Below, piece after piece: positions 1-64,000 of a stretch of DNA of 64,000 nucleotides. Position 1 is the first letter of the stretch, and every line of letters starts with the position of its first letter. A model generated the notes under the pieces. The model did no database searches. It worked only from the letters and a program-made list of their open reading frames with translations, and was not told the origin of the DNA. The translations under genes were made by a program, and so were the position numbers. This DNA comes from an uncultured Phycisphaerales bacterium (GTDB taxonomy: Bacteria; Planctomycetota; Phycisphaerae; Tepidisphaerales; Tepidisphaeraceae): the NCBI GenBank assembly GCA_963755915.1, contig CAVWLP010000002.1, forward strand, positions 4,512,001 through 4,576,000, written 5' to 3'.

Positions 1-808
1 TGAAGCGGAAAGTCATGTCGACGGTGGGATTGACGACGGTGATGTCTAGCTTGTATCGCTCGATAATGGGATGCCAGATGTGGACGCTGGCGCCGCCGAG
101 AGGGTCGGCGCCGATGCGCAGGCCGGAGGAGCGGATGACGTCCATGTCGATGACGGCGGCGAGGTCTTCGACGTAGGGCTGGAGAAGATTCTGGCGATGC
201 GTGGTTGGCGCGGCGAGGGCCCGCTCGAAGGGGATACGTTTGACGCCGGCGTTGTTTTCGCGAAGCAGGGCGTTGGCGCGGTCCTGGACCCATTTGGTGA
301 CGTCTACATCGGCGGGGCCGGCGGTGGGCGGGTTGTATTTGAATCCGCCGTCGCGGGGGGGATTGTGGGAGGGGGTTACCGCGATCCCGTCGGCCAGATT
401 CGTTTTGCGGCCGCGGTTATAGGTGAGGATCGCGTGAGAGAGGACGGGAACGGGTGTGAATTCATCGTCGGCGGCGATGATGGTTTCGACGCCGTTGGCG
501 GCGAGGACTTCGAGGGCCGTGTCGTGGGCGGGGATGTCTACGGCGTGGGAATCCTTGGCGAGGATGAGGGGGCCGGTGATATTTTTGCTGGCGCGGTATT
601 CGCAGATGGCCTGGGAGATGGCGAGGATGTGGGACTCGGTGAAGGAGCCGTCTTCGGGGGTACCGCGATGGCCGCTGGTGCCGAAGGCGACGAGTTGGCG
701 GGGATCGGAGAGATCGGGCTTGCGATCGAAATAGGCGCGGATCAGGGCGTCGCGATCGATGAGCAGACTCGGCGGCGGAAGTTTTCCGGCCAGAGGTGAA
801 ATGGGCAT
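1..808 (-). CDS. pgm: Phosphoglucomutase, alpha-D-glucose-phosphate specific (3' end beyond window; frameshift near 695)
   Basis: Manual minus-strand translation: [12 protein letters not shown]...[31 protein letters not shown] and FRF near the window edge. Not present as one ORF in the track. Confidence 0.9.
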   Translation of the reverse strand, partial: [269 protein letters not shown]

Positions 809-822
809 CGGCGAATTTGCTC

Positions 823-2253
823 CTATGCCTTCGCACCAACGGCGGCGGCGGCAGCCACGGTTTCTGCATCGAGGATTGCGCTGGGCTGATGCCAGCAATC
901 CTGCGGGGCAATGATTCTTTCCGACGAGGGCGGGCCCCACGTTCCCGGTTCGTAGAACTCGACGGGGACGGCGTCGCCGACGACGGGATCGACGATTTTC
1001 CAGGCGGCTTCGACGCCGTCCTGGCGGGCGAAGTAGGCAGTTTCGCCGTTGGCGGCGTCGGAGAGGAGGCGTTCGTAAGGTTCGAGCTCACCGGGGGGTT
1101 GATAGTGGGCGAGAAGCTCGACGTCTTTTCCGGTCATGGCCTGGCCCGGGGATTTCACGCGGGCGCCCGAAGCCGATGATCATTTCCGGACTGAGACGGA
1201 AGCGCATGTAATTGGGGCAGGAGATGCCGGGTTCGCTGAAAACATTTGTGGGGGGCCGGTGGAACTGGACGAGGACTTCGACGGCGGCGGTGGGGAGTTT
1301 TTTGCCCGCGCGGATACAGAACGGGACGCCGGCCCAGCGCCAACTATCGATGTGCAGGCGAACGGCGGCGAAGGTTTCGACGGTGGAGTTGGGGGCGACG
1401 TCTTTGTCCTTTCGGTAGCCGGCGTACTGGCCGCGGACGCAGTCTTCGGGTTTCAGGGGCAGAACGGCGTTGAGGAGCTTGGCGCTGCTCATCGCGGATG
1501 GCTTCGCCGTCGTGGGCGGCCGGGGCCTCGGCGGCGATGCAGGCGACGATTTGAAGCATGTGGTTCTGAATCACATCGCGGATGGCGCCGACTTCCTCAT
1601 AGAGTTTTCCGCGACCTTCCACGCCGATGGACTCGGCCATGGTGATCTGCACGCTGGCGATGTAGTTGCGGTTCCAGATCGGCTCGAGGAAGGCGTTGGC
1701 GAAACGGAAATAGAGCAGGTTCTGGACGGGCTCTTTGCCGAGGTAATGATCGATACGGAAGATAGAATTTTCTGGGAAGAAGCGGTGGAGGGTGTCGCTG
1801 AGCGCGGGCGGAATCGAGATCGCGGCCGAATGGTTTTTCGACGACGATCCGGGCGTTGCGATTCACGTCCGACGAGGCCAACCCCTCAGCTACTTTGCCG
1901 AAGAGGCTGGGGGGAATGGCAAGATAATGGAGGGGGCGCTGGGCGGAGCCGATTGCTTTGTGGAGGGCTTTGAAGGTTTGCGGGTCGCCGTAGTCGCCGT
2001 CGATGTATTGGAGGAGGGAGAAGAGCTTGTCGAAGGCGGCGCGATCGACGCCGCCGTGCTCGGCGAGGCTCTGGCGCATGCGCTCCTTGAAGCGGGCGAG
2101 GTCCCAGCCGGCCTTGGCGACGCCGATGACCGGGACGTTTAACCGCCCGTGCTGAACCATCGATAAAAGCGAAGGGAAGACTTTTTTGTAGGCGAGGTCG
2201 CCGGTCGCGCCGAAGAAGACGAAGGTATCGGAGGTTTGATTTTGGTTTCCCAC
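823..2253 (-). CDS. zwf: Glucose-6-phosphate 1-dehydrogenase (several frameshifts)
   Basis: [40 protein letters not shown] and YERLL...AAWKIVDP are spread over ORFs 1597..2457, 1344..1652, 1088..1492 and 823..1158. Confidence 0.93.
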
Positions 2254-2270
2254 GGTAATTTCCCCTTTAA

Positions 2271-3314
2271 TTATTGTCTGGGTGGAATTTTTCGCGGAGC
2301 GGGATCGACTTCCTTGTGTCCGCCGAACTCGAAGCGCAGGGCCGAGAGAAGTTTCTCGGCAAACGTGTTTTCCCCGCGCGAGCTGAATCGTGCATAGAGG
2401 GCGGCGCTCAGGACGGGCACGGGGACGGCCTCGTCGATGGCTGCCGCCACGGTCCAACGCCCTTCGCCGGAGTCAGCGACATGACCGGAGAAATCTTCGA
2501 GGCTGGGATTCTTGGCCAGCGCGGAGGCGGTGAGGTCCATCAGCCAGCCGCCGATGACGCTGCCGCGGCGCCAGACTTCGGCGATGTCGGAAAGGTTCAT
2601 GTCGTAGCGGTAATATTCGGGATTTCGCAGCGGGGTCGTCTCGGCGTTGATGGCCTGCTCGGTCTTGCCGGCATCCGCGTGGCGAAGCACGTTCAGCCCC
2701 TCGGCATAGGCGGCCATGATGCCGTACTCGATGCCGTTGTGGACCATCTTCACGAAATGTCCGGCGCCGTTCGGGCCGCAGTAGAGATAGCCCTGCTCGG
2801 GGGCGGTGGGAGACCCTTTGGCCCGCTCGGGCGTGCGCGGGGCGGCTTCGATTCCAGGGGCGAGGGAGGCGAAGATAGGTTCCAGATGCTTGGCGATGTC
2901 TGGCTCGCCGCCGATCATGAGGCAGAACCCGCGCTCGAGGCCCCAGACACCGCCGCTGGTGCCGACGTCGACGTAGTGAATTTTCTTCTCGCGGAGCATG
3001 GCGGCGCGGCGGATGTCGTCGTGGTAATAGGAATTGCCGCCGTCAATGAGGATATCGCCGGGTTCGATGAGGGGAAGAAGCTGTGCGATCGCTTTGTCGA
3101 CGATCGCGGCGGGAACCATGAGCCAGATGGCGCGGGGCTTGCTGAGTTTCTTGACGAACTCCGCGAGTTGGGTGGATCCGTCGGCTCCATCTTTGATGAG
3201 GCCTTGAACTGTATCCTGCGAGATGTCGTTGACGACACACTTGTGTCCGCGCTTCATGAGGCGCCGAACCATGGCCGCGCCCATTCGCCCCAGTCCGATC
3301 ATGCCGAGTTGCAT
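2271..3314 (-). CDS. gnd: Decarboxylating 6-phosphogluconate dehydrogenase (short NAD-type)
   Basis: [54 protein letters not shown]. Confidence 0.95.
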
Positions 3315-3434
3315 GTGATCTCCTTCGTTGATGCGGATTATAGGTATATGCAGTGGAGGGCGAGGGGGAAAGGAAATTTTTTTTTTGAATCGAGTCGCGA
3401 GGCAGGGTGTCCTTTGGTTACGCTTATGGAGTAT

Positions 3435-4132
3435 CTAATCGTTTTTTTCGGCTGCCTCACCAATGCTCGGCGGCTTGATTGACGGCTCCCACATTCGGAA
3501 GCCGCCGAGAAACGCGTTGTCGTTTTCGCCTACGCGGCACTTGGGCGGAATCTTTTTGAGATTGTGAACGTTGCCGCCGCCGAGGACGATATAGTCCGGC
3601 TCGAGCGCTGCGCCAAACGCCACACAACGTCTTCAACGGATTTGCGCCACTTCTTTTTTCCGCGTTTCTTCAGGCCACGCAGGCCGACGTAATCTTCGTA
3701 GGTTTTTTTCCGGTAGGGAAGATGCCCCAGCTCCATTGGCTCAATGACGCCGTCGACGATTAGCGCCGTCCCGAGGCCCGTCCCAAGGCCCAGGAAAAGC
3801 ATTTTGCCGCCATCATAGCTGCCCAGCGCCTGCATGGCGGCGTCGTTGATCATTTTGACCGGCTTGTTGCCGAATGCGGCTGAATAATCGAAGCCCACCC
3901 ACCCATGGGCCAGGTTGTGCGGTTCCGCGACCGGGCGGTTATTCAGCACCGGGCCGGGGTAACCCATCGAGACGACTTCATATTCCCAGTCACCCGCCGC
4001 CTCAACCACGCCGGCGGCCATCTGCTCGGCGGTCATCGAGGGGCCGGAGTCAAACATGCGGTGCTCGCTCTGCCCGGTGGCGAGAATTTTGATGTGAGTC
4101 CCGCCGACGTCGATCACGAGGATGTTTTTCAT
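3435..4132 (-). CDS. ROK-family / polyphosphate glucokinase (frameshift near 3620)
   Basis: VIDVGGTHIK, NDAAMQALG, LGLGTGLG, ELGHLP. The C-terminus DYIVLGGGNV is in a second frame. Confidence 0.85.
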
Positions 4133-4237
4133 CGGATGATGAAATTACACGATATGGCGGGGGATTGGAAATCCCTCTTACCCCCTCGTGGCATTCCGAT
4201 GGCAGTCCGGCAGAAGGCAACGGTTGAGGCATATCCC

Positions 4238-4528
4238 TTATGCCGCAATCCGCGAAACCTTCAGTTTCTTCGATTTCTTCCTCACCTTCCACAAATCGTA
4301 CTGCATCTGCTGATTCAGCCACGATTCCGCCGTCGTATTAAAGGCAATTGACAACCGAATCGCCATCTCCGGACTAACGCCCGACCGCCCATTCAGCAGC
4401 TCCGACAGACTTTTCCGCGTCACGCCCAGCGCCTTCGCGGCCGCGGTTACCGACAGATGCAGCGGCTCCAGGCAAAGCTCCCGGATCACCTCCCCTGGAT
4501 GCGGTGGATTATGCATAACGTGGCTCAT
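4238..4528 (-). CDS. higA: HigA-family addiction module antitoxin (HTH)
   Basis: [11 protein letters not shown]...[25 protein letters not shown]...[23 protein letters not shown]. Confidence 0.92.
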
Positions 4529-4538
4529 GATCTGCTCC

Positions 4539-4568
4539 TCAATGATAGTCCAGATAGTCGACTTCAGC
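4539..4568 (-). pseudogene. C-terminal remnant of HigB toxin
   Basis: Reads AEVDYLDYH* immediately before the higA RBS. An in-frame TAG and the ADH stop lie just upstream. Confidence 0.65.
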
Positions 4569-4580
4569 GGACTGCTAAAG

Positions 4581-5581
4581 TCAGCCGATCTGCAACACGC
4601 CAGTCCCCGAAATCCCATCATGCTTGAGCATTTGCAGCCCGCGGTTGGCGTCCTGCAGGGGGAAGACCGTTGTTTTGGGCTTCAGGGGAATTTCGGCGGC
4701 GAGGCGCAGGAGTTCTTCGCCGTCGGTGCGGGTGTTGGCGGTGACGCTGCGAAGCTCTTTTTCGTAGAAGAGATGGCGTTGGTAATTCAATGTGGGAATG
4801 TCGGTAAGATGGATTCCCGCGATCGACAGGGTGCCGCCGCGGTCGAGGGCTTCCAAGGCGGGCAAAACCAAATTGCCCACCGGCGCGAACATCACGGCGC
4901 TGTCGAGCGAACCGGGCGGCTTCGCATCGGCGGAGCCGGCCCAGGTGGCGCCGAATTCCAGGGCCAGTTTGCGGTGCATTTCGTCGCGGGTCATTACAAA
5001 GACGGTGCAGCCAAGATGGCGGGCGATCTGGATGGCGATGCTGGCGGATGAGCCGAAGCCATAGAGGCCGAGCCGGCATCCGGGCTTCATCCGGGCGCGC
5101 TTCAGGGCGCGGTAGCCGATAATCCCGGCGCAGAGGATGGGCGAAATCGTCGCCGGGTCGATCGAAGCGGGCAGATGGTAGGCGAAATTTTCGCTGACCA
5201 CGGCGTACTGTGCGTATCCGCCGTCTTCGTCGTAGCCGGTGAATTTTGCGTTGGGGCAGAGATTTTCCTTTTGTGCTTTGCAATAGCGGCACTGGCCGCA
5301 GGTGTGGCGAAGCCAGGCGATTCCCGCGCGGTCGCCGATTTTGAATTTGCTTACGCCTTCTCCCAGGCGGTCGACTGTTCCGACCACCTGATGTCCGGGA
5401 ATGATGTGCGGCCGATGGGGCGGAAGGTCTCCCTCCACGACGTGGAGATCGGTTCGGCAGAGTGCGCAAACCAAAACGCGAACGCGAATCTCCCCCGCCT
5501 TGGGCTCAGGCGTCGGGACTTCGGCAATTCAAGGGGGGAGGAATCGATCAGCCCGGGCTCTTTGAGCGCCATCGCCTTCAT
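4581..5581 (-). CDS. Zinc-dependent alcohol dehydrogenase (frameshift near 5520)
   Basis: [16 protein letters not shown], structural Zn motif CGQCRYC...[15 protein letters not shown]. Confidence 0.92.
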
Positions 5582-6009
5582 TACAGGGGTGATATCTCAT
5601 CCTGCCGCCATTTTTCAAGAGGAATTACCTTGCGCTGCGGCCCCTCGGTCAGGACGGTCCTGATGGTATCGGCGATGTCGCGCAGTGAGGTCGATCCCTT
5701 GGCCAGGACCGCGCTCACCTGAAGGGACTTTGCCCTGACGGCCAGCGGACCATCGGGAGCGGCGGTGAAGACGACCACGGGAACCGAATGGAGGCGGACA
5801 TAGGAGCGGAGCATCTCGACGAGGTCGGCGCCGTTCATTTCGGGAATGTTCAGGTCGAGCAGGACGAGATCCGGCGTGCGCTCGACGATGTAGGTCATGG
5901 CGGCTCGGCCGTCGGCGGCGCAGTCAACCGTATGACCCTCGCGACCCAGATAAAGAGCCAGGGCCTCGGAAGAATCGGCGTGATCCTCCACGACTAGAAC
6001 ACGCGCCAT
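5581..6009 (-). CDS. Single-domain response regulator (REC)
   Basis: VLVVEDH, PDLVLLDLNIPEMNG, VVVFTA. Confidence 0.9.
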   Translation of the reverse strand: MARVLVVEDHADSSEALALYLGREGHTVDCAADGRAAMTYIVERTPDLVLLDLNIPEMNGADLVEMLRSYVRLHSVPVVVFTAAPDGPLAVRAKSLQVSAVLAKGSTSLRDIADTIRTVLTEGPQRKVIPLEKWRQDEISPL

Positions 6010-6162
6010 TTCCGGATGCTATCGCCCAAGCCGCTGGGCCGATACGCCGAAAATCTCGATTGCACAGAAAAATTTTGCGTCCTCTCCGGCTCAACATCAA
6101 TTACAAACCGCATAAAATTGCAGCACTTCCATTCTGCACGGGCGATTTGAGCAGTTTTTTGC

Positions 6163-6558
6163 TCACTTCGCTACGTTCGAAGCCAGGGCCGCTACGAGCG
6201 CGATGTTGGCCGTCAGTTCCTGAGGCAGATGATGTCGGTCACGCAAATATTCGACCGAATTAAACGAAATCCATGCGTTTCCCTGCTCGTCTTCCCAGAC
6301 GAGAAGCTTGAGGGGCAAGTCGATGGCGATGGTGGGCGCGGCGAGCATCAGGGGCGTGCCAGCCTTGGGGCTGCCGAAGATGAGCAACTTGGTGGGCCGC
6401 ATGGTCATCCCGGCGAGTCCGGCCTCGCCGCTGTGGTCAATCAGGGCGAAGATTTTGACGCCTTTCTCGGCGAGGACCGTCTCCAGCCGCATGACGGTCT
6501 CGCTGACACTGTGGCTGCTGGGGACATTGACGATTCCATTGGCTTCCTGGGAGGGCAT
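6163..6558 (-). CDS. DUF302 domain protein
   Basis: IFALIDHSGEA...LLIFGSPKAGTPLM...IDLPLKLLVWED. Confidence 0.88.
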   Translation of the reverse strand: MPSQEANGIVNVPSSHSVSETVMRLETVLAEKGVKIFALIDHSGEAGLAGMTMRPTKLLIFGSPKAGTPLMLAAPTIAIDLPLKLLVWEDEQGNAWISFNSVEYLRDRHHLPQELTANIALVAALASNVAK

Positions 6559-6684
6559 AGATCTCCTTTCACTGGGATTGGGCGAACAGTTTCATGCAGA
6601 GCATAACCAAATATAGCGTGGCGATGAGGCCGACGCGGTACCCGCAAATTAAAGAACTTTCAGATTTCCCTTGCATCCCCGGAC

Positions 6685-6702
6685 CGTAAGTGTACACTTA
6701 CG
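6685..6702. promoter_or_regulatory. Predicted TetR operator overlapping the tetR -10 box
   Basis: Perfect 18-bp palindrome CGTAAGTGTACACTTACG. TTGCAT (6671) N16 TACACT (6693) precedes the ATG at 6709. Confidence 0.8.
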
Positions 6703-6708
6703 ACCCTC

Positions 6709-7286
6709 ATGGCTAGCGGCGACCTTAAACGAATGCTTCCCCTGGTGGCGCGAGCCTTCGCGGACCTGGGATATCGCCGGGCGACGACGGCCGCCTTGGC
6801 GAAGCGTTGCGGGGTGCGGGAAAACGTGCTCTACCGCGCCTGGCCGGACAAAAAAGCGATGTTCATCGCCTCCATCGACTTTGTCTGGCAGCGGTCGATG
6901 GATATCTGGCAGCGGCTGGTCGAGGAATCAGGAAAAACGGGGGCGGAGGCGGCGACGCTGATTCTCGAATACGAGTCGAAACACCACGGGGAAACGGGGC
7001 TTTACAAAGTTGTGTTCGCCGGCCTGACGGAGCTGGATGATCCGCAGGTTGCGGCCGCCCTGCGGAATATGTACCGCAGCTTTCACGCGTTCATCACCCG
7101 GCAGGTGCTGGCCATGCGGGAGCAACCTTCGGCGCGGATTCGGGAAGCGAGGCTTCCGACGAGATGTGCGCCTGGGGCGTGCTGGGGATCGCCACCGTGG
7201 TCAACATCGACCGCGAGCTGAAGCTTTTCAGCCCCCGCGAACGGGCGCAGCTTTTTACCCGGCTATTACAACTGCTCATCCAATGA
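6709..7286 (+). CDS. TetR/AcrR family transcriptional regulator (frameshift near 7150)
   Basis: N-terminal HTH: FADLGYRRATTAALAKRCGVRENVLYRAWPDKKAMF. The C-terminus continues in another frame to TGA at 7286. Confidence 0.88.
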
Positions 7287-7310
7287 CCTCTTGTTTTTTT
7301 TATATCCTCG

Positions 7311-7326
7311 GTAAGTGAATACTTAC
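7311..7326. promoter_or_regulatory. Second copy of the predicted TetR operator, upstream of the desaturase
   Basis: GTAAGT-GAAT-ACTTAC, same half-sites and spacing as 6686-6701. Confidence 0.78.
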
Positions 7327-7353
7327 GGCCTTTGGGCCGGAAAGGATGCGTCT

Positions 7354-7986
7354 ATGCTCGTTTCACTTCTTTCGTCCGCGGCTTTGATCCTGGCGGGAAA
7401 ATGCCTTCTCAAATTTATCGCCGCGGTTTTGGTCACGGATTTTATCTCGGGGGTTTTTCACTGGTTTGAAGACGCGTATGGCCGGGAGGACTTTCCCTTC
7501 ACCGGCAAATGGATTACGCGATTGAACGTCCTGCACCATCACAACCCGCGGGCCTTCGTCCACAATTCCTGGTGGCAAAGCTCGTGGGACCTGACCCTGG
7601 TGGTGGCGATCGTCGTGCTCGTCGCCTGGGCGATGGGGTGTCTGAGTTGGCCGGTGTGGGTGTTTGCCATCGTCGGGGCAAACGCGAATCAGATTCACAA
7701 GTGGACCCACCGCACGCCGCGCGAGAACGGCAGGATCATCACCGCGCTTCAGCGGCTTCATCTGGTGCAGAGCGTGCGCCATCACGCCCGGCACCATACC
7801 AACCCGAAGGACAGCAATTACTGCGTGATCACGGATTTCCTGAATCCGATCCTCGACGGCCTTCGGGTGTGGGAGGGGATCGAGTTCGTTCTGCTGCACC
7901 TGTTTGGAATGCGGCGGAGGGTTGATCCATCGGCGAAGCGGCCTGAAACGCCGATCGGTGCGGTTCATCAGATCAGCGCACCCTAA
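7354..7986 (+). CDS. CarF/TMEM189/FAD4-family membrane lipid desaturase
   Basis: His boxes DFISGVFHWFED, LHHHNP, NQIHKWTH, HHARHH, plus NYCVIT...NPILD; hydrophobic segments; AAGGA RBS before ATG 7354. Confidence 0.88.
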   Translation: MLVSLLSSAALILAGKCLLKFIAAVLVTDFISGVFHWFEDAYGREDFPFTGKWITRLNVLHHHNPRAFVHNSWWQSSWDLTLVVAIVVLVAWAMGCLSWPVWVFAIVGANANQIHKWTHRTPRENGRIITALQRLHLVQSVRHHARHHTNPKDSNYCVITDFLNPILDGLRVWEGIEFVLLHLFGMRRRVDPSAKRPETPIGAVHQISAP

Positions 7987-8037
7987 GTCGTGTTTCTCGT
8001 TTCTGGGGCATGGGAGTGCGCCACCCGGCCGAATGAA

Positions 8038-8109
8038 AATCTCACGCAGAGGCGCAAGGCGCAGAGAATCTCGGTTTTCCTCTGCGCCTCTGCGCCTCTG
8101 CGTGAGGTT
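8038..8109. repeat. REP-like palindrome, family A (intron-free copy)
   Basis: CTCACGCAGAGGCGCAAGGCGCAGAG...CTCTGCGCCTCTGCGCCTCTGCGTGAG, located between convergent genes. Confidence 0.85.
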
Positions 8110-8139
8110 CTTCAAAGCGGGCATTAGGTGCGGCCTGGT

Positions 8140-10873
8140 TCAGTGAGGCGTGTACCCCGCGATCACGCTTGTAAATTGATATTCGCCTGACCCCACCTCA
8201 AAAACGGCAGCTCCCGCTTCGAATCGTACAAACTTCACCCCCATCGCCTGCGCTGTGGGCTTCCCCCCTTCCGTCACCGATTCCGCATCGCGCGCGGGAA
8301 TATATACCATCGCCGTCGTGTTTGCCGGAACCACAACATGCATCGAAACGCTCCCAGATTTCTGCGCCCACTCACTTACAATCCGACCATAAGCGGAATC
8401 GTAATGCGCCCGCACCCATGCGAGATCGCCCAGCATCGCCGGCTTGATGATTAATTTCCTGAAGCCCGGCGCATCCGGGTCAGGCCGAATCCCCGCCAAG
8501 CCCTGGTAAAACCAACTGTCCAGCGAATTGAAGCAGGCGTGAATAAACGACGCTCCGCCGTCCCATTGCTCCGGCCACGTCGTGTCCCCTTGCTCCAGGC
8601 AATATCCCCAGCCAGGGTAACTTTTGTTGTGGACGATCGTCCACAAGAGATCGTCACGGCCGATGTCCTGGAGGTAATGAATGAGAAAATACGTGCCAGT
8701 GAGGCCGGTATCGAGATGGGCGCCGCGGGCGGCGATGCTCTGAAACAGGGTCTGCTGCACCGCAACCCGCAACTTTTCCGGCGTCACGCCCGCGACCAGC
8801 GGCATCACCAGGTACGCCTGTTTGTCGTTCAAATAACAGTTTCTCTTCGGATCGAAATAGTTTTCCTGGATTCGCGATCGCAGTGCATCGGCCTGGGCCG
8901 AAAATTCCGATGCGTCCGCCGTTCGATTCAGCCCCTTTGCCATCCAGCCAAGCTGATCGAGCAGATAGACGAGATAGCAGTTGTTAAAAAACTCAGCCTC
9001 CCGGGGTGAGGGGAAGCCCCAGAGTCCCCTGGCGTTTAACGGTCCGGGCGGAAGCCAGTCTCCCAGGCTATCTATTCCGTTCTTGGCAAAGGCGCGCAGC
9101 AGTCCATCGCTTTCATGGGACTGAAGCATCTGCACATAGCGCCGGCAGGCCAAATAATTTTCGCTGATCGCGGCGCGATCTCCGTAATAGAGATTCAGCC
9201 GCCAAGCCAGCTCCTGAAGCGCCGCGCCCCACGGCGGCCCGCCGCCCCCTTCGCCCTGCGGGGCGGTGTGCGGGATAAATCCAGTCGTCGGGTCCTGCAC
9301 GTCGCGCCAATCGGCGATCCACTTTTCGTAAAACCCGGGCATCTGGAAATTCATGATGCAACTGTCGATGGAGACCTGCCCATCGCCGCCGTAACCCAAT
9401 CGCTCCCGGTGCGGACAATCGGACATGTATCCCCCCTGGCTCAGGCAGTGCATCGTCCGCAGATCGACCTGGTGCATGCGATTGATGAGCGGGTCCGAGC
9501 ATTCAAATTCCCCCGCCTCATCCCAGGCCGCTCCTATGGCCAGCGCGGTTGCATCGCCGGGGCTGGGTGGCGAAGGCAGACCCTCCACCGTGGCGTATCT
9601 AAATCCGTGGTAGTTGAATTTGTTGGTGAACACATCTCCGTCGTCGCCGGACGAGATCAGCAAGTCGCGCTGATTGAAGACTTCATCGTCCTGGGCGCTA
9701 ACGGCTCGGTCGGAGTAATGGATGGTCACGACATGACCCGCCGGGAGGCGCGGAAGTTTCAGGCTCAGAAATCCGGTGAGATTCTCGCCGAAGTCGAAGG
9801 CGTAAAGGCCGCCACCAAGGTCTGAGCACGAAACGGCGGGAATGGTTTTGATGATCTCATCGGGCGGACCGCGCTGGGCATCGGCTTCGACCGGCGGGCT
9901 GGCGACTTCCTTTGCCGCTGCCCAATCTGCATCGGAGAAATCCGGATCGCACCATTTGGGTTGGAGTGCGCGGGGAATGACAAGTTCGCCGCCAAACTGG
10001 GCAACGCTCCAGCTTCCGAGGATCGCGCGACCGCTGGCAGCGCATCGCCAGCTCGAATCGGTGCCAATCGTGATCGGTTTGCCGTCGACGCTGAGATCAA
10101 GCTGCAACCGCGCGATCGGCCCGTCATTCACAACCCCGCGGCGCCCCGGCCAATACCAGCCGCGGCTGAGCCAGAGGCCGATGCAATTCGGGCCTCTATG
10201 CAAATAATTTTTGACGTTATAGGTTAGGTAGAGCGAGCGCTTGGAATAATCGGTCACGCCGGGGCTGATGACATCCGCGCCAACTTTTTGCCCATTCACA
10301 TAAAGTTCGTACCACCCCATGACATTCACGCGCGCGATGGCCGAATCCAGGTCGCCGTCGAGATCAAAATCCCGCCGAATCTGAGGCTCGTTGCAGAACC
10401 CCGGGGGACTTGCGGGCAAATTCGCCATGATCCATCGGGCGTGCCAATCCGCGGGCTCTAGGAGCCCCATCTGCCAGACGGCCGGCGCGCTCCAATCAGA
10501 GACGTTCCCCTTCTGATCCCAGATGCGCACCCTCCATTGGTACGTCTGTGCCGAAACCAGCGGCTCGCCGCCATATTCCACGTTCACCGAGTCATCCGAC
10601 CGCACTTGTCGGCTGTCCCAGACGATTTTGTCGCCCCGGCTCACCTGGATTTGATACGCCGACTGAATCTCGCCCCGGGAATCCGACTCGATGGTCCAGC
10701 TTAGCCGCGGCCTGGGTGCATCGATCACCGGGGTTCCCGCAAGATATTCACAGCGCAGCCCCCCTACCTTCAGCGCTGCGCAGTACCGCCGGGGAGGCGA
10801 TGGCAACGAGCATGGCAAGAAGTAATTTAACGATTTCCCTGTCGTAGCCGCGGGGAGATTTCATCTCCTTCAT
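8140..10873 (-). CDS. Alpha-L-rhamnosidase, GH78 (frameshift near the signal peptide)
   Basis: LRCEY...PRLSW, DFGENLTG, FNYHGFRY, SDCPHRERLGYGGD, TTWPEQW, SAYGRIVSEW. Confidence 0.9.
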
Positions 10874-10929
10874 CACTTTGGTTATACCACTACGGCGGTG
10901 CGTCAGGACATCATCGCCCGCAAGGAGTT

Positions 10930-12081
10930 TTGGCAGTGCGAATTCTGGGATCGCTGGTCGGCCTCGCGTTGATCGTGCTGGTTCTTCTCGATACGTTCGA
11001 GACGATTATCCAGCCGCGCCGGGTGACGCATCGCTTTCGTCTCGCTCGCTTCTATTACCGCACCTGCTGGGATCTGTGCTCGAAGATCGCCCTGATTGTC
11101 CCCGCCGGCAAACGGCGCGAAGCGTACCTTTCATTTTTCGGGCCTCTATCGGTTTTGGGGCTGTTTGTCATCTGGATCTGTGCGCTCATTTTCGGTTTTG
11201 CGGTGCTGGCCTGGTCGGTGCCGGAAAGAATCCAGACCGTCGATACCCACATCAATTTCTTCGACTACCTCTACATGAGCGGCACAACGATCTTCACGCT
11301 CGGTTACGGCGACGTCGTCCCGATCGACCATTTCGGGCGGACCCTTGCCGTCTGCGAATCGGGGCTGGGATTTGCGTTTCTGGCCATCGTCATCAGCTAT
11401 CTTCCAGGGATCAACCAAGCTTTCTCGCGCCGTGAAGTGACCATCTCGCTGCTGGACGCCCGCGCGGGATCGCCCCCCAGCGCTGCGCAACTGCTCAGCC
11501 GCGTCGGTAAGTCAGCGAGCATGCCGCAGCTCGATTCCTTCCTGGCCGAGTGGGAAGCGTGGTCGGCCGAGCTTCTGGAATCGCATCTTTCCTTTCCGAT
11601 CCTGACGTTTTTCCGGTCGCAGCATGACAACCAATCCTGGCTGGCCGCCATTACCTGCATGCTCGACACCTGCGCCGTGATGCTGGCCGAGCTGAAGGAT
11701 TGCAACGTGTACCGGGCGCAGCTCACGTTCGCGATGGCGCGGCATGCGGTGGTCGACCTGGCGCTGGTATTTCGTATCAGCCCCGCGGCGCCGGACGTGG
11801 ACCGGCTTCCGGAAGACAAATGCCGGCTGCTTCAACAGACCCTCCGCGACTCGGGCCTGGAGATTTACCCCGCCGGCGAAGCAGCGAAAAAAATCCGGGA
11901 GCTGCGGGCGATGTACGAGCCGTTCGTCAATGCGCTCGCCAAACGGTTCCTCCTGACCCTTCCGCCGTTCATTACGGATTCGGAACCGATCGATAATTGG
12001 CAGCGGAGCCCGGGCTTTCGTGCTCCCGGACTCGAAAAGCTCCCGACCATCGAAGGGGCGGAAGATCATTTTGGTGGTTGA
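10930..12081 (+). CDS. Potassium channel family protein (Ion_trans_2)
   Basis: Selectivity filter YMSGTTIFTLGYGDVVP flanked by TM helices. Confidence 0.85.
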   Translation: MAVRILGSLVGLALIVLVLLDTFETIIQPRRVTHRFRLARFYYRTCWDLCSKIALIVPAGKRREAYLSFFGPLSVLGLFVIWICALIFGFAVLAWSVPERIQTVDTHINFFDYLYMSGTTIFTLGYGDVVPIDHFGRTLAVCESGLGFAFLAIVISYLPGINQAFSRREVTISLLDARAGSPPSAAQLLSRVGKSASMPQLDSFLAEWEAWSAELLESHLSFPILTFFRSQHDNQSWLAAITCMLDTCAVMLAELKDCNVYRAQLTFAMARHAVVDLALVFRISPAAPDVDRLPEDKCRLLQQTLRDSGLEIYPAGEAAKKIRELRAMYEPFVNALAKRFLLTLPPFITDSEPIDNWQRSPGFRAPGLEKLPTIEGAEDHFGG

Positions 12082-12552
12082 ATGGGCAGGATAAGTGCAG
12101 GACTTTTGATGTATCGCATCCTGGGCGGAAAGCCGGAGGTGCTGCTGGTGCATCTCGGGGGGCCGTTTTGGAAGAAAAAAGAGGCCGGCGCGTGGGTGAT
12201 TCCGCGCGGGGAGATCGAGGAAGGGGAAGAGCCGCTGGCGGCGGCGAAGCGCGAGTTTAACGAGGAGACCGGATTCGAATCCACGGGGCCATATATTTCG
12301 CTTGGAGAAGCTCGCCAGAAATCGGGAAAGCAGATTTCCGTGTGGGCGTTTCGCGGCGATTGCGATCTGACGCGGCTTCGGAGCAATACGTTCGAGATCG
12401 AGTGGCCGCCGAGATCGGGGAAACGGCAGAAATTTCCGGAAGTGGACAGGGTGGCTTTTTTTTCTGTGGAGGACGCGACGAAGAAGATCATGGCGGCTGA
12501 ATTGGTGTTCCTGGAAAAGTTGGGCGGGCTGGACATTGAATACAAAACTTGA
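12082..12552 (+). CDS. NUDIX hydrolase
   Basis: PRGEIEEGEEPLAAAKREFNEETG Nudix box; FEIEWPPRSG. Confidence 0.9.
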   Translation: MGRISAGLLMYRILGGKPEVLLVHLGGPFWKKKEAGAWVIPRGEIEEGEEPLAAAKREFNEETGFESTGPYISLGEARQKSGKQISVWAFRGDCDLTRLRSNTFEIEWPPRSGKRQKFPEVDRVAFFSVEDATKKIMAAELVFLEKLGGLDIEYKT

Positions 12553-12659
12553 CAGTCCGCAACACAATGGGGGAGATGGGTAAGATGGGATAGTGAAAAT
12601 CAGGGTTTTGGGATCGCGATTATGATGTTGATCTCGCCAAAGGAATTTCAGGAGGCCGC

Positions 12660-13241
12660 ATGTCCGACTATCCGCCGCCGATGCCCGATCCTTTGCACTA
12701 CTACGCTCCAGTGCCGCCAGTTCGGCCGCGACCGCTGTCGGTGTCGGTCATTGCGTGGATCGCGATCGTGCTTGCGGGACTGGGGGTGCTGGGCGGAATT
12801 TGCGGCATTGTCCAGCGCCTATTTCTGCCGAACCTGAATCAATCGAGTCCGATCACCCAGGTACTTCAAGGCTCCGGAACAATCGCAACATTTCTTCTCG
12901 TCGGTCAGATCATCGGCTGGCTGGTGGATATCGTGCTGCTTTTCACCGGCATCGCATGCCTGAAACTCAAGGGCTGGGGGCGTCGATGGATGATTTACAT
13001 CATGGTTTTCCAACTCTTCACGCTTGTGGTGGGAAATGCTTTTAACTGGGTTATGGTGCGCCCGGTGATGCACCGGCTTGCGCAGCAATACGCGAAGGAT
13101 CCTTCGGTGCAAATGGGACTGCGGTTCGCGCAGATTGCTCAGATCGTCGGCCTGTTCATCGGCACTGCCGGCCCGCTGATTGTTCTCTATTTCTTCACGC
13201 GTCCGCACGTCAAAGCCGCCTTTGCGCCGACGGTGCCCTGA
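12660..13241 (+). CDS. Hypothetical 4-TM membrane protein
   Basis: RBS GGAGG; four hydrophobic segments; RPLSV...FTRPHVKAAF ends. Confidence 0.75.
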   Translation: MSDYPPPMPDPLHYYAPVPPVRPRPLSVSVIAWIAIVLAGLGVLGGICGIVQRLFLPNLNQSSPITQVLQGSGTIATFLLVGQIIGWLVDIVLLFTGIACLKLKGWGRRWMIYIMVFQLFTLVVGNAFNWVMVRPVMHRLAQQYAKDPSVQMGLRFAQIAQIVGLFIGTAGPLIVLYFFTRPHVKAAFAPTVP

Positions 13242-13279
13242 ATTAGGCAAAACATCAAATACGCAGAGCCGGCCCGCAA

Positions 13280-14388
13280 TCACGATTCAACAAGCGCATG
13301 AACATCGTCTGACCCATGTATCCCCTCGCACCGCACGCCGATGATCAGCGGCAATTCAATGGTAAACGTGGCTCCGGTTCCTTCACCGCCGCTTTGAGCG
13401 CGGATCGTTCCACCGTGCAAGCGCACCAGTTCCTGAGCAATTGAAAGGCCCAATCCAAGGCCGTCCCGGCCGCGAGCGGGGCCGGCTTGGGCCTGCCAAA
13501 AATCCTCGAACACATGAGGAAGGTCGGCGGCGGCGATACCACGACCGGTATCCTGGATCTGGATTTGAGCGGAGGAGTTTTCGTAGGTCAGGCGAATGAG
13601 GATTTTGCCACCGTCGGGGGTGAATTTGATTGAGTTGGCGAGAAGGTTGGCGACGACCTGGCGCAGGCGGCGAAGTCGGCATCGACGCGTGCGGCTGGAG
13701 AGGCGAGAGATACCTCGAGCTGGAGCCCATTCGCGGCGGCCTGGGGGCGAAGCGCGTTGATCGCGGCGCGGACGGGCTCGCTGAGGTCCAGTGGCCGCTT
13801 CTCCACGCGCAGCTTCCCGCGGGCGATGCGGGAAACGTCGAGCAGGTCTTCGATGATGTGGCGGATGGCGTCGGTATTGCTGCGAATGATTTCGATTCCT
13901 TCGCGCATGAACTGCGGCGCGTCATTCTGCCGGGCCGTGTCCAGCCAAAATGTGATCGCGCACAGTGGCGTTCGCAGCTCGTGGGAGGTTGCTGCGAGGA
14001 AGCGGTCTTTGATCTGGTTGGCTTGTTCGGCGTCGAGGCGCGCCTGGCGCTCAGCCGCGAGAAGCCGCTCGCGCTGCGACGTAAGAAAGCTTGTGACGAG
14101 AGCGACGGTGAGGAAGACGGCGAGCCTGACGAGGACCGTCCAGCTCAGCGTCCAGGCATATCGGGGCGCGAGGAAGAAGAAATCGTCGGCGGCGACGGCG
14201 AGCACGGTGGCGAGCAATCCCGCGCCCCATCCGCCCAGCCACGAGGCGATTAGAACCGCGGCGAAGAGCAATGGCGCCGCGGAGGGCTCGACCTTTCGGG
14301 TCAAGGCGAGGTTTGCACAGACGGCCGCGAAAATCAGCGACACGGTTCCGGCATATTTTCGAAAGCGAGAGGTCCATCCCTGTCTCAT
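13280..14388 (-). CDS. Sensor histidine kinase, DUF4118 + HisKA + HATPase (frameshifted)
   Basis: FLAATSHELRTPL, DLLDVSRIARGK, GLGLGLSIAQELVRLHGG across frames. Confidence 0.88.
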
Positions 14389-14531
14389 CGCGATGCTTTC
14401 TTCCCGTTGCTTCGGTTCCTGTCGCGCGTGGTTCCGAATCTCAGAAGAAGGGGACCGCGAATCGAACTCTGGGAACAACCGGCTCCTTACCTTCCGATCG
14501 CGGCCCCTTTTCACCCACACCTTCATCGTTG

Positions 14532-15452
14532 CTACAGCCAGTTCCAGAACTTCCACCAGTGAGACGATGAGCCTGAAGCGGAGACCGGCTTAACAGTGGC
14601 GGGCGTCGCGGCCGAACTTGAAACCGACGCGGTCGGCTTGACCACGGCGGAGGAAGTTTTTGCGTTGGCCTGCTCGTGATGAGCGGGAGCGATGTCCATC
14701 ACTGCCAGGAGCACGCGATGCGAAACTCGCCGGCAGGCGTCGGTTTCGTTTGCGGGCAAAGTGGCGAAGTGGTTGTTGAGGGCAGTGAATTCTCTGAGGA
14801 GATTCGCGCGGAGCCTCGTTGCGGTGAGGGTTTGGGGTGCGTAGATCCTCCAGTGGGACCCCTCGTAAACGAAGGGGACTTCAGCGGCAGGCAGACCGTT
14901 GTTGGCCCTGATCTGGGCGAGGGCAATCGCCTGATCCCGGCTCAATGAATCCATTTCCGAGGAGTTTGCACCGGCGGCCTTGAGGACCTTGTCGGCGAGC
15001 TCGGAATCGGCGGCGGGAGCGCCCTCGGTAATGGTCAGAAAGGAGCTGGTGAAGGTTTCAGCGGCGTCGGAGACGGCGAATTCCTGGCCGTACTTTTCGT
15101 TCCAGGCCTTGGCAATATCATCGATCTGCGCGTCGAGCTTGGCGCCGTAGCCCTGGGAATAGGTATCGGATTTCATAATCCGCCCCTGGCCGGGCTGAGC
15201 GAAAAGGGCGGCAAGCTTGGACATGTCGTTGGTCTGGAGCGCGTCTTCGGTAAGCCGGCCCACTACTTTGCGGATGCCGACTTCCGAGGGCATCTCGGCG
15301 GCAACCTGGTGAGCGGTGCTTTGCGCGTCGGCTGCGAGCTGCGCCGAGGGCGGCGCGGCGGTCGAAGTGGCGGCCTGAAGCGTCGGGCAGGCCGCAGCGA
15401 AAGTGAGACCGCTCACGGCGGCGGCGGCCAAAATGATGGAAACTGGTTTCAT
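14532..15452 (-). CDS. Hypothetical secreted protein
   Basis: Signal-peptide-like N-terminus, AAGGGAG RBS, Ser/Ala/Thr linker, WWKFWNWL tail. Confidence 0.75.
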   Translation of the reverse strand: MKPVSIILAAAAVSGLTFAAACPTLQAATSTAAPPSAQLAADAQSTAHQVAAEMPSEVGIRKVVGRLTEDALQTNDMSKLAALFAQPGQGRIMKSDTYSQGYGAKLDAQIDDIAKAWNEKYGQEFAVSDAAETFTSSFLTITEGAPAADSELADKVLKAAGANSSEMDSLSRDQAIALAQIRANNGLPAAEVPFVYEGSHWRIYAPQTLTATRLRANLLREFTALNNHFATLPANETDACRRVSHRVLLAVMDIAPAHHEQANAKTSSAVVKPTASVSSSAATPATVKPVSASGSSSHWWKFWNWL

Positions 15453-15756
15453 AAAACTCCCTTCGTAGATAGAGAAACACCATGCCCGGGCGGTTCGACA
15501 CGCGCGAACCTGCCAGGGTGACGAGGATTATGGGAACCGGATTCCGGGGACATTGCGGTGCCGCAAAATCCGGCATGCCTCATCGCTGCATGATGTGCAT
15601 CCCCTCTGAACGAACCCTCATGCGCAGGTACGACTGAGGTTGCTATTGAAAGAGCAATTAATTGTGGGTGCGACAAAGCGCCACATCTGGAAAAAAAGTG
15701 GACCGCAGCAAATGGATTCATTCCTGGTTTGTGAATCAGCCGGCCCCGGGATTGAT

Positions 15757-16263
15757 CTATTTCTGCCCGGTGCGCCCCGATTGCGGCACAATTGTGAGCC
15801 ACTTCATTGCGGGATTTTTGCTGGGAACCAGCACAATCGGGCAGCTCGCGGTGTGAATGATCCTGAAGGGCGCGCTGCCAAACATTGCCTCGAAAAGGCG
15901 GCCGTGCTGATGGGTGCCCATGACGATGAGGGCGGGCTTGATTCGCTTCACTTCCCGCACCATTTTGGCAGCGGGCCTTCCGCGAATGGAATAGCTGCGC
16001 ACGATCAGTCCGCGCGTCTTCACGCCGAGCCTAGTGCTGGCCCTGGCGAGAAACTCCATTTCCTGCTTGTAAAGATGCATCTCGGCGGCGACGGCCGTGC
16101 GTGAATTGTCGCTGCGGAGTCTGCCGTCTTCGGCTTCGGCAGCGGGAGAGGATATGTGCATCAAAACCAGGTTCATTCCGAAAGCGCGGGCCATGTCACG
16201 CGCGATCTGCACGACGGTCTCGGTCGCCTCGGAAAAATCGATAAACGCCAGCACAGTTGCCAT
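15757..16263 (-). CDS. Universal stress protein
   Basis: VLAFIDFSEAT, LIVMGTHQHG...FGS, CPIVLVP. Confidence 0.85.
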   Translation of the reverse strand: MATVLAFIDFSEATETVVQIARDMARAFGMNLVLMHISSPAAEAEDGRLRSDNSRTAVAAEMHLYKQEMEFLARASTRLGVKTRGLIVRSYSIRGRPAAKMVREVKRIKPALIVMGTHQHGRLFEAMFGSAPFRIIHTASCPIVLVPSKNPAMKWLTIVPQSGRTGQK

Positions 16264-16522
16264 AGAAGTGCCTCGTAATTCCGCAGGTGCGCGCAACTTC
16301 GAATTATATGCCTGCGGTGAGAACAAAGCTCGCCCGCACGCTGGCAGAATCCGCTTGCCCCTCACCCGCTGGCGTACCCGCCCGCGCGGCGTTCGAAAAC
16401 TTCAATTTTTTATACCGCAACTTCGAGCCCCTTCCGAGCATGCCCTTTGCGGAAAAAAAAGAATCTACAGCACAAGAACAAATGGGATGACAAGTGTTGT
16501 TTCGGATTCAAAGGAGCTCAAC

Positions 16523-18029
16523 ATGTCAAATTCCAAAAAGTCTTTATCGATCGTAGCAGCGGCCGCGGCAATCGCCGGCGCAGTCGTCTTCGGCCCCGGA
16601 GTCTGGCGCGAGGCCCAATATGTGAGGGCGGATGAAAGCGTGAACGCCGTGCGCCAGGCACTCGCCGGCATCGACGATCAATCGGCGCTGTATCGCGCCA
16701 TCGACCGGGATGTCGAACCTTCGGTAGTCGAGATACGCGTTACAAAGAGTATGGCCCATGAGATGACGCCGCTTCCGCCGGATTTCCAGAAATTCTTTCA
16801 TGACTTCGGCGGCGGCAACCAGTTTCCGCCGGAATTTTTTAATGGCGGAGGCTCCGTTCGCGAGGTCGGGATGGGCAGCGGGGTCATCATGGATGCGTCG
16901 GACGGCTACGGTTACATCCTGACGAACAACCATGTCGCCGGGGGGGCAAGCCAAATGACGGTGACTCTCTCCGATGGCCGCGTCATTCAAAACGCGCAGC
17001 TTGTCGGTGCTGATCCACGGACCGATCTGGCGGTCGTCAAGATCAAAGCCGACGATCTCATCCCGGCGAAATGGGGGGATACGCCGGCCTGGAGCCGGGC
17101 GACCAGATCATGGCGTTTGGGAGCCCCTTTGGATACGTGGGATCGATGACGCACGGGATCGTCAGCGCGCTGCATCGGCAGGCCGGCATTCTGGTGCCGA
17201 CGGATATGAGAATTTCATCCAGGTGGACGCGCCGATCGATCCGGGCAACAGCGGGGGACCGCTGGTTAATCTGAAAGGAGAGGTTGTCGGCATCAATACG
17301 GCCATCGCCACTTCCAACGGTGGATTTCAGGGAATCGGTTTTGCCATTCCATCCGAAGAGGCGAGGCCCATCTACGAGCAACTGAAATCGTCCGGAAAGG
17401 TTGTCCGCGGCTGGCTCGGTGTCTCCATCGAGAACGTCGCCCAGGCAAGAGACGAAGCGGCCAGCGAGGGGTACAAGGCGGATACAGGGGTTCTCATTCA
17501 CACGGTTCTGCATGACAGCCCGGCATCGTCCAAATTGGCGCCGGGCGACATTGTGACGAGTCTGGACGGAAAACCTGTCGCGAACATGAGCGAGCTGCGC
17601 GACGAAGTCGCCTGGTCGACGCCGGGGACCGAGGTGACGCTCGGCGTCTTCCATGACGGCAAAACGGAGGACGTGAAGATCAGGCTGGGCCAGCAGCCGA
17701 CGGGGAACGAAGTCGCCAGCGCTTCGCCGGGGCAATCGAACGCTGACCTGGGTCTGCAACTGGAGAACCTCAACGCCTCCCAGGCCCAGGAATATGGGTT
17801 GCAGGAAAAATCCGGCGCCGTGGTGGCCGACGTAGACCCGAATTCTCTCGCGGCACAGGCCGGGGTGCATCAAGGGGATGTGATCACCGAGATCAACGGC
17901 AGGAAAATTTCCGATGCGCGGCAGGCCGACGCGGCGCTCGCCAAAGCGGATCTTAAAAACGGCGTGCGTATGCAGGTCACGAACGACCAGGGTTCAGAGC
18001 TCCTTTTTCTGAAGTCGAACCTTGGTTAA
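16523..18029 (+). CDS. Do/DegQ (HtrA) serine protease with two PDZ domains (frameshifts near 17080 and 17190)
   Basis: [41 protein letters not shown]. Confidence 0.92.
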
Positions 18030-18077
18030 GATCGGAGGCAGCTCCTTGCTCGAACACCCTGGAGCTGTGACTTTCGG

Positions 18078-18119
18078 AAAGGCGGCCGCCAGGGAAGTAA
18101 AAGGCGGCCGCCTTTTTTT
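18078..18119 (+). terminator. Rho-independent terminator
   Basis: GGCGGCCGCC-N12-GGCGGCCGCC stem followed by T7, downstream of the htrA gene. Confidence 0.8.
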
Positions 18120-18232
18120 GTTCAACTCATCAGGGGCGTCCTCTCGGTTCCAGAACTCCCGGCCGAGATTTCGTCGCAGCGATAAATCCTTTCTGTTATA
18201 TTGATTCGCAAATGAAAAAAGGAAGGTGCCAG

Positions 18233-19276
18233 ATGGACATGCAACAGAGACTGATAGACGGGATAAAGCAAATACGGCTTGGGACTCATTGTCTGCACGC
18301 CGCCGATGAGAGCGGCGGGAACATCGGAAAAAAGTTTCAACAGCTCGGCGTCGCTGACACGCCGGAGAATCGCATCGCCTATCGCGGCGCGATGATTACC
18401 ACACGTGGATACGGCGACGTCATCGGGGGTGTCATCCTCTTCGACGAGACGTTTCGCCAGAGCTACGAAGGTAAAACCGTCATCGATATTCTGAAACAGC
18501 AGGGGGTGGTCATCGGCGTCAAGGTGGATTCTGGTTTGGAGGCCTTTGGCAGTTCGAAGGTCGAACAGGTCGGGAAAAATGAGTTGGCCGCCCTTTCTAA
18601 GCGGATGGAAGAATACGCTGCGAAGGACGTGCGGTTCACCAAATTCAGGGTTGTCGGCAACATCGGCCGGGAGAACGGGAAAGACCTGCCCAGCGATGAA
18701 TGCCTGGCGGCCAATGCCGAGCTGCTGGCGGGGTATGCGGAGATCAACCACAAGTTCGGCGTGGTGCCGATCGTCGAGCCGGAGGTGCCGATGGATGGGG
18801 CCCACTCTTTAGAGCAATCCCGGCAGGCGACCGAGCGTTTTGTGAAAGCGACTTTTGCAGCTCTGCAGCGGCGGAAGATTTTTTTGCCGGGCGTTATCCT
18901 GAAAACCAACATGGTTCTTCCCGGCGTTGAGGGCCCGAAGGCTGCCGAGGCGGAGAGCGTCAAGCAGACGATCGCGATGCTTCAGGCGGCGGTGCCTGCG
19001 AATCTCGGGGCGATGGTGTTTCTGTCCGGCGGTCAGGCGACCGAAGATGGGATGAGGCGATTGGAAGCGATGCGCAACGCGGCGAACCAGGCGCGATTGC
19101 CGTACGCGGTGAGTTCTTCGTTCAGCCGCGCCTTACAGGGTCCCGCGCTGGACGAATTTGGCGCTGCCGTGCGTGATCGGGCATCCGCGGCAGAGATCAA
19201 AAGGCGCACGCAGGCGAAATTTGCCGAGACCTTGTCGCTGAACAAGATCGCGCTGGATAAGTCGGTACGGCGATAA
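18233..19276 (+). CDS. Class I fructose-bisphosphate aldolase
   Basis: AADES, GVILFDETF, GVKVDSG, VPIVEPEV, ILKTNMV (Schiff-base Lys), FLSGGQ, SFSRALQ. Confidence 0.93.
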   Translation: MDMQQRLIDGIKQIRLGTHCLHAADESGGNIGKKFQQLGVADTPENRIAYRGAMITTRGYGDVIGGVILFDETFRQSYEGKTVIDILKQQGVVIGVKVDSGLEAFGSSKVEQVGKNELAALSKRMEEYAAKDVRFTKFRVVGNIGRENGKDLPSDECLAANAELLAGYAEINHKFGVVPIVEPEVPMDGAHSLEQSRQATERFVKATFAALQRRKIFLPGVILKTNMVLPGVEGPKAAEAESVKQTIAMLQAAVPANLGAMVFLSGGQATEDGMRRLEAMRNAANQARLPYAVSSSFSRALQGPALDEFGAAVRDRASAAEIKRRTQAKFAETLSLNKIALDKSVRR

Positions 19277-19294
19277 GATTCGAAATACATTTTT

Positions 19295-19397
19295 GCCATA
19301 GATCTAAAGGCAGATGCACACGGATAAAGGGAATTGCTCTTTATCCGTGTGCATCTGATTTTTAATCTGACTTCGGCGAGCTCAGTCGAGGCGTGGC
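19295..19397. repeat. REP-like palindrome, family B, with a nested 24-nt insert
   Basis: Perfect 19-bp inverted repeat CAGATGCACACGGATAAAG / CTTTATCCGTGTGCATCTG. Outer arms GCCATAGAT / ATCTG^TGGC. Confidence 0.85.
19370..19393. mobile_element. 24-nt mini-element, copy 1
   Basis: ACTTCGGCGAGCTCAGTCGAGGCG, 23/24 identical to 52175-52198; interrupts a palindrome arm. Confidence 0.65.
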
Positions 19398-19424
19398 CAA
19401 TACTCTTCTGTCCGTGCTGCGCTT

Positions 19425-20338
19425 TTATTTTGCGGCGTTGCGGCGGCGGAGGAGAAGGCCCGCGGCGCCGATCGCCAGGACGGAGAAGGAAACCGGCTCC
19501 GGGACCGCGAGGACGACATTGGGCCGGCGGCGTAATCGGCGGCGATGTCGCTGGCGCTCTCCGCGTTATTGTAAATCCGGAACTCGTCGATGCTTCCGGA
19601 GGTGGCATTGTCGCCGGAGAAGGCGGAACGGCCGAGATAGGCGTTGGTGAAAGCGAAGTCGCTGAGCGGGTCGCCGGCGACGACGCTTTGGAGCCCGCCG
19701 GCACCGGCGGTTTCGTCGTAAAGGTAATAGCTGAGGTTACCGGAGCTATCGATGGTAACCGCGGAGAAGCAGGTATCTCCGTTGTCGAGATAGCCGCCGC
19801 CGAACGCGCCAATATTGGGGGTGGTGCTGAAGGCGTCGATTTCGGGGCCGGGGTTGTAGCCGTGGAGTCCCTGGACGATGTGGTTTCCACCGGTGTTATT
19901 TCCAGCTCCGGGCGTGCCTGCGGGTTGGGGAGCGGAAATGGTGTCCATCATGTATTCGCCGGCGACGGGTGGGTTGGCATCCGTAGCGTTGGAGAAGGAC
20001 CAGGCCTCGGTGTAGAAGCCGGAGCCGGTAAATGTGAACCACGTTTCGATGGTGACGGCGCCGCTGGTCGGCAGGATGCTGACGGGTAGGGAGAGATAAC
20101 CGCTTAGGTCGGTTTGTCCGGAAGTGTTTCCGGTGAAGTTGGGGTTGTTCAACTGGAGCTGCCCGCCAGAGACGGTCGCCGAGTTCATTAGCGTGCCGTT
20201 GGCGCCGCCGATGGAATCGGTGGCACCGTTGGTGAAGCTGTATTCATGGGTGAGATCCGCGTGAACCGGAGTGGCCGCGCAGAGCCCGACAAGCAAAAGG
20301 CCGCAACTGATTCCTCCCCGACGCATGTTCATTTTCAT
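19425..20338 (-). CDS. LamG/concanavalin-like PEP-CTERM exported protein (frameshift near 19520)
   Basis: Signal peptide; LTHEYSF...DSIGGANGTL; GSIDEFRIYN; C-terminal VPEPVSFSVLAIGAAGLLLRRR in the shifted frame. Confidence 0.85.
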
Positions 20339-20633
20339 CTCTTCCTCCAAAGGTTCCAACCGATCCGACTTACTTTCGACGTGAAAGAAACCCATTATGT
20401 CGTGAAGTGCGACAATGTCAACGAAATTCTTAAGGTTTTCTTTAGGTGTGAAAGAAAGTGTGGTTTTTGGTTTAAATTGGGAGGTATCGGCAAGACACGA
20501 AAAGCCCCGCCGGGGCAGGTTTGGTCTGGATAGTGTGATTGTGGAAAAAAGATTGAAACCGCGGATTTCGCGGATGGCGCGGATAAGAAATAGATTTTGT
20601 GCTCGTTGCGCCGTGGGCGTTTGCGAAAGGGAG

Positions 20634-22269
20634 CTAGTCCTTGATGGGTCGATCGGAGTTGCCCGTGAGATCCCGGACCGTCGCGAAAATCGCCGGGAGG
20701 GGGGATTTCAGGGGTGGGGGCGGGGGGAAACCCTCCCAGCCGCCGCCGAGGCTTTGGCAGACGTCGATGAAATTGGAGACCGCCTGATCTTCGCTCATCG
20801 CCTGCTGGTCTTCGAGGCTATAGAGCGCGCGCTCGGCATCGAGGACGTTGAGATAATCGATGATCCCGCGATCGTAACGCTCGCTGGCGAGGCGATAGGA
20901 ACGCTGGGCATCGATGACTGCGCCGTCGAGACTCTGGAGCCTTCGCCGCTGGGCGTCGTAGCTGGTAAGCGAGTTATCGACTTCACCGATGGCGCTCAGC
21001 ATGACTTTTCGGAAGTTCGCGACCTGGGCGCGCGTGGCCTGGTTCTCGGCTTGGATTTGGGCATCGACGGTTCCGAAATCGAGGATCGGCCAGACGAAAT
21101 CCGGGGCGGCTTCCCAGATGCCGCGGAAGGAGATCGGCAATCGCCCGAACCCCTGGCTCTGGAACCCGCCCGAGGCGGTCAGGAAGACGCGCGGGTAGAG
21201 ATAAGAAGTCGCGACGCCGAGGCGCGCGTTGGCGGCGACGAGCTGCGCCTCGGCCTGGCGAATATCGGGCCGGCGGCGAAGAAGGTCGATCGGCAAGCCG
21301 GTATCCACTTCCTCAGGAGGCCGGGGAAGCGGCGCCGTCGCATCCAGCTCGAGCATCAGGGCGTCGGGGTCCATTCCCAAAAGCACCGCGAGGTTGCGCT
21401 TCGACATCAAAAGCTGCGCCTCCAGCGGAGGGAGCGCGGCTTCGGTTGTTTCTACTTCGCGGTCGGCCAGCGCGGAATCGAGCTCGTTGGTGATCCCGCG
21501 CTGATAGCGCTGAAGCTCCACATCTGCGGCATTGCGCTCGACGGAGATCGCCTGCTGGGCGATTGCCACGCGCATTTGGAGGGTGCGGATTTCGACGTAG
21601 CTTCGGGCGACATCGCCAAGGAGGGTCACGAGGACCTGGTTGCGCACTTCCGCGGCGGCGGCCGCGTCGGCGGCGAGGGCCTGCTGCTGGCGGCGAAGGT
21701 TGCCGAAGAGGTCGAGCTGGAAATCGGTATCGACGCCGAGGACCTGGGTGACTTCGCGCAGGCCGGTGGTGTTGACGGCGGCCGCGAGGGGGCCGTTCAC
21801 AAGACCGCCGCGGCTGATGTTGGAACTGGTTCCCCCCCGCCGACGCCGCTGAGGTCCAGATCGGGCAGCGATTGGCCGGTGAATTCAGCCAGAAGGCGCG
21901 AGACTGCTGGAGGCGGTCGATCGCGACCTGCATGTCGAGATTCCCGGCGACCGCACGATCCAGCAGCGAATCCAGCTCCGGATCGTGCAGGGCTTGCCAC
22001 CAGTGAGCGAGGTCGATCAGGGGGGCGGCTTGCGTGGAGACGACGGTCTTTGCGGGCGGCGCTTCTGAGGGGCGCGTCGAGGGCCAGGTGGTGAAATTCG
22101 CCGATATCTGCATGCGCGGCCGCTGGTAATTCGGGCCGGCGTTGCAGCCAGTGAGGGCAATCAAGGCGAGAATCGGCCCCCACAGCCCCCACCCTAACCC
22201 TCCCCCGGAGTACCAGGGGAGGGGATGAAGAGTTGGACCGGAGGTGGTGGAATATATTCGCGGATTCAT
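20634..22269 (-). CDS. RND efflux outer-membrane factor, NodT/OprM-like lipoprotein (frameshifted)
   Basis: LTGCNAGPNY lipobox, WWQALHDPELD, LLRRRPDIRQAE, SLGGGW. Confidence 0.9.
22186..22225. repeat. REP-like element, family D, inside the 5' coding region of the outer-membrane factor gene
   Basis: CCCCCACCCTAACCCTCCCCCGGAGTACCAGGGGAGGGG resembles the repeat arm at about 63256-63296. Confidence 0.75.
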
Positions 22270-22307
22270 GTTTCTGGTCTCGGCGCTCTATGCGGTGAGA
22301 CTGCCTT

Positions 22308-23624
22308 TCAATTCGAATTACTGGGCCAGACCTCGTTGCCAGTGTCTTCCTGCACGGTGACTTCCTCGCCGGGGGTGATGGCGCTGCTGATGTTGAGGGC
22401 GACTTTTTCGCCGGGTTTCAGGCCGCTCTCGACGATGACGACGTCGCCGTTGTCTTTGAAGACGGTGATGTCGCGGAAGGTAACGGTGTTGTCATCGCCG
22501 ATGACGGCGACCTGCAATCCCTGGGGCCGCATCAGGATCGCGGCGGCGGGGACTTCGGGCAGCCCCGTCTGTTTCAATTCGAAGGCGACCTGTACGTACA
22601 TCCCGGGGACCAGGGCCATGTCGGGGTTTTTGATGTCGATTTCGGTTCGCTGGGTCCTGGTTTGGGGGTCGATGCTCATGGCGGAACGGGCGACCTTGCC
22701 GTGGAAAATCCGGCCGGGGTATTGGTCGGAGGTGATGTCGGCAGGCACGCCGACGGTCATCTGCGCGGCGGCACTTTGTGGGACGTTGACAAAGACGCGG
22801 ATGGTGTCGGATTGGGCGATGTCGTAGAGGGAGGTGGTGGAGCTGCTGCTGCCGGCGCTGATCAAATCGCCGACGTCGATTTTGCGGGCGGTGATGATTC
22901 CGTCATAGGGGGCGGTGACTTTTTTGAATCCTTCGAGGGCGAGGTATCGTCCGACATCCGCCTGATCGGCTTTGGCGACGGCCTGGGCGGCCATGAGGCC
23001 GGCCACGGCTTCTTCGTAGGCGGCCTGTTTGTCCTGGCGTTCCTGATCGGAAACGATCCCCTTGGGCGCCTCACGCCAGCGATCCCAGGTGACTTTGGCG
23101 ATGTTCAGGTTCGCCTTGGCGACGTTGACCTGCGCATCGGACGTTGCCGCCTTGGCCTTGGCGACATTGAGCTGCTGGTCGAGATCGGGGGTTTCGATGA
23201 CGGCCAGAACCTGGCCCTGCTTCACGCGGTCGCCGATATCGGAATACCAGGCTTTCACGTATCCGTCGACGCGGGCGAAGATCGTGCTCTGGTACCAACC
23301 GGCGGTTGCGCCCGGGAGCGTAAGCGGGAAACTGCTGGCCGCGGGACGGGCCGCGACGGCGACGACGACGGGTTTGGCGGAAGCGACGTCGGCGGCCAAA
23401 TCCTGGGCCTGGGTTTCCGTTCGAGCGTGGACCCAGTAGGCGAGGCCGAATGCGACACCCAGGGCGACGACGAGAAGTGTAACCGCCAGGGCGAGGAGCC
23501 GTCCGGTGCCGCGGGAGGCCTTGATGGATATTCGCTCTGGCGAGGAGTCGTGGGCCATCGATTCTCCATTGCCCCGATTGACTCCAACTGGGAGCGATTG
23601 GTCGTTCTGGCTCTCAGTGGGCAT
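22308..23624 (-). CDS. RND efflux membrane fusion protein
   Basis: Single TM; IFARVDGYV, VTAPYDGII, GLKPGEKV. Confidence 0.92.
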   Translation of the reverse strand: MPTESQNDQSLPVGVNRGNGESMAHDSSPERISIKASRGTGRLLALAVTLLVVALGVAFGLAYWVHARTETQAQDLAADVASAKPVVVAVAARPAASSFPLTLPGATAGWYQSTIFARVDGYVKAWYSDIGDRVKQGQVLAVIETPDLDQQLNVAKAKAATSDAQVNVAKANLNIAKVTWDRWREAPKGIVSDQERQDKQAAYEEAVAGLMAAQAVAKADQADVGRYLALEGFKKVTAPYDGIITARKIDVGDLISAGSSSSTTSLYDIAQSDTIRVFVNVPQSAAAQMTVGVPADITSDQYPGRIFHGKVARSAMSIDPQTRTQRTEIDIKNPDMALVPGMYVQVAFELKQTGLPEVPAAAILMRPQGLQVAVIGDDNTVTFRDITVFKDNGDVVIVESGLKPGEKVALNISSAITPGEEVTVQEDTGNEVWPSNSN

Positions 23625-26600
23625 GGGTTTCTCCAGTAATTCTACGACTATTGATCAAAGCGTACATCGCAGGAACGAAAATGAGAGTCGCAAAAGTGGC
23701 GAAACAGAGGCCGCCGATGACGGCGCGGCCAAGGGGGGCGTTTTGCTCGCCCCCTTCGCCAAGGGCTAGGGACATAGGGAGCATGCCGAGCATCATGGCC
23801 AGGGCGGTCATCAGCACCGGGCGAAGGCGGGTAAATCCTGCGGCAACGGCGGCCTCGGCGGCGGTGTAGCCCTCGGCCATGCGCTCGTCGGCAAAGACGA
23901 CGACGAGGATGCTGTTGGCCGTGGCGAGGCCGATGCACATCAGGCCGCCCATCAGGCCGGGGACGCTGAGGTAAGTGTGCGTGAGGAAGAGTCCCCACAT
24001 CACACCTGAAAGCGCGAACGGGACGGCGAGGAGGACAATCAGGGGGCTGACCCAGCTTTGGAACTGGATGACCATGAGGAGAAAGACAAGGATGACGGCC
24101 AGGGCCATGCCGCCGAACAGGCCGTCGTAGCTGCGGGTCATCGTTTCGATCTGTCCGGCGAGAGTGACGGTCATGGGTTCGTTTGGCGGGGGCTGGTCAC
24201 TGGCGAGGACTTTCTGGATGTCTTTTGAGACGCCAAAGAGATCGCGCCCCTGGACGGAGGCATTGACGTCGAACACTGGGCGGACGTTGAGCTGACTGAT
24301 GAGGGCGGGGGTTTCGACGCGATCGACCTGGGCGATATTCATGAGAAGCTGCGCCTGGTCGGTCGCGCCGGCCGAGGGCGGAAGGGGCATGGTGCGAAGA
24401 TCCTGGAGAGAATTCAGAGTGTAGGTGGGTGTTTGCGCGACGAGCGGATAGCTGACGCCGTTTTTGGGATTTACCCAGAAATTGGGGCCGACCTGGATGC
24501 TGGAGGTGAGGGCGACAAGGAGGCTGCTTCCGGCTTGCTTTTGAGTCAGTCCAAGCTGCTGGGCGAGGGCGCGGTCGATGTTGAAGCGAAGGCCGGGGAC
24601 GTCGGGCATTTGATAGACGTGGCTGTCGACCACGCCGGGGACAAGGGCCAGGTCGGCGGCGATTTTTTTTGCCTGGGCGTAGGCCTTGTCGGGATCGGAG
24701 CCGACGACGCGGACGTCGATCGGGGCGGGCTGGCCGAAGTTCAGTACCTGGTTAACGATGTCGGCGGCCTGGAAGAAGAACTGGCAATCGGGAAATTGTT
24801 TGGGGAGCTCTCTGCGGAGGTCGGCGATGTGCTGGGCGGTGGGCGTGTGATTTTCATTCAGGGCGATGAGCATTTCGCCGTCCATGACTCCGACGGTGGA
24901 CGTGTCACCAACTGCCATGTTCAGGCCGCTGTAGGGAAGGCCGATGTTCGAGAGGATGGTTTTGACCTGGTCCTGGCCGACGATTTCGCGGACGGCTTTT
25001 TCGATGTGGGCGAAATATTGGGCGGTGATTTCGATCCGGCTTCCGGCCGGGGCGCGGATGTGAAGGCGCATCTGGCCGGCATCGACGGAGGGGAAAAAGT
25101 CGCGGCCGAGGATGGGAAACATTGCCAGGGAGACGATCATGAGGGAGACGAAAAAGGCAGCGGTGATCCAAGGGGCCCCCACCGCCCAGGCGACGACGTT
25201 GCGATAACGGTTTCGAAGGCCTTCGAAGCCGGAGTTAAATTTGCGGTAGATCCAGATGAAGGGATTTCGGCTCCGTGTGTCGCCCTCTGCGTGAGTCGAT
25301 GAACTGCGGGACATCAGGTAATCGAACATCACCGGCACGACCGTGAAGGAGATCGCGAAGCTGGCGAGCAGGGAGAGCAGAACCGCCAAGGAAAGTGGCG
25401 AGAAGAGATATTTCGCCACGCCGGTGAGAAGGAAGACGGGAACGAAGACGATGCAGATGGAGAGGGTGGCCAGGAGCGTGGGCATGGCGACTTCGTTGGC
25501 GCCGTTGACGATGGCATCGACGAGCGATCCCCCTTCGCCCCAGCGGCGTTCGATGTTTTCGATCACGACGGTGCCGTTATCGACGAGGATTCCGACGGCC
25601 AGGGCGAAACCGCCGAGGGTCATGGTGTTGAGCGATTCGCCAAGGCAGTACATGACGATCAGGGCGCAGAGGATGGAGGAGGGAATGGAGAGCATGACGA
25701 TGAGCGTCAGCCGCCAGTTGCCCAGGAACAACAGGATCATCAGGGCGGTGAGGCCGGCGGCGATGGTGCCTTCGCGGAGGACGCCTTCAAGGCTGGCGCG
25801 GACGAAGACGGATTGGTCGAAGAGTGGTTCGATGTTGACGCTTTTGGGGAGCTGTTTTTTGAGTTCGGGCAGGTAATCGCGCACGCCGGCGACGACCGCC
25901 AGCGTAGAAACGCCGCCAGTTTTGCGGATGGTGAGCAGCGCGCCGGGGGTGCCGTTTTCGGTTACTAGATTCGTCTGGGTCTGGTATCCGCTGTGGACGT
26001 GAGCGACATCGCGGAGGAAGACTTGCCGGCCGTCGACGAATTTGACGGGAAAATCGTTCATGCGGTCGATCGCTTCGGGGCTGTTGTTCATGGTGACGGG
26101 GTAATCGCGCGAGCCGAGCTTCACGTCGCCGGAGGGGAGGATGACGTTGTTGTCGAGCAGGACGTTGGTGATGTCGCCGGGGGAGATTCCGACGGCGTCC
26201 ATGGCCTGCTGGTTCATATCGACCATGATGACGCGCGGCTTTCCGCCGTAGGGCTGAGGAAGGGAGACGCCGGGCACGGCGGCGAGGTCGGGGCGGATGA
26301 GGTTTTGGCCGAAATCGTTCAGAGTGCTGTCCGGGAGGCTCTTGCTGCTGAGACTGAGCTGAAGAATTGGCACATCGGTCGCGCTGTAGCGGATAACCAT
26401 CGGCGGGGTAATGCCGGGGGGCATATATTTCAGGACGACCAGCGCGCTGCTGGCGACCTGGGCGACGGCCCGGCTGACGTCGGCGCCTTCGTGCAGATAA
26501 ACCTTGATCACGCCGACGCCCTGGTAGCTGTTGGCTTCGAGGTGATCGATGTCGTCGACGAGCGCGGGCATTTGGCGTTCGTGGAGGGTCAGCACGCGAT

Positions 26601-26775
26601 TTTGAATTTCGGTGGGGCTCATGCCGGCGTAGGTCCAGACCACGCTGACAACGGGGATGTTGATTTCCGGGAAGATGTCCGTGGGCATGCGCAGGGCGGC
26701 GCCGACTCCCAGCACCACTATCAGCACCAGAAGGGATGCGATCGTATATGGACGTTTCAGCAGCCAGGCAATCAT
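23614..26775 (-). CDS. RND efflux permease (AcrB/AcrD/AcrF family)
   Basis: 1053 aa; GILVDNGTVVIENI, RLRPVLMTA, APLGRAVIGG. Confidence 0.95.
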   Translation of the reverse strand: MIAWLLKRPYTIASLLVLIVVLGVGAALRMPTDIFPEINIPVVSVVWTYAGMSPTEIQNRVLTLHERQMPALVDDIDHLEANSYQGVGVIKVYLHEGADVSRAVAQVASSALVVLKYMPPGITPPMVIRYSATDVPILQLSLSSKSLPDSTLNDFGQNLIRPDLAAVPGVSLPQPYGGKPRVIMVDMNQQAMDAVGISPGDITNVLLDNNVILPSGDVKLGSRDYPVTMNNSPEAIDRMNDFPVKFVDGRQVFLRDVAHVHSGYQTQTNLVTENGTPGALLTIRKTGGVSTLAVVAGVRDYLPELKKQLPKSVNIEPLFDQSVFVRASLEGVLREGTIAAGLTALMILLFLGNWRLTLIVMLSIPSSILCALIVMYCLGESLNTMTLGGFALAVGILVDNGTVVIENIERRWGEGGSLVDAIVNGANEVAMPTLLATLSICIVFVPVFLLTGVAKYLFSPLSLAVLLSLLASFAISFTVVPVMFDYLMSRSSSTHAEGDTRSRNPFIWIYRKFNSGFEGLRNRYRNVVAWAVGAPWITAAFFVSLMIVSLAMFPILGRDFFPSVDAGQMRLHIRAPAGSRIEITAQYFAHIEKAVREIVGQDQVKTILSNIGLPYSGLNMAVGDTSTVGVMDGEMLIALNENHTPTAQHIADLRRELPKQFPDCQFFFQAADIVNQVLNFGQPAPIDVRVVGSDPDKAYAQAKKIAADLALVPGVVDSHVYQMPDVPGLRFNIDRALAQQLGLTQKQAGSSLLVALTSSIQVGPNFWVNPKNGVSYPLVAQTPTYTLNSLQDLRTMPLPPSAGATDQAQLLMNIAQVDRVETPALISQLNVRPVFDVNASVQGRDLFGVSKDIQKVLASDQPPPNEPMTVTLAGQIETMTRSYDGLFGGMALAVILVFLLMVIQFQSWVSPLIVLLAVPFALSGVMWGLFLTHTYLSVPGLMGGLMCIGLATANSILVVVFADERMAEGYTAAEAAVAAGFTRLRPVLMTALAMMLGMLPMSLALGEGGEQNAPLGRAVIGGLCFATFATLIFVPAMYALINSRRITGETHAH

Positions 26776-26885
26776 TCGTGGGTGAGCCTAATTAGACCGA
26801 CTCTAGAAGGGTCTTCGGATTGATACAACGGAGAATCCAGCCTCTTCACAGAATCGCAACAATTGCCCCATAAGACGTAGGATCG

Positions 26886-27572
26886 TCAGGTTTCGTCATA
26901 GCAGTAGCCGACGCTGCGAACAGTCTGGATAAACCCCGCGGCGGGGCCCAGAGCTTTGCGGATTCCGACGATGTGGGCATCGACCGTGCGCTCTGTGACG
27001 GATTCTTCGCCCCTGAGGGCTGCTTCGATGATTTCGTCGCGCGAGAAGGCACGGCCCTTGTGCGAAGCCAGCAGCTCCAGGATGCGGAATTCGGTGGCGG
27101 TGAGCGGGACTTTTTCGCCGCGATGGAGGACGCGATGGCCGACAAGGTCGATCGTAAGATCCCCCGATTGGATGACCGCCGGCTTAAGGGCATTCAGGTC
27201 GCTGCGGCGCAAAAGGGCTTTCACGCGGGCGACCAGTTCCTGCGCGACGAACGGCTTGATGAGATAATCATCGGCGCCCAGTTCCAGGCCCAGGATGCGG
27301 TCGGCAGCGCTGGCGCGGGCGGAGAGGACGAGTATGGGAAGTCGAGCGATGCGCGGCTCAGCGCGAAGAGATTTGCAGACTTCCAGGCCGTCGATGTCGG
27401 GCATGGTGAGGTCGAGGACCACCAGGTCCGGTCGATGCTCGCGGGCGATGCGCAGGCCGCTCGTGCCGTCGGAGGCGTAGATGACGTCGTACCCCTCGTG
27501 CTCAAGGGCGCGCATCACCAGGCGGGCCAATTCCTTTTCATCGTCGATAACGAGGATCGTCTGCGGAGGCAT
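26886..27572 (-). CDS. OmpR-family response regulator
   Basis: REC domain plus winged helix: GLELGADDYLIKPF, LTATEF, RTVDAHI, IQTVRSVGY. Confidence 0.95.
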   Translation of the reverse strand: MPPQTILVIDDEKELARLVMRALEHEGYDVIYASDGTSGLRIAREHRPDLVVLDLTMPDIDGLEVCKSLRAEPRIARLPILVLSARASAADRILGLELGADDYLIKPFVAQELVARVKALLRRSDLNALKPAVIQSGDLTIDLVGHRVLHRGEKVPLTATEFRILELLASHKGRAFSRDEIIEAALRGEESVTERTVDAHIVGIRKALGPAAGFIQTVRSVGYCYDET

Positions 27573-27583
27573 TCAGGGGAAAA

Positions 27584-28702
27584 TTATACCGGGCCGGCGG
27601 GAAGGGCAATTTGTTGAGGCGGTCGAGATGAACTGGCGATCGGCACCGGAACCGTTGGAAGCTCGACGATGAAGGTCGCTCCCTGGCCTTTGCCGGGGCT
27701 GCGGGCGGAGACGGTCCCATGATGGGCCTCGGTCAGGGCCTGGCAGATGGCCAGTCCCAGGCCCAGGCCGCCGAAGCGGGTTTGGATTTCGCGGCCGCCC
27801 TGCTCGAAGGCTTCGAAGATTTTCGCCAGGCGCTGGGGGTCGATGCCGATGCCGGTATCGGAAATTTCGACGGTGACGAAGCTGGGTTTGTCGTTTCGCA
27901 TCTTGACGGCAATCCGCCCGGCCTCGGGGGTAAATTTGACGGCATTGCGAATCAGATTCCAGAAGATTTGCTGAAGGCGAACGGGATCGCCCTTGACGTG
28001 CGATTCTGTCGAAGGCCGGTCGAAGACAAGCTCAAGCCCCTTATCGCGGATCGCGTCCTGGCAGACGGCAATCGCATCATTGAGCACTTGGCCGATCTCG
28101 ACGACTTCTTCGCGCAGATGCATCTTGCCGGTGCTGATGCGCGTGAGGTCGACCAGGTCGTCGATGAGCCGAATTTCCAGATCGACGTTTCGGCGGATGG
28201 AGCGAATGTCTTCCAAAACATTCGGCGGAAGGTTCGGAGTTTTCTCAAGCAGGTCGGCGATCATCAGGACAGGGCTGAGAGGCGTCCGCAGTTCGTGGCT
28301 CACCATCGCCAGAAACAGACTCTTGGCCTCGCTGGCGGCTTCGGCGGCTTCCTGGGCGCGTTTCGAAGCCTGGGTAGCGCGCTTCATGGCGTCCTGGAGT
28401 GAGCTGGCAAGAATTGAGACGACGCCGAAAATGATGAGCCGGAGAAAATGTTCGCTGACGGCGGAGAGGGTGATGGGATGGCCTTGAAGGAGCAAAAGAG
28501 CCGCTCCCGCGCTGGCAAGAAGCGTGGCGAGAAATCCCGGCCCCAGGCCGCCATACCAGGCGCTCAGGAGCACCGCGCCAAAGAACAGTGGTGCGATCCC
28601 TGGATCGAAGTATCCGCGCAGCAGCCAGGTCAACACCATTGCCGTGGTAGTGGAGATAACCGCCAGTCCGTAACGAAAGATTTTCTGGCGCATAGGCGGC
28701 AT
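27584..28702 (-). CDS. Sensor histidine kinase, DUF4118 + HisKA + HATPase
   Basis: FLAMVSHELRTPL, NLIRNAVKFT, DTGIGI, GGLGLGL. Confidence 0.92.
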   Translation of the reverse strand: MPPMRQKIFRYGLAVISTTTAMVLTWLLRGYFDPGIAPLFFGAVLLSAWYGGLGPGFLATLLASAGAALLLLQGHPITLSAVSEHFLRLIIFGVVSILASSLQDAMKRATQASKRAQEAAEAASEAKSLFLAMVSHELRTPLSPVLMIADLLEKTPNLPPNVLEDIRSIRRNVDLEIRLIDDLVDLTRISTGKMHLREEVVEIGQVLNDAIAVCQDAIRDKGLELVFDRPSTESHVKGDPVRLQQIFWNLIRNAVKFTPEAGRIAVKMRNDKPSFVTVEISDTGIGIDPQRLAKIFEAFEQGGREIQTRFGGLGLGLAICQALTEAHHGTVSARSPGKGQGATFIVELPTVPVPIASSSRPPQQIALPAGPV

Positions 28703-28975
28703 GGTTCGGCTTGCTCCGATTGCTCGGATTATTCTAGCGCGGCCGAGGCTGTGCAACAAAGAACTGGGAGTGCCCGGGAACTGCCGTTGGGGTCGAGCTT
28801 TTCGACGCTTGCTCAGTCAATGGCCCTCAGAATTTTTGATTTTCCCCGCTCAGATTAACCCTGTTTTAAGGTACTCCAAAATATTCTCGCCGCAGATTTG
28901 GCCGGTTGTGTCGGTTGGCTGTGTGGCATCGGGCACGTCGGCTTCCCACCTGTTTGGCGGTAAAGGAGTCCAAAT

Positions 28976-30115
28976 ATGTTTGAGCGGAGCAACGCGAAGG
29001 ACGGAAAGAATTCTATTGTTCGAGCCGGCCGGGTCGTCGTGGAGGGGCTGGAGGATCGGCGGCTTCTCTCGGCGGCACATGGGTTTCCCATGATGGGATT
29101 TGGCGGCGGGCCGTTTGGGGGAGGGGCGTTTGGCGGGCCACCTCCGATTGGCGGAAGTACGATTCAGTTTGACCAGGCGCCCTCCGCAGTTCAGAGCGGG
29201 CTGGATTCGCTGGCGTCCACCGACGGACTTACAGCGCCGACGACGAGCCAGACGGTCTATCTCAGCAATAACAACGGCGTGGAGGGGTATTCCATTGATT
29301 TGAGCAGCAGCGGAAAGAACACCCGGCTGACCGTGGACGCAAACGGCGATGCCGTGACGGCGCCGACGCAGTCGACCACGACGTTCGGAGCGATCACCAA
29401 CACCGCGGTGACCAGCGAAATTAGCGCGATCGCGACGGCCCTGGATCTGACGACGCCCGCTTCCACGACCAATGTCTCCGTGCTCACCAACAGCAGCGGA
29501 AGTTCAACCTACACCGTGCACCTGAGCAGCAGCAGCAGTTCCTCGCCGTGGAGCGGGAGGACCATCACCGTCGATTCCAACGGAAATCCCGTCGGCAACG
29601 AGGTCCTGCCCTTCAGCGTGCTGCCGACGGCGATTCAGAATGGGCTCATCGCCAACGCGCCCAGCGGCACATCGCTTTCCAGCAGCTCGACGCAGAATGT
29701 TAATATCACCACGCAGGACGGCGTGACGCTCTACACCATGCAGTTCAACAGCACGGGAACGCGCACGAGCGTCACCGTGAATTCCAGCGGCGATCTGACG
29801 AGCCTGCCCAGTATCACGAGCACGACCTACGCCGACGTTCTCTCGACCGCCGCCACCGAGCTTCAGACGCTGGCGACGGCGGATGGGGTCAGCACGGCGA
29901 TCGCTTCGACGCAAAAAGTGCTCGAATTCAGCGAGTCGAACGGGACGACGGTTTATTCTTTGACTCTTCAGGATTCGACCAGCAAGCCGGTGACGATTTC
30001 GGTGGATGAGGATGGAAATCCAACGGTTCCACCGACCGATGGCAGCTTCGGGCCAATCTCCGTGCTGGGAGGATTCGGCTTCGGCGGATTTGCGTTTGGA
30101 GGCCCGGCGTTCTAG
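28976..30115 (+). CDS. Planctomycete-type exported protein (LEPR-XLL-like motif) with four internal repeats
   Basis: VEGLEDRRLLSA N-terminal motif; four roughly 70-aa units ending TVDxxG-like; AAGGAG RBS. Confidence 0.8.
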   Translation: MFERSNAKDGKNSIVRAGRVVVEGLEDRRLLSAAHGFPMMGFGGGPFGGGAFGGPPPIGGSTIQFDQAPSAVQSGLDSLASTDGLTAPTTSQTVYLSNNNGVEGYSIDLSSSGKNTRLTVDANGDAVTAPTQSTTTFGAITNTAVTSEISAIATALDLTTPASTTNVSVLTNSSGSSTYTVHLSSSSSSSPWSGRTITVDSNGNPVGNEVLPFSVLPTAIQNGLIANAPSGTSLSSSSTQNVNITTQDGVTLYTMQFNSTGTRTSVTVNSSGDLTSLPSITSTTYADVLSTAATELQTLATADGVSTAIASTQKVLEFSESNGTTVYSLTLQDSTSKPVTISVDEDGNPTVPPTDGSFGPISVLGGFGFGGFAFGGPAF

Positions 30116-30131
30116 GAGAAATAATCTCACG

Positions 30132-32104
30132 GTAGAGTAGAGAACTGAACGACCCGATTGCCGCTCAGCTCTCCCTCTTCGAACCGGACGAGCGGGTTTC
30201 CCGCATCCGGCTCTCACGGTATTGTTCTTCTCAAGCATTCACGGTCGGAACAGGTCGCAGGCTGATGAGGCCCAGACGCTGCAACTGTTCGTACCAGCTC
30301 CTCGCTCCGCGCACACGGAACGGACGCTGGCTGCGACGTTTAAGGTGTCGTTCCAGTCGCTCCTGCACAAATCGGTTGATCTGACGGAACGCCTTGCGCG
30401 GATAGCCTTTGCCGAAGTAGTTGGCCCATCCTCTCAGGTGCTCGTTGATCTGTACGATCAACGCCGGGATGGGCACAAAGCCTGCTTCGGGTCCGGTCAT
30501 CTCCCGCAATTTGTCCCGCTCACGCTGCATCGACTTGCTCGAAGGACAGAGGTTCAGATAACGCCCCGGCCCGCCTTGCAGGCTCCGGTCGTACCGGAAC
30601 CTGTACCCGAGAAAGTTCAGACTTTCGCCCGGCTCTTTCAACTTCACCGTGCGGGTCTTGTCGGTGTTGATCGTCAGATCAAACCGGCCTTGCAGCGTGC
30701 GTTCCACGAACTGCTTGATCTGAGGGCCTATATACCTTGCCATGATGACAAAGTCGTCGGCGTACCGGATCAGCCGGGCGTTCGCCCAGCGATGCGGGCC
30801 ATCGGATCGGTGGAACAATTTATCAAACCAGTGCAGATATAGGTTGGCCAGCAGCGGCGAGATCACTCCGCCCTGCGGCGTTCCCTGTTTGCTCCGGGTG
30901 ACTTTCGGTGGATCGCCGGGCTTCTCGCCTTCTTCGACGATCACCGCCTTCAGCCACATCCGGATCAGCTTCAGCACGCTTCCGTCCGTGATCCGCTTCT
31001 GGACACACGCCATCAGTTTCTCATGGGGAATCGTGTCGAAGTACGACTGCAAATCCGCGTCATACACTTCCCTTCGGCCCTGCTGGAGGTTTTGCTTGAT
31101 CGCCTCCAGCGCATCGTGAGCCGAGCGACCGGGACGGAATCCATACGAACAGTCCAGGAAATCCGCCTCGAAGATCGGCTCGATGAGCAGCAGCACCGCC
31201 ATCTGCACCACGCGATCTCGGATCGTGGGGATGCCCAATGGACGCCGCTTGCCGTTGGCTTTGGGAATGTACACGCGCTTCACCGGCTGCGGGCGGTAGG
31301 TGCGGGTCTTGAGCGATTCTTCGATCTCGCTCAGGAATCCACTGACGCCGTGCTCGGAGTTTTGCACCTTCTCGATGCTCACCCCGTCCAAGCCGGGCGC
31401 CCCGCCGTTGGCGGACACCCGGTCCCACGCCGCTTCCAGAACATCGCGCCGGCAGATCCGGTCGTACAAGGTGTAAAACCGAAACCCCGGTTCCCGCTTG
31501 GCTTTGAGGTATAGCTTCTGTCTCAGAAGAAAGACTTTCCCCGGCAGACCCCTGGAGTTCACCCTCAGGTGCTCCGGCAAGTCTGTCGGATCATCCGTAC
31601 TGTCAGGTTGTCCCTGCAAGCGGGCCTCTCTTCTTCTTACTTCCGCTCGATACCGTCAGGGCTCCTTGGCTCGCGGCAGGCTTCGCCTCCGCTCACGGGC
31701 ATTACCCCGCTTCTCAGCTACTATGAGCCCATCCGACTCCCCACGCTTCCCGTCCCTTGGTTATGTCTTTCCAACGAGCCGCACAACGATGCGTGGGGTC
31801 TCTCAGTTCCCGATCTTGTCTGTCGGCACGCGCCGTCCCCATCGACCCCGAGGAGCCGGACGATTGCTCGCACCCGCTGCTTCATCGTCCGCGCCGGCTT
31901 GGCCCTCTCTGACGGGTTGGCCACTCCCATTGGCGTAACGAGGCTGGTTTGGGTTCGCTTAACGCTACGGCTCGCGCCTTCGCCTTCCGGGGCTTCGCGC
32001 GACCGATTGCTCCGTCGTCACGCCCGGGCGGCTACACGGCTAACGGGTCATTCCATGGTGAACTCCTTTCAGTTCACAAGACAAAACCGGTTTCACTGAC
32101 GCAC
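30132..32104 (-). mobile_element. Group II intron (complete)
   Basis: 5' GTGCG at 32104; domain V GAGCCGGATGCGGGAAACCCGCTCGTCCGGTTC; domain VI ending CTACTCTAC at 30132; encodes an RT. Excision restores CTCTG|CGTGAG. Confidence 0.95.
30231..31619 (-). CDS. ltrA: Group II intron reverse transcriptase/maturase (no apparent endonuclease domain)
   Basis: [42 protein letters not shown], domain X LRGWANYF. Confidence 0.95.
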
Positions 32105-32174
32105 CAGAGGCGCGAAGGCGCGGAGGGAAACAGGGATTTGGATTCTCTGCGCCTTTGCGCCTCTGCGTGAGATT
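32105..32174. repeat. REP-like palindrome, family A, interrupted by the intron (remainder at 30123-30131)
   Basis: AATCTCACG + CAGAGGCGCGAAGGCGCGGAG...CTCTGCGCCTTTGCGCCTCTGCGTGAGATT. Confidence 0.88.
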
Positions 32175-32179
32175 TCTTT

Positions 32180-33016
32180 TTATGGATTCGAATCCGGCAT
32201 TGTCGCCGGCCCGCGAGGCATGTCGGCGTGGAAGGTGAATTCGGTCCCGCCCGTCAGTTGCGTGGCTTCGCCTGGCGCCGTGGAGTATTTGCTCGAGCCC
32301 GTCTGGTCGCTCTTGACGATCATGCCGGCGGCGATGTCGACCAGCAGGGTGAGGCTGGAGCTGACGTCTTCCTCGATGTGGCCGGTCTCGTGATAGGCGG
32401 TGGCGACGGAGGCCGATATCTGTGCCATTTGCCGGCCGTTGATGGTTTTCACCCAATCGAGCCGGCCGATGGCCATCAGTTTGTCCGTTGGCCCCAGGTC
32501 GGAATGCTTGGCGACCTTGTCGCTGCAGTCGAAAGTCTGCCCGACGGCAATCGGATGGTCGGGATAGAAATCCTCGTCGGGGGTCATGAAATTGTCGAGG
32601 AGATTGGAGTCGTCGTCGCCGGCGCTGCCGCTGAAATCGTCGCTGAAGGTTTCATCGGGATGGCGCGAGAGGATGATCGCTTTTCCCGCGTAGGGGCAGG
32701 GAGTTTTCTTAATGGCGCCGCCATTGTCGGCCGAACCGTCGAAGCTGGCGGGGTCGATCTCGGCCTTGGAGCGAAGTGAAGAGCCGTTTTTCTGGTCCAG
32801 AACTGTCAGGGTGACGGTCCAATCTTCGATGGTGTCGGTGTTGAGATTCGTCTGTACGCCGCCGGTGGTGGAGTTGGTCTTCGATTTGTCGTCAGAAACG
32901 ACGTGGAACGTGCTGACCTCACCGACGTGCAGGTTTTCGTGGATGCTGTAGGTTTCGTCCGCAAAAGCCGTGGCGCAGAGAACGATTGTCAGGACGGAAA
33001 TCAGGATGGCCCGCAT
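32180..33016 (-). CDS. Hypothetical secreted beta-rich protein
   Basis: Signal peptide ending AFA; long ORF. Confidence 0.75.
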   Translation of the reverse strand: MRAILISVLTIVLCATAFADETYSIHENLHVGEVSTFHVVSDDKSKTNSTTGGVQTNLNTDTIEDWTVTLTVLDQKNGSSLRSKAEIDPASFDGSADNGGAIKKTPCPYAGKAIILSRHPDETFSDDFSGSAGDDDSNLLDNFMTPDEDFYPDHPIAVGQTFDCSDKVAKHSDLGPTDKLMAIGRLDWVKTINGRQMAQISASVATAYHETGHIEEDVSSSLTLLVDIAAGMIVKSDQTGSSKYSTAPGEATQLTGGTEFTFHADMPRGPATMPDSNP

Positions 33017-33082
33017 GACGGCGAGCATACCGGAAGCCGGTGAAAGTTTCGAGATGCAGCAAACTACAGAGCGCTGCCTGCG

Positions 33083-33652
33083 CTATTTCGCCTGAATCAT
33101 ATCCGCGAGCTGGTCGTGATATGCCCCCAGATTGGAGGCGAGCCTGGTGAGGAAATCCTTGCGCTGGGGATCATCTTCAATCTGCACCAGCGCGGTGCAC
33201 AGCAACTGGCCGTAGCGCGTGGCCTGGAGCTGGGTGAGGATCAGGCGAAGCTGAAATGTCTTTCCGCTGGAAAACAGCAGTTCCTTTTCGTCGGTTTTGG
33301 ATTCCAGATCGCGGGTCTCCTGCTCCATCCGTGGCAGATCGGGAACATTGAACTCGGAGCGGCCGTCCTGCTTCTGGTAGTCGTCCAACTGCGTTTTGGC
33401 GTCGGAGCAGGTCGAGGCAATCTGTTTGATGAGCTGCTTCACCGGGTCATCGACGCTCTTGACGACGAGGATCTTGTCGACGTCGCCCTCGTCGCTCATG
33501 AGGCGATAGAGGATGCTGTATCCCTGGTATCGTGCGTGAATAAGACCGCCATCAGACGCGGGTGAGGCCGGCCCTGTGGTGGGCGTTTGGTGTGACGCGC
33601 AACCGACGAGGCCAATCGCTACGAGGCTGAGGAGGGCTGCGCAAATCTTCAT
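33083..33652 (-). CDS. Hypothetical lipoprotein
   Basis: MKICAALLSLVAIGLVGC lipobox. Confidence 0.75.
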   Translation of the reverse strand: MKICAALLSLVAIGLVGCASHQTPTTGPASPASDGGLIHARYQGYSILYRLMSDEGDVDKILVVKSVDDPVKQLIKQIASTCSDAKTQLDDYQKQDGRSEFNVPDLPRMEQETRDLESKTDEKELLFSSGKTFQLRLILTQLQATRYGQLLCTALVQIEDDPQRKDFLTRLASNLGAYHDQLADMIQAK

Positions 33653-33723
33653 CTTTTCCTGACAGGAGGAAGAATAGCAGAAAACCATGCGTGGCCGCAT
33701 CGGCAAAAATCTGAAGGGGCCGG

Positions 33724-35642
33724 CTACGACGATTTAACCGGTAAGACCGCGGGCGTCTCGGCCGTGCGACCCGCGACGGAGGCGACCGTCGCCAGCAATT
33801 CGGACGCCTCGACCGGCTTGGACACGTGAACCTGATATCCGGCCATCAGGGCGCGGGTGCGGTCTTCTGAGCGCGCGAACGCGGTCAGCGCGATGGCCGG
33901 CGTTTTGCCCCCCTCTTCGGGGGGCATCGATCGAACCTGCTTGAGAAATTCATACCCATCGATTTCGGGCATTCCGATATCGCTCACCAGAACGTCCGGT
34001 TTCTGCGATTGAAGGATCGGCATGGCCTCGGCCGCCGAACCGGCGGTGATTACGCTGGCGTTGCATCCTTCGAGCATCCGCTTGATGAGGTCGCGGGCAT
34101 CCTGTTCGTCGTCGACGACCAGGATTTTCAGGCCCTGGAGCGTCATGCGCGAGGCGTTGAGGGCATCCATCGCGACGGACGTGCGTGTGAATTCGCCGTC
34201 GCCCTTGTCGAGGTCTCCGCGGAGGACGTAGAGGGGAAGCGTGACGCGGAAGGAGGCGCCGTGGCCTTCGCCCTCGCTGTTGGCGCTGATTTCGCCGCCT
34301 TGAAGATCGACCAGTTGTTTGGTAATGGCCAAACCGATTCCCAGGCCGCCGTGGCGCCGGGTGGTGGACGGATCGGCCTGACGAAAGCGATCGAAAAGAT
34401 AAGGCATGAACTGCGCCGCGATGCCCTGGCCGTTGTCGGCGACGGAAAGCTCCACGTGCGAATTCACGCGGGCAAGCTGAACCTGAATTCGCCCGCCCTT
34501 GGGGGTGAACTTGATGGCGTTTGAAAGCAGGTTCCAGACGATCTGCTGAAGGCGGCCGGGATCGGCCGCCACGGGGCCGGCGTTGGGATCGAGGATCTGT
34601 TCGAGGTTGATCCCCTTGGCCTGGGCGGCGGGCCGGATCGATTCGGTCGCGGCTTCGATGATTTTCGAGGGCATCACCCGCTGAATGTCGAGGCGGAGTT
34701 TGCCGGAGATGATCCGGCTCATGTCCAGCAGGTCTTCGATGAGCCGGGTCTGGAGGCGGGCGTTTCGCTCGATGGTCGCCAGGCCCTGCTCCAGGTCTTT
34801 CTCATCGTAGCCGGCCTTGAGAAGCTGCGACCAACCGACGATGGCGTTCAGCGGCGTGCGCAGCTCATGGGAAAGCGTGGCCAGAAATTCGTCCTTCATG
34901 CGGTTGGCGTGTTCGGCGGCGCTGCGGGCGGCGCGCTCGCTGGCGAGGAGGCGGGATTTTTCGTCTTCGGCGCGTTTTCGCTCGGAAATGTCGCGGAGGA
35001 TGATCTGCACGCCGCGCCCACCATGCCACGACGCGGCGCCGGCGAGCGATTCGACGGGAATGGTGCTGCCGTCCATGCACAGCCAATCCTCGTAGACTGC
35101 TGGCACGCTCCCGCCCTCCTCAAGCAGACGATTCATTCGCGCCTGCGCGCCGCGCGGCTTCGGGGCGAAATAAAATCGACTGGTGAGCGGCCCAGCATGT
35201 CTTCCACGCCCCTGCCGCCGAACATTTTCACCGCGGCCTTATTGACGAAAGCGATCTTTCCATCGGCGATGACAAACTTCGCGTCTGGGCTCAGATCGAA
35301 CAGCAGGCGATAGCGCCCCTCGCTCTCATCGCGTTCGGCGGCGCTTTTGACGGCGGCCTGGCGGCTCATACGCTCGGCCCAGGCGACCCGGCGAATGGCA
35401 AACATCGCGATCAGCAGCAGCAGGGAAATCGTCGTCGCGATGTACGGGCTCAGATGTTCGCGGTTTTGAATCGGGACTTTCAGGGCGAGGAGGCGACCGC
35501 CAAACATCACCAGCAGCGCCGCCGCCAACACGAGCCACGGCCGCCGGTCGTTGACCTCGCGCGACATGCGGATGGCAAACAAGATTGCCGCGAGTTGAAG
35601 GACCGCTGATATGCTGTAAAGGATGGTGTCAACCCGATCCAT
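33724..35642 (-). CDS. Hybrid sensor kinase, TM-PAS-HisKA-HATPase-REC (frameshift near 35140)
   Basis: FLATLSHELRTPL, NLLSNAIKFT, HGGLGIGL, PDVLVSDIGMP; PAS fragment in ORF 35133..35693. Confidence 0.92.
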
Positions 35643-35794
35643 CTGTGGCGATATCTTAGCGATTTGCGTGGTATTTAAGAAGATGCCAATCACGGGGGGC
35701 CTCGCTCAAATTTGCGGGGCAATAGGCGATTTGTCGCGGTCAGGCGGAATTCTCATTTGGCATTGGCCGCCGCCCTTCCCTACAATCCCCCAAC

Positions 35795-36957
35795 ATGAAG
35801 TATTTTTACGGTGAATTCGACGGGCAGGAGTTTCCCACCCCCGACAAGCTTTTCGGGTTTGATCAGCTTATGCAGTTCATCATGGAGCACGGCGAACAGG
35901 CGCTGAAGGCCATTCAGCAAATGATGAACGACCCGAAAAATGAGGCCCAATCGGATTTGCTGGAGCAATTGCTGAAGGACGGAATGCTCGACAAGGACGG
36001 CCAGGGCAAGCTTCGGCTCACGCCCCGGGCCGTTTCGAAAATGCAGCGCAAGGCCCTGATGGAGGTTTTCGCCAACCTTAAGGATGGGCAGCGCGAGGGA
36101 CATGAACGCGTTACCCCCGGCCTTGGCGGCGAACGTATCGAAGGGACCAAGCCCTATTCCTATGGCGATCCCGTATCCGAACTCGATCTGCATCAGACGC
36201 TTCACAACGCCCTGACCCGCCACGGCCTGCCCGCAAAAACGGGCGGGCAAAGCAAAATCCGGTTCGACGAGAAAGATTTTGAGCTGCATCTGCATGAGGG
36301 GGTGACAAGCTGCTCAACCGTTGTGCTGATCGACATGAGCGGGTCGATGATGCGGTATGGGCGGTTCCTATCCGCCAAGCGGGTGGCGATGGCCATGCAG
36401 GCGCTGGTTCGCGGAAGGTTTCCGCAGGACAGTATCGACTTTGTCGGCTTTTATTCCGGCGCTTCGCGCATTCCGGAAGTGATGCTGCCGCTGACGATGC
36501 CCAAACCCGTGACGATTTACGACTACCAGGTTCGGCTGAAGGTGCCGCTCGCTCAGCTCGACAAGCGCCGCAACATTTCACGAACCTGCACATGGGGCTC
36601 CAGCTTGCCCGGCGGATTCTGCGGAAGCGCTCCAGCGAGAACAAGCAGATCTTCATCATCACGGATGGCCAGCCGACGGCACACGTGGAGGGAGACTTCG
36701 CCTGGCTACTTTATCCGCCCGATCCGCGGAGCACCGTGGCGACGCTGAAGGAAGCCGTCACGGCCGTGCGCGAGGGGTGCCGAATCAGCACGTTTGCCCT
36801 TATCGAAGATTACTGGGGCATGGACTGGGTCGGGTTCGTCGATCAGCTCACCAAGCTGACCAAGGGCGTGGCGTTTTACACCAGCAGCGGCGAGCTGGCA
36901 TCGTGCATCATGGAAAGCTATCTCAGCGGGCGAAAGAAAAAACAGTACATTGCATAG
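35795..36957 (+). CDS. VWA (MIDAS) domain protein (frameshift near 36570)
   Basis: IDMSGSM MIDAS motif, IITDGQPTAH. Confidence 0.85.
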
Positions 36958-36960
36958 CCT

Positions 36961-37545
36961 ATGGCACTGAAAATCCTTGGCGTCAGCGGCAGCCTTCGAT
37001 CGCGCTCCACCAGTTTGCGGGCGCTGACCGTTTTGCTCGACCAGGCGAGGGAATTCGGCGCGGAGACCCGGCTGCTGGACCTGCGCCAGGCGGACCTGCC
37101 GATGTACAGCCCCGACGCCGAGCCGGATGCGCATGTGACACGGATACTGGGGGATGTGACCTGGGCGGAGGCATTTTTGCTGGCCACGCCGGACTATCAC
37201 GGGGCCATGTCCGGGGCGATGAAGAATTTTCTGGATTACCACTGGTCGGAATTCAGCGGGAAGCTTTTCGGATATGTGTGCGCCTCGCACGAAAAGGGAT
37301 TGACGGTGATGGAGGGAATGCGGGTGGCCGTTCGGCAGTGCTACGGCTGGAGCCTTCCCTACGGGCTGGCCATCGACGGCAAGCACGACCTTGACGAAGA
37401 GGGGCGGATTAAGAGTCCCGCGCTACAGTCCCGCTTGCGGATGATGGCTCGGGACACGGTGATCTATGGGACGATGCTTTACACGCAGTTCCTCGAGGAT
37501 GTCGCCAGGAATGTGCCGGAGTCGTTTGCGGCGAGGTACGGCTAG
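36961..37545 (+). CDS. NADPH-dependent FMN reductase
   Basis: GVSGSLRSRS, TPDYHGAMSGAMKNFLD. Confidence 0.9.
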   Translation: MALKILGVSGSLRSRSTSLRALTVLLDQAREFGAETRLLDLRQADLPMYSPDAEPDAHVTRILGDVTWAEAFLLATPDYHGAMSGAMKNFLDYHWSEFSGKLFGYVCASHEKGLTVMEGMRVAVRQCYGWSLPYGLAIDGKHDLDEEGRIKSPALQSRLRMMARDTVIYGTMLYTQFLEDVARNVPESFAARYG

Positions 37546-37587
37546 CTAGCTTGACGAACCCTAACTCCATCCCTTCCAATTATTTTC

Positions 37588-38451
37588 ATGAACGTCAGCG
37601 CTGCCGAGGTCATTGAAACCTTTGACACTGCGGCCGAGGAAAACAAGCTTTCCTCGCTGCGGCAGGAGCAGACCGTCAATCTCCCTGCCACGGGGGAAGT
37701 CTGGATGACGGGGGACATACACGACCACCGCACCAACTTCGCCAAGCTGCTTCGCGTGGCCGATCTGGGGAACAATCCGCAGCGGCATCTGGTGCTCCAC
37801 GAGCTGATCCACGGCGACCATTACGACGCCGCCGGCGCCGAAGACAGTTGGCATACCCTCTACCAGGCGGCGGCGCTCAAATGCTCCTTCGCGTCGCAGG
37901 TGCATTTCATGCTCGCCAATCACGACCTGGCGCAGATTCAGGGGGAGGGAATCATGAAGGCCGGCTTCAGCGTTTGCGAGGCATTTATCGCCGGCGTGAA
38001 GCGCGATTTCGCAGAACATACGGACGCGGTGAATTTTTCCATCAGTGAGTTTCTTCTCTCGCTGCCGCTGGCGATTCGCTGTCCGCAGGGGCTGTTTTTC
38101 TGTCACAGCCTTCCCACCGATTCGCAGATCGACAGTTTTGATTTCACGATTTTCGACCGTGCGCTCAATGGCCGCGATTACCAGCGGCGGGTAGGGCCGG
38201 TTTATCAGCTCATCTGGGGAAGGAACATGACGCCCGCTACGGTGGCGAAATTTGCCGGGAAGGTGGATACAAAGATTCTCATCACCGGGCATCAGCCGCA
38301 GGAATCGGGGTATGCGACCAATGGCGATCAGCATCTGATTTTGGCGTCGGATCATAATCAAGGGGTATTTTTGCCGATCGATTTGAGCAGGCCGTATCAG
38401 ATGCCCGAACTGCTGGAGGCGATTCAGAAGTTCGTGGCGATCGACGCCTGA
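37588..38451 (+). CDS. Metallophosphoesterase
   Basis: GDIHDH, LANHD, ITGHQP. Confidence 0.8.
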   Translation: MNVSAAEVIETFDTAAEENKLSSLRQEQTVNLPATGEVWMTGDIHDHRTNFAKLLRVADLGNNPQRHLVLHELIHGDHYDAAGAEDSWHTLYQAAALKCSFASQVHFMLANHDLAQIQGEGIMKAGFSVCEAFIAGVKRDFAEHTDAVNFSISEFLLSLPLAIRCPQGLFFCHSLPTDSQIDSFDFTIFDRALNGRDYQRRVGPVYQLIWGRNMTPATVAKFAGKVDTKILITGHQPQESGYATNGDQHLILASDHNQGVFLPIDLSRPYQMPELLEAIQKFVAIDA

Positions 38452-38487
38452 GTGCGGAAGAGCCGCGTAGCGCGGTACAACATATCA

Positions 38488-40347
38488 ATGGCGGAGACAT
38501 TGGCGCGACCCGTGATGCTCTTCGACGGCCGCTGCACGTTTTGCCGGCGGTGGACGGAACGATGGAAGGCGCACGTTGGGGAGGCGGTTGATTTTCAGCC
38601 GTCGCAACTGGCCGGCCCCAGATTCCCGCAGATCGATCCCGCGGGATTCGCAAAGGCGGTCTATCTCGCCGAGCCCGATGGCAGGATTTCGCACGGCGCG
38701 GAGGCGGTTTTCCGCGCGCTGGCGGTGTCGGGAAAATATCGCTGGCTCCGGGCGGCGTACCAGTTTTTTCCCGGGTTCGCGCCGCTTTCCGAGGCGTGTT
38801 ACCGCGTCGTCGCATCGCACCGGGATTTGTTCGACTGGCTCGATATGCGACTGATCGGGCCGGGAATCGAACCGGCAAGTTACCGGCTCACCCGGCAGAT
38901 TTTTCTGCGGTTGCTGGGGGTGGTTTATTTCATCGCGTTTGTCTCGCTTTGGGTACAGATTGATGGATTGATCGGGAGCCATGGAATTCTCCCGGTGCGG
39001 GAGTTCCTCCCCACGGATTATCAGGCCTTCGGCCGACAGGGATTTTGGGGGTATCCAACCCTTTGCTGGTTCAGCCAGAGCGATGCGATGCTCCATTGGC
39101 TCTGTGGAGGAGGCGCGGCGCTGGCAGTGATGGTGGTCATGGGAATCGCGCAGTTGCCGGCATTGATACTGCTTTTCGTCTGCTACCTTTCCCTCATGAC
39201 CGTCGGCCAGGATTTCCTGGGATATCAGTGGGACTCCCTGCTGCTGGAGACGGGATTCCTCGCGATATTTTTCGCGCCCCTACGCCTGTGGCCTTCGCGC
39301 CGGCCGGGGACCGAGCCTTCTTGGGTGGTGCGCTGGCTTTTGCGTTGGCTGCTCTTTCGCCTGATGTTCATGTCGGGCGCGGTGAAGCTTTCCAGCGGCG
39401 ACGTGGCGTGGCGATCGTTTGCCGCCCTGCGATATCACTACATGACCCAGCCGCTGCCGAACTGGGTGAGCTGGTATTTCGCCCAGGCGCCCAATTGGTT
39501 TCAGGCATTCTCATGCGGCGTGGTATTTCTCGCCGAACTCGTCGTCCCCTTCCTGATATTCACCCCGCGGCGATTGCGCATCCTGGCCTTCTGGATGCTG
39601 GTCCTTTTTCAGTCGCTGATCACGCTCACGGGGAACTATGGCTTCTTCAATATCCTCGCAATCGCGCTCTGCTGTTTGCTGCCGGATGATGCGTTCTGGC
39701 GCTGGGTTTTGCATCGCAAGAAGCCGACCACAGCACCCAAGCCATCGCCTCGATGGCGGAAATGGATCACAGCGCCGCTCGCGGCCGTCTATCTTGCGGC
39801 AAGCCTGCCGGTCGGTATCAGCGCGTTTCGCGTTGAGCTTCCCTGGCCGTCGTTCGTAGAATATCTGGATGCGGTGCTTGGGCGGTTCTGCATCGTCAAC
39901 AGCTACGGCCTGTTTGCCGTGATGACCACAACGCGACCCGAACTTATCATCGAAGGCAGCGTTGATGGCGTAAATTGGAAGCCCTACGAGTTTAAATGGA
40001 AAATGGGCGATCTGGCTCGCCGGCCGGCATTTGCGACGCCACACATGCCCCGGCTCGATTGGCAGCTTTGGTTTGCCGCCCTCTATGCACAGGCAGGAGA
40101 CACGTCGAATAATCAGTGGCTGGCAGCGTTCATGCAGCGGCTGCTGGAGAATTCTCCACCGGTGATCGGCTTATTGAAGACCAATCCCTTTCCCGACCAG
40201 CCGCCCAGGTTTGTGCGGGCACTGTTGTTTGATTACAAATTCACGGACTTTCAGGAGCGAGGAAAGACGGGCAACTGGTGGAAGCGATCGGAAATCGGCG
40301 AGTATTTCGAGACCTCCAGTTTTCCAAACCAGGGGGCGAATCAATAG
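38488..40347 (+). CDS. DCC1-like thioredoxin domain fused to lipase maturation factor (LMF1) family domain
   Basis: FDGRCTFC; QWDSLLLETGFL, HYMTQPLP, GNYGFFN, NSYGLFAVMT, PHMPRLDWQLWF. Confidence 0.9.
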   Translation: MAETLARPVMLFDGRCTFCRRWTERWKAHVGEAVDFQPSQLAGPRFPQIDPAGFAKAVYLAEPDGRISHGAEAVFRALAVSGKYRWLRAAYQFFPGFAPLSEACYRVVASHRDLFDWLDMRLIGPGIEPASYRLTRQIFLRLLGVVYFIAFVSLWVQIDGLIGSHGILPVREFLPTDYQAFGRQGFWGYPTLCWFSQSDAMLHWLCGGGAALAVMVVMGIAQLPALILLFVCYLSLMTVGQDFLGYQWDSLLLETGFLAIFFAPLRLWPSRRPGTEPSWVVRWLLRWLLFRLMFMSGAVKLSSGDVAWRSFAALRYHYMTQPLPNWVSWYFAQAPNWFQAFSCGVVFLAELVVPFLIFTPRRLRILAFWMLVLFQSLITLTGNYGFFNILAIALCCLLPDDAFWRWVLHRKKPTTAPKPSPRWRKWITAPLAAVYLAASLPVGISAFRVELPWPSFVEYLDAVLGRFCIVNSYGLFAVMTTTRPELIIEGSVDGVNWKPYEFKWKMGDLARRPAFATPHMPRLDWQLWFAALYAQAGDTSNNQWLAAFMQRLLENSPPVIGLLKTNPFPDQPPRFVRALLFDYKFTDFQERGKTGNWWKRSEIGEYFETSSFPNQGANQ

Positions 40348-40359
40348 CGGGAGGACGCT

Positions 40360-42021
40360 ATGCAGGAAATTCTTGAACAGGTTGGGCGAGAGCGCTATCG
40401 CCCCAGCGGGCGCGTGGCGTTGACACGATTCTTTCCGCTGGTTCTCTGTACCACGATCCTGGCGCTGGGGCTGGCATTCCTGATGGATTGGCTCTTCACC
40501 CGAGGATGGTACCTGATTGTTATCGTGCCCCTCTTCGCGGCATTTTTCATGGTCGTCAACATCTGGCTCGCAGTCAGATGGGGCAAATGTCGTGCGCCGG
40601 GACTGGCGGCATTTTTTGGGCTGGTCATGGGCATCCTCCTTTACGGGGGGCAATACTATTTCGGCATGCTGGGACTCATCGGCTACGACAACTGGACCCG
40701 CGTCGACCTGCTGCCGCGATATATCTCGATGCGAATCCACAGCGACACCACGCACGACATGGACATGCCCGATCAAAAAAACTCGCCCAGCGTTTTCATG
40801 AATGGTTTCGCGTTTGTACTGGAAAGCGGGGCTGTTTTGCTCCTCTGCACCCTCGGCGGATATCGCGCTGCCCAGCAGGCGTATTGCGAAACGTGCGGCG
40901 CCTGGAAACGCCGCGCCACGGCCGTCTTCGCACCCGGCAATCAAAAGAATATCTACGAATGGCTCAACAACGGCGAGATTGCAAATCTCAGAACCCTGCC
41001 GCTCTATTCACCCATCGGTAAAAAACGTATCGCGACCGTCGTCCAGGCGGAACGGTGCGCCGCCGGCGCCCAAACCTGTGTAACCTATCTTTCGGCGAAG
41101 AACATGAGTGCCAGCACCGGCGGAGGAATTCACAACGCAGTCCAGTTGACCGGGGTTCCCCATTTACAGATCAGCGAGCCGGAATGGGTGATGATTCAGC
41201 CGCTTTTTCCGAAGCTGGCGGGGAATTTAACTGTCGAGGGCGCGCCGGCGCAATTTACCCCGGCCACCGCCGGGCCTTCAGCGATGCCGGCCATAAATCG
41301 CGGCGCGCTCATCGAAGTCCAGCCGATTCCCGCTGCCGACGCCCACAAGGTCTTGACCAAAGCCGGAATTGCGATGGGAAACCTGGCCGCGCTCTCGGTG
41401 CTGGTGGTCTTCATCGGCTCCATCGTCGGAATGGCGGCCCCGATGATTATGGTGTTTAACGCCGTTTCAAATTCCCATCATGTGAACCCGATCATCGCAG
41501 CTTTGGCGGTGCTTGTTTCGCTGGCCTTCTTTGTTCTCTTTTGCCTGAGCATCTACATGGCTCTGAAAAATCCAGGCGTGGTGGGAAACCGCTATTACTG
41601 GTTCCGATCGCGCAGCTCGATCGCGTCGAGACTCAATAAATGGGTCGATCCGCAGCGCCCCGCCGGCTCGGAAACCTATTTCAACGGCATCGTGCCGCGC
41701 GAGCGGTGGGGCAAGCTTGCGATGGAGATGGCCACCGATATCGGCTTCACCGAGATCGACCCGCGCCGCCGCGAGATTCGATTCGAGGGAGACGTGCAGC
41801 GGTTCCGGATTCCGATTTCGGCCATCACCAATTGCCAGATGGTCTGCTATTTCAGCACCGCAGGGTCAAACCAGATCGAATATTGGCTGGTCGTGGTTCA
41901 GGGGAGCACCGCAGGCGGACCATGGGAAGCCCCCATCGCGCCGCGCGTAATAAAATGCTCACCCGCCCCGGCAGCCAGCGAATTCTTGCTCAGCAACTTC
42001 ACGATGAGATTACGGCGCTGA
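40360..42021 (+). CDS. Hypothetical multi-TM protein with a CxxC motif (possible 3' frameshift)
   Basis: GGGAGG RBS; TM segments; YCETCGAW. Confidence 0.7.
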   Translation: MQEILEQVGRERYRPSGRVALTRFFPLVLCTTILALGLAFLMDWLFTRGWYLIVIVPLFAAFFMVVNIWLAVRWGKCRAPGLAAFFGLVMGILLYGGQYYFGMLGLIGYDNWTRVDLLPRYISMRIHSDTTHDMDMPDQKNSPSVFMNGFAFVLESGAVLLLCTLGGYRAAQQAYCETCGAWKRRATAVFAPGNQKNIYEWLNNGEIANLRTLPLYSPIGKKRIATVVQAERCAAGAQTCVTYLSAKNMSASTGGGIHNAVQLTGVPHLQISEPEWVMIQPLFPKLAGNLTVEGAPAQFTPATAGPSAMPAINRGALIEVQPIPAADAHKVLTKAGIAMGNLAALSVLVVFIGSIVGMAAPMIMVFNAVSNSHHVNPIIAALAVLVSLAFFVLFCLSIYMALKNPGVVGNRYYWFRSRSSIASRLNKWVDPQRPAGSETYFNGIVPRERWGKLAMEMATDIGFTEIDPRRREIRFEGDVQRFRIPISAITNCQMVCYFSTAGSNQIEYWLVVVQGSTAGGPWEAPIAPRVIKCSPAPAASEFLLSNFTMRLRR

Positions 42022-42073
42022 TGCCCGCGCCTCCGCCGGATCCAAATCTGCAGTATGAACGGCAGTTAAGAGC

Positions 42074-42871
42074 TTAGGACTGCGCCGGCTTTTTCCCCTG
42101 AATGACGTGCTTGGTTTTCGGATGTTTTGGGCGCACGCCATAGCGAGTTCCTTCGCCCGTCTCCGTCGCCCCTGCGCCTGAGAGAGGAGTCTTCGCCTGG
42201 TTACCGTTCTGGGCGACGTCGCGGTCGTGCGGGCGCCACCAGCGCCGCTTCTGCCCTTCCTTCACGATCGCCACCGCGTCTTCCGGGCGATCGACGATCC
42301 GGAAGATGTCCATATCTTCTGAATCGATGAAATCGGGCAGCCTGTGCCGCATCCACTCGACGAGGCCTGTCCAGTATTCCGTGCCGAAGAGGATGACCGG
42401 GAACGGCTCGATCTTGAGCGTTTGGATCAGCGTCAGTGTTTCAAAGCACTCATCCAGTGTGCCGAACCCGCCGGGGAAGCAGATGAATGCCGACGCGTAT
42501 TTAACGAACATCACCTTGCGGGCATAGAAATAATGGAAATCGAGGCTCACGTTGAGATATTGATTGCTGTCCTGCTCGTGCGGCAGGGAGATATTCAGCC
42601 CCACGCTTTTCCCGCCGGCGTCCATCGCCCCTTTGTTGGCCGCCTCCATGATTCCCGGTCCGCCGCCGGTGATGACGGCGAATTTCGACTTGGCCAGAAG
42701 CCGCCCGGTTTCCTCAGCGGCTTTGTACTGCGAATGCCCGGGCTTCGTGCGAGCGCTGCCGAAAATCGAAACGGCTTTGCCAACCTTGCCCATCGTGTCG
42801 AACCCTTCGACGAACTCCGCCATCATGCGGAAAATCCGCCACCCGTCCTTGCCTTCCTCGTTTCGTATCAC
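42074..42871 (-). CDS. LOG family (TIGR00730) protein
   Basis: VSIFGSAR, ITGGGPGIMEAAN, PGGFGTLDE; GTG start overlaps the thyX stop. Confidence 0.92.
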   Translation of the reverse strand: MIRNEEGKDGWRIFRMMAEFVEGFDTMGKVGKAVSIFGSARTKPGHSQYKAAEETGRLLAKSKFAVITGGGPGIMEAANKGAMDAGGKSVGLNISLPHEQDSNQYLNVSLDFHYFYARKVMFVKYASAFICFPGGFGTLDECFETLTLIQTLKIEPFPVILFGTEYWTGLVEWMRHRLPDFIDSEDMDIFRIVDRPEDAVAIVKEGQKRRWWRPHDRDVAQNGNQAKTPLSGAGATETGEGTRYGVRPKHPKTKHVIQGKKPAQS

Positions 42872-43755
42872 AGTCCAAACTCCTTCTTCTTCGTCTCCCA
42901 CTCCGCGGTTTCCCGCTTGTTTTCCGTCTGAAGCGGCTTGCCCGTTTTCAGCGCCTCGATCTCCAGCCGCGACAAGTGCACCGCCCCAAGCTGATAGTCC
43001 AGAAACGCCTCCGCGGCTATAGGTACGATCGGCTGAATCAGGGCGAACATCGCGGTCGCATAATCGCGAATTTCCTGCTGGGCGTGGGCGTCCATCCGCA
43101 GGGAAAGGAAGTGCAGCACATTATGCAGGTCGCACTTCCAGTACCACTCGGTGTAAACATTCACCGGCAGCGCGATGCGAGCCAGCTCCCGCGAGACCCC
43201 CTTTTCGAGCAATTTCTCGTACTGCTCATAAATCGCCTGCGCTTTGTCCAGGTAGTCGCAGAATTCCCGGGCCGTCATCTCGTCGATGGGTTCTTCGCCC
43301 CCCTGCCGGTTCTGAAGGCTCTGTTTACGGACGTTCTGCATCGTCGGCTTGTAAAACCGGTCCTTCACCACGGAATATCGGGCGGAGTATTCGTTCACGT
43401 TGGCCGTCCGATGCCGAATCCACTGCCGGGCGACGAAGATCGGCATCACGTGGTGGAATTTGAATTCCACCATTTCAAACGGCGTCGTGTGACGATGGCG
43501 AGCCAGATACCGAATCAGACCGCGATCTTCATTGACTTGCTTGGTCCCCTGCCCGTAAGAAACCCGCGCCGCCTGCACGATCGCGAAATCCGCCGTCTTC
43601 CCCGCCGGCACCAGCCGCGGCATCACGTCGCACAGCGCCACCAGCCCGTGATCGTGGACCTTGATCTCCCACCGCGCGGAGCCCGCCATGATGTCCACGA
43701 GCTCGGTCTCCGGCGTTTTCTTATCGATGTGCAGGTTTGAGACGTCTGGGTTCAT
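42868..43755 (-). CDS. thyX: FAD-dependent thymidylate synthase
   Basis: AARVSY, HTTPFE, RQWIRHRTANVNEYSARY, AQQEIR. Confidence 0.96.
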   Translation of the reverse strand: MNPDVSNLHIDKKTPETELVDIMAGSARWEIKVHDHGLVALCDVMPRLVPAGKTADFAIVQAARVSYGQGTKQVNEDRGLIRYLARHRHTTPFEMVEFKFHHVMPIFVARQWIRHRTANVNEYSARYSVVKDRFYKPTMQNVRKQSLQNRQGGEEPIDEMTAREFCDYLDKAQAIYEQYEKLLEKGVSRELARIALPVNVYTEWYWKCDLHNVLHFLSLRMDAHAQQEIRDYATAMFALIQPIVPIAAEAFLDYQLGAVHLSRLEIEALKTGKPLQTENKRETAEWETKKKEFGL

Positions 43756-46700
43756 TCTGTGCATCCTCGCGGCTCGCCGGAGCAGTTTCAAGCCCGGTTT
43801 TATTGTTCTCCCGCTCCCACGCGGCTTTGAGAAGATTACGCAAAATCATCAGCAAAGTATCCGACTCCAGGAAACTCGGCGGCAGCCGCAGATAAACGGT
43901 TTTCTCATCCACGACGGTAAGCCGGCCCGGCGCGCCCGTAAGCCCCGCCTGGGCACGCGAGGCGTTGCGCACCGTCAGGATCACGTCCGGCTCCTTGCGA
44001 ATAATGCTCTCGATCCCAAATATCCCGGACAGCAGCCGCAATTCCGTCAGCGCCAGCAGAATAACCGCCGGCCGCGGCGGCTCGCCGAATGCGTCCTTCA
44101 AATCCTGCTCCAGAATGTTGAGCATTTCCATCGAAGTGCAGCGCGAGAGCCGGCGATAAACGTCCATCCGCTGCCGATCCGCGGCGATCCATTGCTTGGG
44201 CACCAGCGCCGAGACCCCGATATCGACATGTGCTTCGGGCTTGGTTTCCTTCGGCTCGTTCTTCAATTGTCGCGTCGCCTCTTCGAGCAGCTGGCAATAC
44301 ATCTCGTAGCCAACCGACGCGATGTGCCCGCTTTGTTCCGGGCCGAGGATGTTTCCCGCTCCGCGGATTTCCAGGTCGCGCATGGCGATCTTAAATCCCG
44401 CGCCCAAATGGCTGTACTCCTCGATCGACTTCAGACGCTTGGCCGCCACTGGAGTGACGGGTCGATCCGACGGCAGCAGCAGATAGCAATACGCGCGATT
44501 CTTGTACCGCCCCACTCTTCCGCGAAGCTGGTGCAACTCGCTGAGCCCGAATCGGTCGGCCTGGTTGATGAAAATCGTGTTGGCGTTGGGAATATCCAGC
44601 CCGCTTTCGATGATCGTCGTGCAGACCAGAATATCCGCCTCGTGGCGGATGAATTTCATCATCACGTCTTCCAGCTCCCCTTCCGCCATCTGCCCGTGCC
44701 CGATGATGATGCGGGCCGATGGCACAAGCTTAAGAATTTCATCCGCCACTTCGGAAATGTTGTAAACCCGGTTGTGAACGAAATAGACCTGCCCCTCGCG
44801 ATTCAGCTCACGCGTGATCGCTTGCTGGATTCGCTGCTTGTCGTAGGCGATCACCTCCGTCACGATGCTCCGCCGATCCTGCGGGGCCGTCGTCAGCGAG
44901 CTGATATCGCGCAGGCCCAGCATGCTCATGTGCAGTGTCCGCGGGATCGGCGTGGCCGACATCGTCAGCACATCGACCGTCCGGCGCATCTGCTTCAGCC
45001 GCTCTTTGTGCGTCACGCCGAAGCGCTGCTCTTCGTCGATAATTACCAGCCCCAGGTCGTTGAATTTCACGTCGTTGCTGATGAGCCGATGGGTGCCGAT
45101 GAGGATGTCGACTTCGCCCGATGCCGTGCGCTTCACCGTCTGCTTCTGTTCCTTGCCGCTTTTGAATCGGCTGATCGATTCGATGTGAAACGGATAATTG
45201 ACCATCCGCTCGCGGAAAGAGCGCTCGTGCTGCTCCGCCAGGACGGTCGTCGGAACGAGAATGGCGACCTGCTTCCCGTATTCCACTGCCTTGAACGCCG
45301 CCCGCATGGCCAGCTCCGTCTTGCCGTACCCCACATCGCCGCACAGCAGCCGATCCATCGGTCTGCGCTTCTGCATGTCCTGCTTGATCTCCTCCGCCCC
45401 GACGATCTGATCATCGGTCGGCTGATAGGGAAATTCCGCCTCAAACTCCTTCTGCCATTCCGTATCCGCCGGATAAGCCAACCCCTCCTGCGCCGCGCGA
45501 GCCGCCTGGACGTCGAGCAGCTCCGCCGCCATGTCCATCAGTGCTTCCGATACCCTGGCCTTCTGTTTTTCCCACGCCCCAGTGCCGAGTTTCGAAAGGT
45601 GCGGATGCCCATGAAACCCGCCGACATATTTCTGGACAAGGCTGATCCGTGCCGCCGGTACGTGCAGCACCGCGCTGTCCGCGAAGCGCAGCGTGAGATA
45701 TTCCTCGCTCCGCCCATCCTTGGTCATCGTGTGCATGCCGGTGAACCGTGCGATGCCGTGCGCCACATGAACGACGTAATCCCCCTCCTTGAGATCGAGG
45801 AACGAATCGACCGGCCGCGAGGCGATCACCTTGCCGACGCGCCGGCGTTGCTCGTAGCGATGAAACAGTTCGTGATGCCCCAGCAGCGCCGCCGGGCGGC
45901 TGCCGTCCTGGAAATCCCAGACGAATCCCCGGTGCAGGTAACCGAGATGGATGTCGATCTTCCCGGTCAGCCCCTTGATTTCCCCTTCCACAAGCTCGGT
46001 AAACCGCTGCTTCTCCCCCTCGTTTTCGCAGAAGACCGTGATGTCATTCGTTTGGGCCAACTCCCCAAGTTCCACAATCGCTTTCTTCGCCTCGGTTTCA
46101 AATCGTTGCAGCGACCCCACCGGCAGCTTCAACCGCGCCGCATCGTCCCCGATCATCATCGGCTGCTGATCAAACTGGCTCAGCTCCATCCGCGTAAACG
46201 CAGACGACAGATTCAGCAGCGCATTGAGCGGATAAATCCCCTTCACTTCCGGCAGCCGATCCAGATAGCTCTTGGATTGCTCCGCAATCTCCAGCGGCGA
46301 CCAGAGCGCGACGATTCCATCCGCCGGGAAATAATTAAACAGGCTTGTCGAATCGCTCGTCTCCGGAAGCTGCCCCTTGATGTCGATGACGGAAACAGTT
46401 TCCAGCTTGTCGCCGGAGCCCAGCGTATCGAGATCGAACCGGCGAATCGATTCGATCTGATCATCGAAGAAATCAACGCGCACGGTCAGCCCAAGCTGCT
46501 CGCCGGCATTTTCGAAAATGCCGGGAAGATAGATATCCACGATCCCCCCGCGGACGGCGAAATCGCCGGGCACTTCCACCTGCTCGAGCCGGTTGTACCC
46601 ATGCTCGGCCAGCCAGACGATCAGCTTCTCGGCCTCCAGCTTCTGCCCAATACGCAGGGGTTTGATCAGCTGTTCCAACTGTGCGCGCGAGGGGACCGAC

Positions 46701-47098
46701 TGCATCAGCGACTGCATGGACGCGACCATGACGCCCGATTCTGTCCACTTGCCTTTCTCCGATGCCAGCCGGGCGACCAGTCGAACTCGATTGGAAACCT
46801 GCTCCTCCGAAACCCGTCCCAGGCTGCCCGCCAGTTCCAGTGCCGGAAGGATTTCCGACCGCCGGCCTGTAAACAGCTCGACGTCATCCGCCAGGTCTTC
46901 CGCTTCGTCCAGGTGCCCGCAAATCAGCAGCACCGGCCGCGGCATCACCCGCCGAACCCCGGTAATCACGGCCGCCACGCTCCCGCCCCACAAGCCGGAG
47001 ACGGCCGCAGAGCGACTGCGCGAAAGGGTTTCCGATAGCTGCGCCAATTCGCGCGCAGCGGCAAGCCGCCCGACAACGGCGGGAATGGTCGAATCCAT
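43721..47098 (-). CDS. mfd: Transcription-repair coupling factor
   Basis: AVRGGIVDI, GDVGYGKTE, DEEQRFGV, SATPIPRT, RDLEIRGAGN. Confidence 0.97.
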   Translation of the reverse strand: MDSTIPAVVGRLAAARELAQLSETLSRSRSAAVSGLWGGSVAAVITGVRRVMPRPVLLICGHLDEAEDLADDVELFTGRRSEILPALELAGSLGRVSEEQVSNRVRLVARLASEKGKWTESGVMVASMQSLMQSVPSRAQLEQLIKPLRIGQKLEAEKLIVWLAEHGYNRLEQVEVPGDFAVRGGIVDIYLPGIFENAGEQLGLTVRVDFFDDQIESIRRFDLDTLGSGDKLETVSVIDIKGQLPETSDSTSLFNYFPADGIVALWSPLEIAEQSKSYLDRLPEVKGIYPLNALLNLSSAFTRMELSQFDQQPMMIGDDAARLKLPVGSLQRFETEAKKAIVELGELAQTNDITVFCENEGEKQRFTELVEGEIKGLTGKIDIHLGYLHRGFVWDFQDGSRPAALLGHHELFHRYEQRRRVGKVIASRPVDSFLDLKEGDYVVHVAHGIARFTGMHTMTKDGRSEEYLTLRFADSAVLHVPAARISLVQKYVGGFHGHPHLSKLGTGAWEKQKARVSEALMDMAAELLDVQAARAAQEGLAYPADTEWQKEFEAEFPYQPTDDQIVGAEEIKQDMQKRRPMDRLLCGDVGYGKTELAMRAAFKAVEYGKQVAILVPTTVLAEQHERSFRERMVNYPFHIESISRFKSGKEQKQTVKRTASGEVDILIGTHRLISNDVKFNDLGLVIIDEEQRFGVTHKERLKQMRRTVDVLTMSATPIPRTLHMSMLGLRDISSLTTAPQDRRSIVTEVIAYDKQRIQQAITRELNREGQVYFVHNRVYNISEVADEILKLVPSARIIIGHGQMAEGELEDVMMKFIRHEADILVCTTIIESGLDIPNANTIFINQADRFGLSELHQLRGRVGRYKNRAYCYLLLPSDRPVTPVAAKRLKSIEEYSHLGAGFKIAMRDLEIRGAGNILGPEQSGHIASVGYEMYCQLLEEATRQLKNEPKETKPEAHVDIGVSALVPKQWIAADRQRMDVYRRLSRCTSMEMLNILEQDLKDAFGEPPRPAVILLALTELRLLSGIFGIESIIRKEPDVILTVRNASRAQAGLTGAPGRLTVVDEKTVYLRLPPSFLESDTLLMILRNLLKAAWERENNKTGLETAPASREDAQNEPRRLKPAHR

Positions 47099-47180
47099 GG
47101 TGCTGACATCCTAGCGCCCAGAGCCGGGTAGGTAAAGTGAGCAAGCTTTGGTTTGGGGCAAAAAACTGCCGATATCTAAT

Positions 47181-48680
47181 GTGTTGACTGCCACGGCTGA
47201 ATATCCCGTCGCCCGCAAGATTCGGGCCCACACCCCGATCGGCCCCATTGCGCTATCCCTCGCCCTGGCGATCCTGCTGATCTCCACCGCCGCCCGGGAA
47301 TTCGAGTCGCTGCGCAATCTCGGCGACATCAGCTCAACCGCCGGAACCTGGATCGCCACGTCGGTGGATGCCGAGCACGGCATCCTCTATCGCCCGCTCG
47401 TCTCAAATGACGGATACGGCGGTACGCGATATGCGCCCATTCGCACCCTCGTCCAAGCGGCAATTCTTAAATGGACTTCGCTGGGCGCGATCAACAGCGC
47501 TTTGGCCACCAGCGCCGCCTCAATGGCGCTGCTGCTTCTCGGCTGCTACGCGCTCATGCGAAGGCTTGAAGTGCCCGCCCCATTGGCCGCCGCAATGACC
47601 GCGATGATGCTCGCCTCGAATGCCGTTCGCGCCAGCACCCTGGCAGGCATGTCCGATCCACTGGCCGCCGCGCTTGCGATTTGGGGACTCGTCGCGGTTG
47701 CGTCGACCGGCCGGTTCTCGATTCTCTCAAGCTCGATTTTCTTCTCACTTGCCGTCGCCACCAAAGTCACGAGCATCTTCGGCCTCGCCGCGGCCGTGAT
47801 TTGGATGCTTTCCCGAAAGCAATATCGCCGCGCGATTTTATGCGCACTGACGACGGCTCTGGCCGCCGGCCTTCTCTTCGCCGTCTTCCAATTCGCCAGC
47901 CACGGCCGAATGCTCGAAATCTTCCGCGCCTGCGCCACCGGCGGCGCGGGACTCTCCCAAATCCTCCAAGCCCCCATCGTCTTCAGCGGCATCCTCTGCC
48001 GCTTCGACCCCGTCGCCGGCGCTATCTGGATTCTGGCGCTCATCGCCATCTTCGCTACCCGACAGGTCTTCTCATTGCCCGGAATTCTCCTCCTCACCAC
48101 GACCCTCGGAACCCTTGCGATCTACGGTTCCCCAGGCACCGACATGAACCACCTGATCGATCTCGAAGCCGCTTCCCTCATCTGCCTGGCCATCTGCCTG
48201 AATCGCACGCCCTCCCTCCTGCCCCTGCTGGCCTTCCTCGCCCTCTGCGGCGCCACCGTCTCCGCCAAGGACGCCATGCGAATCGATTACGAATCCCGCC
48301 GTGGCCAGATTTCCCGCGCCCTTTCCATCGCCAAAAAATCCCCCTCCACCGGCCCCATCCTCTCCGAAAACCCTCTCCTTCCCATCCTTACCGGCCAGCG
48401 GCCCTTTATGCTCGACCCCTTCATGTTCCGCGTTTTCACCCAATCCAACCCCCCCCTCGCCCGGCAGCTCTGGAACGATCTCTCCCATCAGCGGTTCCGT
48501 GCCGTCATCCTCTATCCCGTCGGCGGTCCTGACGAATGGACCCATCCCGGCAGCTTCGGCTACGAGGCCCTGCCCCACATTCAGGCGTCCTATAAACTCG
48601 TCGCCCAGGAGGGACAATACTACGTTTTCCTGCCCCGCCCCCCCCTTCTTGACAACCACCGCCCACCAACGCAAAAATAG
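47181..48680 (+). CDS. Polytopic membrane protein, possible GT-C glycosyltransferase
   Basis: About 10 or more TM segments; YGGTRY loop; C-terminal soluble domain. Confidence 0.65.
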   Translation: MLTATAEYPVARKIRAHTPIGPIALSLALAILLISTAAREFESLRNLGDISSTAGTWIATSVDAEHGILYRPLVSNDGYGGTRYAPIRTLVQAAILKWTSLGAINSALATSAASMALLLLGCYALMRRLEVPAPLAAAMTAMMLASNAVRASTLAGMSDPLAAALAIWGLVAVASTGRFSILSSSIFFSLAVATKVTSIFGLAAAVIWMLSRKQYRRAILCALTTALAAGLLFAVFQFASHGRMLEIFRACATGGAGLSQILQAPIVFSGILCRFDPVAGAIWILALIAIFATRQVFSLPGILLLTTTLGTLAIYGSPGTDMNHLIDLEAASLICLAICLNRTPSLLPLLAFLALCGATVSAKDAMRIDYESRRGQISRALSIAKKSPSTGPILSENPLLPILTGQRPFMLDPFMFRVFTQSNPPLARQLWNDLSHQRFRAVILYPVGGPDEWTHPGSFGYEALPHIQASYKLVAQEGQYYVFLPRPPLLDNHRPPTQK

Positions 48681-48685
48681 GGAGT

Positions 48686-48865
48686 ATGCAAGGGGGCAAA
48701 ATTAACCTGCGCTTCGTTCTAACCGTGTCGGTCCTGGTTATCTGCGCAGTCGTTGCCGTCGGCCTGGTTCTTGTCGGCTACGCGATTGCGACTCAGCACA
48801 CCATCGGCAATTTTGAGCCCTTCGGCCACGCGACCAACGTCGTCCCCAGCCCCAAAGGCTTTTAG
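48686..48865 (+). CDS. Small single-TM protein (59 aa, below the ORF-track cutoff)
   Basis: MQGGKINLRFVLTVSVLVICAVVAVGLVLVGYAIATQH...KGF*; fills the gap between convergent genes. Confidence 0.5.
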   Translation: MQGGKINLRFVLTVSVLVICAVVAVGLVLVGYAIATQHTIGNFEPFGHATNVVPSPKGF

Positions 48866-48879
48866 AGCCGTCTGAATTC

Positions 48880-49677
48880 CTAATCGAGCCCCAGCACATC
48901 CGCCATCGAATATCTCCCCGGCTTCTGGTCTTTCAACCATTTGGCGCCCCGCAGCGCCCCAGTGGCAAACGTATCCCGGCTCGTCGCCACGTGGCCAATC
49001 TCAACCCGCTCCCCTAGCGCCGCGAAATAAACCGTGTGCTTCCCCACCTCATCCCCCATCCGCAGCGAATGCATCCCAATCTGCCCCGCTTTTCTTTCGA
49101 CGTCGTCCCCAAACCGTCCCATCACCAGCGCCTTGCGCGTCTTCCCCAGCGCCTTGAGAATCGAATCCGCCAGTGCCAGCGCCGTCCCGCTCGGCGCATC
49201 CTTCTTGAACCGATGATGCCCCTCGACGATCTCAATATCGTACTCTTCCCCCAATCCCTTCGCCGCCAGCGCGGCCAGCTTCAGCAGCACGTTCACGCCC
49301 ACGCTCATATTCGGCGCCTGAAGAATCGGAATATGCGCCGAGGCGACATCAATCGCCGCGTGATCCTTTTCCTTCAGCGCCGTGGTTCCGATGACCATCC
49401 CGATCTCCCGATCCTTGCACGTCTTCAGCCACCGCCGCGTCGATTCCGGCGCGGTGAAATCGATCAGCACATCCGGCGTCGGCCGCATGTCCGATGTGAT
49501 CGGGAGCCCAATCGCTCCGATCCCGGCGATCTCCCCCGCGTCGCGGGAAATATCGGTGCTGTCCGGCCGGTCGATGGTCGCGATAAGATCAAACGCTTTA
49601 TCCGCTCGCGCCAGCGCGATCAGCCGTTTGCCCATCCGCCCGCAGGCGCCGGTGATTGCCAGCTTGATCGCCGCCAT
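48880..49677 (-). CDS. dapB: 4-hydroxy-tetrahydrodipicolinate reductase
   Basis: GACGRMG, IDFT, EGHHRFKKDAPSGTA. Confidence 0.96.
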   Translation of the reverse strand: MAAIKLAITGACGRMGKRLIALARADKAFDLIATIDRPDSTDISRDAGEIAGIGAIGLPITSDMRPTPDVLIDFTAPESTRRWLKTCKDREIGMVIGTTALKEKDHAAIDVASAHIPILQAPNMSVGVNVLLKLAALAAKGLGEEYDIEIVEGHHRFKKDAPSGTALALADSILKALGKTRKALVMGRFGDDVERKAGQIGMHSLRMGDEVGKHTVYFAALGERVEIGHVATSRDTFATGALRGAKWLKDQKPGRYSMADVLGLD

Positions 49678-51095
49678 TATTTCTCCTCCATCGCCGCGAT
49701 GATCGCGTCCAGATCGTCGTCCACCACAACCGGCCGATTCGCCAGCCTGCCCGTCGGCTCCTTCCGCGGCGCCGAATCCTGGGCCGCGCTCAGGTCGATC
49801 CCCGTGTGATATTTCACCGTCGCATTCGCATCTTTCAGCTCGTGGCCCGTGAGAATACAGACGACCGTCTCATCCGCGGAAATCGTCTGCGCCTTCCGCA
49901 GCCGGTGCAATCCCGCCACGCTGGCCGCGCTGGCCGGCTCGCAACCGAATCCCCAACGCGCCACCATCGCCCGGTGCTCCAGAATCTCTTCGTCGCTCAC
50001 CTCCAGCGTCACCCCGTTCATCACTTCCAGCGCTCGCAGAGCCTTCGGCAGATTCACCGGCCGGCTGATCTCAATCGCGCTGGCCACCGTGTGCGGACGA
50101 TAATTCGATTCATCCAGCGCCGCATAATGCTTTTGAATCACCGACGCATCGAACGCCCCCCCATTCCATTTCAGCCCGCGCCGGCTCACCAGCTCGTTCA
50201 GCGTGTTTGCCCCGCTCGCATTCACAATCGCCAGCCGCGGAATCTTTTTCACCAGCCCCAGCTCCTTCAATTCCAAAAATGCCTTGCCAAACGCCGAGCA
50301 ATTCCCCAGATTTCCCCCGGGAACGATGATCCAGTCCGGGCTCTGCCAGTCCATGGCCTCCAGCACCCGATACATGATGCTCTTCTGCCCCTCCAGCCGA
50401 AATGGATTGACGCTGTTCATCAGGTAGATTCCCAGCGCCGGCCGATTCACCGCGATCTCGTAGATGCGGCGCAGGCAATCGTCAAAGTCCCCGCGAATCT
50501 GCAATGTCAGCGCCCCATAATCCAGCGCCTGGCTGAGTTTCCCCAGCGCGATTTTTCCGCTGCCGATGAATACGATTCCGCGCATCTCGGCCAGGGTTGC
50601 AAACATCGCCAGCGACGCGCTCGTGTTCCCCGTCGACGCACACGCCACCTTCTTCGCCCCCACCATCCGCGCATGGGTGAACGCCGCCGTCATCCCATTG
50701 TCTTTGAAGCTCCCGCTCGGATTCAGCCCCTCATATTGCAGCAGCAGCTTCCCCTGTCCCATCCCCACCTGTTTTGCCAGCAGGTCCGCCTGCTGAAGCA
50801 CCGTCCGTCCCTCCCCAATGGTGACGATCTCCTCCTCACTCCGATAAAACGGCAACAGTTCGCGAAACCGCCACACCCCCGAAAAATCCAGCCGCCCTTC
50901 CACACCCGCCCCCTTGGTGCTCCAGCGATGCTCGAAAAATCCCATCCCCTTAATCTTGGGCAGCTTCCCCCAGTCATACCGGATATCCAGAAGCCCCCCA
51001 CATTTCTGGCAAGCCACCAGCACCTGCGAAACCTCGTAGGTGGCCGCACATTTCGGATTGATGCACTGTTGAAAAGCGGATTCAGTTATCGGCAC
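49677..51095 (-). CDS. thrC: Threonine synthase
   Basis: NPSGSFKDNG, CASTGNTSAS, NSVNPFRLEGQK, PGGNLGN, CEPASA. Confidence 0.93.
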   Translation of the reverse strand: MPITESAFQQCINPKCAATYEVSQVLVACQKCGGLLDIRYDWGKLPKIKGMGFFEHRWSTKGAGVEGRLDFSGVWRFRELLPFYRSEEEIVTIGEGRTVLQQADLLAKQVGMGQGKLLLQYEGLNPSGSFKDNGMTAAFTHARMVGAKKVACASTGNTSASLAMFATLAEMRGIVFIGSGKIALGKLSQALDYGALTLQIRGDFDDCLRRIYEIAVNRPALGIYLMNSVNPFRLEGQKSIMYRVLEAMDWQSPDWIIVPGGNLGNCSAFGKAFLELKELGLVKKIPRLAIVNASGANTLNELVSRRGLKWNGGAFDASVIQKHYAALDESNYRPHTVASAIEISRPVNLPKALRALEVMNGVTLEVSDEEILEHRAMVARWGFGCEPASAASVAGLHRLRKAQTISADETVVCILTGHELKDANATVKYHTGIDLSAAQDSAPRKEPTGRLANRPVVVDDDLDAIIAAMEEK

Positions 51096-51184
51096 AAGAT
51101 GAATTATAGTGCAACTTTCAATTCTTACGAAACTTGGGCGCACCCCGTTTGCACTTTCATGGCAATCTCTATAATCCCCACGCG

Positions 51185-52159
51185 ATGCCTCTCGCACTCG
51201 ACGCCCTTTCCCTTTACGTCCAGCCCCAACTCGACGCCGTCGAAAAGCTCTTCAACGAAGAGCTCACCAGCTCCGTCTCGTGCGTAAATTCCCTCGTTAA
51301 GCACGTCAGCCGCTTCCGCGGAAAAATGCTCCGCCCCATCCTCGTCCTCCTCGCCGGCAAGGCCAGCGGAACCCTCGACGACGCCCACATCGTCCTGGCC
51401 ACCGTCGTCGAAATGGTCCACATGGCCACTCTCATCCACGACGACGTTCTCGACGAAGCCGAGCTTCGCCGCAAAGGCGCCACCATCAACCATCTCCGCG
51501 GCAACGAAGCCGCCGTCCTGCTCGGCGACTATCTCATCAGCCACAGCTACCACCTCTGCTCCAGCCTCGATTCCCAGTTCGCCTCCCGCGTCATCGGCCG
51601 AACCACCAACCAGGTCTGCGAAGGCGAACTCCTCCAAATCCACCATCGCAACAACCTCGATCTGACGGAAGAAACCTACCTCCAGATCATCACCTGCAAA
51701 ACCGCCGTCCTGTGCGCCTCCTGCTGCCTGCTCGGCGCCACCTTCTCCGGCGCCGATGCCGCCCGCGTCGAAAACCTGCGCCAATTCGGCCTCTGCCTCG
51801 GCACCGCGTTTCAGATTCAGGACGACATCCTCGACATCGTCGGAAACGAATCCACCGTCGGCAAAACCCTCGGCATCGACGTCTTAAAAGGCAAGCTCAC
51901 GCTCCCCATCATCCATTTCCTGGCCAACGCCCCGCAGGAGCATCGCATCCTGCTTCAATCCCTGCTTCGCAGCCACGACGCCGACAAAGTCGAGCGAATC
52001 CGCAACCTCATCCTCCCCAGCCGTTCCGTCGGCTACGCCACCTCAAAAGCAAAAGCCCTGATCGCCCAGGCCCACGAGGCGATCGCCGCTCTCCCCGATT
52101 CGCCCGCCAAACAAATCCTCGGCACCCTGGCCGATTTCGTCATCAACCGGCCAATGTAA
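51185..52159 (+). CDS. Polyprenyl diphosphate synthase
   Basis: GKMLRP, LIHDDVLD, FQIQDDILD. Confidence 0.93.
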   Translation: MPLALDALSLYVQPQLDAVEKLFNEELTSSVSCVNSLVKHVSRFRGKMLRPILVLLAGKASGTLDDAHIVLATVVEMVHMATLIHDDVLDEAELRRKGATINHLRGNEAAVLLGDYLISHSYHLCSSLDSQFASRVIGRTTNQVCEGELLQIHHRNNLDLTEETYLQIITCKTAVLCASCCLLGATFSGADAARVENLRQFGLCLGTAFQIQDDILDIVGNESTVGKTLGIDVLKGKLTLPIIHFLANAPQEHRILLQSLLRSHDADKVERIRNLILPSRSVGYATSKAKALIAQAHEAIAALPDSPAKQILGTLADFVINRPM

Positions 52160-52174
52160 AAACAATGCCGCCGG

Positions 52175-52198
52175 ACTTCGGCGAGCTCAGTCGAGCCG
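52175..52198. mobile_element. 24-nt mini-element, copy 2
   Basis: ACTTCGGCGAGCTCAGTCGAGCCG. Removing it restores the perfect inverted repeat CCGCCGGT-ATCCTC-ACCGGCGG. Confidence 0.68.
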
Positions 52199-52330
52199 TA
52201 TCCTCACCGGCGGAATCTTTTCACGACACCGCGCCACTTTTAAAGTTTGTTGAAACTTGCCAATTTTCCTTGCATTTTCGGCTTAAGGTACGGATTATTT
52301 GTCCCGCATCTCTGCTCAGGAATGGGAACG

Positions 52331-53610
52331 ATGGCGGCAACGGCACAGAAATTCTCCTGCGGAGGCTGCGGGAACGAGTTGACCTGGAAACAGGAATTCG
52401 TCGGCCGAAAATCAAATGCAAATCCTGCGGACATCCCATGGCAATTCCGCCCTATCCCAACGGGGCGGAGCCGGAGCTTGAGCCCGAACCGCAGGCCTCG
52501 GATGATGATCTCTATGCCCTCGCCGACGACGCACGAAACGCCGCCGCGAATATTGAACCGACGATCGTCGATCCCACCGAATTCCAGCAGGCGGTCCCTG
52601 CCGCGGCCGTCGCCGCGGTAGCGCCGGGAGCTTCGAAATCGGGAATCCCCCTCGCCTATCGCCGCGGGCCCACCGCCGCCGAAAAAAAACGCGACGCCGA
52701 CGCCAGTCAGATCGACGAAAATCGCGACATCAAGGTCCCCATCGCGCTGCTTGCCGCCGGGGCAATTCTTTACGTCAGCTACTACGCAATCCACTACGGC
52801 CTCGGGCTGGGGCCGTTGATCGCCATCACCATCGGCCTGCTCATCATGACCGTCTTCGAGACGATCCTGCTCTTCGCCTTCGGCCTGGCCATTGCCGGTC
52901 CGCTGAGCGTGAATTTCGGCGGAATCTGGACCGCCCTTCTGAAGTTCGCGGCCATCGCACTCTTCTGCGACGGCGTCACCACCTGGGTCGACGGAATGTT
53001 CTCAACCTGGACCGGCGGCGTCGGCGGTGGCGGGATCTTCGGCTTCGGCGTCATCGGACTCCCCATCGCCGCGGGCGTTTACTGGGTCACCATGACATAT
53101 CTCTTCTCCATGGACCCCGGCGACGCCTGGATCGTCGTCATCATCCTCGCCGTCTTCTATCGCATCATGAGCGTCGTCCTCATCATCCTGGTTCTGAAGC
53201 TCGTCCTCAGCTTCGGCGGCGTCGCAGCCGCCAACATCCCCCTGCCAACCTTCGGCGGCAGCGGCGGCGTCTCCGTCAATCCGGTCATCGACACCGTCAA
53301 CCAGGCCAAGGCCCAGAACCTCCTGCACGAGGCCCGCAAATACGCCGACACGAACGGCCTCTCTGCCTACAAATCTGCCATTGAAGGCTGGTACAAAGCC
53401 GGCGCGAAAAATGTCTGGTTCGAAACCGACCGCGACATCAACGGCAAAGGCAACGCCTTCCGCATGATTATCGAAATGCCCAGCGACTCCACCTCCCGCG
53501 CCAATTGCTACGCCGTTCTCAAACAATATTACAGCGACATGGGCTGGTCACCGTTAGCCCAGGGCTTGCAGGACACGGGCGATCCATATCTGCTCGTTCC
53601 GCTGCCGTAG
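52331..53610 (+). CDS. Zinc-ribbon plus multi-TM hypothetical protein (frameshift near 52410)
   Basis: FSCGGCG...KCKSCG; acidic DDDLYAL linker; TM block. Confidence 0.72.
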
Positions 53611-53650
53611 GCTGCGCATTCGTAGAAGCGGCGTCTCGCTGCTTGCCCTC

Positions 53651-54165
53651 TTAAAGCGGCGAGGAGTTCACGGGATTCGTCACCCAAGCATTCTCCCAAC
53701 TGAACACGTCTCCCTCCGGAAGGTTCTGAAGACCCAGGTGGCGCATAATCCACAGGCACTGAGCGCGATGGTGCATGCCATGCGTGGCAATATGGACAAG
53801 GGCGGTGCCGACGGATTTCTTGCGCGGCGGATTGTCGAGATAATCAGTGAAAAGGTCGTCATTGCCGCCGGAATTTGAGAAGGATTGGCCAAGAGCGACA
53901 AGCTCGGCAGCAACAACGTCGAGACGGGCGATCAGGCCATTGATGCCGGCATTTATCACCGGCATGCCGGCACGTTGTGGACGGGCAAGGATAAGGTCAC
54001 ACCAGCATTCCATGTTGGCGATAATGTGCTGAAACGTGCGCCGGAGAGTCCGGTGGCCCATATCGAACGGCTGATCGAGCACGAATCGGTAAGGTCAGCA
54101 GCGCGAGTCAGAAGGAGGCGCGTGGTCCAGGCATCGTGCCGGAGGAGCTTTTCGAGGATAGTCAT
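53651..54165 (-). CDS. DinB family protein (frameshift near 54085)
   Basis: LLRHDAWTT, GHRTLRRTFQHI, HIATHGMHHRAQ. Confidence 0.85.
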
Positions 54166-54299
54166 TGCTGCGCTCAACGAAGTGCAACCAGTTTTGATTC
54201 ACGTGATTTTAAAAGCAAGAGTGTGCCACCCAATTCGATGATTACAGCGTCCCGCCTTTCTTGACTCATCATCGCTTGCCGGTAATTCTCCAAGGCACC

Positions 54300-54823
54300 A
54301 TGCGTGACACTCTGGCGGAACTCCTCTCCCACCAATTTGAAGCGTCGCTTTCTATGCTCAATTTCGCCGTGGCCCGCTGCCCGGAATCGAGCTGGAACCA
54401 GCCCGTCGCCGCATGGAAGTTTTGCCAGGCCGCTTTTCATGCCGTCTTCTTCACGGACCTTTACCTTCAGCCCAGTGACGATGCCGAAGCGTTCAAGCGC
54501 CAGCCGTTTCACGTCGAGCACCAGGCGGATTTTGGCGATTACGAAGAATTGGAAGACCGCGAGCAGATTTTGCTGTACGGGAAGCCGTTTGTGGTGAGCT
54601 ATCTACACAACGTGCGTTGCAAGGCGCAGGAGACGATCGCACGGGAATCGGCCGACGTGCTCGCCGGGCCGTCAGGATTTCACTGGCGCAACTGCTCGCG
54701 CACGAGCTTCACGTCTACAACATCCGCCACATCCAACATCACGCGGCCCAATTGAGTCTCCGCCTGCGGCTCGACGCGGACGTGGACGTTCCCTGGGTGG
54801 GCCACGCATGGATAGAAGCCTGA
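54300..54823 (+). CDS. DinB-superfamily protein (frameshift near 54695)
   Basis: QFEASLSML...FHAVFFTDLYL...ELHVYNIRHIQHHAAQL. Confidence 0.8.
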
Positions 54824-55233
54824 AAATCCGAACGCGGCCGACCGCGATGTACCATCCCCTTATCTTTTTTTTGCAGTTCTGCAAACGCCGTTGACCGTCC
54901 AAGAGTTGTATCGAGTCGCAGCAGGATTCAAATTCCGGCACCGCGATCTCACCAAACACTTTGCATGGCAATGGGGCTTTCGTCGGGGGTGTGGCGGGGT
55001 TGGAAATTGCATAGCACCCCATTGCATAAAACTCCCAGGGGAATGCAGAAGTTGAACCGCCGTCCGGTTTTATACCCCGACTCTATTCCGGTCGTTTGAG
55101 ACCAATTGCTTAACCAAATCCTCATCAGGATTGCCTGTCTCCCCGCGAATTTTTTTTTCGCAATCGGGGAATAGCGTTGCGCCATTTCGGGTCTTTGGAG
55201 GGGACGGTTCACTCTTTAAAAGGAGGATCACCC

Positions 55234-56388
55234 ATGACTCGACGGAATTCCTACCGCGTTCTGGCTCTCGTTGCGCCTGTTTGTCTGGCGGCCGGCCAGG
55301 CCTGGGCCCAGTACACGGAGACAAATCTGGTTTCCAACGAGACCGGCGTGGCCCCGGTCGTTGACCCAAACCTGATAGACCCCTGGGGCGTCTCCTTCTC
55401 CGCGACCAGCCCGCTTTGGGTCTCCAACCAGGGTTCGGGAACCGCGACGGTCTACAAAATCACCAACACCTCCAGCTCAGCGACTGAGCTGACCGAGGGC
55501 GTCGCCAACATCGGCAGTGCTTCGCCAAACAACAACAACGGCCCCACCGGCCAGGTGAGCGTAGCCGCGCCGGGCGTCACCACCGCGGCGACAGATTTTG
55601 AGGTCACCGGCAGCAAGTCGGCATTCATTTTCGACAACCTGGACGGCTCAATCTCTGCTTGGCGCGGAGGGCTCACCAGCTCGGCCATCACCGCGACGGT
55701 TGCAGGCGCATCGTTTACCGGCCTGGCGATCGGAGACACCTCGGGCGGCACCGCTGAGATCTTTGCCGCCGACCAGAACAGCGTTAACGTCGATATATTT
55801 AACGGCGCCTGGAACCAGGTCGGCACTTTCACCGATCCCAACCTCCCCGCCGGCTTCACCGCATTCAATGTCCAGAACCTCGGCGGCACCCTCTTCGTCA
55901 CCTATGCAAACCCCAATGACCCGACCGGCGGAATCGTCGACGAATTCAGCACCAACGGCACCATGATCTCCCGTCTGATCACCGACCCGACCGGGGTGCA
56001 TCTCGACACGCCGTGGGGCCTTGCCATTGCCCCCGCGGGCTGGGGACCCTTCGGTGGCGACCTGCTGGTTGGAAATAACGCCGGCGATGGCTCAATCAAC
56101 GCCTACAACCTCGCTGGTGTCCAGCAGGGTCAGATCAATCTCAATACGGGTCTGTTCAGTGAGCAACAGCTATGGGCCCTCACCTTCGGCAACGGCTCCA
56201 GCGCCGGTTCATCGGATATCCTCTATTTCGACGCGGGATACACAGCCGATGCAACCAACGGCCTCGTCGGCGCCATCACCGTTCCCGAGCCCACTAGCGC
56301 GGCCGCCCTTGGCTTACTCGCCATCGGCCAGCTCGTGGCAGGTCGACGGCTGAGGATCTGCCGGAGCGCGGCGAGTTCAAGTTTTTAA
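55234..56388 (+). CDS. TIGR03118-family PEP-CTERM protein
   Basis: YTETNLVSN, DPNLIDPWG, GPTGQV, FNVQNLGG.LFVTYA, LWALTFGNG; C-terminal VPEP-TM-RR. Confidence 0.9.
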   Translation: MTRRNSYRVLALVAPVCLAAGQAWAQYTETNLVSNETGVAPVVDPNLIDPWGVSFSATSPLWVSNQGSGTATVYKITNTSSSATELTEGVANIGSASPNNNNGPTGQVSVAAPGVTTAATDFEVTGSKSAFIFDNLDGSISAWRGGLTSSAITATVAGASFTGLAIGDTSGGTAEIFAADQNSVNVDIFNGAWNQVGTFTDPNLPAGFTAFNVQNLGGTLFVTYANPNDPTGGIVDEFSTNGTMISRLITDPTGVHLDTPWGLAIAPAGWGPFGGDLLVGNNAGDGSINAYNLAGVQQGQINLNTGLFSEQQLWALTFGNGSSAGSSDILYFDAGYTADATNGLVGAITVPEPTSAAALGLLAIGQLVAGRRLRICRSAASSSF

Positions 56389-56422
56389 AGATTTGAATTT
56401 GGAATACTTCGGTCCGAGCGGT

Positions 56423-58004
56423 CTATTTCTTCGCCGCCGCCACTTCCGTCGTATCCGCCGCTGTTTCAACCGTGCATTGCTCCGGCGGAATGTCGTTCAA
56501 AATCCGCTGAACCTCAATCATGCTGGCAACCGGCTTGCCCGCGATGGCGGTGATCACCATTCCCGCGCGAACCCCCTGCTTCTTCAGCGGGCTGTCGTCC
56601 TGGATGCCAACGACCAGGATTCCATTGCGATGTTTGTCATCCCCCGCGACCGGCGTCCAGTTTGCCGGCACCGGCCCGAGCACCATGCCGCGCCAGTAGA
56701 GCCGCTGGTTTTCGCTGCTGACGACGAACTGCACCGGCCGTTTAACGGGCGTGACGTTGATGGAAAGTTTTTTGCCGCCGCGGGCGATGCCGATCTGCAC
56801 GGCATGTCCGACCGGCGTCGCCCCGACCATCCGGACGAAATGATCGGTATCCGGCACAGCCTGCCCATCGATGCCGATGATCAGGTCTCCGGTCTTGAGC
56901 CCATCCGCCGCCGCGGGCGAGGCGTCTTCGACCGTCTCGACGCAGACGCCGATCTCCTCACGTAACCCGGCTTCTTCCCGCTGCTTCATCGTCGGCGTGG
57001 CAACCGTGACCCCGACATATCCATAAATCACCTCGCGCCCCTGCTCGAGCTGGCCGATTTCATCCAGAAGAGTGCGGGTAACCGGAAGCGCAAAGCCGAT
57101 TCCGTTGGTCTGCTTCTGCGGCAGGATCACAGCCGTGTCGATGCCGATCACGCGCCCGTCGAGATCCAGCAGCGGCCCACCCGAATTCCCCGGATTAATC
57201 TGCGCCGTTGTCTGGATGAGGTTGAAATAGAGCCGGTCTTCCTTGATCGCCAATCGCGGCAGCGACCGATCGGTGGCGCTGACGACGCCGACGCTCATGG
57301 CCATCTGCCCCTCGGTCGCCAGACCGTATGGATTGCCGATGGTGATGGCCCACTGCCCGCGCTGAGGGGGATCGGCAGCAAAGGTCACGGTCGGCAGATT
57401 CGTTGCCGGAATCTTCAGGACCGCGAGGTCGGCCCGCGGGTCAGCGCCGACGATAATCGCGGGGAAAACGCGGTGATCGTCGGTGGTCACCCAGAACTGT
57501 TCGGAGCCTTCGATGACGTGCTCGTTGGTGACAATGAACCCGTCGGCGTCGACGATGAAGCCGGTGCCGATGGTTCGCGTCGTTTTGTCGAGAACCGTCT
57601 GAAGCAGCTGCGGGTTCATCGCCTCGGAGCGAACCGTGTCGTCCGCGGGGCTGGCGACTTCGGCAGCGGAGATCGAAACCACCGCCGGCGCCACGCGACG
57701 CGCCACGCCTTCGAATTGCCCCTGTAGCGCCGAGATGTCCAGAGCATCGACGTCATCGGTCACCACCGGCATGTCAGCGGGATTGCCGGCGATCCGATCG
57801 GCACGGGGTGGTGCATGGGGCGGTGCATCATTAACGGCCGGCCCGCCGGCCCCGGCGGAACTTCCCTGGGCGACGGGCGCAGATTCGCGCCGATGCGCAG
57901 TTTCCGCCGTGGTTCCAGCCATGGCCTCCGAGTCCGGCGACAAGCGAGAGCCCGGCAAAGATCGCTGCTACACCGCGTGCGCGCCCGATGAGAGGTAGAC
58001 CCAT
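56423..58004 (-). CDS. Trypsin-like (HtrA) serine protease with PDZ domains (5' frameshift)
   Basis: [24 protein letters not shown]; the signal-like N-terminus from ATG 58004 is in another frame. Confidence 0.88.
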
Positions 58005-58076
58005 ACGGACGTATTATCGGTCAACGGGCCGCTGGGCTTCGATTTCCCGGCCAAGGCATTTGTTAAGGCCGGCGGC

Positions 58077-59278
58077 TTAAGCCTCCGCCGGGGCCGCGGC
58101 GCCGCTGCGCTGGCTCACGGCGCTGCGGTTTTCGAGGACCGCCTTGCGAATTTCCTCGGCAAGGTCCTTATTATCTACCAGGAATTGCTTGGCATTTTCC
58201 CGGCCCTGGCCGAGGCGGGTGGTCTTGAAATTGAACCATGCCCCGCTCTTTTCCACGACATTCGCTAGAACCGCCAGATCCAGCAAATCTCCTTCGTAGC
58301 TGATGCCGCGGTCGAACATGATGTCGAATTCGGCATCGCGGAACGGCGGCGCGATCTTGTTTTTGACGACCCGGGCGCGGGTGCGGCAGCCGACGGAAAC
58401 TTCCCCCTCCTTGATCGTGCCGGTGCGGCGGACGTCGATTCGCACGCTGGAATAGAACTTCAGCGCCCGGCCGCCGGGGGTGGTTTCGGGATTGCCGAAC
58501 ATGACGCCGATCTTCTCGCGGATCTGGTTGATGAAAATGACGGTGGACCGGCTCTTGGAGATGGCGCCGGTAAGTTTGCGCATCGCCTGGCTCATGAGCC
58601 GGGCCTGGAGGCCGACGTGGGTGTCGCCCATCTCCCCTTCGATTTCCGCGCGAGGGATCAGGGCGGCGACGGAGTCGATGACGATGACATCGACGGCGTT
58701 GGATCGCACCAGCAATTCGCAGATTTCCAGCGCCTGCTCGCCGGTATCGGGCTGCGAAACCAGCAAGTCGTCGAGCTGAACGCCGAGGCGCTTGGCCCAG
58801 GAGGGATCGAGGGCGTGCTCGGCATCGATGAACGCGGCAACGCCGCCGGCCTTCTGGGCGTTGGCGATGATGTGCAGGGTGAGGGTCGTTTTGCCGCTGG
58901 ATTCGGGGCCGAAGACTTCGAGAACGCGGCCGCGCGGCACACCGTTGCCGCCGAGGGCGATGTCGAGGCTCAGCGAGCCGGTGGGGATGCCGTCGACGCT
59001 GGCCTTCTGCTCGTCGAGCTTCATGACGGCGCCCTTGCCGAATTGCTTTTCGATCTGCTGGACGGCGCGGGAAAGCGCCGAATCGCGAGCGGGATCGTGC
59101 GGCGGCGCGGCTTCCTTCGGCGCGGCCTTTTTTGCCTCAGCGCCGGGGATTTGGCCGCTTCTTTGGCGGGCTCTTTCACTTCACGGACAACAGATTCACG
59201 AACGGCAGTTGCGGAGGAAGAGGGATGGTCCTTCTTCGCGTCCGTCTTTTCGAGGGACTTGATCACGGGAGACTCCAT
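58077..59278 (-). CDS. recA: Recombinase A with a probable N-terminal extension (frameshift near 59140)
   Basis: [43 protein letters not shown] lies upstream of the track start. Confidence 0.97.
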
Positions 59279-59417
59279 TTCCGCCGGGTATCTTGTTCAG
59301 CCGGCGCTATTTAGCGGTGACTTAATGCGGGCGATGGTCATGCCGGACGGCTCTCGTGCCGGACGGCGTCAACCAAGCCCCGCAACTGAACTCGACGGAA
59401 GTCACCATACCGTCCCT

Positions 59418-59432
59418 GTTCAGTGTTTGTTC
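59418..59432 (-). promoter_or_regulatory. Candidate LexA box at the recA promoter
   Basis: GTTC-N7-GTTC just downstream of a minus-strand TTGCAT-N16-TATTAT promoter. Confidence 0.55.
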
Positions 59433-59582
59433 GGGTATAATATCGAGCATCGGCAGGAATGCAATTGGAAAAACAGAAAAAAAATTTGGGGGATATATAT
59501 TTGTAGTTTCGATGACAACCTTGCGTACCGCCAGCCCGTTGCTCGACCGGTCGAGAGGGGACGGCGAGGCGCAATCCGGATA

Positions 59583-60827
59583 GTGATTTGTTTTCTGGGG
59601 GTGCTGATCGCGCTGGGGGCGATTACGTATCGACATCAGTGGTCGGCACAGCCGGGGTTTGAAGAGGGGAATGCCGCGATTCATTTGCTGCGGGGTGAAG
59701 GGTTTGCCAGCCCGTTTTATCTTGGGCCGGCAAGTGCGCCTCCGTCCGCATATTGCGCGCCGGTTTATCCGCTGATCATCGCGGGCTGTTATTGCGTTGC
59801 GCCAGTGCACGGGGCGATTTTGCTCCTGCTGATCAACTGCGTCTGTATGGGCGTTATCGCAACCAGCCTTTATGAGCTGGGACGATTCTATATTTCGCGT
59901 GCCGCTGGAATCCTGGCGGCGGTGTTGCTCCTGGTTCATCCGGCATTCCTGTTTTACGCGGGAGATTTGTGGGACGCCTTTGTCGCGATGGCGATTTTTA
60001 TGGCGATGGTTTGTTTCGCGGCGTATCTGCCTTCACTCAAAAGACGCGTAGCCCGAGCGGGGACGCTGGGAGTGGGTATGGGGGTGCTGCTGCTGACCAG
60101 TCCCGCGTATGCACTTGCTTGTCCGTTGATCGTGGCAGTTGCGTTACGGCGGGGCAAGATGAAGATGCAAATTTACGGCGCGGCATCAGCGCTGGCGGGA
60201 GCGGCAATCGTGCTGGGGCCGTGGACGGTTCGCAATTGGGAGGTTTTCCATCGCGCGTACTTTGTGAGGGACGAGCTGAATTTTGAGCTGCGCGAGGGGA
60301 ATGTGTGGTTTGCGACGGGCTGGATGGGGTCGGAGCTTCGGAACGAGAATCTGTATTCCAATGCGGAACAGCGCGGAATGGTGCTTTCGCTCGGTGAGCC
60401 GGCTTATTTTGACCTGTGCGGGCAGCAGTTTCGGAGCCAATTTGGGCAAAATCCCGCGGCGTTCTGGATGCGCAGTGTGCGAAGGCTGGTCTATATATTC
60501 ATCAGCGATCCAACCCAGGCGCAGCTCAGGTTTCCGCTCCTGCCGGACGTTCGATGGCGCGGAATCGCCATCGATCGGCTTCTTCTGCACGGTTTTTTTG
60601 TGATTGGGGGGATTTCGGGGGCCTGGCTGGCGTGGCGGCGAAAACTGGCGTGTGCCTGGATATTTTTCGCGGCGTTTCTTGCCGTCGTGCCGTTTGTATT
60701 CTGCACCGTGGATGACCGTTACGTCCTGCCACTGCGAGCGGTGATGATTTTGTTCACGGGAATCCTGATTTGGGAGGTCAGACGGCGATTGAAGACCGGC
60801 GGCTGGCCAGGGAAAGCAGAAGGTTGA
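59583..60827 (+). CDS. GT-C (family 39/ArnT-like) membrane glycosyltransferase
   Basis: SAYCAPVYP, PWTVRNW, RYVLP; many TM segments. Start position uncertain. Confidence 0.75.
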   Translation: MICFLGVLIALGAITYRHQWSAQPGFEEGNAAIHLLRGEGFASPFYLGPASAPPSAYCAPVYPLIIAGCYCVAPVHGAILLLLINCVCMGVIATSLYELGRFYISRAAGILAAVLLLVHPAFLFYAGDLWDAFVAMAIFMAMVCFAAYLPSLKRRVARAGTLGVGMGVLLLTSPAYALACPLIVAVALRRGKMKMQIYGAASALAGAAIVLGPWTVRNWEVFHRAYFVRDELNFELREGNVWFATGWMGSELRNENLYSNAEQRGMVLSLGEPAYFDLCGQQFRSQFGQNPAAFWMRSVRRLVYIFISDPTQAQLRFPLLPDVRWRGIAIDRLLLHGFFVIGGISGAWLAWRRKLACAWIFFAAFLAVVPFVFCTVDDRYVLPLRAVMILFTGILIWEVRRRLKTGGWPGKAEG

Positions 60828-61015
60828 TAAGACGATTGGCGCGTGATTACAAAACAAAATTGGGCGTGCGGCCCTGGGGAATCGGAGCCTGTGCTCCGCT
60901 GATCGTGATCTCGGCGGCGATTCAATATCTGGCGTGGCGGAATAAGTGCGCGACGTTTGATGAGACCCCGATCGCGGTGCTGGGGCACGCGATTTATGTT
61001 TATGCCACGCCGTGA
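60824..61015 (+). pseudogene. Possible internally deleted GT-C gene remnant
   Basis: One TM plus KCATFDE joined directly to PIAVLGHAIYVY*. Confidence 0.4.
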
Positions 61016-61560
61016 CCGGGCGGGGGGAAAGTGGCGACGCGGGTGTAATTCGGGCCGTCCTGGTCAAGCCGGCTTTCCATGAGATAGAACTCGTGGATTT
61101 CGGAACTGATGCATAGAAGACTGGCGCTTGTCACGGCCGATCTCGCGCCGGTGGCTGATCGATCTTTCACGCGCCCAATCGTGACGTGGGGCCTCCATCG
61201 CCGGCCTTCCAGCGGAAAGCCCGCGGCGTGACATGCCTGGTCGATTTCAGATTGCAATTCCGCACAAAGTCCCCCCTCGTCCTTCATCGCGGCCGCGATA
61301 ATCCGGATCGGCCCATGCGGCGGAAAGCAAACCAGCCCGGCGGTTTGCAGGGCCAGCGCTTCATCGAAACGCACGCCGCGCAGTTCCTCGATTATTTTCG
61401 GGAGGTGCGGGTCCGGAGTTTCGCCGAGAAATTTGAGCGTAATGTGGAATTGATCGACCGGCGTCCACTTTGCCTTGACCATTTCCGCCAGTTGCTCCTG
61501 AGCGCGCCGCAGAGAATTTCGCACCTCATCGGGAAGCTCGATGGAGACGAAAAGGCGCAT
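61000..61560 (-). CDS. thpR: RNA 2',3'-cyclic phosphodiesterase
   Basis: MRLFVSI, HITLKFLG, PHVTIGR (two HxT motifs). Confidence 0.93.
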   Translation of the reverse strand: MRLFVSIELPDEVRNSLRRAQEQLAEMVKAKWTPVDQFHITLKFLGETPDPHLPKIIEELRGVRFDEALALQTAGLVCFPPHGPIRIIAAAMKDEGGLCAELQSEIDQACHAAGFPLEGRRWRPHVTIGRVKDRSATGARSAVTSASLLCISSEIHEFYLMESRLDQDGPNYTRVATFPPPGHGVA

Positions 61561-61569
61561 GGGGAATAT

Positions 61570-62472
61570 TCAGAACGACATTGCCGACTTGAGGCTTTCC
61601 CAGCGCTGGTCGATCTGCTCGCGGGTGGCGGCGGCGAGTCCGCCAAGTGAGAAATCGGAAATCGTGAAGCTGGCGACAACCGTTCCAAACGCGAGCGCTC
61701 GCTTAATGGTAGCGCCGGACATGGATCCCTGGGTGGCGAGATATCCCATCATTCCACCGGCGAAACTGTCGCCGGCGCCGGTGGGATCGACCACTTTTTC
61801 GGCCGGATAGGCCGGCAAAACGAATGTTTCGCGATCGCTGACCAGCAGGCAGCCATGTTCGCCCTTCTTGATAACGACGAATTTCGGCCCCATCTTCAAA
61901 ACATCGCGCGCCGCGGCGATCAGATTCTTCTGCTCGGTGAGGAGCCGCGCTTCCCCGTCGTTGAGGACCAGGCCGTGGATTTTCGAGAGCAGTTTTCCCA
62001 GGTGCTGCCGCTCGGTCTGAATCCAGAGGTTCATCGTGTCGGCCACCACGAGCTGGGGCGATTTCAGCATCCCCAGCGTTTCCTGCTGCAGCGCCGGATG
62101 CGTATTGGCCAGAAACACGAAGCGGCTGTCGAGAAACTCGGCCGGAATTTTGGGAGCCCGCTCCGCGAGCACGTTGAGATCGACCTCGACGGTTTCGGCG
62201 GCATTGAGGTCTTTCAGATATGATCCGTGCCAGCGGAACGTTTTCGAGCCTTTGCGGATCTCCAGGCCGGAAGTGTCGATGTTCCGCCCGCGGAAAACGT
62301 CGAGGAGCGCTTTTGGGCAATCCTCCCCCACCACGCCGACGAGGCGCACGGGCGTGAAGAACGCGGCGGCGTGGGAGAAGTAGACGGCCGAGCCGCCAAT
62401 GACATCCTGCCGCGAGCCGAAGGGCGTTTCGACGTTATCGATCCCGATGGAGCCGGTGACCAGCAATGACAT
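61570..62472 (-). CDS. PfkB-family sugar/nucleoside kinase
   Basis: GGSAVYF, DTMNLWI, VDPTGAGDSFAGG. Confidence 0.92.
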   Translation of the reverse strand: MSLLVTGSIGIDNVETPFGSRQDVIGGSAVYFSHAAAFFTPVRLVGVVGEDCPKALLDVFRGRNIDTSGLEIRKGSKTFRWHGSYLKDLNAAETVEVDLNVLAERAPKIPAEFLDSRFVFLANTHPALQQETLGMLKSPQLVVADTMNLWIQTERQHLGKLLSKIHGLVLNDGEARLLTEQKNLIAAARDVLKMGPKFVVIKKGEHGCLLVSDRETFVLPAYPAEKVVDPTGAGDSFAGGMMGYLATQGSMSGATIKRALAFGTVVASFTISDFSLGGLAAATREQIDQRWESLKSAMSF

Positions 62473-62540
62473 GAATTCTCCAAAGAATAATACGATCCAA
62501 ATCCAGGCGACAGTCGGTAACATACTTTTAGAAATCGATT

Positions 62541-63141
62541 ATGCCCAGCCCCGCCTATCTCAAGCCCTATCTCGATGCCGTTCAGCGGCATGGCGCCGGA
62601 TTCGAATCGCTCCTCTGGGCCAATCCCGCTTCGCAGGCGGCGCGATTTGCGGCACTGGTGCGTTGGTGCGAGCTGGAGAACCGGGTGATCCTCGATGCAG
62701 GGTGCGGGCGGGCAGATTTTCTCGACTATGTGCTGGCGAAGGGAATCCGACCGGCGCGATATATCGGAATCGAAGCGGTCGAGGACCTGGCGGCGGCCGC
62801 CAGACACAAAGACTTGCCGCGCACCGAAATTGTCTCCGGGGATTTTATCGATGATCCGTCGCTTCTGGACCGCGGCGCCGACGTGGTCATCTTCAGCGGT
62901 TCGCTGAACACCCTTTCGGTGGCGCAGTTCTATCAATCGCTGCAACTCGGCTGGCGGCATACTGCGCAGCGAGCTGGCTTTCAATTTTTTGTGCTCGCCT
63001 CGACTTGCTTACGGAACGCATCTGACGTGGCACGCGCTTTCGGATATTCGCAAGTTTGCCTACGAATTGACGAGCGACGTGGCAATCGACGACAGCTACC
63101 GCGACGGGGATTGCACGATCGTGTTGCGGAAGACCGAATAA
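62541..63141 (+). CDS. Class I SAM-dependent methyltransferase (frameshift near 62965)
   Basis: QAARF, ILDAGCGRAD, SGSLN. Confidence 0.82.
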
Positions 63142-63182
63142 ACTTTCCTAAGTGGGAACGCAAAATGATTGCGGATGTCTTT

Positions 63183-63296
63183 CCCCTCGCCCGGTACTCC
63201 GGGAGAGGGCAAGCGCAGCGCGGGTGAGGGCCGTTTTCTGCGCGATTCGCTCAAGGCCCTCACCCCAACCCTCTCCCGGATTACCGGGAGAGGGGG
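63183..63296. repeat. REP-like inverted pair, family D
   Basis: CCCCTCGCCCGGTACTCCGGGAGAGGG...GGGTGAGGGCC / GGCCCTCACCCCAACCCTCTCCCGGATTACCGGGAGAGGG, between convergent genes. Confidence 0.85.
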
Positions 63297-63330
63297 TAAA
63301 GAAATGACCGTAATCATTTTGCGTTCCTGC

Positions 63331-64000
63331 TTAGCTCTCGGGCTGCTCAATCGCCTGCGGCAATTCGGGCGGCGTGCTCCCCGTCAGCGAAGCAAGGATG
63401 CGCTCCGCATGTACATGGCAATTCTCGATGAAGATTCGGTATTTCGATTGTGTGCCCGCGATGGCGGTCCCCGCGAGATAAACCCCGGGCACATTCGTTT
63501 CCATCGTCTGCGGGTTGAACGTGGGAACGTCTCCGGACTCTTTCAAATCCACCCCCGCCATTTGGCAGAGCGTCATGTCGGCCTCGTAGCCAATCAGCAG
63601 GAGGACAAAATCGGCGGGGACTTCAACCGTCCTTCCGTCGGCAAGCGCGATCAGCGCCCCGCCGGGGCGGATTTCGCGGATGGTGGAACTCATGAACGCC
63701 TTGATGCAACCGGCTTGAATAAGACCGTTCAGTTCCGGCCAGAGCCAGTATTTGATACTGGTGGCGTCGAACTTTTCGCGGCGATAGCTCACGGAAACAT
63801 TGGCCCCGCAATGATGGGAGCGGAGCATCGCCTCGACCGCTGAATTGCGGCCGCCGACGATGAGGAGATTTTTTCGGAAATATTCGTGGGGATCCTGAAA
63901 ATAGGAGCTGACGTGCGGGAGGTTTTCGCCAGGAACCCCCAAACGCCGCGGGCGGTCAGTGCCGCCGGTGGCGAGGATCAGTTTTTTGACGCGATATTCC
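63331..64000 (-). CDS. YpdA-like FAD/NAD(P)H disulfide oxidoreductase (5' end beyond window)
   Basis: VPGENLPHVS, VGGRNSAVE, ETNVPGVYLAG, IFIENCHVH. Confidence 0.85.
   Translation of the reverse strand, partial: EYRVKKLILATGGTDRPRRLGVPGENLPHVSSYFQDPHEYFRKNLLIVGGRNSAVEAMLRSHHCGANVSVSYRREKFDATSIKYWLWPELNGLIQAGCIKAFMSSTIREIRPGGALIALADGRTVEVPADFVLLLIGYEADMTLCQMAGVDLKESGDVPTFNPQTMETNVPGVYLAGTAIAGTQSKYRIFIENCHVHAERILASLTGSTPPELPQAIEQPES

Follow-up and report, generated by a model that had tools for sequence, protein, structure and literature searches.

What does a TetR-type repressor control when its gene stands directly before that of a membrane enzyme of the Lipid_desat family (PF10520), and is that enzyme a maker of plasmalogens? 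The question is raised by a locus in the window, that is, the whole stretch of 64,000 nucleotides of Phycisphaerales DNA analysed in this work. The PF10520 superfamily includes the enzyme of the last step in human plasmalogen synthesis, PEDS1 (TMEM189, the counterpart of myxobacterial CarF), as well as plant FAD4, the trans-delta-3 palmitate desaturase of phosphatidylglycerol, and to our knowledge these two are the only activities known in it. The first-pass annotation of this DNA had described a tetR gene and a CarF/TMEM189-like desaturase gene under a common operator motif in a probable planctomycete; the host was confirmed by a 95%-identical relative that belongs to the Phycisphaerales.

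We consider it probable, at roughly 0.7, that the locus is a self-contained, ligand-released TetR switch with two operators, acting on tetR and on a lipid-acting diiron oxidase of 210 amino acids that is not a PEDS1. According to this model, a dimer of the 192-aa TetR would bind two 16-bp operators of the form GTAAGT-N4-ACTTAC. At O1, over the start of tetR, the repressor would hold down its own synthesis; at O2, in the short spacer between the genes, it would hold down the membrane diiron oxidase; and a small ligand would release it from the operators. The locus is a compact handle, open to experiment, on a large bacterial branch of PF10520, consisting of a repressor, two defined candidate operators and one 210-aa enzyme, and the inducer of the TetR, once found, would hint at when these bacteria need the modification. 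The features are compiled in Table 1.

Table 1. Features of the tetR-desaturase locus, in window coordinates; the operators are predicted.
Feature	Position	Strand	Description
DUF302 gene	6163..6558	-	PF03625, E 2e-19; divergent from tetR
Operator O1	6686-6701	.	GTAAGTGTACACTTAC; GTAAGT-GTAC-ACTTAC; 7 nt separate it from the tetR ATG
tetR-family repressor gene	6709..7286	+	TetR_N (PF00440); product 192 aa; stop codon 7284-7286
Operator O2	7311-7326	.	GTAAGTGAATACTTAC; GTAAGT-GAAT-ACTTAC; in the 67-nt tetR-desaturase spacer
Shine-Dalgarno sequence of the desaturase gene	7340-7346	+	GAAAGGA, read from the sequence
Membrane diiron enzyme, short bacterial PF10520 (Lipid_desat) clade	7354..7986	+	210 aa; PF10520, E 1.3e-36

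The palindromes and the tetR reading frame

The palindrome at tetR and the second copy before the desaturase gene, both noticed in the first-pass annotation, were located, and their arms are perfect. O1 is part of a perfect 18-bp palindrome over 6685-6702, and O2 has an asymmetric spacer between its arms; the distance from the end of O2 to the desaturase ATG (7354) is 27 nt, not 28 nt as first given. With up to one mismatch, O1 and O2 are the sole matches to GTAAGT-N4-ACTTAC in the window, and at least two such matches were found in 0/100 dinucleotide shuffles of it. The first-pass annotation had also suggested scanning the genome for the operator; in its 6,626,754 bases the exact motif occurs at O1 and O2 only, both at the tetR locus, and the reversed pattern, used as a control, does not occur. 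Two one-mismatch sites lie elsewhere in the genome (C2:1059721 and C2:2709111). A wider regulon built on such sites was rejected, as their number is not above chance: the reversed-pattern control yields 10 of them. The background with up to two mismatches amounts to 56 sites in 6.6 Mb.

The order O1-tetR-O2-desaturase was found again in two other Phycisphaerae genomes, G001, of the same genus, and L006, a Tepidisphaeraceae MAG, so that the proposed synteny check and the pairing of a TetR gene with a PF10520 gene under a common motif are both upheld. The half-sites are invariant in the three genomes and the O1/O2 spacers vary (GTAC/GAAT in the window, ATAT/AATT in G001, GTAC/AAAT in L006); with its ATAT spacer, O1 of G001 is a 26-bp perfect palindrome. 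As to the Shine-Dalgarno sequence of the desaturase gene, G001 also carries GGAAAGGA, and L006 has GGAAAGGG at the corresponding place.

The genes around the pair encode a response regulator, a DUF302 protein, a rhamnosidase and an ion channel; Car light-response genes are absent among these neighbours, as the first-pass annotation had stated. The DUF302 gene and tetR share a 150-bp intergenic region that contains O1, and their co-regulation is possible but unproven. This gene is syntenic in G001, and in L006 another gene, of 512 aa, stands upstream of tetR instead.

The palindrome had furthermore been placed over a -10 box of tetR. This box can be read by eye only (TTGCAT, 16 nt, TACACT; 7/12), and a promoter consensus scan of 6500-8200 returned no promoter-like (sigma-70-like) site, at O1, O2 or elsewhere. 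A terminator scan of the same interval found none between tetR and the desaturase gene; the single site resembling a terminator is in minus orientation. At O2, the repressor may act on read-through from tetR or on a promoter of the desaturase gene itself. Since tetR has no Shine-Dalgarno sequence and O1 leaves just 7 nt to its ATG, the tetR mRNA would have to be leaderless or near-leaderless, which, like the lack of a promoter-like site, counts against the model.

The product of tetR has a TetR_N helix-turn-helix (PF00440, E 3.4e-9, 36.8 bits against a cut-off of 24), and its C-terminal domain matched no Pfam family. The start formerly given to the module, 6671, is just the first base of a spurious open reading frame. 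In the assembled sequence, a 1-base shift at 7130/7131 breaks the tetR frame: the reading that opens at 6709 runs into a junk tail and stops at 7221, and the true C-terminus is encoded in the frame of 7131-7286. Short-read contigs supply one more G after 7130: the two that bridge the break (X2, X3) carry it, and so does a third (X4) with its loose end, all from reads of one study only, possibly the source sample. With this base, the gene encodes an intact protein of two-domain size, 192 aa. Since every short-read contig that extends to this position, three in total, has the additional G, the break is an assembly artefact, one G missing in a G run.

The broken assembly, together with the G001 tetR, which is also broken but at a different spot, could instead be taken to mean that the strain carries a genuine tetR pseudogene, with a constitutive desaturase and a decaying module. 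We regard this as very improbable: besides the frame-restoring G in the contigs and the position of the break in a G run, the assembly consists of 3 contigs with 81% marker completeness, typical of long-read indel errors, and further genes are split in it, namely an ADH gene in the window and a FAD oxidase gene on contig C3. Both halves of the protein are, in addition, still conserved with respect to the L006 orthologue, which is intact (202 aa) and 73% identical over the first 139 aa.

A probable TetR/operator cassette in Planctomycetota

A homologue of this TetR is encoded in 27 of 400 other Planctomycetota genomes. The 27 loci hold 27 motif sites with at most two mismatches, spread over 16 of them; 14/27 loci have the motif upstream of the tetR homologue, and 10/27 have it between this gene and the following one. 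The downstream gene differs from that of the window: at 10 loci it encodes a member of a protein family (356-406 aa) that no Pfam model matches, and the tetR gene is the sole element shared by all of these loci. Because the motif flanks tetR homologues despite the different downstream gene, the palindrome is, on this comparative evidence, very probably the TetR's own operator.

We also weighed whether the palindromes could act as RNA hairpins, in an attenuator or terminator, or be bound by some other factor, tetR standing next to them by chance. Each can form an RNA stem of 6-7 bp, and the binding of TetR to them is a prediction; this explanation is nevertheless barely credible. The folds are no better than those of shuffled sequences (z -0.5 and -0.06), a U-tract terminator is absent on the + strand, both exact copies in the genome sit at this tetR, and across the phylum the motif travels with tetR homologues, whichever gene adjoins. 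Moreover, when the list of sites at the homologue loci was read by eye, 0/12 two-mismatch sites had a compensating change in the opposite arm, which fits recognition by a protein and not an RNA stem. The reading as TetR operators would provide a motif for a planctomycetal TetR subfamily, in a phylum where, as far as we know, regulatory sites are almost unknown.

The cassette elsewhere goes with an unrelated secreted protein as its putative target, and the regulator therefore appears not to be lipid-specific. In the present genome, a tblastn search with 17 downstream proteins (1e-5) detected no homologue of this usual cargo; it gave two weak matches only, both from the unrelated protein of one locus (L133). 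The desaturase, for its part, went undetected in 39 of the 40 nearest genomes searched, and the module is a rare accessory trait. Base composition provides no hint of a recent transfer, the GC content staying between 0.57 and 0.61 throughout the locus. The host is a soil planctomycete, and the switch is of an ordinary type.

By sequence, the nearest TetR proteins of solved structure are SlmA (E 6e-7, 33 bits, residues 18-133) and then TM1030 of Thermotoga. SlmA is a TetR-fold nucleoid occlusion factor whose site is a palindrome of abutting GTGAGT-like half-sites. These half-sites resemble GTAAGT, but those of the present motif stand 4 bp apart, the score of 33 bits is low and the biology differs.

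DesT, acting on desCB in Pseudomonas, and FabR of E. coli are TetR repressors of fatty-acid desaturation, and the first-pass annotation had likened the present protein to them as acyl sensors. The systems have in common a TetR repressor beside or over a lipid-desaturation gene and a palindromic operator. However, the enzyme here comes from another family, the TetR has no detectable specific similarity to theirs, and its cassette is elsewhere paired with a non-lipid secreted protein. Neither DesT nor FabR appeared by name among the 15 PDB sequences at E <= 0.01 or among the NCBIfam matches, which leaves the analogy without support from sequence; a shared type of ligand may still exist. That the system would be inducible by a ligand we infer solely from membership in the TetR family.

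The membrane diiron enzyme

The enzyme matches PF10520 with 126.7 bits against a gathering cut-off of 26.4, over profile positions 2-174 of 175, and a genome profile scan found it in single copy. Eight histidines (H36, H61, H62, H115, H119, H144, H147 and H148) and D40 are invariant in 17/17 and 13/13 aligned sequences, the second alignment being composed of 7 CarF-type sequences, including 4 true myxobacterial CarFs, and 6 short ones. According to the portions of PMC8960569 and PMC9131029 consulted, the eight histidines and the aspartate are essential in PEDS1, where the aspartate bonds the first histidine.

The match to the FA_hydroxylase family (PF04116) is borderline, at 30.5 bits, just under the cut-off of 31. 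The AF2 model (pLDDT 88.7) has three long hydrophobic helices. The enzyme sequence had 0 matches in the PDB, and a Foldseek search of the PDB with the model returned nothing at E <= 0.001. The closest solved fold is the sphingolipid alpha-hydroxylase Scs7p (4zr0), with Z 7.4, which is modest for a helical protein as it is below 8 (rmsd 5.5 over 156 residues, 14% identity). It is the sole clear match, the next one having Z 3.9; for SCD1 (4ymk) the values are Z 3.7, rmsd 5.8, 151 aligned residues and 11% identity. Scs7p and SCD1 are also membrane diiron enzymes. Most likely, the substrate is a membrane lipid whose acyl or alkyl chain the present enzyme desaturates; possibly, it hydroxylates such a chain.

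The first-pass annotation linked the CarF/TMEM189 likeness to the formation of vinyl-ether bonds. A genuine CarF/PEDS1 that makes the plasmalogen bond under TetR control would share what is seen here of the family: PF10520 membership, the membrane diiron character, and the eight essential histidines with an aspartate (the equivalent of Asp100) four residues after the first; some relatives are, besides, automatically annotated as 'plasmanylethanolamine desaturase'. The CarF equivalog model NF045946, however, gives 76.3 bits, against a cut-off of 500 and against 544-557 for four myxobacterial CarFs, to which the enzyme is 25-28% identical. The match begins at profile position 59 of 269: CarF-type sequences have some 45-60 extra N-terminal residues, including a hydrophobic stretch, which are absent from the enzyme, and the first transmembrane helix is accordingly missing from its predicted topology. 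CarF/PEDS1 proteins have four transmembrane helices, one of which precedes the first histidine. A 9-residue gap before the NQxHKW box is a further difference.

Two positions separate the enzyme from the CarF type. The first is Phe118, three residues before the HH box, which the consulted part of PMC8960569 describes as conserved in CarF/TMEM189 homologues and mutated there, the mouse F118A variant leaving 5.9% activity. Its equivalent is Phe in 7/7 CarF-type sequences and Asn (Asn58 in the enzyme) in 29/29 members of the clade to which the enzyme belongs. The second is the ninth histidine (CarF H113, mouse H131), which is essential and, as far as the sections seen of PMC9131029 go, is lacking in plant and alphaproteobacterial homologues, among them one of Bradyrhizobium, that failed to complement carF. 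This column holds His in 7/7 CarF-type sequences and Asn71 in the enzyme, which has a histidine, His70, one residue earlier; in the 29-member clade it holds H in 11, N in 10, L in 5, R in 2 and F in 1, and in the six short sequences aligned with the CarFs it holds N, K or R. The 11 histidines and His70 speak for the plasmalogen enzyme, and the Asn58 and Asn71 columns against it.

The genes for ether-lipid precursors were not detected in the genome, by tests that are weak in this error-rich assembly. A FAR-type reductase was not found, the best PF07993 match having 39 bits in ORFs of SDR size; this family also matches 14/14 control genomes. Likewise, no ORF in the genome has the N-terminal WWGWG motif, a marker used in the ORF search because it was seen in most AGPS rows examined. 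Two PF02913 loci were inspected and rejected as ether-lipid genes: at the first, the product is a FAD oxidase of 714 aa that also contains a fused Fe-S domain (Cys motifs, by eye), and the second is a split gene. Taken as a sequence-based assignment, the enzyme is not an orthologue of CarF/PEDS1; a plasmalogen role for it is unlikely, and that of a genuine CarF/PEDS1 under TetR control highly so.

FAD4, which acts with a plastid peroxiredoxin partner, offers a different comparison. A FAD4-like enzyme would desaturate the sn-2 palmitate of phosphatidylglycerol at the trans-delta-3 position, or place a comparably unusual double bond in a diacyl phospholipid, and phosphatidylglycerol is a widespread bacterial lipid. 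Both belong to the same Pfam family, and the clade resembles plant FAD4 in the lack of a conserved PEDS1-type ninth histidine (parts of PMC9131029 and PMC8960569); the former source, in the same parts, gives Arg as usual there in plants, and in the clade the preceding column is most often Arg (20/29). On the other hand, the clade consists of shorter, bacterial proteins that all have Asn where CarF/TMEM189 homologues conserve Phe118, FAD4 being compared by description only; and at the relatives' loci no conserved neighbour gene was found that would correspond to the partner protein of FAD4. We therefore consider a FAD4-like activity unlikely, if somewhat less so than a genuine CarF/PEDS1.

A short bacterial PF10520 clade and its neighbouring regulator genes

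The window enzyme shares 49-76% identity with proteins from Verrucomicrobiota, Burkholderiales, Limnocylindria and Tepidisphaeraceae, which NCBI names 'fatty acid desaturase CarF family protein'. The clade is characterized by a length of about 190-230 aa, one N-terminal helix fewer, Asn in place of Phe118 and no conserved ninth histidine. The names 'plasmanylethanolamine desaturase' and 'CarF family' on these short proteins should thus not be taken as a sign of plasmalogen capacity. Sequences of the clade are already catalogued in Dataset S1 of PMC13012113; in the searched literature on CarF, TMEM189 and FAD4 and on the Pfam names, the latter mostly surveys of plant FADs, we found no functional study of them.

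Among 77 resolved loci of relatives in other phyla, 22 have a LysR gene as the neighbour of the desaturase gene. The count covers 77 of 80 related loci, as the desaturase ORF could not be delimited in three (L048, L052, L084). No curated LysR subfamily matched these neighbours, all scores being below cut-off. A conserved small gene downstream of the desaturases was not found either: 18 candidates were compared, and no more than 3 of them are homologous to one another.

It is tentatively conceivable, though we would not favour it as it stands, that the short Asn58-type proteins form a third class of PF10520 beside PEDS1 and FAD4. This joint claim would have the clade modify bacterial membrane lipids on demand; it would be spread widely among Verrucomicrobiota, Burkholderiales, Chloroflexota and some Planctomycetota of soil and freshwater, with a dedicated LysR beside it in 22/77 loci and, in Phycisphaerae, a place inside a re-used TetR/operator cassette. 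If true, a ready-made O1-tetR-O2-target switch, which elsewhere acts on a secreted protein, would have been re-used for a new cargo. In the short clade elsewhere, the adjoining regulator is a LysR or there is none, whereas here it is a TetR; a TetR neighbour is limited, among the related loci, to the three Phycisphaerae genomes.

Two palindromes and the tetR reading frame

The two copies of GTAAGT-N4-ACTTAC reported in the first-pass annotation, O1 before tetR and O2 before the desaturase gene, are present as described and are the only matches with up to one mismatch in the 64-kb window; two such matches occurred in 0 of 100 dinucleotide shuffles. They are also the sole exact copies in the 6,626,754 bases (three contigs) of the whole Phycisphaerales genome (G000). 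The genome scan proposed in the same annotation gave 2 exact, 2 one-mismatch and 52 two-mismatch copies, and the reversed pattern, used as control, gave 0, 10 and 201, respectively, so the exact pair stands out and the near-matches show no excess. The number of one-mismatch copies is within chance by this control. One of them recurs base for base in locus L137 of another genome, and a 378-aa ORF whose N-terminus resembles, by eye, a GTPase P-loop starts 54 nt downstream of it.

Seven nucleotides separate O1 from the tetR ATG. O2 does precede the desaturase gene, at 27 nt from its ATG and not the 28 nt first noted, with GAAAGGA in between. A -10 box under O1 (TTGCAT, 16 nt, TACACT) is a by-eye reading only, and a consensus scan of 6500-8200 reported no promoter-like site. 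A role of the palindromes as RNA hairpins was also considered; it is argued against because single-arm changes are compensated in the opposite arm in 0 of 12 two-mismatch sites of the planctomycete tetR loci (site list read by eye) and because the RNA folds of the O1 and O2 regions do not outperform shuffled sequences (z -0.5 and -0.06).

Positions of the features discussed (window coordinates unless a contig or locus is named; C2 and C3 are contigs of G000, L numbers are loci in other genomes)
Feature	Position	Strand	Description
O1	6686-6701		GTAAGTGTACACTTAC; perfect 18-bp palindrome over 6685-6702 with flanking C and G
tetR ORF as assembled	6709-7221		170 aa, junk tail at the end
Typical TetR C-terminus	7131-7286		in another frame
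O2	7311-7326		GTAAGTGAATACTTAC
Desaturase gene	7354-7986	+	210-aa PF10520 protein
Zinc alcohol dehydrogenase, split	4581-5581	-	76-aa ORF (5351-5581), N-terminus; 297-aa ORF, remainder
FAD-linked oxidase gene	C3:532970-533724		divided between two frames
One-mismatch operator copy	C2:1059721-1059736		GTAAGCATTCACTTAC; intergenic, also in L137
One-mismatch operator copy	C2:2709111-2709126		intergenic
tetR break in G001	L004 1300-1330		again beside G/C runs
312-aa ORF	L006 4602-5540		after the desaturase, same strand
Tandem repeat	L138 1-168		~5 copies of GAAGACACCAGGCCGC
CarF-type gene (example)	L101 1351-2100		longer PF10520 form
649-aa open frame	L105 208-2154		CarF-type domain at residues 379-625

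The tetR gene is broken in the assembly. Contigs from four public soil runs (X1-X4), all of one study, were placed on 6560-7420, and both contigs bridging the break, from X2 (6560-7145) and X3 (6883-7161), have a single additional G after 7130; with it, GG becomes GGG and the two frames read as one 192-aa protein. The loose end of the X4 contig agrees with the extra G, and X1 does not cover 7130. The study may be the source sample of the assembly; such reads are suited to judging assembly error and are not independent biology. The tetR of G001, a relative of the same genus, is also frame-broken, ~40 nt further on. An intact 202-aa orthologue is encoded in L006, a short-read MAG of the Tepidisphaeraceae. 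The assembly generally looks indel-prone: it has three contigs, yet its marker completeness is only 81%; the alcohol dehydrogenase, split at ~5475-5520 with an ADH_N match that begins at profile position 12, is probably another indel error, and the split FAD-linked oxidase is a further sign of them. The window tetR was treated as intact.

Conservation of the TetR and its probable operator

The tetR-desaturase module is rare. Among 40 relatives (same genus, 12; other genera of the family, 12; class, 16), the desaturase was found in G001 alone, and PF10520 homologues at E <= 1e-10 occur in 33 of 400 other Planctomycetota genomes sampled, the best only 47% identical. In a collection of species-representative genomes, 379 loci encode relatives of the enzyme; the best 80 are chiefly from Verrucomicrobiota and Burkholderiales, and only two of them, L005 (in G001) and L006, have a homologue of the window TetR upstream. 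Both the gene pair and the two operators, on whose conservation the first-pass annotation had made its reading depend, are found in G001 and L006. The spacers are ATAT and AATT in G001, whose first site, as read from the sequence, is a 26-bp perfect palindrome, and GTAC and AAAT in L006, where both sites are flanked by TT...AA; the half-sites are invariant across the three genomes, with spacers and flanks that vary freely. The 312-aa ORF of L006, with an N-terminus that by eye is like an NAD-binding one (SDR/epimerase-type), overlaps the 250-aa desaturase frame by ~140 nt and has no counterpart in the window.

When the intact L006 TetR was searched against the same 400-genome sample, homologues were found in 27 genomes, none of which is among the 33 with PF10520 genes. 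Identity is 37-49% over almost the full length in 21 of them and 29-34% in the other six, whose genomes belong to one family. These loci hold 27 sites with up to two mismatches to GTAAGT-N4-ACTTAC, distributed over 16 of the 27 loci, where fewer than one would be expected in ~90 kb at the rate of G000 (56 per 6.6 Mb). Fourteen loci have sites upstream of tetR (L145 being doubtful), and ten have them in the gap that separates the tetR stop from the following gene. In the locus L138, the tandem 16-base unit replaces the palindrome upstream of the tetR homologue.

The gene after tetR in 10 loci (L127-L131, L134, L135, L139, L141, L146) encodes a 356-406-aa protein with a signal or lipoprotein-like N-terminus and an internal repeat. 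These proteins are 30-44% identical among themselves, have no Pfam match even at E <= 1, and have no homologue in the window's genome; their family would be the usual target of the cassette in other Planctomycetota. In other loci the next gene encodes a sulfatase, DUF2339, DUF3419 or an aminotransferase. As tetR and the motif are the only constant element, the arrangement O1-tetR-O2-target looks as expected for a repressor that has a putative operator of its own. The in silico evidence gives good support to a TetR that acts through two putative operators on its own gene and on the neighbouring one, which is an ordinary kind of regulation; what retains interest is a phylum-wide TetR cassette that carries another cargo in the window. 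Among solved structures this TetR comes nearest to SlmA (E 6e-7) and Thermotoga TM1030, and a DesT- or FabR-like reading has no support from sequence, no chain so named appearing among the PDB matches at E <= 0.01.

The PF10520 enzyme and its catalytic residues

The window enzyme is real and probably active. It matches PF10520 (Lipid_desat) with 126.7 bits (E 1.3e-36), its gene being the only one of this family in G000, and PF04116 (FA_hydroxylase) with 30.5 bits, just under the cut-off of 31. On NF045946, the CarF/PEDS1 equivalog model (cut-off 500), it scores 76 bits, within the 68-92 bits of 12 short forms (11 relatives and the window protein); 21 longer planctomycete forms score 185-263 bits and four named myxobacterial CarFs 544-557 bits. 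Its identity to the CarFs is 25-28% in an alignment of 13 sequences (A3).

Eight histidines (36, 61, 62, 115, 119, 144, 147, 148) and Asp40 are kept; their counterparts in mouse PEDS1 are H96, H121, H122, H187, H191, H215, H218, H219 and D100, where the numbers of H122, H191, H215, H218 and H219 are presumed, consistent with the alignment spacing. Those of H96, D100, F118, H121, H131 and H187 follow the available part of PMC8960569, in which F118A, three residues before the HH box, leaves 5.9% of the activity. At the Phe118 position the window protein has Asn58, and Asn is found in 29 of 29 members of the short clade, against Phe in 7 of 7 CarF-type sequences. His131 (CarF H113) is described in the available text of PMC9131029 as essential in CarF and human TMEM189, with plant and Bradyrhizobium homologues that do not have its equivalent failing to complement. 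This column is Asn71 in the window protein (H 11, N 10, L 5, R 2 and F 1 in the 29 clade members), preceded by His70, where 20 of the 29 have Arg. CarF-type proteins also have ~45-60 extra N-terminal residues, including a hydrophobic helix, unlike the short forms.

AlphaFold models the enzyme with confidence (pLDDT 88.7, pTM 0.79). Foldseek gave no match to the model at E <= 0.001, and the top match of an exhaustive structural aligner was the hydroxylase domain of yeast Scs7p (Z 7.4, rmsd 5.5, 156 residues), ahead of the second-ranked entry at Z 3.9 and of SCD1 at Z 3.7. An active membrane diiron oxidase is therefore plausible. At the level of sequence the protein does not count as an orthologue of PEDS1, and its reaction may be a desaturation or a hydroxylation. 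The plasmalogen reading of the first-pass annotation is not supported, given the NF045946 score, both asparagines and the missing helix. In G000, weak tests revealed neither a FAR-type reductase (best hit 39 bits) nor an AGPS-like ORF.

Relatives of the enzyme in other lineages

Neighbours were scanned in the 77 of 80 related loci with a delimitable gene (L048, L052 and L084 left out), covering 138 flanking ORFs that are 90 aa or longer. A LysR-type regulator, mostly divergent, adjoins the gene in 22 loci, a chromate transporter in 7, SMP-30/gluconolactonase in 4, CobW in 3 and TetR in 2. That a dedicated regulator so often accompanies the gene suggests on-demand production of the enzyme in general. 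No curated LysR subfamily fits the LysR neighbours, and no downstream partner is conserved in the related loci. The LysR-adjoining short genes are from Verrucomicrobiota and others (L007, L009, L012, L018 and 18 more loci), and in Burkholderiales the short genes come after the chromate-transporter gene (7 loci).

The existence of the short clade is already in print: PMC13012113 catalogues PF10520 homologues across GTDB and, in its available parts, names Planctomycetota 68 times and Verrucomicrobiota 70 times in Dataset S1, lists short Prosthecobacter proteins of 201-204 aa among the rows shown, has in its tree a collapsed, exclusively bacterial clade (229 sequences), and regards plant and Alphaproteobacteria candidates as not functionally PEDS1. 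No study of what the short clade does came up in full-text literature searches; as far as they reach, its function and the TetR/operator module are unpublished, and this uncharacterised clade is the other point of remaining interest.

The longer CarF-type proteins (L093-L113) occur in many Planctomycetota, including 10 of 11 genomes of one family, and are ~50% identical to myxobacterial CarF. Seven of them, when aligned, have Phe in 7/7 and the ninth His in 4/7, and these proteins are candidates for genuine plasmalogen desaturases in the phylum. The open frame of L105 is a possible N-terminal fusion.

Follow-up and report, generated by a model that had tools for sequence, protein, structure and literature searches.

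An endonuclease-less, class-F-like group II intron and its probable retrohoming into genus-specific multicopy palindromes

Among group II introns, stem-loop targets have been described only for class C, and all other lineages are reported to use plain homing sites (review, PMC4424553). No role for upstream secondary structure has been reported in IIB introns (PMC7923331). Introns whose protein lacks an endonuclease enter single-stranded DNA at the replication fork and are primed by nascent strands (PMC4424553). The introns of class F/IIF, such as Ge.ur.I1 of Geobacter uraniireducens and Pe.th.I2, combine an endonuclease-less RT-X protein with a small IIB-like ribozyme (PMC3753933 and PMC3552965, both in part). 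According to the sections of PMC3753933 consulted, they also have EBS1 and EBS2, their IBS2 immediately precedes IBS1, and their domain V loop measures 5 nt. All of these traits are shared by the intron described here. It lies in a window of 64,000 nt (the whole stretch of DNA analysed) from an uncultured soil bacterium of the Phycisphaerales, and very probably it is an active, endonuclease-less IIF-like intron that uses base-pair-guided retrohoming to enter genus-specific multicopy palindromes.

Anatomy and class of the intron

The intron and its parts occupied the following positions.

30132-32104, minus strand: full-length group II intron; ends read from the sequence, the Rfam matches and 12 full-length copies with the same ends
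32105-32174, minus strand: 5' exon, which runs through the 5' arm and loop of a palindrome and takes in most of its 3' arm; IBS1 32105-32109, IBS2 32111-32113
31932-31936, minus strand: EBS2 candidate ACGCC in an internal loop; pairs with GCG at -9 to -7 here and with GGCGU in congener G002
31907-31911, minus strand: EBS1 CAGAG in the hairpin loop GUCAGAGA; pairs with IBS1 CUCUG, with a compensatory change in a congener
31836-32066, minus strand: domain I core, group-II-D1D4-6; RF02005, 51.2 bits, gathering score 49
30231-31619, minus strand: intron-encoded protein of 462 aa, reverse transcriptase and maturase (X); open reading frame list and Pfam
30132-30215, minus strand: domains V and VI; RF00029, 53.6 bits, gathering score 40
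30123-30131, minus strand: 3' exon CGTGAGATT, the 9 nt with which the 3' arm ends, ahead of a T-rich tail; read from sequence, junction comparison and fold

The element of 1973 nt was an intact group II intron, with the ends 5' GTGCG ... CTAC 3' that fit the group II consensus GUGYG and AY, a domain V with its triad, a domain VI and an RVT_1 plus GIIM protein; both Rfam matches exceeded their gathering scores. The 5' boundary was fixed by EBS1/IBS1 covariation across relatives. On the minus strand, the 5' junction at 32105/32104 read ...CGCGCCTCTG/GTGCGTCAGTG and the 3' junction at 30132/30131 read ...CTCTACTCTAC/CGTGAGATT. Domain V in the RF00029 alignment showed the AGC triad noted in the preliminary description, and a 5-nt loop (GAAAC) closed by G-C. 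The ribozyme part outside the open reading frame measured about 585 nt, and the IIE/IIF ribozymes are given as 450-700 nt (PMC3753933, in part). Pfam gave RVT_1 (1.4e-33) and GIIM (8.6e-14) for the 462-aa protein and no endonuclease domain (nothing beyond these two at E<=0.01), in agreement with the earlier remark that none was evident. For alpha-prime, which class F/IIF introns carry at the end of a stem-loop in DId3, a tentative 5-bp match was noticed by eye.

As the CGC triad is found only in 'some introns' (PMC4424553), an AGC triad alone proves little on class. The preliminary description had nevertheless placed the intron outside class C, and this was borne out by the RNA family, the exon-binding sites and the protein, so class C was rejected. 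The RNA matched Rfam D1D4-6 and not the IIC-type D1D4-3, for which an Rfam search of this genome found no match; the O. iheyensis IIC structure 4FAW, filed under D1D4-3 (PMC3965019, in part), is the sole class anchor from the literature for the D1D4 families. A second D1D4-6 match in the genome was a fragment from the 5' end of an intron and lay at an unrelated place. Both EBS1 and EBS2 were present, and IIC introns are described as having no EBS2 (PMC3753933, in part). A short IBS1 is a further IIC trait, and the EBS1 duplex here has 5 bp. The protein scored 223.1 bits against the GsI-IIC reverse transcriptase, compared with 453.7 bits for the protein of a D1D4-3 intron found in the same bacterial class; the protein of the Nitrobacter hamburgensis plasmid-1 intron scored 179.6 bits. 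In a tree of 105 proteins, a quick search with no secure root and no class E or class D reference, the intron protein fell in a 43-row clade (SH-aLRT 97) within an 86-row clade (SH-aLRT 96) that included D1D4-4 introns, the N. hamburgensis plasmid-1 intron among them. The D1D4-3 rows formed a separate 10-row clade (SH-aLRT 99). The Nitrobacter intron is putatively Ni.ha.I1, of class F g3 (PMC3552965, in part). Three traits of class F/IIF were present: an endonuclease-less RT-X protein, an IIB-like RNA with EBS1 and EBS2 whose IBS2 immediately precedes IBS1, and a domain V loop of 5 nt in place of a tetraloop, a trait given for IIE/IIF (PMC3753933, in part). From these RNA traits and the grouping with the Nitrobacter plasmid intron, we label the intron class-F-like, that is, apparently IIB-like and of the class F kind (IIF-like).

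The palindrome family and its occupation by the intron

An empty copy of the target was present in the same window.

about 8036-8111: intron-free palindrome copy; sequence match to the joined flanks, folds at -62.4 kcal/mol
8100/8101 (plus strand), 8092/8093 (plus strand) and 8046/8047 (minus strand): exact target sites in the empty copy; exact sequence match

The intron site lay inside the 3' arm, 9 nt short of the stem end. On folding, the joined flanks formed a hairpin (-53.3 kcal/mol) whose stem was about 30 bp long. Local alignment of the joined flanks to either strand of the intron-free element gave scores of 52 and 48 across about 84 positions. Fold and alignment confirmed the initial reading that the intron splits a long palindrome whose joined flanks resemble an empty element around 8038-8109. 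Both copies had also been placed between convergent genes, and convergent open frames were found at each locus: 28976-30115 (plus) and 32180-33028 (minus) at the intron, 7315-7986 (plus) and 8140-10818 (minus) at the empty copy. The two targets predicted earlier, 8100/8101 and 8046/8047, were exact matches, and 8092/8093 was a third.

The palindrome is intergenic and non-coding, about 75 nt long, and built of phased 8-nt units (GCGCCTCT). The family was described beforehand as multicopy, and it comprised 43 elements in the genome, 14 of them occupied and 29 empty. The core GCGCCTCTGCG occurred 51 times against 9.4 expected from composition, with 14 more copies split by the intron; the shorter CTCTGCG was found 833 times against the 51 of the full 11-mer. 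In eight of the 14 occupied elements the opposite arm still offered a free target, and no element was occupied twice. At least 6 T in 12 nt were counted in 22/42 repeat tails versus 158/5000 random 12-mers (3%), and judged by its sequence the palindrome is terminator-like. In the empty copy, a simple terminator scanner reported only one short 7-pair stem in the 5' arm and missed the complete hairpin of about 30 bp, whose loop exceeds the limit of that scanner. The genome's two Y1_Tnp genes had no motif copy within 1.5 kb, so a REP/RAYT link was rejected, and 'REP-like' is descriptive only. The target motif was present in all 12 congeners searched, at 1 to 85 copies (control 0). At a threshold of E<=1e-40, the intron protein had no match in the motif-rich congeners G010 (85 copies) and G001 (64 copies). 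Since congeners in which the protein was not found carry many motif copies, the repeat exists independently of the intron.

The genome contained 12 full-length copies of the intron, nine at 100% identity and three at 99.95%, and three broken copies (one lacking an internal segment, one reduced to 118 nt of the 5' end and one to 273 nt of the 3' end). The open reading frame was intact and the protein identical in 12/12 full-length copies. The preliminary description had asked whether other copies share the repeat junction, and they do: across the whole genome the 5' junction was GCGCCTCTG/intron in 14/14, and the 3' exon started with CG in 14/14 (CGTGAG in seven, CGCGA in five, CGCCTC in two), its first base always being C, then G. 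Near-identical full-length copies together with decayed ones indicate, on the sequence evidence, that the intron is recently active and has copied itself into about one third of the repeat copies. The upstream frame was co-oriented with the intron at 11/13 copies under a crude longest-open-frame rule applied without a gene caller. The cumulative and local GC skew of contigs C2 and C3, compared with intron orientation in view of an expected replication-strand bias, was mosaic and noisy. Of the 14 sites, about half had the intron oriented in agreement with the local skew.

Base pairing, mechanism and alternative explanations

The EBS1-IBS1 duplex in this genome is 5 bp. Over 23 introns, the EBS1 duplex averaged 4.91 bp with the cognate exon and 3.01 bp with non-cognate exons, and 0/2000 permutations were as high. 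For EBS2 the means were 4.35 bp and 3.81 bp, respectively, with 4/2000 permutations as high. EBS2 pairing was weak in this genome (3 bp) and reached 5 bp in G002 (ACGCC with GGCGU). As this pairing is only 3 bp and EBS2-IBS2 was dispensable for self-splicing in two IIE/IIF introns (PMC3753933, in part), the strict conservation of GCGC at -9 to -6 may stem from the repeat, the protein or the hairpin. Congener G002 carries an 81%-identical intron in which EBS1 changed from CAGAG to CCAAG and IBS1 from CTCTG to CTTGG; the site of this intron belongs to a second palindrome family, which ends in CTTGG. This family (GGCGTCTTGGCG) had 26 to 102 copies in four congeners, whereas the control, the pattern read backwards, had 1 to 4.

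RNA-DNA base pairing would thus direct retrohoming into one spot per arm of the palindrome, with EBS1 (CAGAG) pairing with the final five bases of the 5' exon and EBS2 (ACGCC) pairing weakly with the GCG just upstream. The intron presumably still splices and moves. The missing endonuclease suggests entry into single-stranded DNA at replication forks with priming by the nascent strand. The insertion lies upstream of the T-rich tail, and read-through from the upstream gene may transcribe the intron. As the element is a palindrome, each copy offers the target on both strands, and as it is intergenic, insertion disrupts no coding sequence. The palindromes may serve as harmless, renewable homing sites. 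The 5' exon alone folded at -34.0 kcal/mol with IBS1 and IBS2 enclosed in the stem. In this predicted fold both are buried to the last base, which should hinder splicing and reverse splicing. The targeting looks like ordinary EBS/IBS pairing, and any role of the hairpin itself is confounded with that of the sequence.

Related introns also sat in arrays of phased 8-10-nt units, including the multi-copy introns of Chthoniobacter flavus. Similar units (CTCTGCGCCTCTG) were observed beside related introns in three phyla, namely in this genome, in C. flavus and in a Terriglobia genome. The terminal pentamer recurred 6-13 nt upstream in 15/23 introns compared with 17% of control positions. We used the 19 clade introns with both boundaries mapped, and controls from the same loci, for comparing the site with the 180 nt upstream: 7/19 introns and 0/300 control positions had an inverted repeat in which 10 or more bases matched without a gap. 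Hairpin enrichment by minimum-free-energy fold was not significant (7/19 versus 43/200 controls). It is conceivable, at somewhat less than even chances, that a class-F-like clade spanning at least Planctomycetota, Verrucomicrobiota, Acidobacteriota, Myxococcota and Thermodesulfobacteriota is specialised on terminator-like palindromes of phased 8-10-nt units and tracks sister repeat families by small EBS1/EBS2 changes. Single-strandedness or extrusion of the palindrome may be its entry point.

Targeting could instead be guided by structure as in class C, the intron or its protein recognising the DNA stem-loop and the pairing setting only the exact cut. The strict inverted repeats of the seven clade introns agree with this, and the site is in the 3' arm in every case. 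Where the 11-mer stands in a single arm in this genome, 0/12 copies were occupied, versus 14/53 palindromic arms (Fisher p=0.055). Against it, IBS1 and IBS2 are here part of the stem and would be hidden by a folded hairpin, whereas the IBS1 of class C lies outside the stem; a strict inverted repeat is missing in the other 12 of the 19 relatives, and the minimum-free-energy measure showed no significant excess. The presence of EBS2, which IIC introns are said to lack in the consulted part of PMC3753933, also speaks against it. We consider structure-guided targeting improbable.

The palindrome family might also derive from the intron, as its product or footprint, and not be an independent host repeat; repeated insertion and loss could, for instance, have duplicated exon units. 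This would fit the very similar units beside related introns in three phyla and the recurring terminal pentamer, but up to 85 motif copies occur in congeners where the intron was not found, and the empty elements contain no intron sequence. We know of no mechanism by which a repeat family arises as an intron footprint, and regard such an origin as very unlikely. Least credible of all is that retrohoming played no part and the copies go back to DNA-level duplication, inter-repeat recombination or assembly error. With 81% completeness and 8% contamination, the genome is a metagenome-type assembly, and its intron copies are near-identical, which would suit such an origin; however, the flanks outside the repeat were unique for each copy, the junctions were exact to the base, and private single-base differences were present among the copies. 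Furthermore, copies with a truncated 5' end or an internal deletion are what retroelements typically leave. Thirteen public runs matched, none of them recorded as RNA, and we compared the contigs of four soil runs from two studies with positions 29500-32700 of the window. At the intron borders these contigs broke off, with loose ends at 30124/30126 and 32173/32175, and led on into flanks that belong to other copies, which also speaks against duplication or misassembly. In the four runs no contig joined across the intron, so an empty allele was not seen, and no junction was bridged by 31 letters; contigs cannot show rare variants. Mean word depth in run X1 was 52.3 for the intron contigs and 3.4-3.5 for the flanks, which is not a copy number. 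Ordinary base-pair-guided retrohoming of a class-F-like intron is the reading we prefer.

Comparison with known group II introns

Literature searches on this target habit found no description of it. The class F papers, in the sections consulted (PMC3753933, PMC3552965), give no multicopy palindrome as 5' exon and do not treat genomic targeting. The 5' exon of Ge.ur.I1 has phased units like those observed here, a likeness taken from its description (PMC3753933, in part). A repeat target made of phased units would explain the several phased IBS1 motifs in that exon.

Class C introns (PMC4424553) likewise have an endonuclease-less protein, an intergenic terminator-like stem-loop context and many dispersed copies. 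They differ in RNA type, protein clade and the absence of EBS2, and they insert after the terminator stem or in attC, whereas the present intron lies within the 3' arm at a fixed 11-nt sequence. The locus is a clean natural case of a non-class-C lineage living in multicopy palindromes. If the clade-wide specialisation is true, stem-loop lifestyles would have arisen a second time, independently of class C, at odds with the review. The retargeting within the genus (EBS1 CAGAG to CCAAG), together with the many empty sites, makes target choice, copy-number control and insertion cost testable. On the practical side, the intron is compact and endonuclease-less, with a simple, readable targeting code.

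RmInt1 of Sinorhizobium meliloti (class D/IIB3), which targets ISRm2011-2 (PMC5894124), is likewise endonuclease-less and IIB-like, present in about ten copies, and retrohomes sequence-specifically into a repeated element. Its target is a transposase gene, in contrast to the non-coding palindrome of about 75 nt with a site on both strands. REP insertion targets (PMC1525189) are a further parallel of mobile elements specific to intergenic palindromic repeats, and in a table of that paper a group II intron of Pseudomonas putida KT2440 was REP-associated in 2/9 copies. Here, by comparison, 14/14 junctions were at one fixed repeat position, and no REP-associated tyrosine transposase was linked. 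The habit of this intron is a variation on known base-pair-guided retrohoming, specialised on a multicopy palindrome.

The intron and the palindrome it splits

The intron lay on the minus strand of the window, with the following features.

30132-32104, minus: complete group II intron, 1973 nt long, starting GTGCG and ending CTAC (sequence ends read directly)
30132-30215, minus: domains V/VI (Rfam RF00029, 53.6 bits)
31836-32066, minus: domain I core, group-II-D1D4-6 (Rfam RF02005, 51.2 bits; gathering score 49)
30231-31619, minus: open reading frame of 462 aa (ORF call and domain search), with a reverse-transcriptase (RT) domain (1.4e-33) and a group II maturase domain (8.6e-14)
Around 30132-32104, minus: flanks GCGCCTCTG (5') and CGTGAGATT (3'), read from the window

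The 462-aa product gave no match at E ≤ 0.01 beyond the RT and maturase domains, so an endonuclease domain is absent, as the preliminary description had supposed. When the flanks were joined by script, they folded again into a hairpin (−53.3 kcal/mol) whose stem is about 30 bp long. The joined flanks aligned almost base for base, on either strand, with the intron-free element at about 8036-8111, and convergent open frames bordered both loci. The earlier observation, that an intron splits a long palindrome, that an empty copy of the target lies in the same window and that both sit between convergent genes, is right in all details. Upstream of the 3' exon, at 28976-30115 on the plus strand, lies a gene whose repetitive product is rich in Ser/Thr and has Gly-Phe-rich ends.

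Copies and targets in the genome

The whole assembly of the window's genome (6.63 Mb, 3 contigs, rated 81% complete with 8% contamination) was searched. It contained 12 full-length intron copies, nine of them 100% identical and three one base off, with the same change common to two of the three. Three further copies were broken:

Copy 1: intron positions 1-1402 fused to 1934-1973 (internal deletion)
Copy 2: 118-nt 5' stub
Copy 3: 273-nt 3' piece

The 5' junction read GCGCCTCTG in 14 of 14 cases, and all 14 3' exons started with CG (CGTGAG in 7, CGCGA in 5, CGCCTC in 2); outside the repeat, the flanks were mutually unrelated. Other copies thus sit at repeat junctions, as had been predicted. The uninterrupted core GCGCCTCTGCG occurred 51 times, where composition would predict 9.4, and positional grouping of targets and junctions defined 43 palindrome elements, which confirms the claim of a multicopy repeat. 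Fourteen of the 43 were occupied; a free target remained on the opposite arm in 8 of these, and none had both arms occupied. As the short motif CTCTGCG occurred 833 times in this genome, target specificity extends to at least position −9, counted back from the insertion site.

The tails after the stem were T-rich (at least 6 T in 12 nt for 22/42, compared with 158/5000 random 12-mers), so the elements resemble bidirectional terminators. No Y1/RAYT transposase was linked to them among the genes examined, and the earlier term 'REP-like' therefore holds as a description of the palindrome and fails as a family assignment. The motif GCGCCTCTGCGYGA was present in 12 of 12 genomes from the genus, at 1 to 85 copies each (backwards-read control 0), and, outside it, in 3 of 24 genomes with one copy each. 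The congeners G010 and G001, for instance, carried 85 and 64 copies, and the intron protein was not found there at E ≤ 1e-40, which differs from absence because several assemblies are incomplete. As far as tested, the repeat is independent of the intron.

A second D1D4-6 match, much stronger (111 bits), was located outside the window at G000:C2:3596530-3596780 (L153:930-1179) and begins with GTGCGCCGGG. No domain V/VI or RT ORF was found within 3 kb downstream. It represents the 5' portion of another group II intron and lies outside the palindrome family.

Site recognition and retargeting

According to the Rfam structure, GUCAGAGA of the window intron lies in the loop of a hairpin; the CAGAG within it base-pairs with CUCUG of the exon. 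The intron of the congener G002 was 81% identical (protein 82%); its loop is GUCCAAGA, and the last bases of its 5' exon are CUUGG. Judged from these sequences, the loop and exon differences are a two-sided compensatory change. The G002 internal loop ACGCC also pairs with GGCGU just upstream of IBS1, the partner of exon-binding site EBS1. Its target is likewise palindromic, made of CGTCTTGG units. The motif GGCGTCTTGGCG of this target family had 26, 27, 48, and 102 copies in the four congeners searched (1 to 4 for the backwards-read pattern), mainly paired minus/plus at 40-110 nt. Being multicopy in all four, it indicates that palindromes of octamer units form at least two sister families in the genus, with each of the two intron variants matched to one. 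This second family, made up of GGCGTCTT units, is the target of the G002 variant. Its motif occurs 26 to 102 times in each of G000 (the window's genome), G001, G002, and G010, and in G000 (e.g., at G000:C2:2501525-2501566) the family is empty.

Pairing was evaluated in this clade for the window intron and 22 relatives, 23 introns in all, whose 5' ends had been mapped. The EBS1 duplex anchored at −1 averaged 4.91 bp when matched to the exon of the same intron and 3.01 bp when matched to those of other introns (0/2000 permutations as high), and EBS2 loop pairing 4.35 bp and 3.81 bp (4/2000), although these permutation counts overstate independence because the introns are kin. In G000, EBS2 pairing was limited to GCG.

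The most likely mechanism is standard retrohoming directed by EBS1, EBS2, and the first exon base. Without an endonuclease, the replication fork would supply priming, as described for endonuclease-lacking introns (PMC4424553). The T-rich tail follows the insertion point, so transcription running on from the upstream gene may extend through the intron. Two features are odd. The 5' exon alone folds at −34 kcal/mol with IBS1 and IBS2 paired up to the final base; in effect, the 5' arm competes with EBS1/EBS2. A perfect CTCTG in the upstream unit (−13 to −9) was seen at 0/14 occupied and 22/51 empty sites in G000 (Fisher p = 0.0014), and CTCAG at 5/14 and 1/51, respectively. This pattern might arise because competing splice sites are avoided, or because recognition involves an additional contact.

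Relatives, intron class and known systems

Scanning a single genome for each species gave 80 loci, with a clade at 53-74% identity in Planctomycetota, Verrucomicrobiota, Acidobacteriota, Myxococcota, Thermodesulfobacteriota, and others. In Chthoniobacter flavus Ellin428, 5/5 separate 5' junctions end in units ...CTCTGCG(N)CCTCTG, and four 3' exons are CGGTAAAA, CGTTTAAA (twice), and CGTTTAAG. On a Terriglobia chromosome, 2/2 copies lay within CTCTGCG-unit arrays. The terminal pentamer recurred 6-13 nt upstream with at most one mismatch (phased units) in 15/23 introns and 477/2800 control positions; by this strict criterion, the window's own copy showed no recurrence. Under a strict definition (10 bases or more), an inverted repeat spanned 7/19 sites and 0/300 controls, and a looser fold-based hairpin measure gave 7/19 and 43/200, which was not significant. 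From the phased-unit and inverted-repeat counts, the palindrome/phased-unit habit is common but not universal in the clade.

Three related loci were also recorded. In a metagenome-assembled genome labelled Bifidobacteriaceae (L054:250-1200), two copies of a related intron stand in tandem with one 8-nt unit TGTCGTTG between, and neighbouring units of the array are both occupied. A 64%-identical relative in genome G049 (L003:1-870) lost its 5' part to an insertion sequence with an integrase-core type transposase. A c-di-GMP-I-GGC riboswitch (L049:6101-6216, 69.2 bits) near a related intron of a deltaproteobacterial genome is incidental.

Judged from RNA family, exon binding, protein score, and tree, the window intron is not class C (IIC), in agreement with the preliminary description. 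In Rfam, the IIC structure from O. iheyensis belongs to D1D4-3 (PMC3965019); the Rfam search of G000 gave no D1D4-3 match, and the window intron matches D1D4-6. IIC introns lack EBS2, according to the available text of PMC3753933, whereas the window intron's clade has it. Against the GsI-IIC RT, the window protein scored 223.1 bits, a D1D4-3 intron protein from the same bacterial class 453.7 bits, and the Nitrobacter hamburgensis plasmid-1 intron (D1D4-4) 179.6 bits. In a quick maximum-likelihood tree with insecure root (105 proteins with ORF ≥ 330 aa and a YADD/FADD motif; own-genome duplicates excluded, one row from an unpublished genome), the window protein fell in a 43-row clade (SH-aLRT 97) nested in an 86-row clade (96) with D1D4-4 introns, and D1D4-3 rows formed a separate 10-row clade (99). 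Provisionally, we call the intron 'class F-like' from its endonuclease-lacking protein, small IIB-like RNA, EBS1 and EBS2, and domain V traits, the tree containing no named class E/F proteins. Domain V has a 4-bp upper helix and a 5-nt loop, GAAAC; a 5-nt loop is given as an oddity of IIE/IIF introns in the available text of Nagy et al. (PMC3753933).

No published account of a lineage outside class C that specialises in multicopy palindromes was found in the literature searched, and according to PMC7923331 no role of upstream secondary structure has been reported for IIB introns. The 5' exon of Ge.ur.I1-1 has the same architecture as in the window clade: IBS1 variants recur 9 and 19 nt upstream and hence give alternative 5' splice sites, and the available text of Nagy et al. 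(PMC3753933) draws no tie to a repeat family. We rate the mechanism as ordinary intron biology and the target habit as previously unrecognised. The window intron and the G002 variant together form an unusually clear natural example of retargeting, and the general rule in reviews is the opposite of their habit, with stem-loop targets ascribed to class C only (PMC4424553).

What the first reader, a model, noticed from the sequence alone, without database searches (positions are those of the whole stretch)
52168..52213. 24-nt mini-element inserted into a hairpin; removal restores a perfect inverted repeat
Seen: ACTTCGGCGAGCTCAGTCGAGCCG (52175-52198) interrupts CCGCCGG^T-ATCCTC-ACCGGCGG. The same 24-mer (23/24 identical) interrupts an unrelated palindrome at 19370-19393, also at a G^T step and with no clear target duplication. 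It is exactly 8 codons long (DFGELSRA in one frame). Inference: an ultra-short non-autonomous mobile element that inserts into other palindromes. Mobilisation by an HUH/RAYT (IS200/IS605-like) transposase acting on ssDNA hairpins is possible, but no such gene is visible in this window.
Basis: partly seen in the sequence, partly recalled or inferred. Interest (0 to 1): 0.8.

Follow-up and report, generated by a model that had tools for sequence, protein, structure and literature searches.

The report
Tiny 24-base mobile hairpin element
A 24-base DNA hairpin with no gene of its own has been inserted, letter-perfect, into other small repeats and even into protein genes of this soil bacterium and of bacteria from many unrelated phyla, which makes it one of the smallest mobile DNA elements seen, and nothing yet shows what moves it.

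Summary
The 24-mer is real at both window sites (52175-52198 exact; 19370-19393 one change). Cutting it out of site 1 restores a perfect 8-bp hairpin. Site 2 does not interrupt a palindrome: it lies 13 nt after one.

It is a discrete insert. The genome holds 84 pattern matches (76 kept) in at least 13 unrelated host repeat families, and 64 of 84 have "empty" paralogues. The same 24 bases occur in about 92 assemblies labelled with about 16 phyla. Copy number is 50-115 in five genomes of four phyla, yet only 8 of 300 other sampled genomes of the phylum have it.

The preceding base is G in 122 of 123 copies, and the target is C-R-G^Y-G. Copies sit inside each other and in frame inside genes. A photolyase carries it while its 92-94% identical homologues lack exactly those 8 residues. 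A 4-bp stem covaries; the 12-nt loop and the ACTT tail are nearly invariant.

The mobile-element reading is supported. The proposed HUH/RAYT transposase is not: no co-occurrence, 0 of 14 Y1 gene loci next to a copy, and no replication-strand bias. The enzyme is unknown.

The closest known kind is the cyanobacterial small dispersed repeats. This scan has noted similar mini-elements on other DNA.

The parts
52175..52198 (+). 24-nt mini-element, master sequence: 5' tail ACTT, then 4-bp stem CGGC/GCCG closing a 12-nt loop GAGCTCAGTCGA
   Evidence: Exact match. The stem covaries across copies. Twenty-one identical copies in the genome.
52167..52174 (+). 5' arm (GCCGCCGG) of the host hairpin, repeat family A; the element follows its last G
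   Evidence: Family A counts by regex: 20 empty, 6 with the 24-mer, 2 with the 24-mer plus a nested 30-mer, and 1 with an unrelated 11-nt insert.
52199..52213 (+). Rest of host hairpin A: T, loop ATCCTC, 3' arm ACCGGCGG. It starts 8 nt after the stop codon of a polyprenyl synthetase gene (51134-52159).
   Evidence: 12 empty paralogues at up to 2 mismatches of 22.
19370..19393 (+). Second copy of the mini-element, with a derived C22>G change that breaks one stem pair
   Evidence: The orthologous site in same-genus genome G001 is occupied and has the intact GCCG.
19311..19369 (+). Neighbouring host repeat: an intact palindrome with 19-nt arms (19311-19329 / 19339-19357) and its ATCTG-rich tail (19358-19369). 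The element follows the tail and is not inside the palindrome.
   Evidence: This repeat is multi-copy in the genus.
19394..19401 (+). Right flank of host family C (TGGCCAAT)
   Evidence: Empty ATCTG^TGGC(C/A)A paralogues in the genome. The same composite occurs in other assemblies (L008, L110).

Best explanation
The 24-mer is a non-autonomous mobile DNA element of 24 nt. It has an invariant 4-nt 5' tail (ACTT) and a hairpin with a 4-bp stem and a 12-nt loop, of which 9 positions are nearly invariant. It is copied or moved as a unit and inserted without target duplication immediately 3' of a G, at sites with consensus C-R-G^Y-G. These sites lie more often than expected at the apex of other hairpins, and also in heptamer arrays, in other copies of itself and in coding DNA, where its 8 codons are read through.

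Shown: discrete ends, many unrelated hosts, empty sites, nesting, target consensus, stem covariation, patchy bursts in several phyla.

Inferred: (1) The active form is single-stranded, because the structure is constrained on the top strand and a 24-nt double-stranded circle is not plausible. (2) The tail and loop are the recognition surface for a sequence-specific protein supplied in trans. (3) That protein cuts after G at both ends (flank C-R-G^ and element ...C-C-G^) and rejoins at a C-R-G^Y site. (4) Spread between phyla is horizontal, with phages and insertion sequences carrying copies.

The enzyme is not identified. The obvious candidate (Y1/HUH) failed every test I could make. The confidence given is for the whole statement; that the 24-mer is a discrete, independently inserted module I hold at about 0.85.
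For: Ends and hosts. The genome has 84 matches to the core pattern, 76 at up to 1 mismatch in fixed positions. They lie in families A8, B19, C5, D22, E4, F8, H2, N3 and single cases G, J, K, L, plus 9 others of which about 5 look like chance. 64 of 84 have at least one empty paralogue at up to 2 mismatches of 22.

Three-state series in tandem GT41 glycosyltransferase paralogues. One is naked, one has an empty family-B hairpin, and one has B plus the 24-mer in frame in an intact 896-aa ORF.

Nesting. The 24-mer occurs inside the 30-mer and the 30-mer inside the 24-mer. 54-nt triple-nested inserts occur in families A, B and F. Self-insertions occur in other assemblies (L006, L020, L026, L035 and others).

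Other genomes. I count 92 assemblies by accession prefix, carrying about 16 phylum-level labels. G precedes 122 of 123 copies. Target logo from 114 unique sites: -3 C 58%, -2 R 81%, -1 G 99%, +1 Y 84%, +2 G 44%.

Empty orthologous allele. The Ca. Amarolinea photolyase carries GSTELAEV. P0001, P0002 and P0004 (92-94% identical) lack exactly those 8 residues. P0003 has the insert with a further nested insert.

In-frame copies lie inside Pfam-supported genes in both orientations.

Structure. Pair 8-21 is C-G in 35 copies and T-A in 40, with 1 intermediate. Pair 7-22 is G-C in 64, A-T in 6 and T-A in 1. Across phyla, G.T wobbles on the top strand number 31 against 5 A.C.

Distribution. Copy number in the genus ranges from 0 to 81. 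Only 8 of 300 other genomes of the phylum have it, at 1-4 copies. Five genomes labelled Chloroflexota, Planctomycetota (two), Acidobacteriota and 'delta proteobacterium' have 50, 99, 115, 51 and 64 copies. The reversed-pattern control gave 0 in every genome searched. 22 viral contigs carry it.
Against: No enzyme was found. No protein family recurs beside copies; the best was 8 of 120 loci, and that was an ABC ATPase.

No insertion polymorphism was seen for the two window copies themselves. Site 2 is occupied in the closest relative as well. At site 1 the relative has a wholly different 185-nt repeat filling, so the host hairpin and the 24-mer may have arrived together. Metagenome contigs showed only the occupied form.

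Within a host family the insert always sits at the same position. Many copies could therefore be amplifications of a composite, or gene conversion, rather than separate insertions.

The hairpin-apex enrichment is modest (odds ratio 1.9, p = 0.002). It could partly reflect where inserts are tolerated.

An alternative pairing (3-8 with 16-21) stays compatible through wobbles.

Taxon labels are those of MAG depositors, so binning errors are possible. The tallies include G014, which is flagged unpublished.
Confidence: 0.55

Rival explanations
1. One reading: the 24-mer is a mini-REP or PATE moved on single-stranded DNA by a Y1/HUH transposase (IS200/IS605 TnpA or a RAYT).
For: The architecture resembles a REP: a conserved 4-nt 5' tail followed by a hairpin. 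(That REPs are GTAG plus a hairpin is recalled, not taken from a call.) Insertion is 3' of a short motif with no duplication. The structure is constrained on one strand. Sites are often in loops. The genome has 2 Y1_Tnp genes, and all 5 cross-phylum burst genomes have 4-6 each.
Against: Y1_Tnp is found in 27 of 31 relatives whatever the copy number. G003 has 6 hits and 0 copies, G018 has 12 hits and 0 copies, and G011 has 18 copies but only one 25-bit hit.

No 24-mer lies within about 2.5 kb of any of 12 strong Y1 genes in burst genomes, nor within the roughly 1.5 kb of flank examined on each side of the 2 in this genome. This genome's RAYT-like gene is flanked by its own, different hairpins. 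The one TnpA that lies 1.4 kb from a copy belongs to an IscB/TnpA element and is separated from the copy by a housekeeping gene.

The element has one hairpin, not two subterminal ones. A complete 7.7-Mb chromosome with 64 copies (39+/25-) shows no half-circle strand bias (permutation p about 0.6).
Confidence: 0.12
2. The 24-mer is not mobile by itself. It was captured once by a few host repeats, spreads as their passenger and by gene conversion between family members, and reaches other phyla only inside transferred DNA.
For: The insert has the same position in all filled members of a family. Family D members with the GTG/CAC outer stem nearly all carry one loop variant, TGT. The site 1 orthologue differs by the whole composite. 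Inverted A+24 doublets exist.
Against: There are at least 13 unrelated host families here and unrelated flanks in about 92 assemblies, all with identical ends. Single-copy coding sites have empty orthologues at 92-94% identity. Copies insert into themselves. Several stem variants occur within one host family (B: 12 GT/AC, 6 GC/GC, 1 TC/GA). A shared target consensus is seen across unrelated sites.
Confidence: 0.1
3. It is a functional RNA or protein-binding hairpin module (for example an RNA stability, termination or binding site) kept by selection, and its spread is secondary.
For: Stem covariation, near-invariant loop and tail, and G.U-type wobbles on one strand only. In co-directional gene contexts, 21 of 30 copies point the same way as the genes (crude gene calls). 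Site 1 lies just after a gene.
Against: No Rfam family matches at site 1. Copies lie in both orientations inside coding genes: 3 sense and 7 antisense among 10 Pfam-checked cases. It was found in 8 of 300 other genomes of the phylum and in 0-81 copies within one genus. A function would still not explain the precise insertions.
Confidence: 0.1
4. It is inserted through an RNA intermediate by a reverse transcriptase (templated patching of breaks, or reverse splicing followed by cDNA synthesis).
For: Wobble tolerance is RNA-like. This genome holds 15 RVT_1 matches, including 12 identical 474-aa RT ORFs. Tandem arrays of a sister unit exist.
Against: Coding insertions are mostly antisense to the host gene (7 of 10), so the host mRNA is not the target. 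No RT was tested for co-occurrence. No poly-A or other retro-element marks are seen at the ends.
Confidence: 0.08

Closest known systems
Small dispersed repeats (SDR4-6, especially SDR5) of Nostoc and relatives (Elhai et al. 2008, Genome Res 18:1484). The paper is not held here. I saw only passages in papers that cite it: PMC5861425, PMC4390886, PMC13756078, PMC2884548, PMC3116915.
   Same: Gene-less modules of about 21-27 nt, regarded as possibly mobile. SDR5 is inserted precisely at a short fixed site: between the 3rd and 4th base of HIP1, GCG^ATCGC, which is also after a G (PMC4390886 passage). The mover and the function are unknown (PMC13756078 passage).
   Different: [quoted passage not shown] This 24-mer occurs in assemblies labelled with about 16 phyla. 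Not known to me for SDRs are its looser target (C-R-G^Y), its covarying hairpin and its in-frame copies in genes. I could not compare sequences with the SDRs.
REP / REPIN sequences and their RAYT transposases (PMC3116915, passages seen; other details recalled)
   Same: Short intergenic hairpin repeats with a conserved tetranucleotide next to the hairpin. They are non-autonomous and are thought to move as single strands.
   Different: REPs are lineage-specific, mostly vertically inherited and tied to a flanked single-copy RAYT. Here no Y1 gene is linked, the sequence is shared across phyla, the stem is only 4 bp, and the element inserts INTO REP-like repeats (family D carries GTAG).
Rickettsia palindromic elements
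   Same: Palindromic repeats found in frame inside protein-coding genes and translated.
   Different: RPEs are about 100-150 nt and confined to Rickettsia. This element is 24 nt and spans many phyla.
G+C clusters of yeast mitochondrial DNA
   Same: Small GC-rich hairpin elements, gene-less, inserted at short G-rich targets, nested, with an unknown mover.
   Different: They are organellar and eukaryotic, 30-60 nt long, and differ in sequence.

Membership tests
IS200/IS605-derived elements (PATE) and REP/RAYT | A Y1 (HUH) transposase gene is present and physically or phylogenetically tied to the repeat | tested here: not met
   Y1_Tnp is present in 27 of 31 relatives regardless of copy number. 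0 of 14 Y1 loci have a 24-mer beside them.
IS200/IS605-derived elements (PATE) and REP/RAYT | Subterminal hairpins at both ends (IS200/IS605), or GTAG plus a long imperfect palindrome (REP) | tested here: not met
   There is a single 4-bp-stem hairpin with an ACTT tail. The family definitions are recalled, not taken from a call.
IS200/IS605-derived elements (PATE) and REP/RAYT | Insertion 3' of a short specific motif without target duplication | tested here: met
   Insertion is after C-R-G. G precedes 122 of 123 copies, and there is no duplication beyond a 1-nt ambiguity.
IS200/IS605-derived elements (PATE) and REP/RAYT | Orientation bias with the direction of replication (the lagging-strand template is the target) | tested here: not met
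   G334, a complete chromosome with 64 copies, shows a best half-circle contrast with p about 0.6. This is one genome, and the origin was not mapped.
Small dispersed repeats (SDR) of cyanobacteria | Dispersed modules of 21-27 nt, inserted precisely at a short fixed site and nested in other small repeats | tested here: met
   24 nt, a C-R-G^Y target, and nesting in hairpin repeats, heptamer arrays, a 30-mer and itself. The SDR definition comes from citing passages and recall.
Small dispersed repeats (SDR) of cyanobacteria | Sequence identity to a described SDR; occurrence in Nostocaceae | not testable with these tools
   Elhai 2008 is not held. None of the 120 loci is labelled as a cyanobacterium.
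MITE | Terminal inverted repeats and a target-site duplication derived from a DDE transposon | tested here: not met
   The ends ACTT... and ...GCCG are not inverted repeats, and there is no duplication.
Known RNA families (Rfam 15) | A match to a covariance model | tested here: not met
   Only chance-level matches at window 52000-52400 (E 0.5-5, far below the gathering scores). Only site 1 was scanned.

The most novel reading that the evidence does not exclude
A gene-less 24-nt hairpin parasitises a conserved host enzyme that cuts and rejoins single-stranded DNA after C-N-G (a housekeeping nuclease, topoisomerase or recombinase rather than a transposase). It could then establish itself in almost any bacterial phylum it reaches. 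One copy sits on a contig labelled archaeal. This would be the smallest self-propagating DNA known. Together with the 30-mer and the other mini-hairpins this scan keeps meeting, it would define an undescribed class of mobile DNA.
Probability: 0.15. Interest if true: 0.95.

Novelty: new variant of a known kind. Interest (0 to 1): 0.8.

Why it matters
If a 24-nt sequence can move on its own signal, it sets a new lower size limit for mobile DNA outside one cyanobacterial family. It also points to an unidentified enzyme activity shared across very distant bacteria.

The element remodels terminator-like hairpins and REP-like repeats. It adds 8-residue loops to enzymes such as photolyase, AddB, penicillin amidase and a GT41 glycosyltransferase here. 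It seeds variable tandem arrays inside an active IS21 transposase gene.

Practically, the exact ends, the C-R-G^Y target, the covarying stem and the list of burst genomes make the open question "what moves very small repeats?" directly testable. The tests are phylogenetic profiling and simple oligonucleotide cleavage and joining assays.

Tried and rejected
- Rfam at site 1: nothing.
- Literature. The exact 24-mer, its reverse complement, 13-mers of the loop and the peptide DFGELSRA gave one irrelevant hit. Searches for SDR and tiny-element phrases found no description of this element. Elhai 2008 could not be read. Supplements were not consulted.
- Public runs. Twenty soil, peat or litter runs hold parts of the site 1 stretch. 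Contigs of four runs were laid. One spans the occupied site, and there was no joint or empty form. Cover was fragmentary, so this is uninformative.
- GC skew of this genome was too weak and noisy to place the origin, so own-genome strand bias was not tested.
- My crude gene caller placed 25 of 84 copies in 'CDS'. Many of those are spurious ORF extensions, including site 1, so I use it only for rough orientation counts.
- Search for a linked gene. All ORFs of the 120 loci were clustered. The top clusters were an ABC ATPase, two-component proteins and TPR proteins.
- Y1/RAYT tests: negative.
- 30-mer co-occurrence. It was found in only 1 of 5 cross-phylum burst genomes, so shared machinery with the 24-mer is not shown.
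- Alternative folds. Stem 11-14/19-22 is rejected (39 C.A mismatches). Stem 3-8/16-21 is not excluded.
- Earlier-findings look-ups by sequence and by place returned nothing for this genome.

Full report
THE OBSERVATION

The 24-mer ACTTCGGCGAGCTCAGTCGAGCCG is at window 52175-52198 (exact) and 19370-19393 (one change). No match is expected by chance: 0.00 in 100 shuffles.

At site 1 it splits GCCGCCGG^T-ATCCTC-ACCGGCGG. This hairpin begins 8 nt after the stop codon of a polyprenyl synthetase gene (51134-52159), and the 24-mer itself starts 15 nt after that stop. Removing the 24-mer in silico gives a perfect 8-bp stem with a 6-nt loop. With the insert, the outer stem persists and the insert forms its own small hairpin.

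The large palindrome (19311-19357) is intact. The 24-mer lies 13 nt beyond it, between an ATCTG-rich tail and TGGCCAAT. It sits in the gap between a class-I aldolase gene and a convergent LamG-type gene.

A DISCRETE INSERT WITH MANY HOSTS

The window is G000:C2:4512001-4576000 in a 6.6-Mb, 59% G+C assembly of three contigs.

- A core pattern finds 84 places, 76 of them at up to 1 mismatch in the fixed positions.
- They fall into at least 13 unrelated host contexts: families A8, B19, C5, D22, E4, F8, H2, N3, single cases G, J, K, L, and 9 others of which about 5 look like chance hits.
- The hosts are themselves small repeats. They include GC-rich hairpins (A, B, H), a REP-like family with a 5' GTAG and a covarying outer stem (D), and heptamer arrays (E, F, J).
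- For 64 of the 84 copies, joining 11 nt of each flank finds at least one "empty" paralogue at up to 2 mismatches of 22. Chance expectation is about 0.002 per query by my arithmetic. Site 1 has 12.
- By regex, family A has 20 empty and 8 filled members, B has 34 and 11, H has 46 and 1, and L has 12 and 1.

The clearest local case is a tandem cluster of TPR/GT41 glycosyltransferase genes. Over about 210 nt of 85%-identical coding sequence, one paralogue is naked, one carries an empty B hairpin, and one carries B plus the 24-mer. The last is read through in an intact 896-aa ORF.

NESTING

The 24-mer sits in the loop of a second mini-element, a 30-mer. The 30-mer sits in the loop of the reverse-complement 24-mer in 10 of its 24 copies. 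Families A, B and F hold 54-nt inserts that are 24-mers with a 30-mer inside.

The 30-mer also follows a G, ends in G and starts NCTTCG like the 24-mer. It was found in only 1 of 5 burst genomes from other lineages, so a shared mover is not shown.

OTHER GENOMES

By accession prefix I count 92 assemblies. Depositors label them as Planctomycetota, Verrucomicrobiota/Lentisphaerae, Chloroflexota, Desulfobacterota, Bdellovibrionota, Latescibacterota, Nitrospinota, Nitrospirota, Acidobacteriota, Gemmatimonadota, Bacteroidota/Chlorobi, Gammaproteobacteria, Tectomicrobia, Sumerlaeota and Methylomirabilota, plus one contig labelled archaeal. Most are MAGs, so single labels may be wrong.

- The flanks are unrelated to one another, yet the ends are exact.
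- The preceding base is G in 122 of 123 copies. The following base is C in 55, T in 49, A in 12 and G in 7.
- 114 unique sites give a target logo of C (58%), R (81%), G (99%) ^ Y (84%), G (44%).
- Copies lie inside other copies at G7^C8, G11^C12 and G16^T17.

The distribution is patchy.

- Copy number is 0-81 within the genus. It was not found in the 12 genomes searched from other families of the class.
- Only 8 of 300 other evenly drawn genomes of the phylum have it, at 1-4 copies each.
- Five genomes reached through the loci have 50, 99, 115, 51 and 64 copies. They are labelled Ca. Amarolinea, Pirellulales, Planctomycetaceae, Terriglobia and 'delta proteobacterium'.
- A reversed-pattern control gave 0 everywhere.
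- 22 viral contigs hold it.

CODING INSERTIONS AND EMPTY ALLELES

In 10 Pfam-checked cases the 24-mer lies in frame inside long open frames that carry real domains (penicillin amidase, photolyase, AddB, others). Three are sense and seven antisense. They read as DFGELSRA, GSTELAEV or RLSSPKS.

For the Ca. Amarolinea photolyase, the three closest homologues with a gap there (P0001, P0002, P0004; 92-94% identical) lack exactly GSTELAEV. P0003 (87%) has it, split by a further 23-residue insert. Seven more distant homologues also lack it. This is an insertion relative to the ancestral state, and a recent one.

ANATOMY

Across the 76 own copies:

- Positions 1-4 (ACTT), 9-12 (GAGC) and 16-20 (GTCGA) are almost invariant. 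Positions 13-15 vary.
- Positions 7, 8, 21 and 22 change in pairs. Pair 8-21 is C-G in 35 and T-A in 40, with one intermediate. Pair 7-22 is G-C in 64, A-T in 6 and T-A in 1.
- A rival stem (11-14/19-22) fails, with 39 C.A mismatches. A shifted stem (3-8/16-21) survives only through wobbles.

Across phyla, the single-step variants are G.T on the top strand 31 times and A.C 5 times. The top strand is therefore the one whose fold matters.

The same hairpin plan (4-bp stem closing a GAGC-N3-GTCGA loop) occurs 270 times, against 1 for a reversed-loop control. The tail is ACTT in 60 and CCTG in 203. The CCTG form is the unit of variable tandem arrays of 2-12 units (28 arrays of 3 or more found by exact match). 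These arrays lie in frame in the istA gene of an IS21-family element that is present in about 30 copies at over 99.8% identity.

HOW IT WORKS

What is shown is precise, duplication-free insertion after C-R-G, with a modest preference for hairpin apexes. 49 of 117 cross-phylum sites lie within 3 nt of a loop, against 189 of 695 matched C-R-G^Y control sites (odds ratio 1.9, p = 0.002). In this genome the figure is 55 of 84.

I infer a single-stranded intermediate and a trans-acting protein that reads the tail and loop and cuts after G at both ends.

- Y1_Tnp genes occur in 27 of 31 relatives irrespective of copy number.
- None of 12 strong Y1 loci in burst genomes, nor the 2 in this genome, has a copy nearby.
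- This genome's RAYT-like gene is flanked by its own, different hairpins.
- A complete chromosome with 64 copies shows no replication-strand bias.

No protein family recurs next to copies. The antisense majority among coding inserts argues against insertion into host mRNAs.

LIMITS

- The two window copies are not themselves shown to be recent. Site 2 is shared with the nearest relative, where the stem is intact. At site 1 the relative has different repeat DNA altogether.
- Many copies within a family may be amplified composites.
- Contigs from public runs were uninformative.

COMPARISON AND NOVELTY

The closest described kind is the small dispersed repeats of Nostocaceae. Citing papers describe them as about 21-nt modules, one of which is inserted precisely within HIP1 after its third base, with function unknown and not found outside Nostocaceae. 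I could not read the original paper.

I found no paper that holds this sequence or describes such an element across phyla. The library lacks most subscription journals.

Earlier notes of this scan describe similar 18-39-nt mini-elements, including "a 24-base element in many phyla", on other DNA. I could not check whether that is the same sequence.

I class this as a new variant of a known but obscure kind, with an unusually wide host range and a now well-defined anatomy.

Noticed in passing
G000:C2:2300-5400 (L121) and about 30 other places; none in the window: An active IS21-family element (istA/istB, about 2.8 kb, over 99.8% identical copies). It carries a variable tandem array (2-12 units) of a 24-nt sister hairpin that is 20/24 identical to the mini-element. 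The array is in frame in the istA N-terminal linker and reads as GSTVLAAG repeats.
   Followed up: partly
window 30597-31268 (- strand) and 11 other places in G000: Twelve identical reverse-transcriptase ORFs (474 aa, RVT_1 at 115 bits). This is probably a multi-copy group II intron, and one copy lies in this window.
   Followed up: no
G000:C3:1125058-1125801 (L138 1432-2175): A 247-aa RAYT-like Y1 transposase gene flanked on both sides by its own hairpin repeat (GGGGACGCAGCTAG...CTAGCTGCGTCCCC). This repeat is unrelated to the 24-mer.
   Followed up: partly
G000, 24 places (for example C2:1880861, C2:4296514): A second mini-element of 30 nt (Y-CTTCG-NNN-CTGAGGCTCAG-NNN-CGAAG-R-G). Its two internal triplets are direct repeats that change together (ACC..ACC or GCT..GCT). 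A hairpin does not explain that pattern.
   Followed up: partly
window about 19400-20395 (- strand): The LamG-type gene appears frameshifted relative to its orthologue in G001 (a 1-nt gap near window 19525). A PEP-CTERM-like tail (VPEP...LLLRRR) is therefore out of frame, and the open frame runs on to the TGA inside the reverse-complement 24-mer. This could be an assembly error in a homopolymer.
   Followed up: partly
G000 genome-wide (for example C2:1780813, C2:3689598): REP-like family D: CCCCGTGTAGC followed by a stem whose three inner pairs covary (GTG/CAC, CCG/CGG, GGG/CCC, GAG/CTC) around a CTTG loop. By regex, 32 copies are empty and about 20 carry the 24-mer or a sister hairpin.
   Followed up: partly
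G000 genome-wide (families E, F, J): Short heptamer tandem arrays (CGCAGAG, GGCAATC/GGCATTC, GCGAGTT) are common between genes and serve as insertion hosts, as STRR arrays do for cyanobacterial SDRs.
   Followed up: no
L082 (contig labelled Promethearchaeota archaeon): One copy lies in frame (GSTELAEV) in a membrane-protein ORF on a 4-kb contig binned as an Asgard archaeon. This is either cross-domain presence or a binning error.
   Followed up: no
P0003 (photolyase homologue): The 8-residue insert is itself split after GST by a 23-residue insert. This is a nested insertion inside a coding copy of the 24-mer in a relative of Ca. Amarolinea.
   Followed up: no
G000:C2:858094-858196; G006 and G001: Inverted doublets of hairpin A plus the 24-mer, spaced 43-80 nt start to start. 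The arrangement resembles a REPIN.
   Followed up: no
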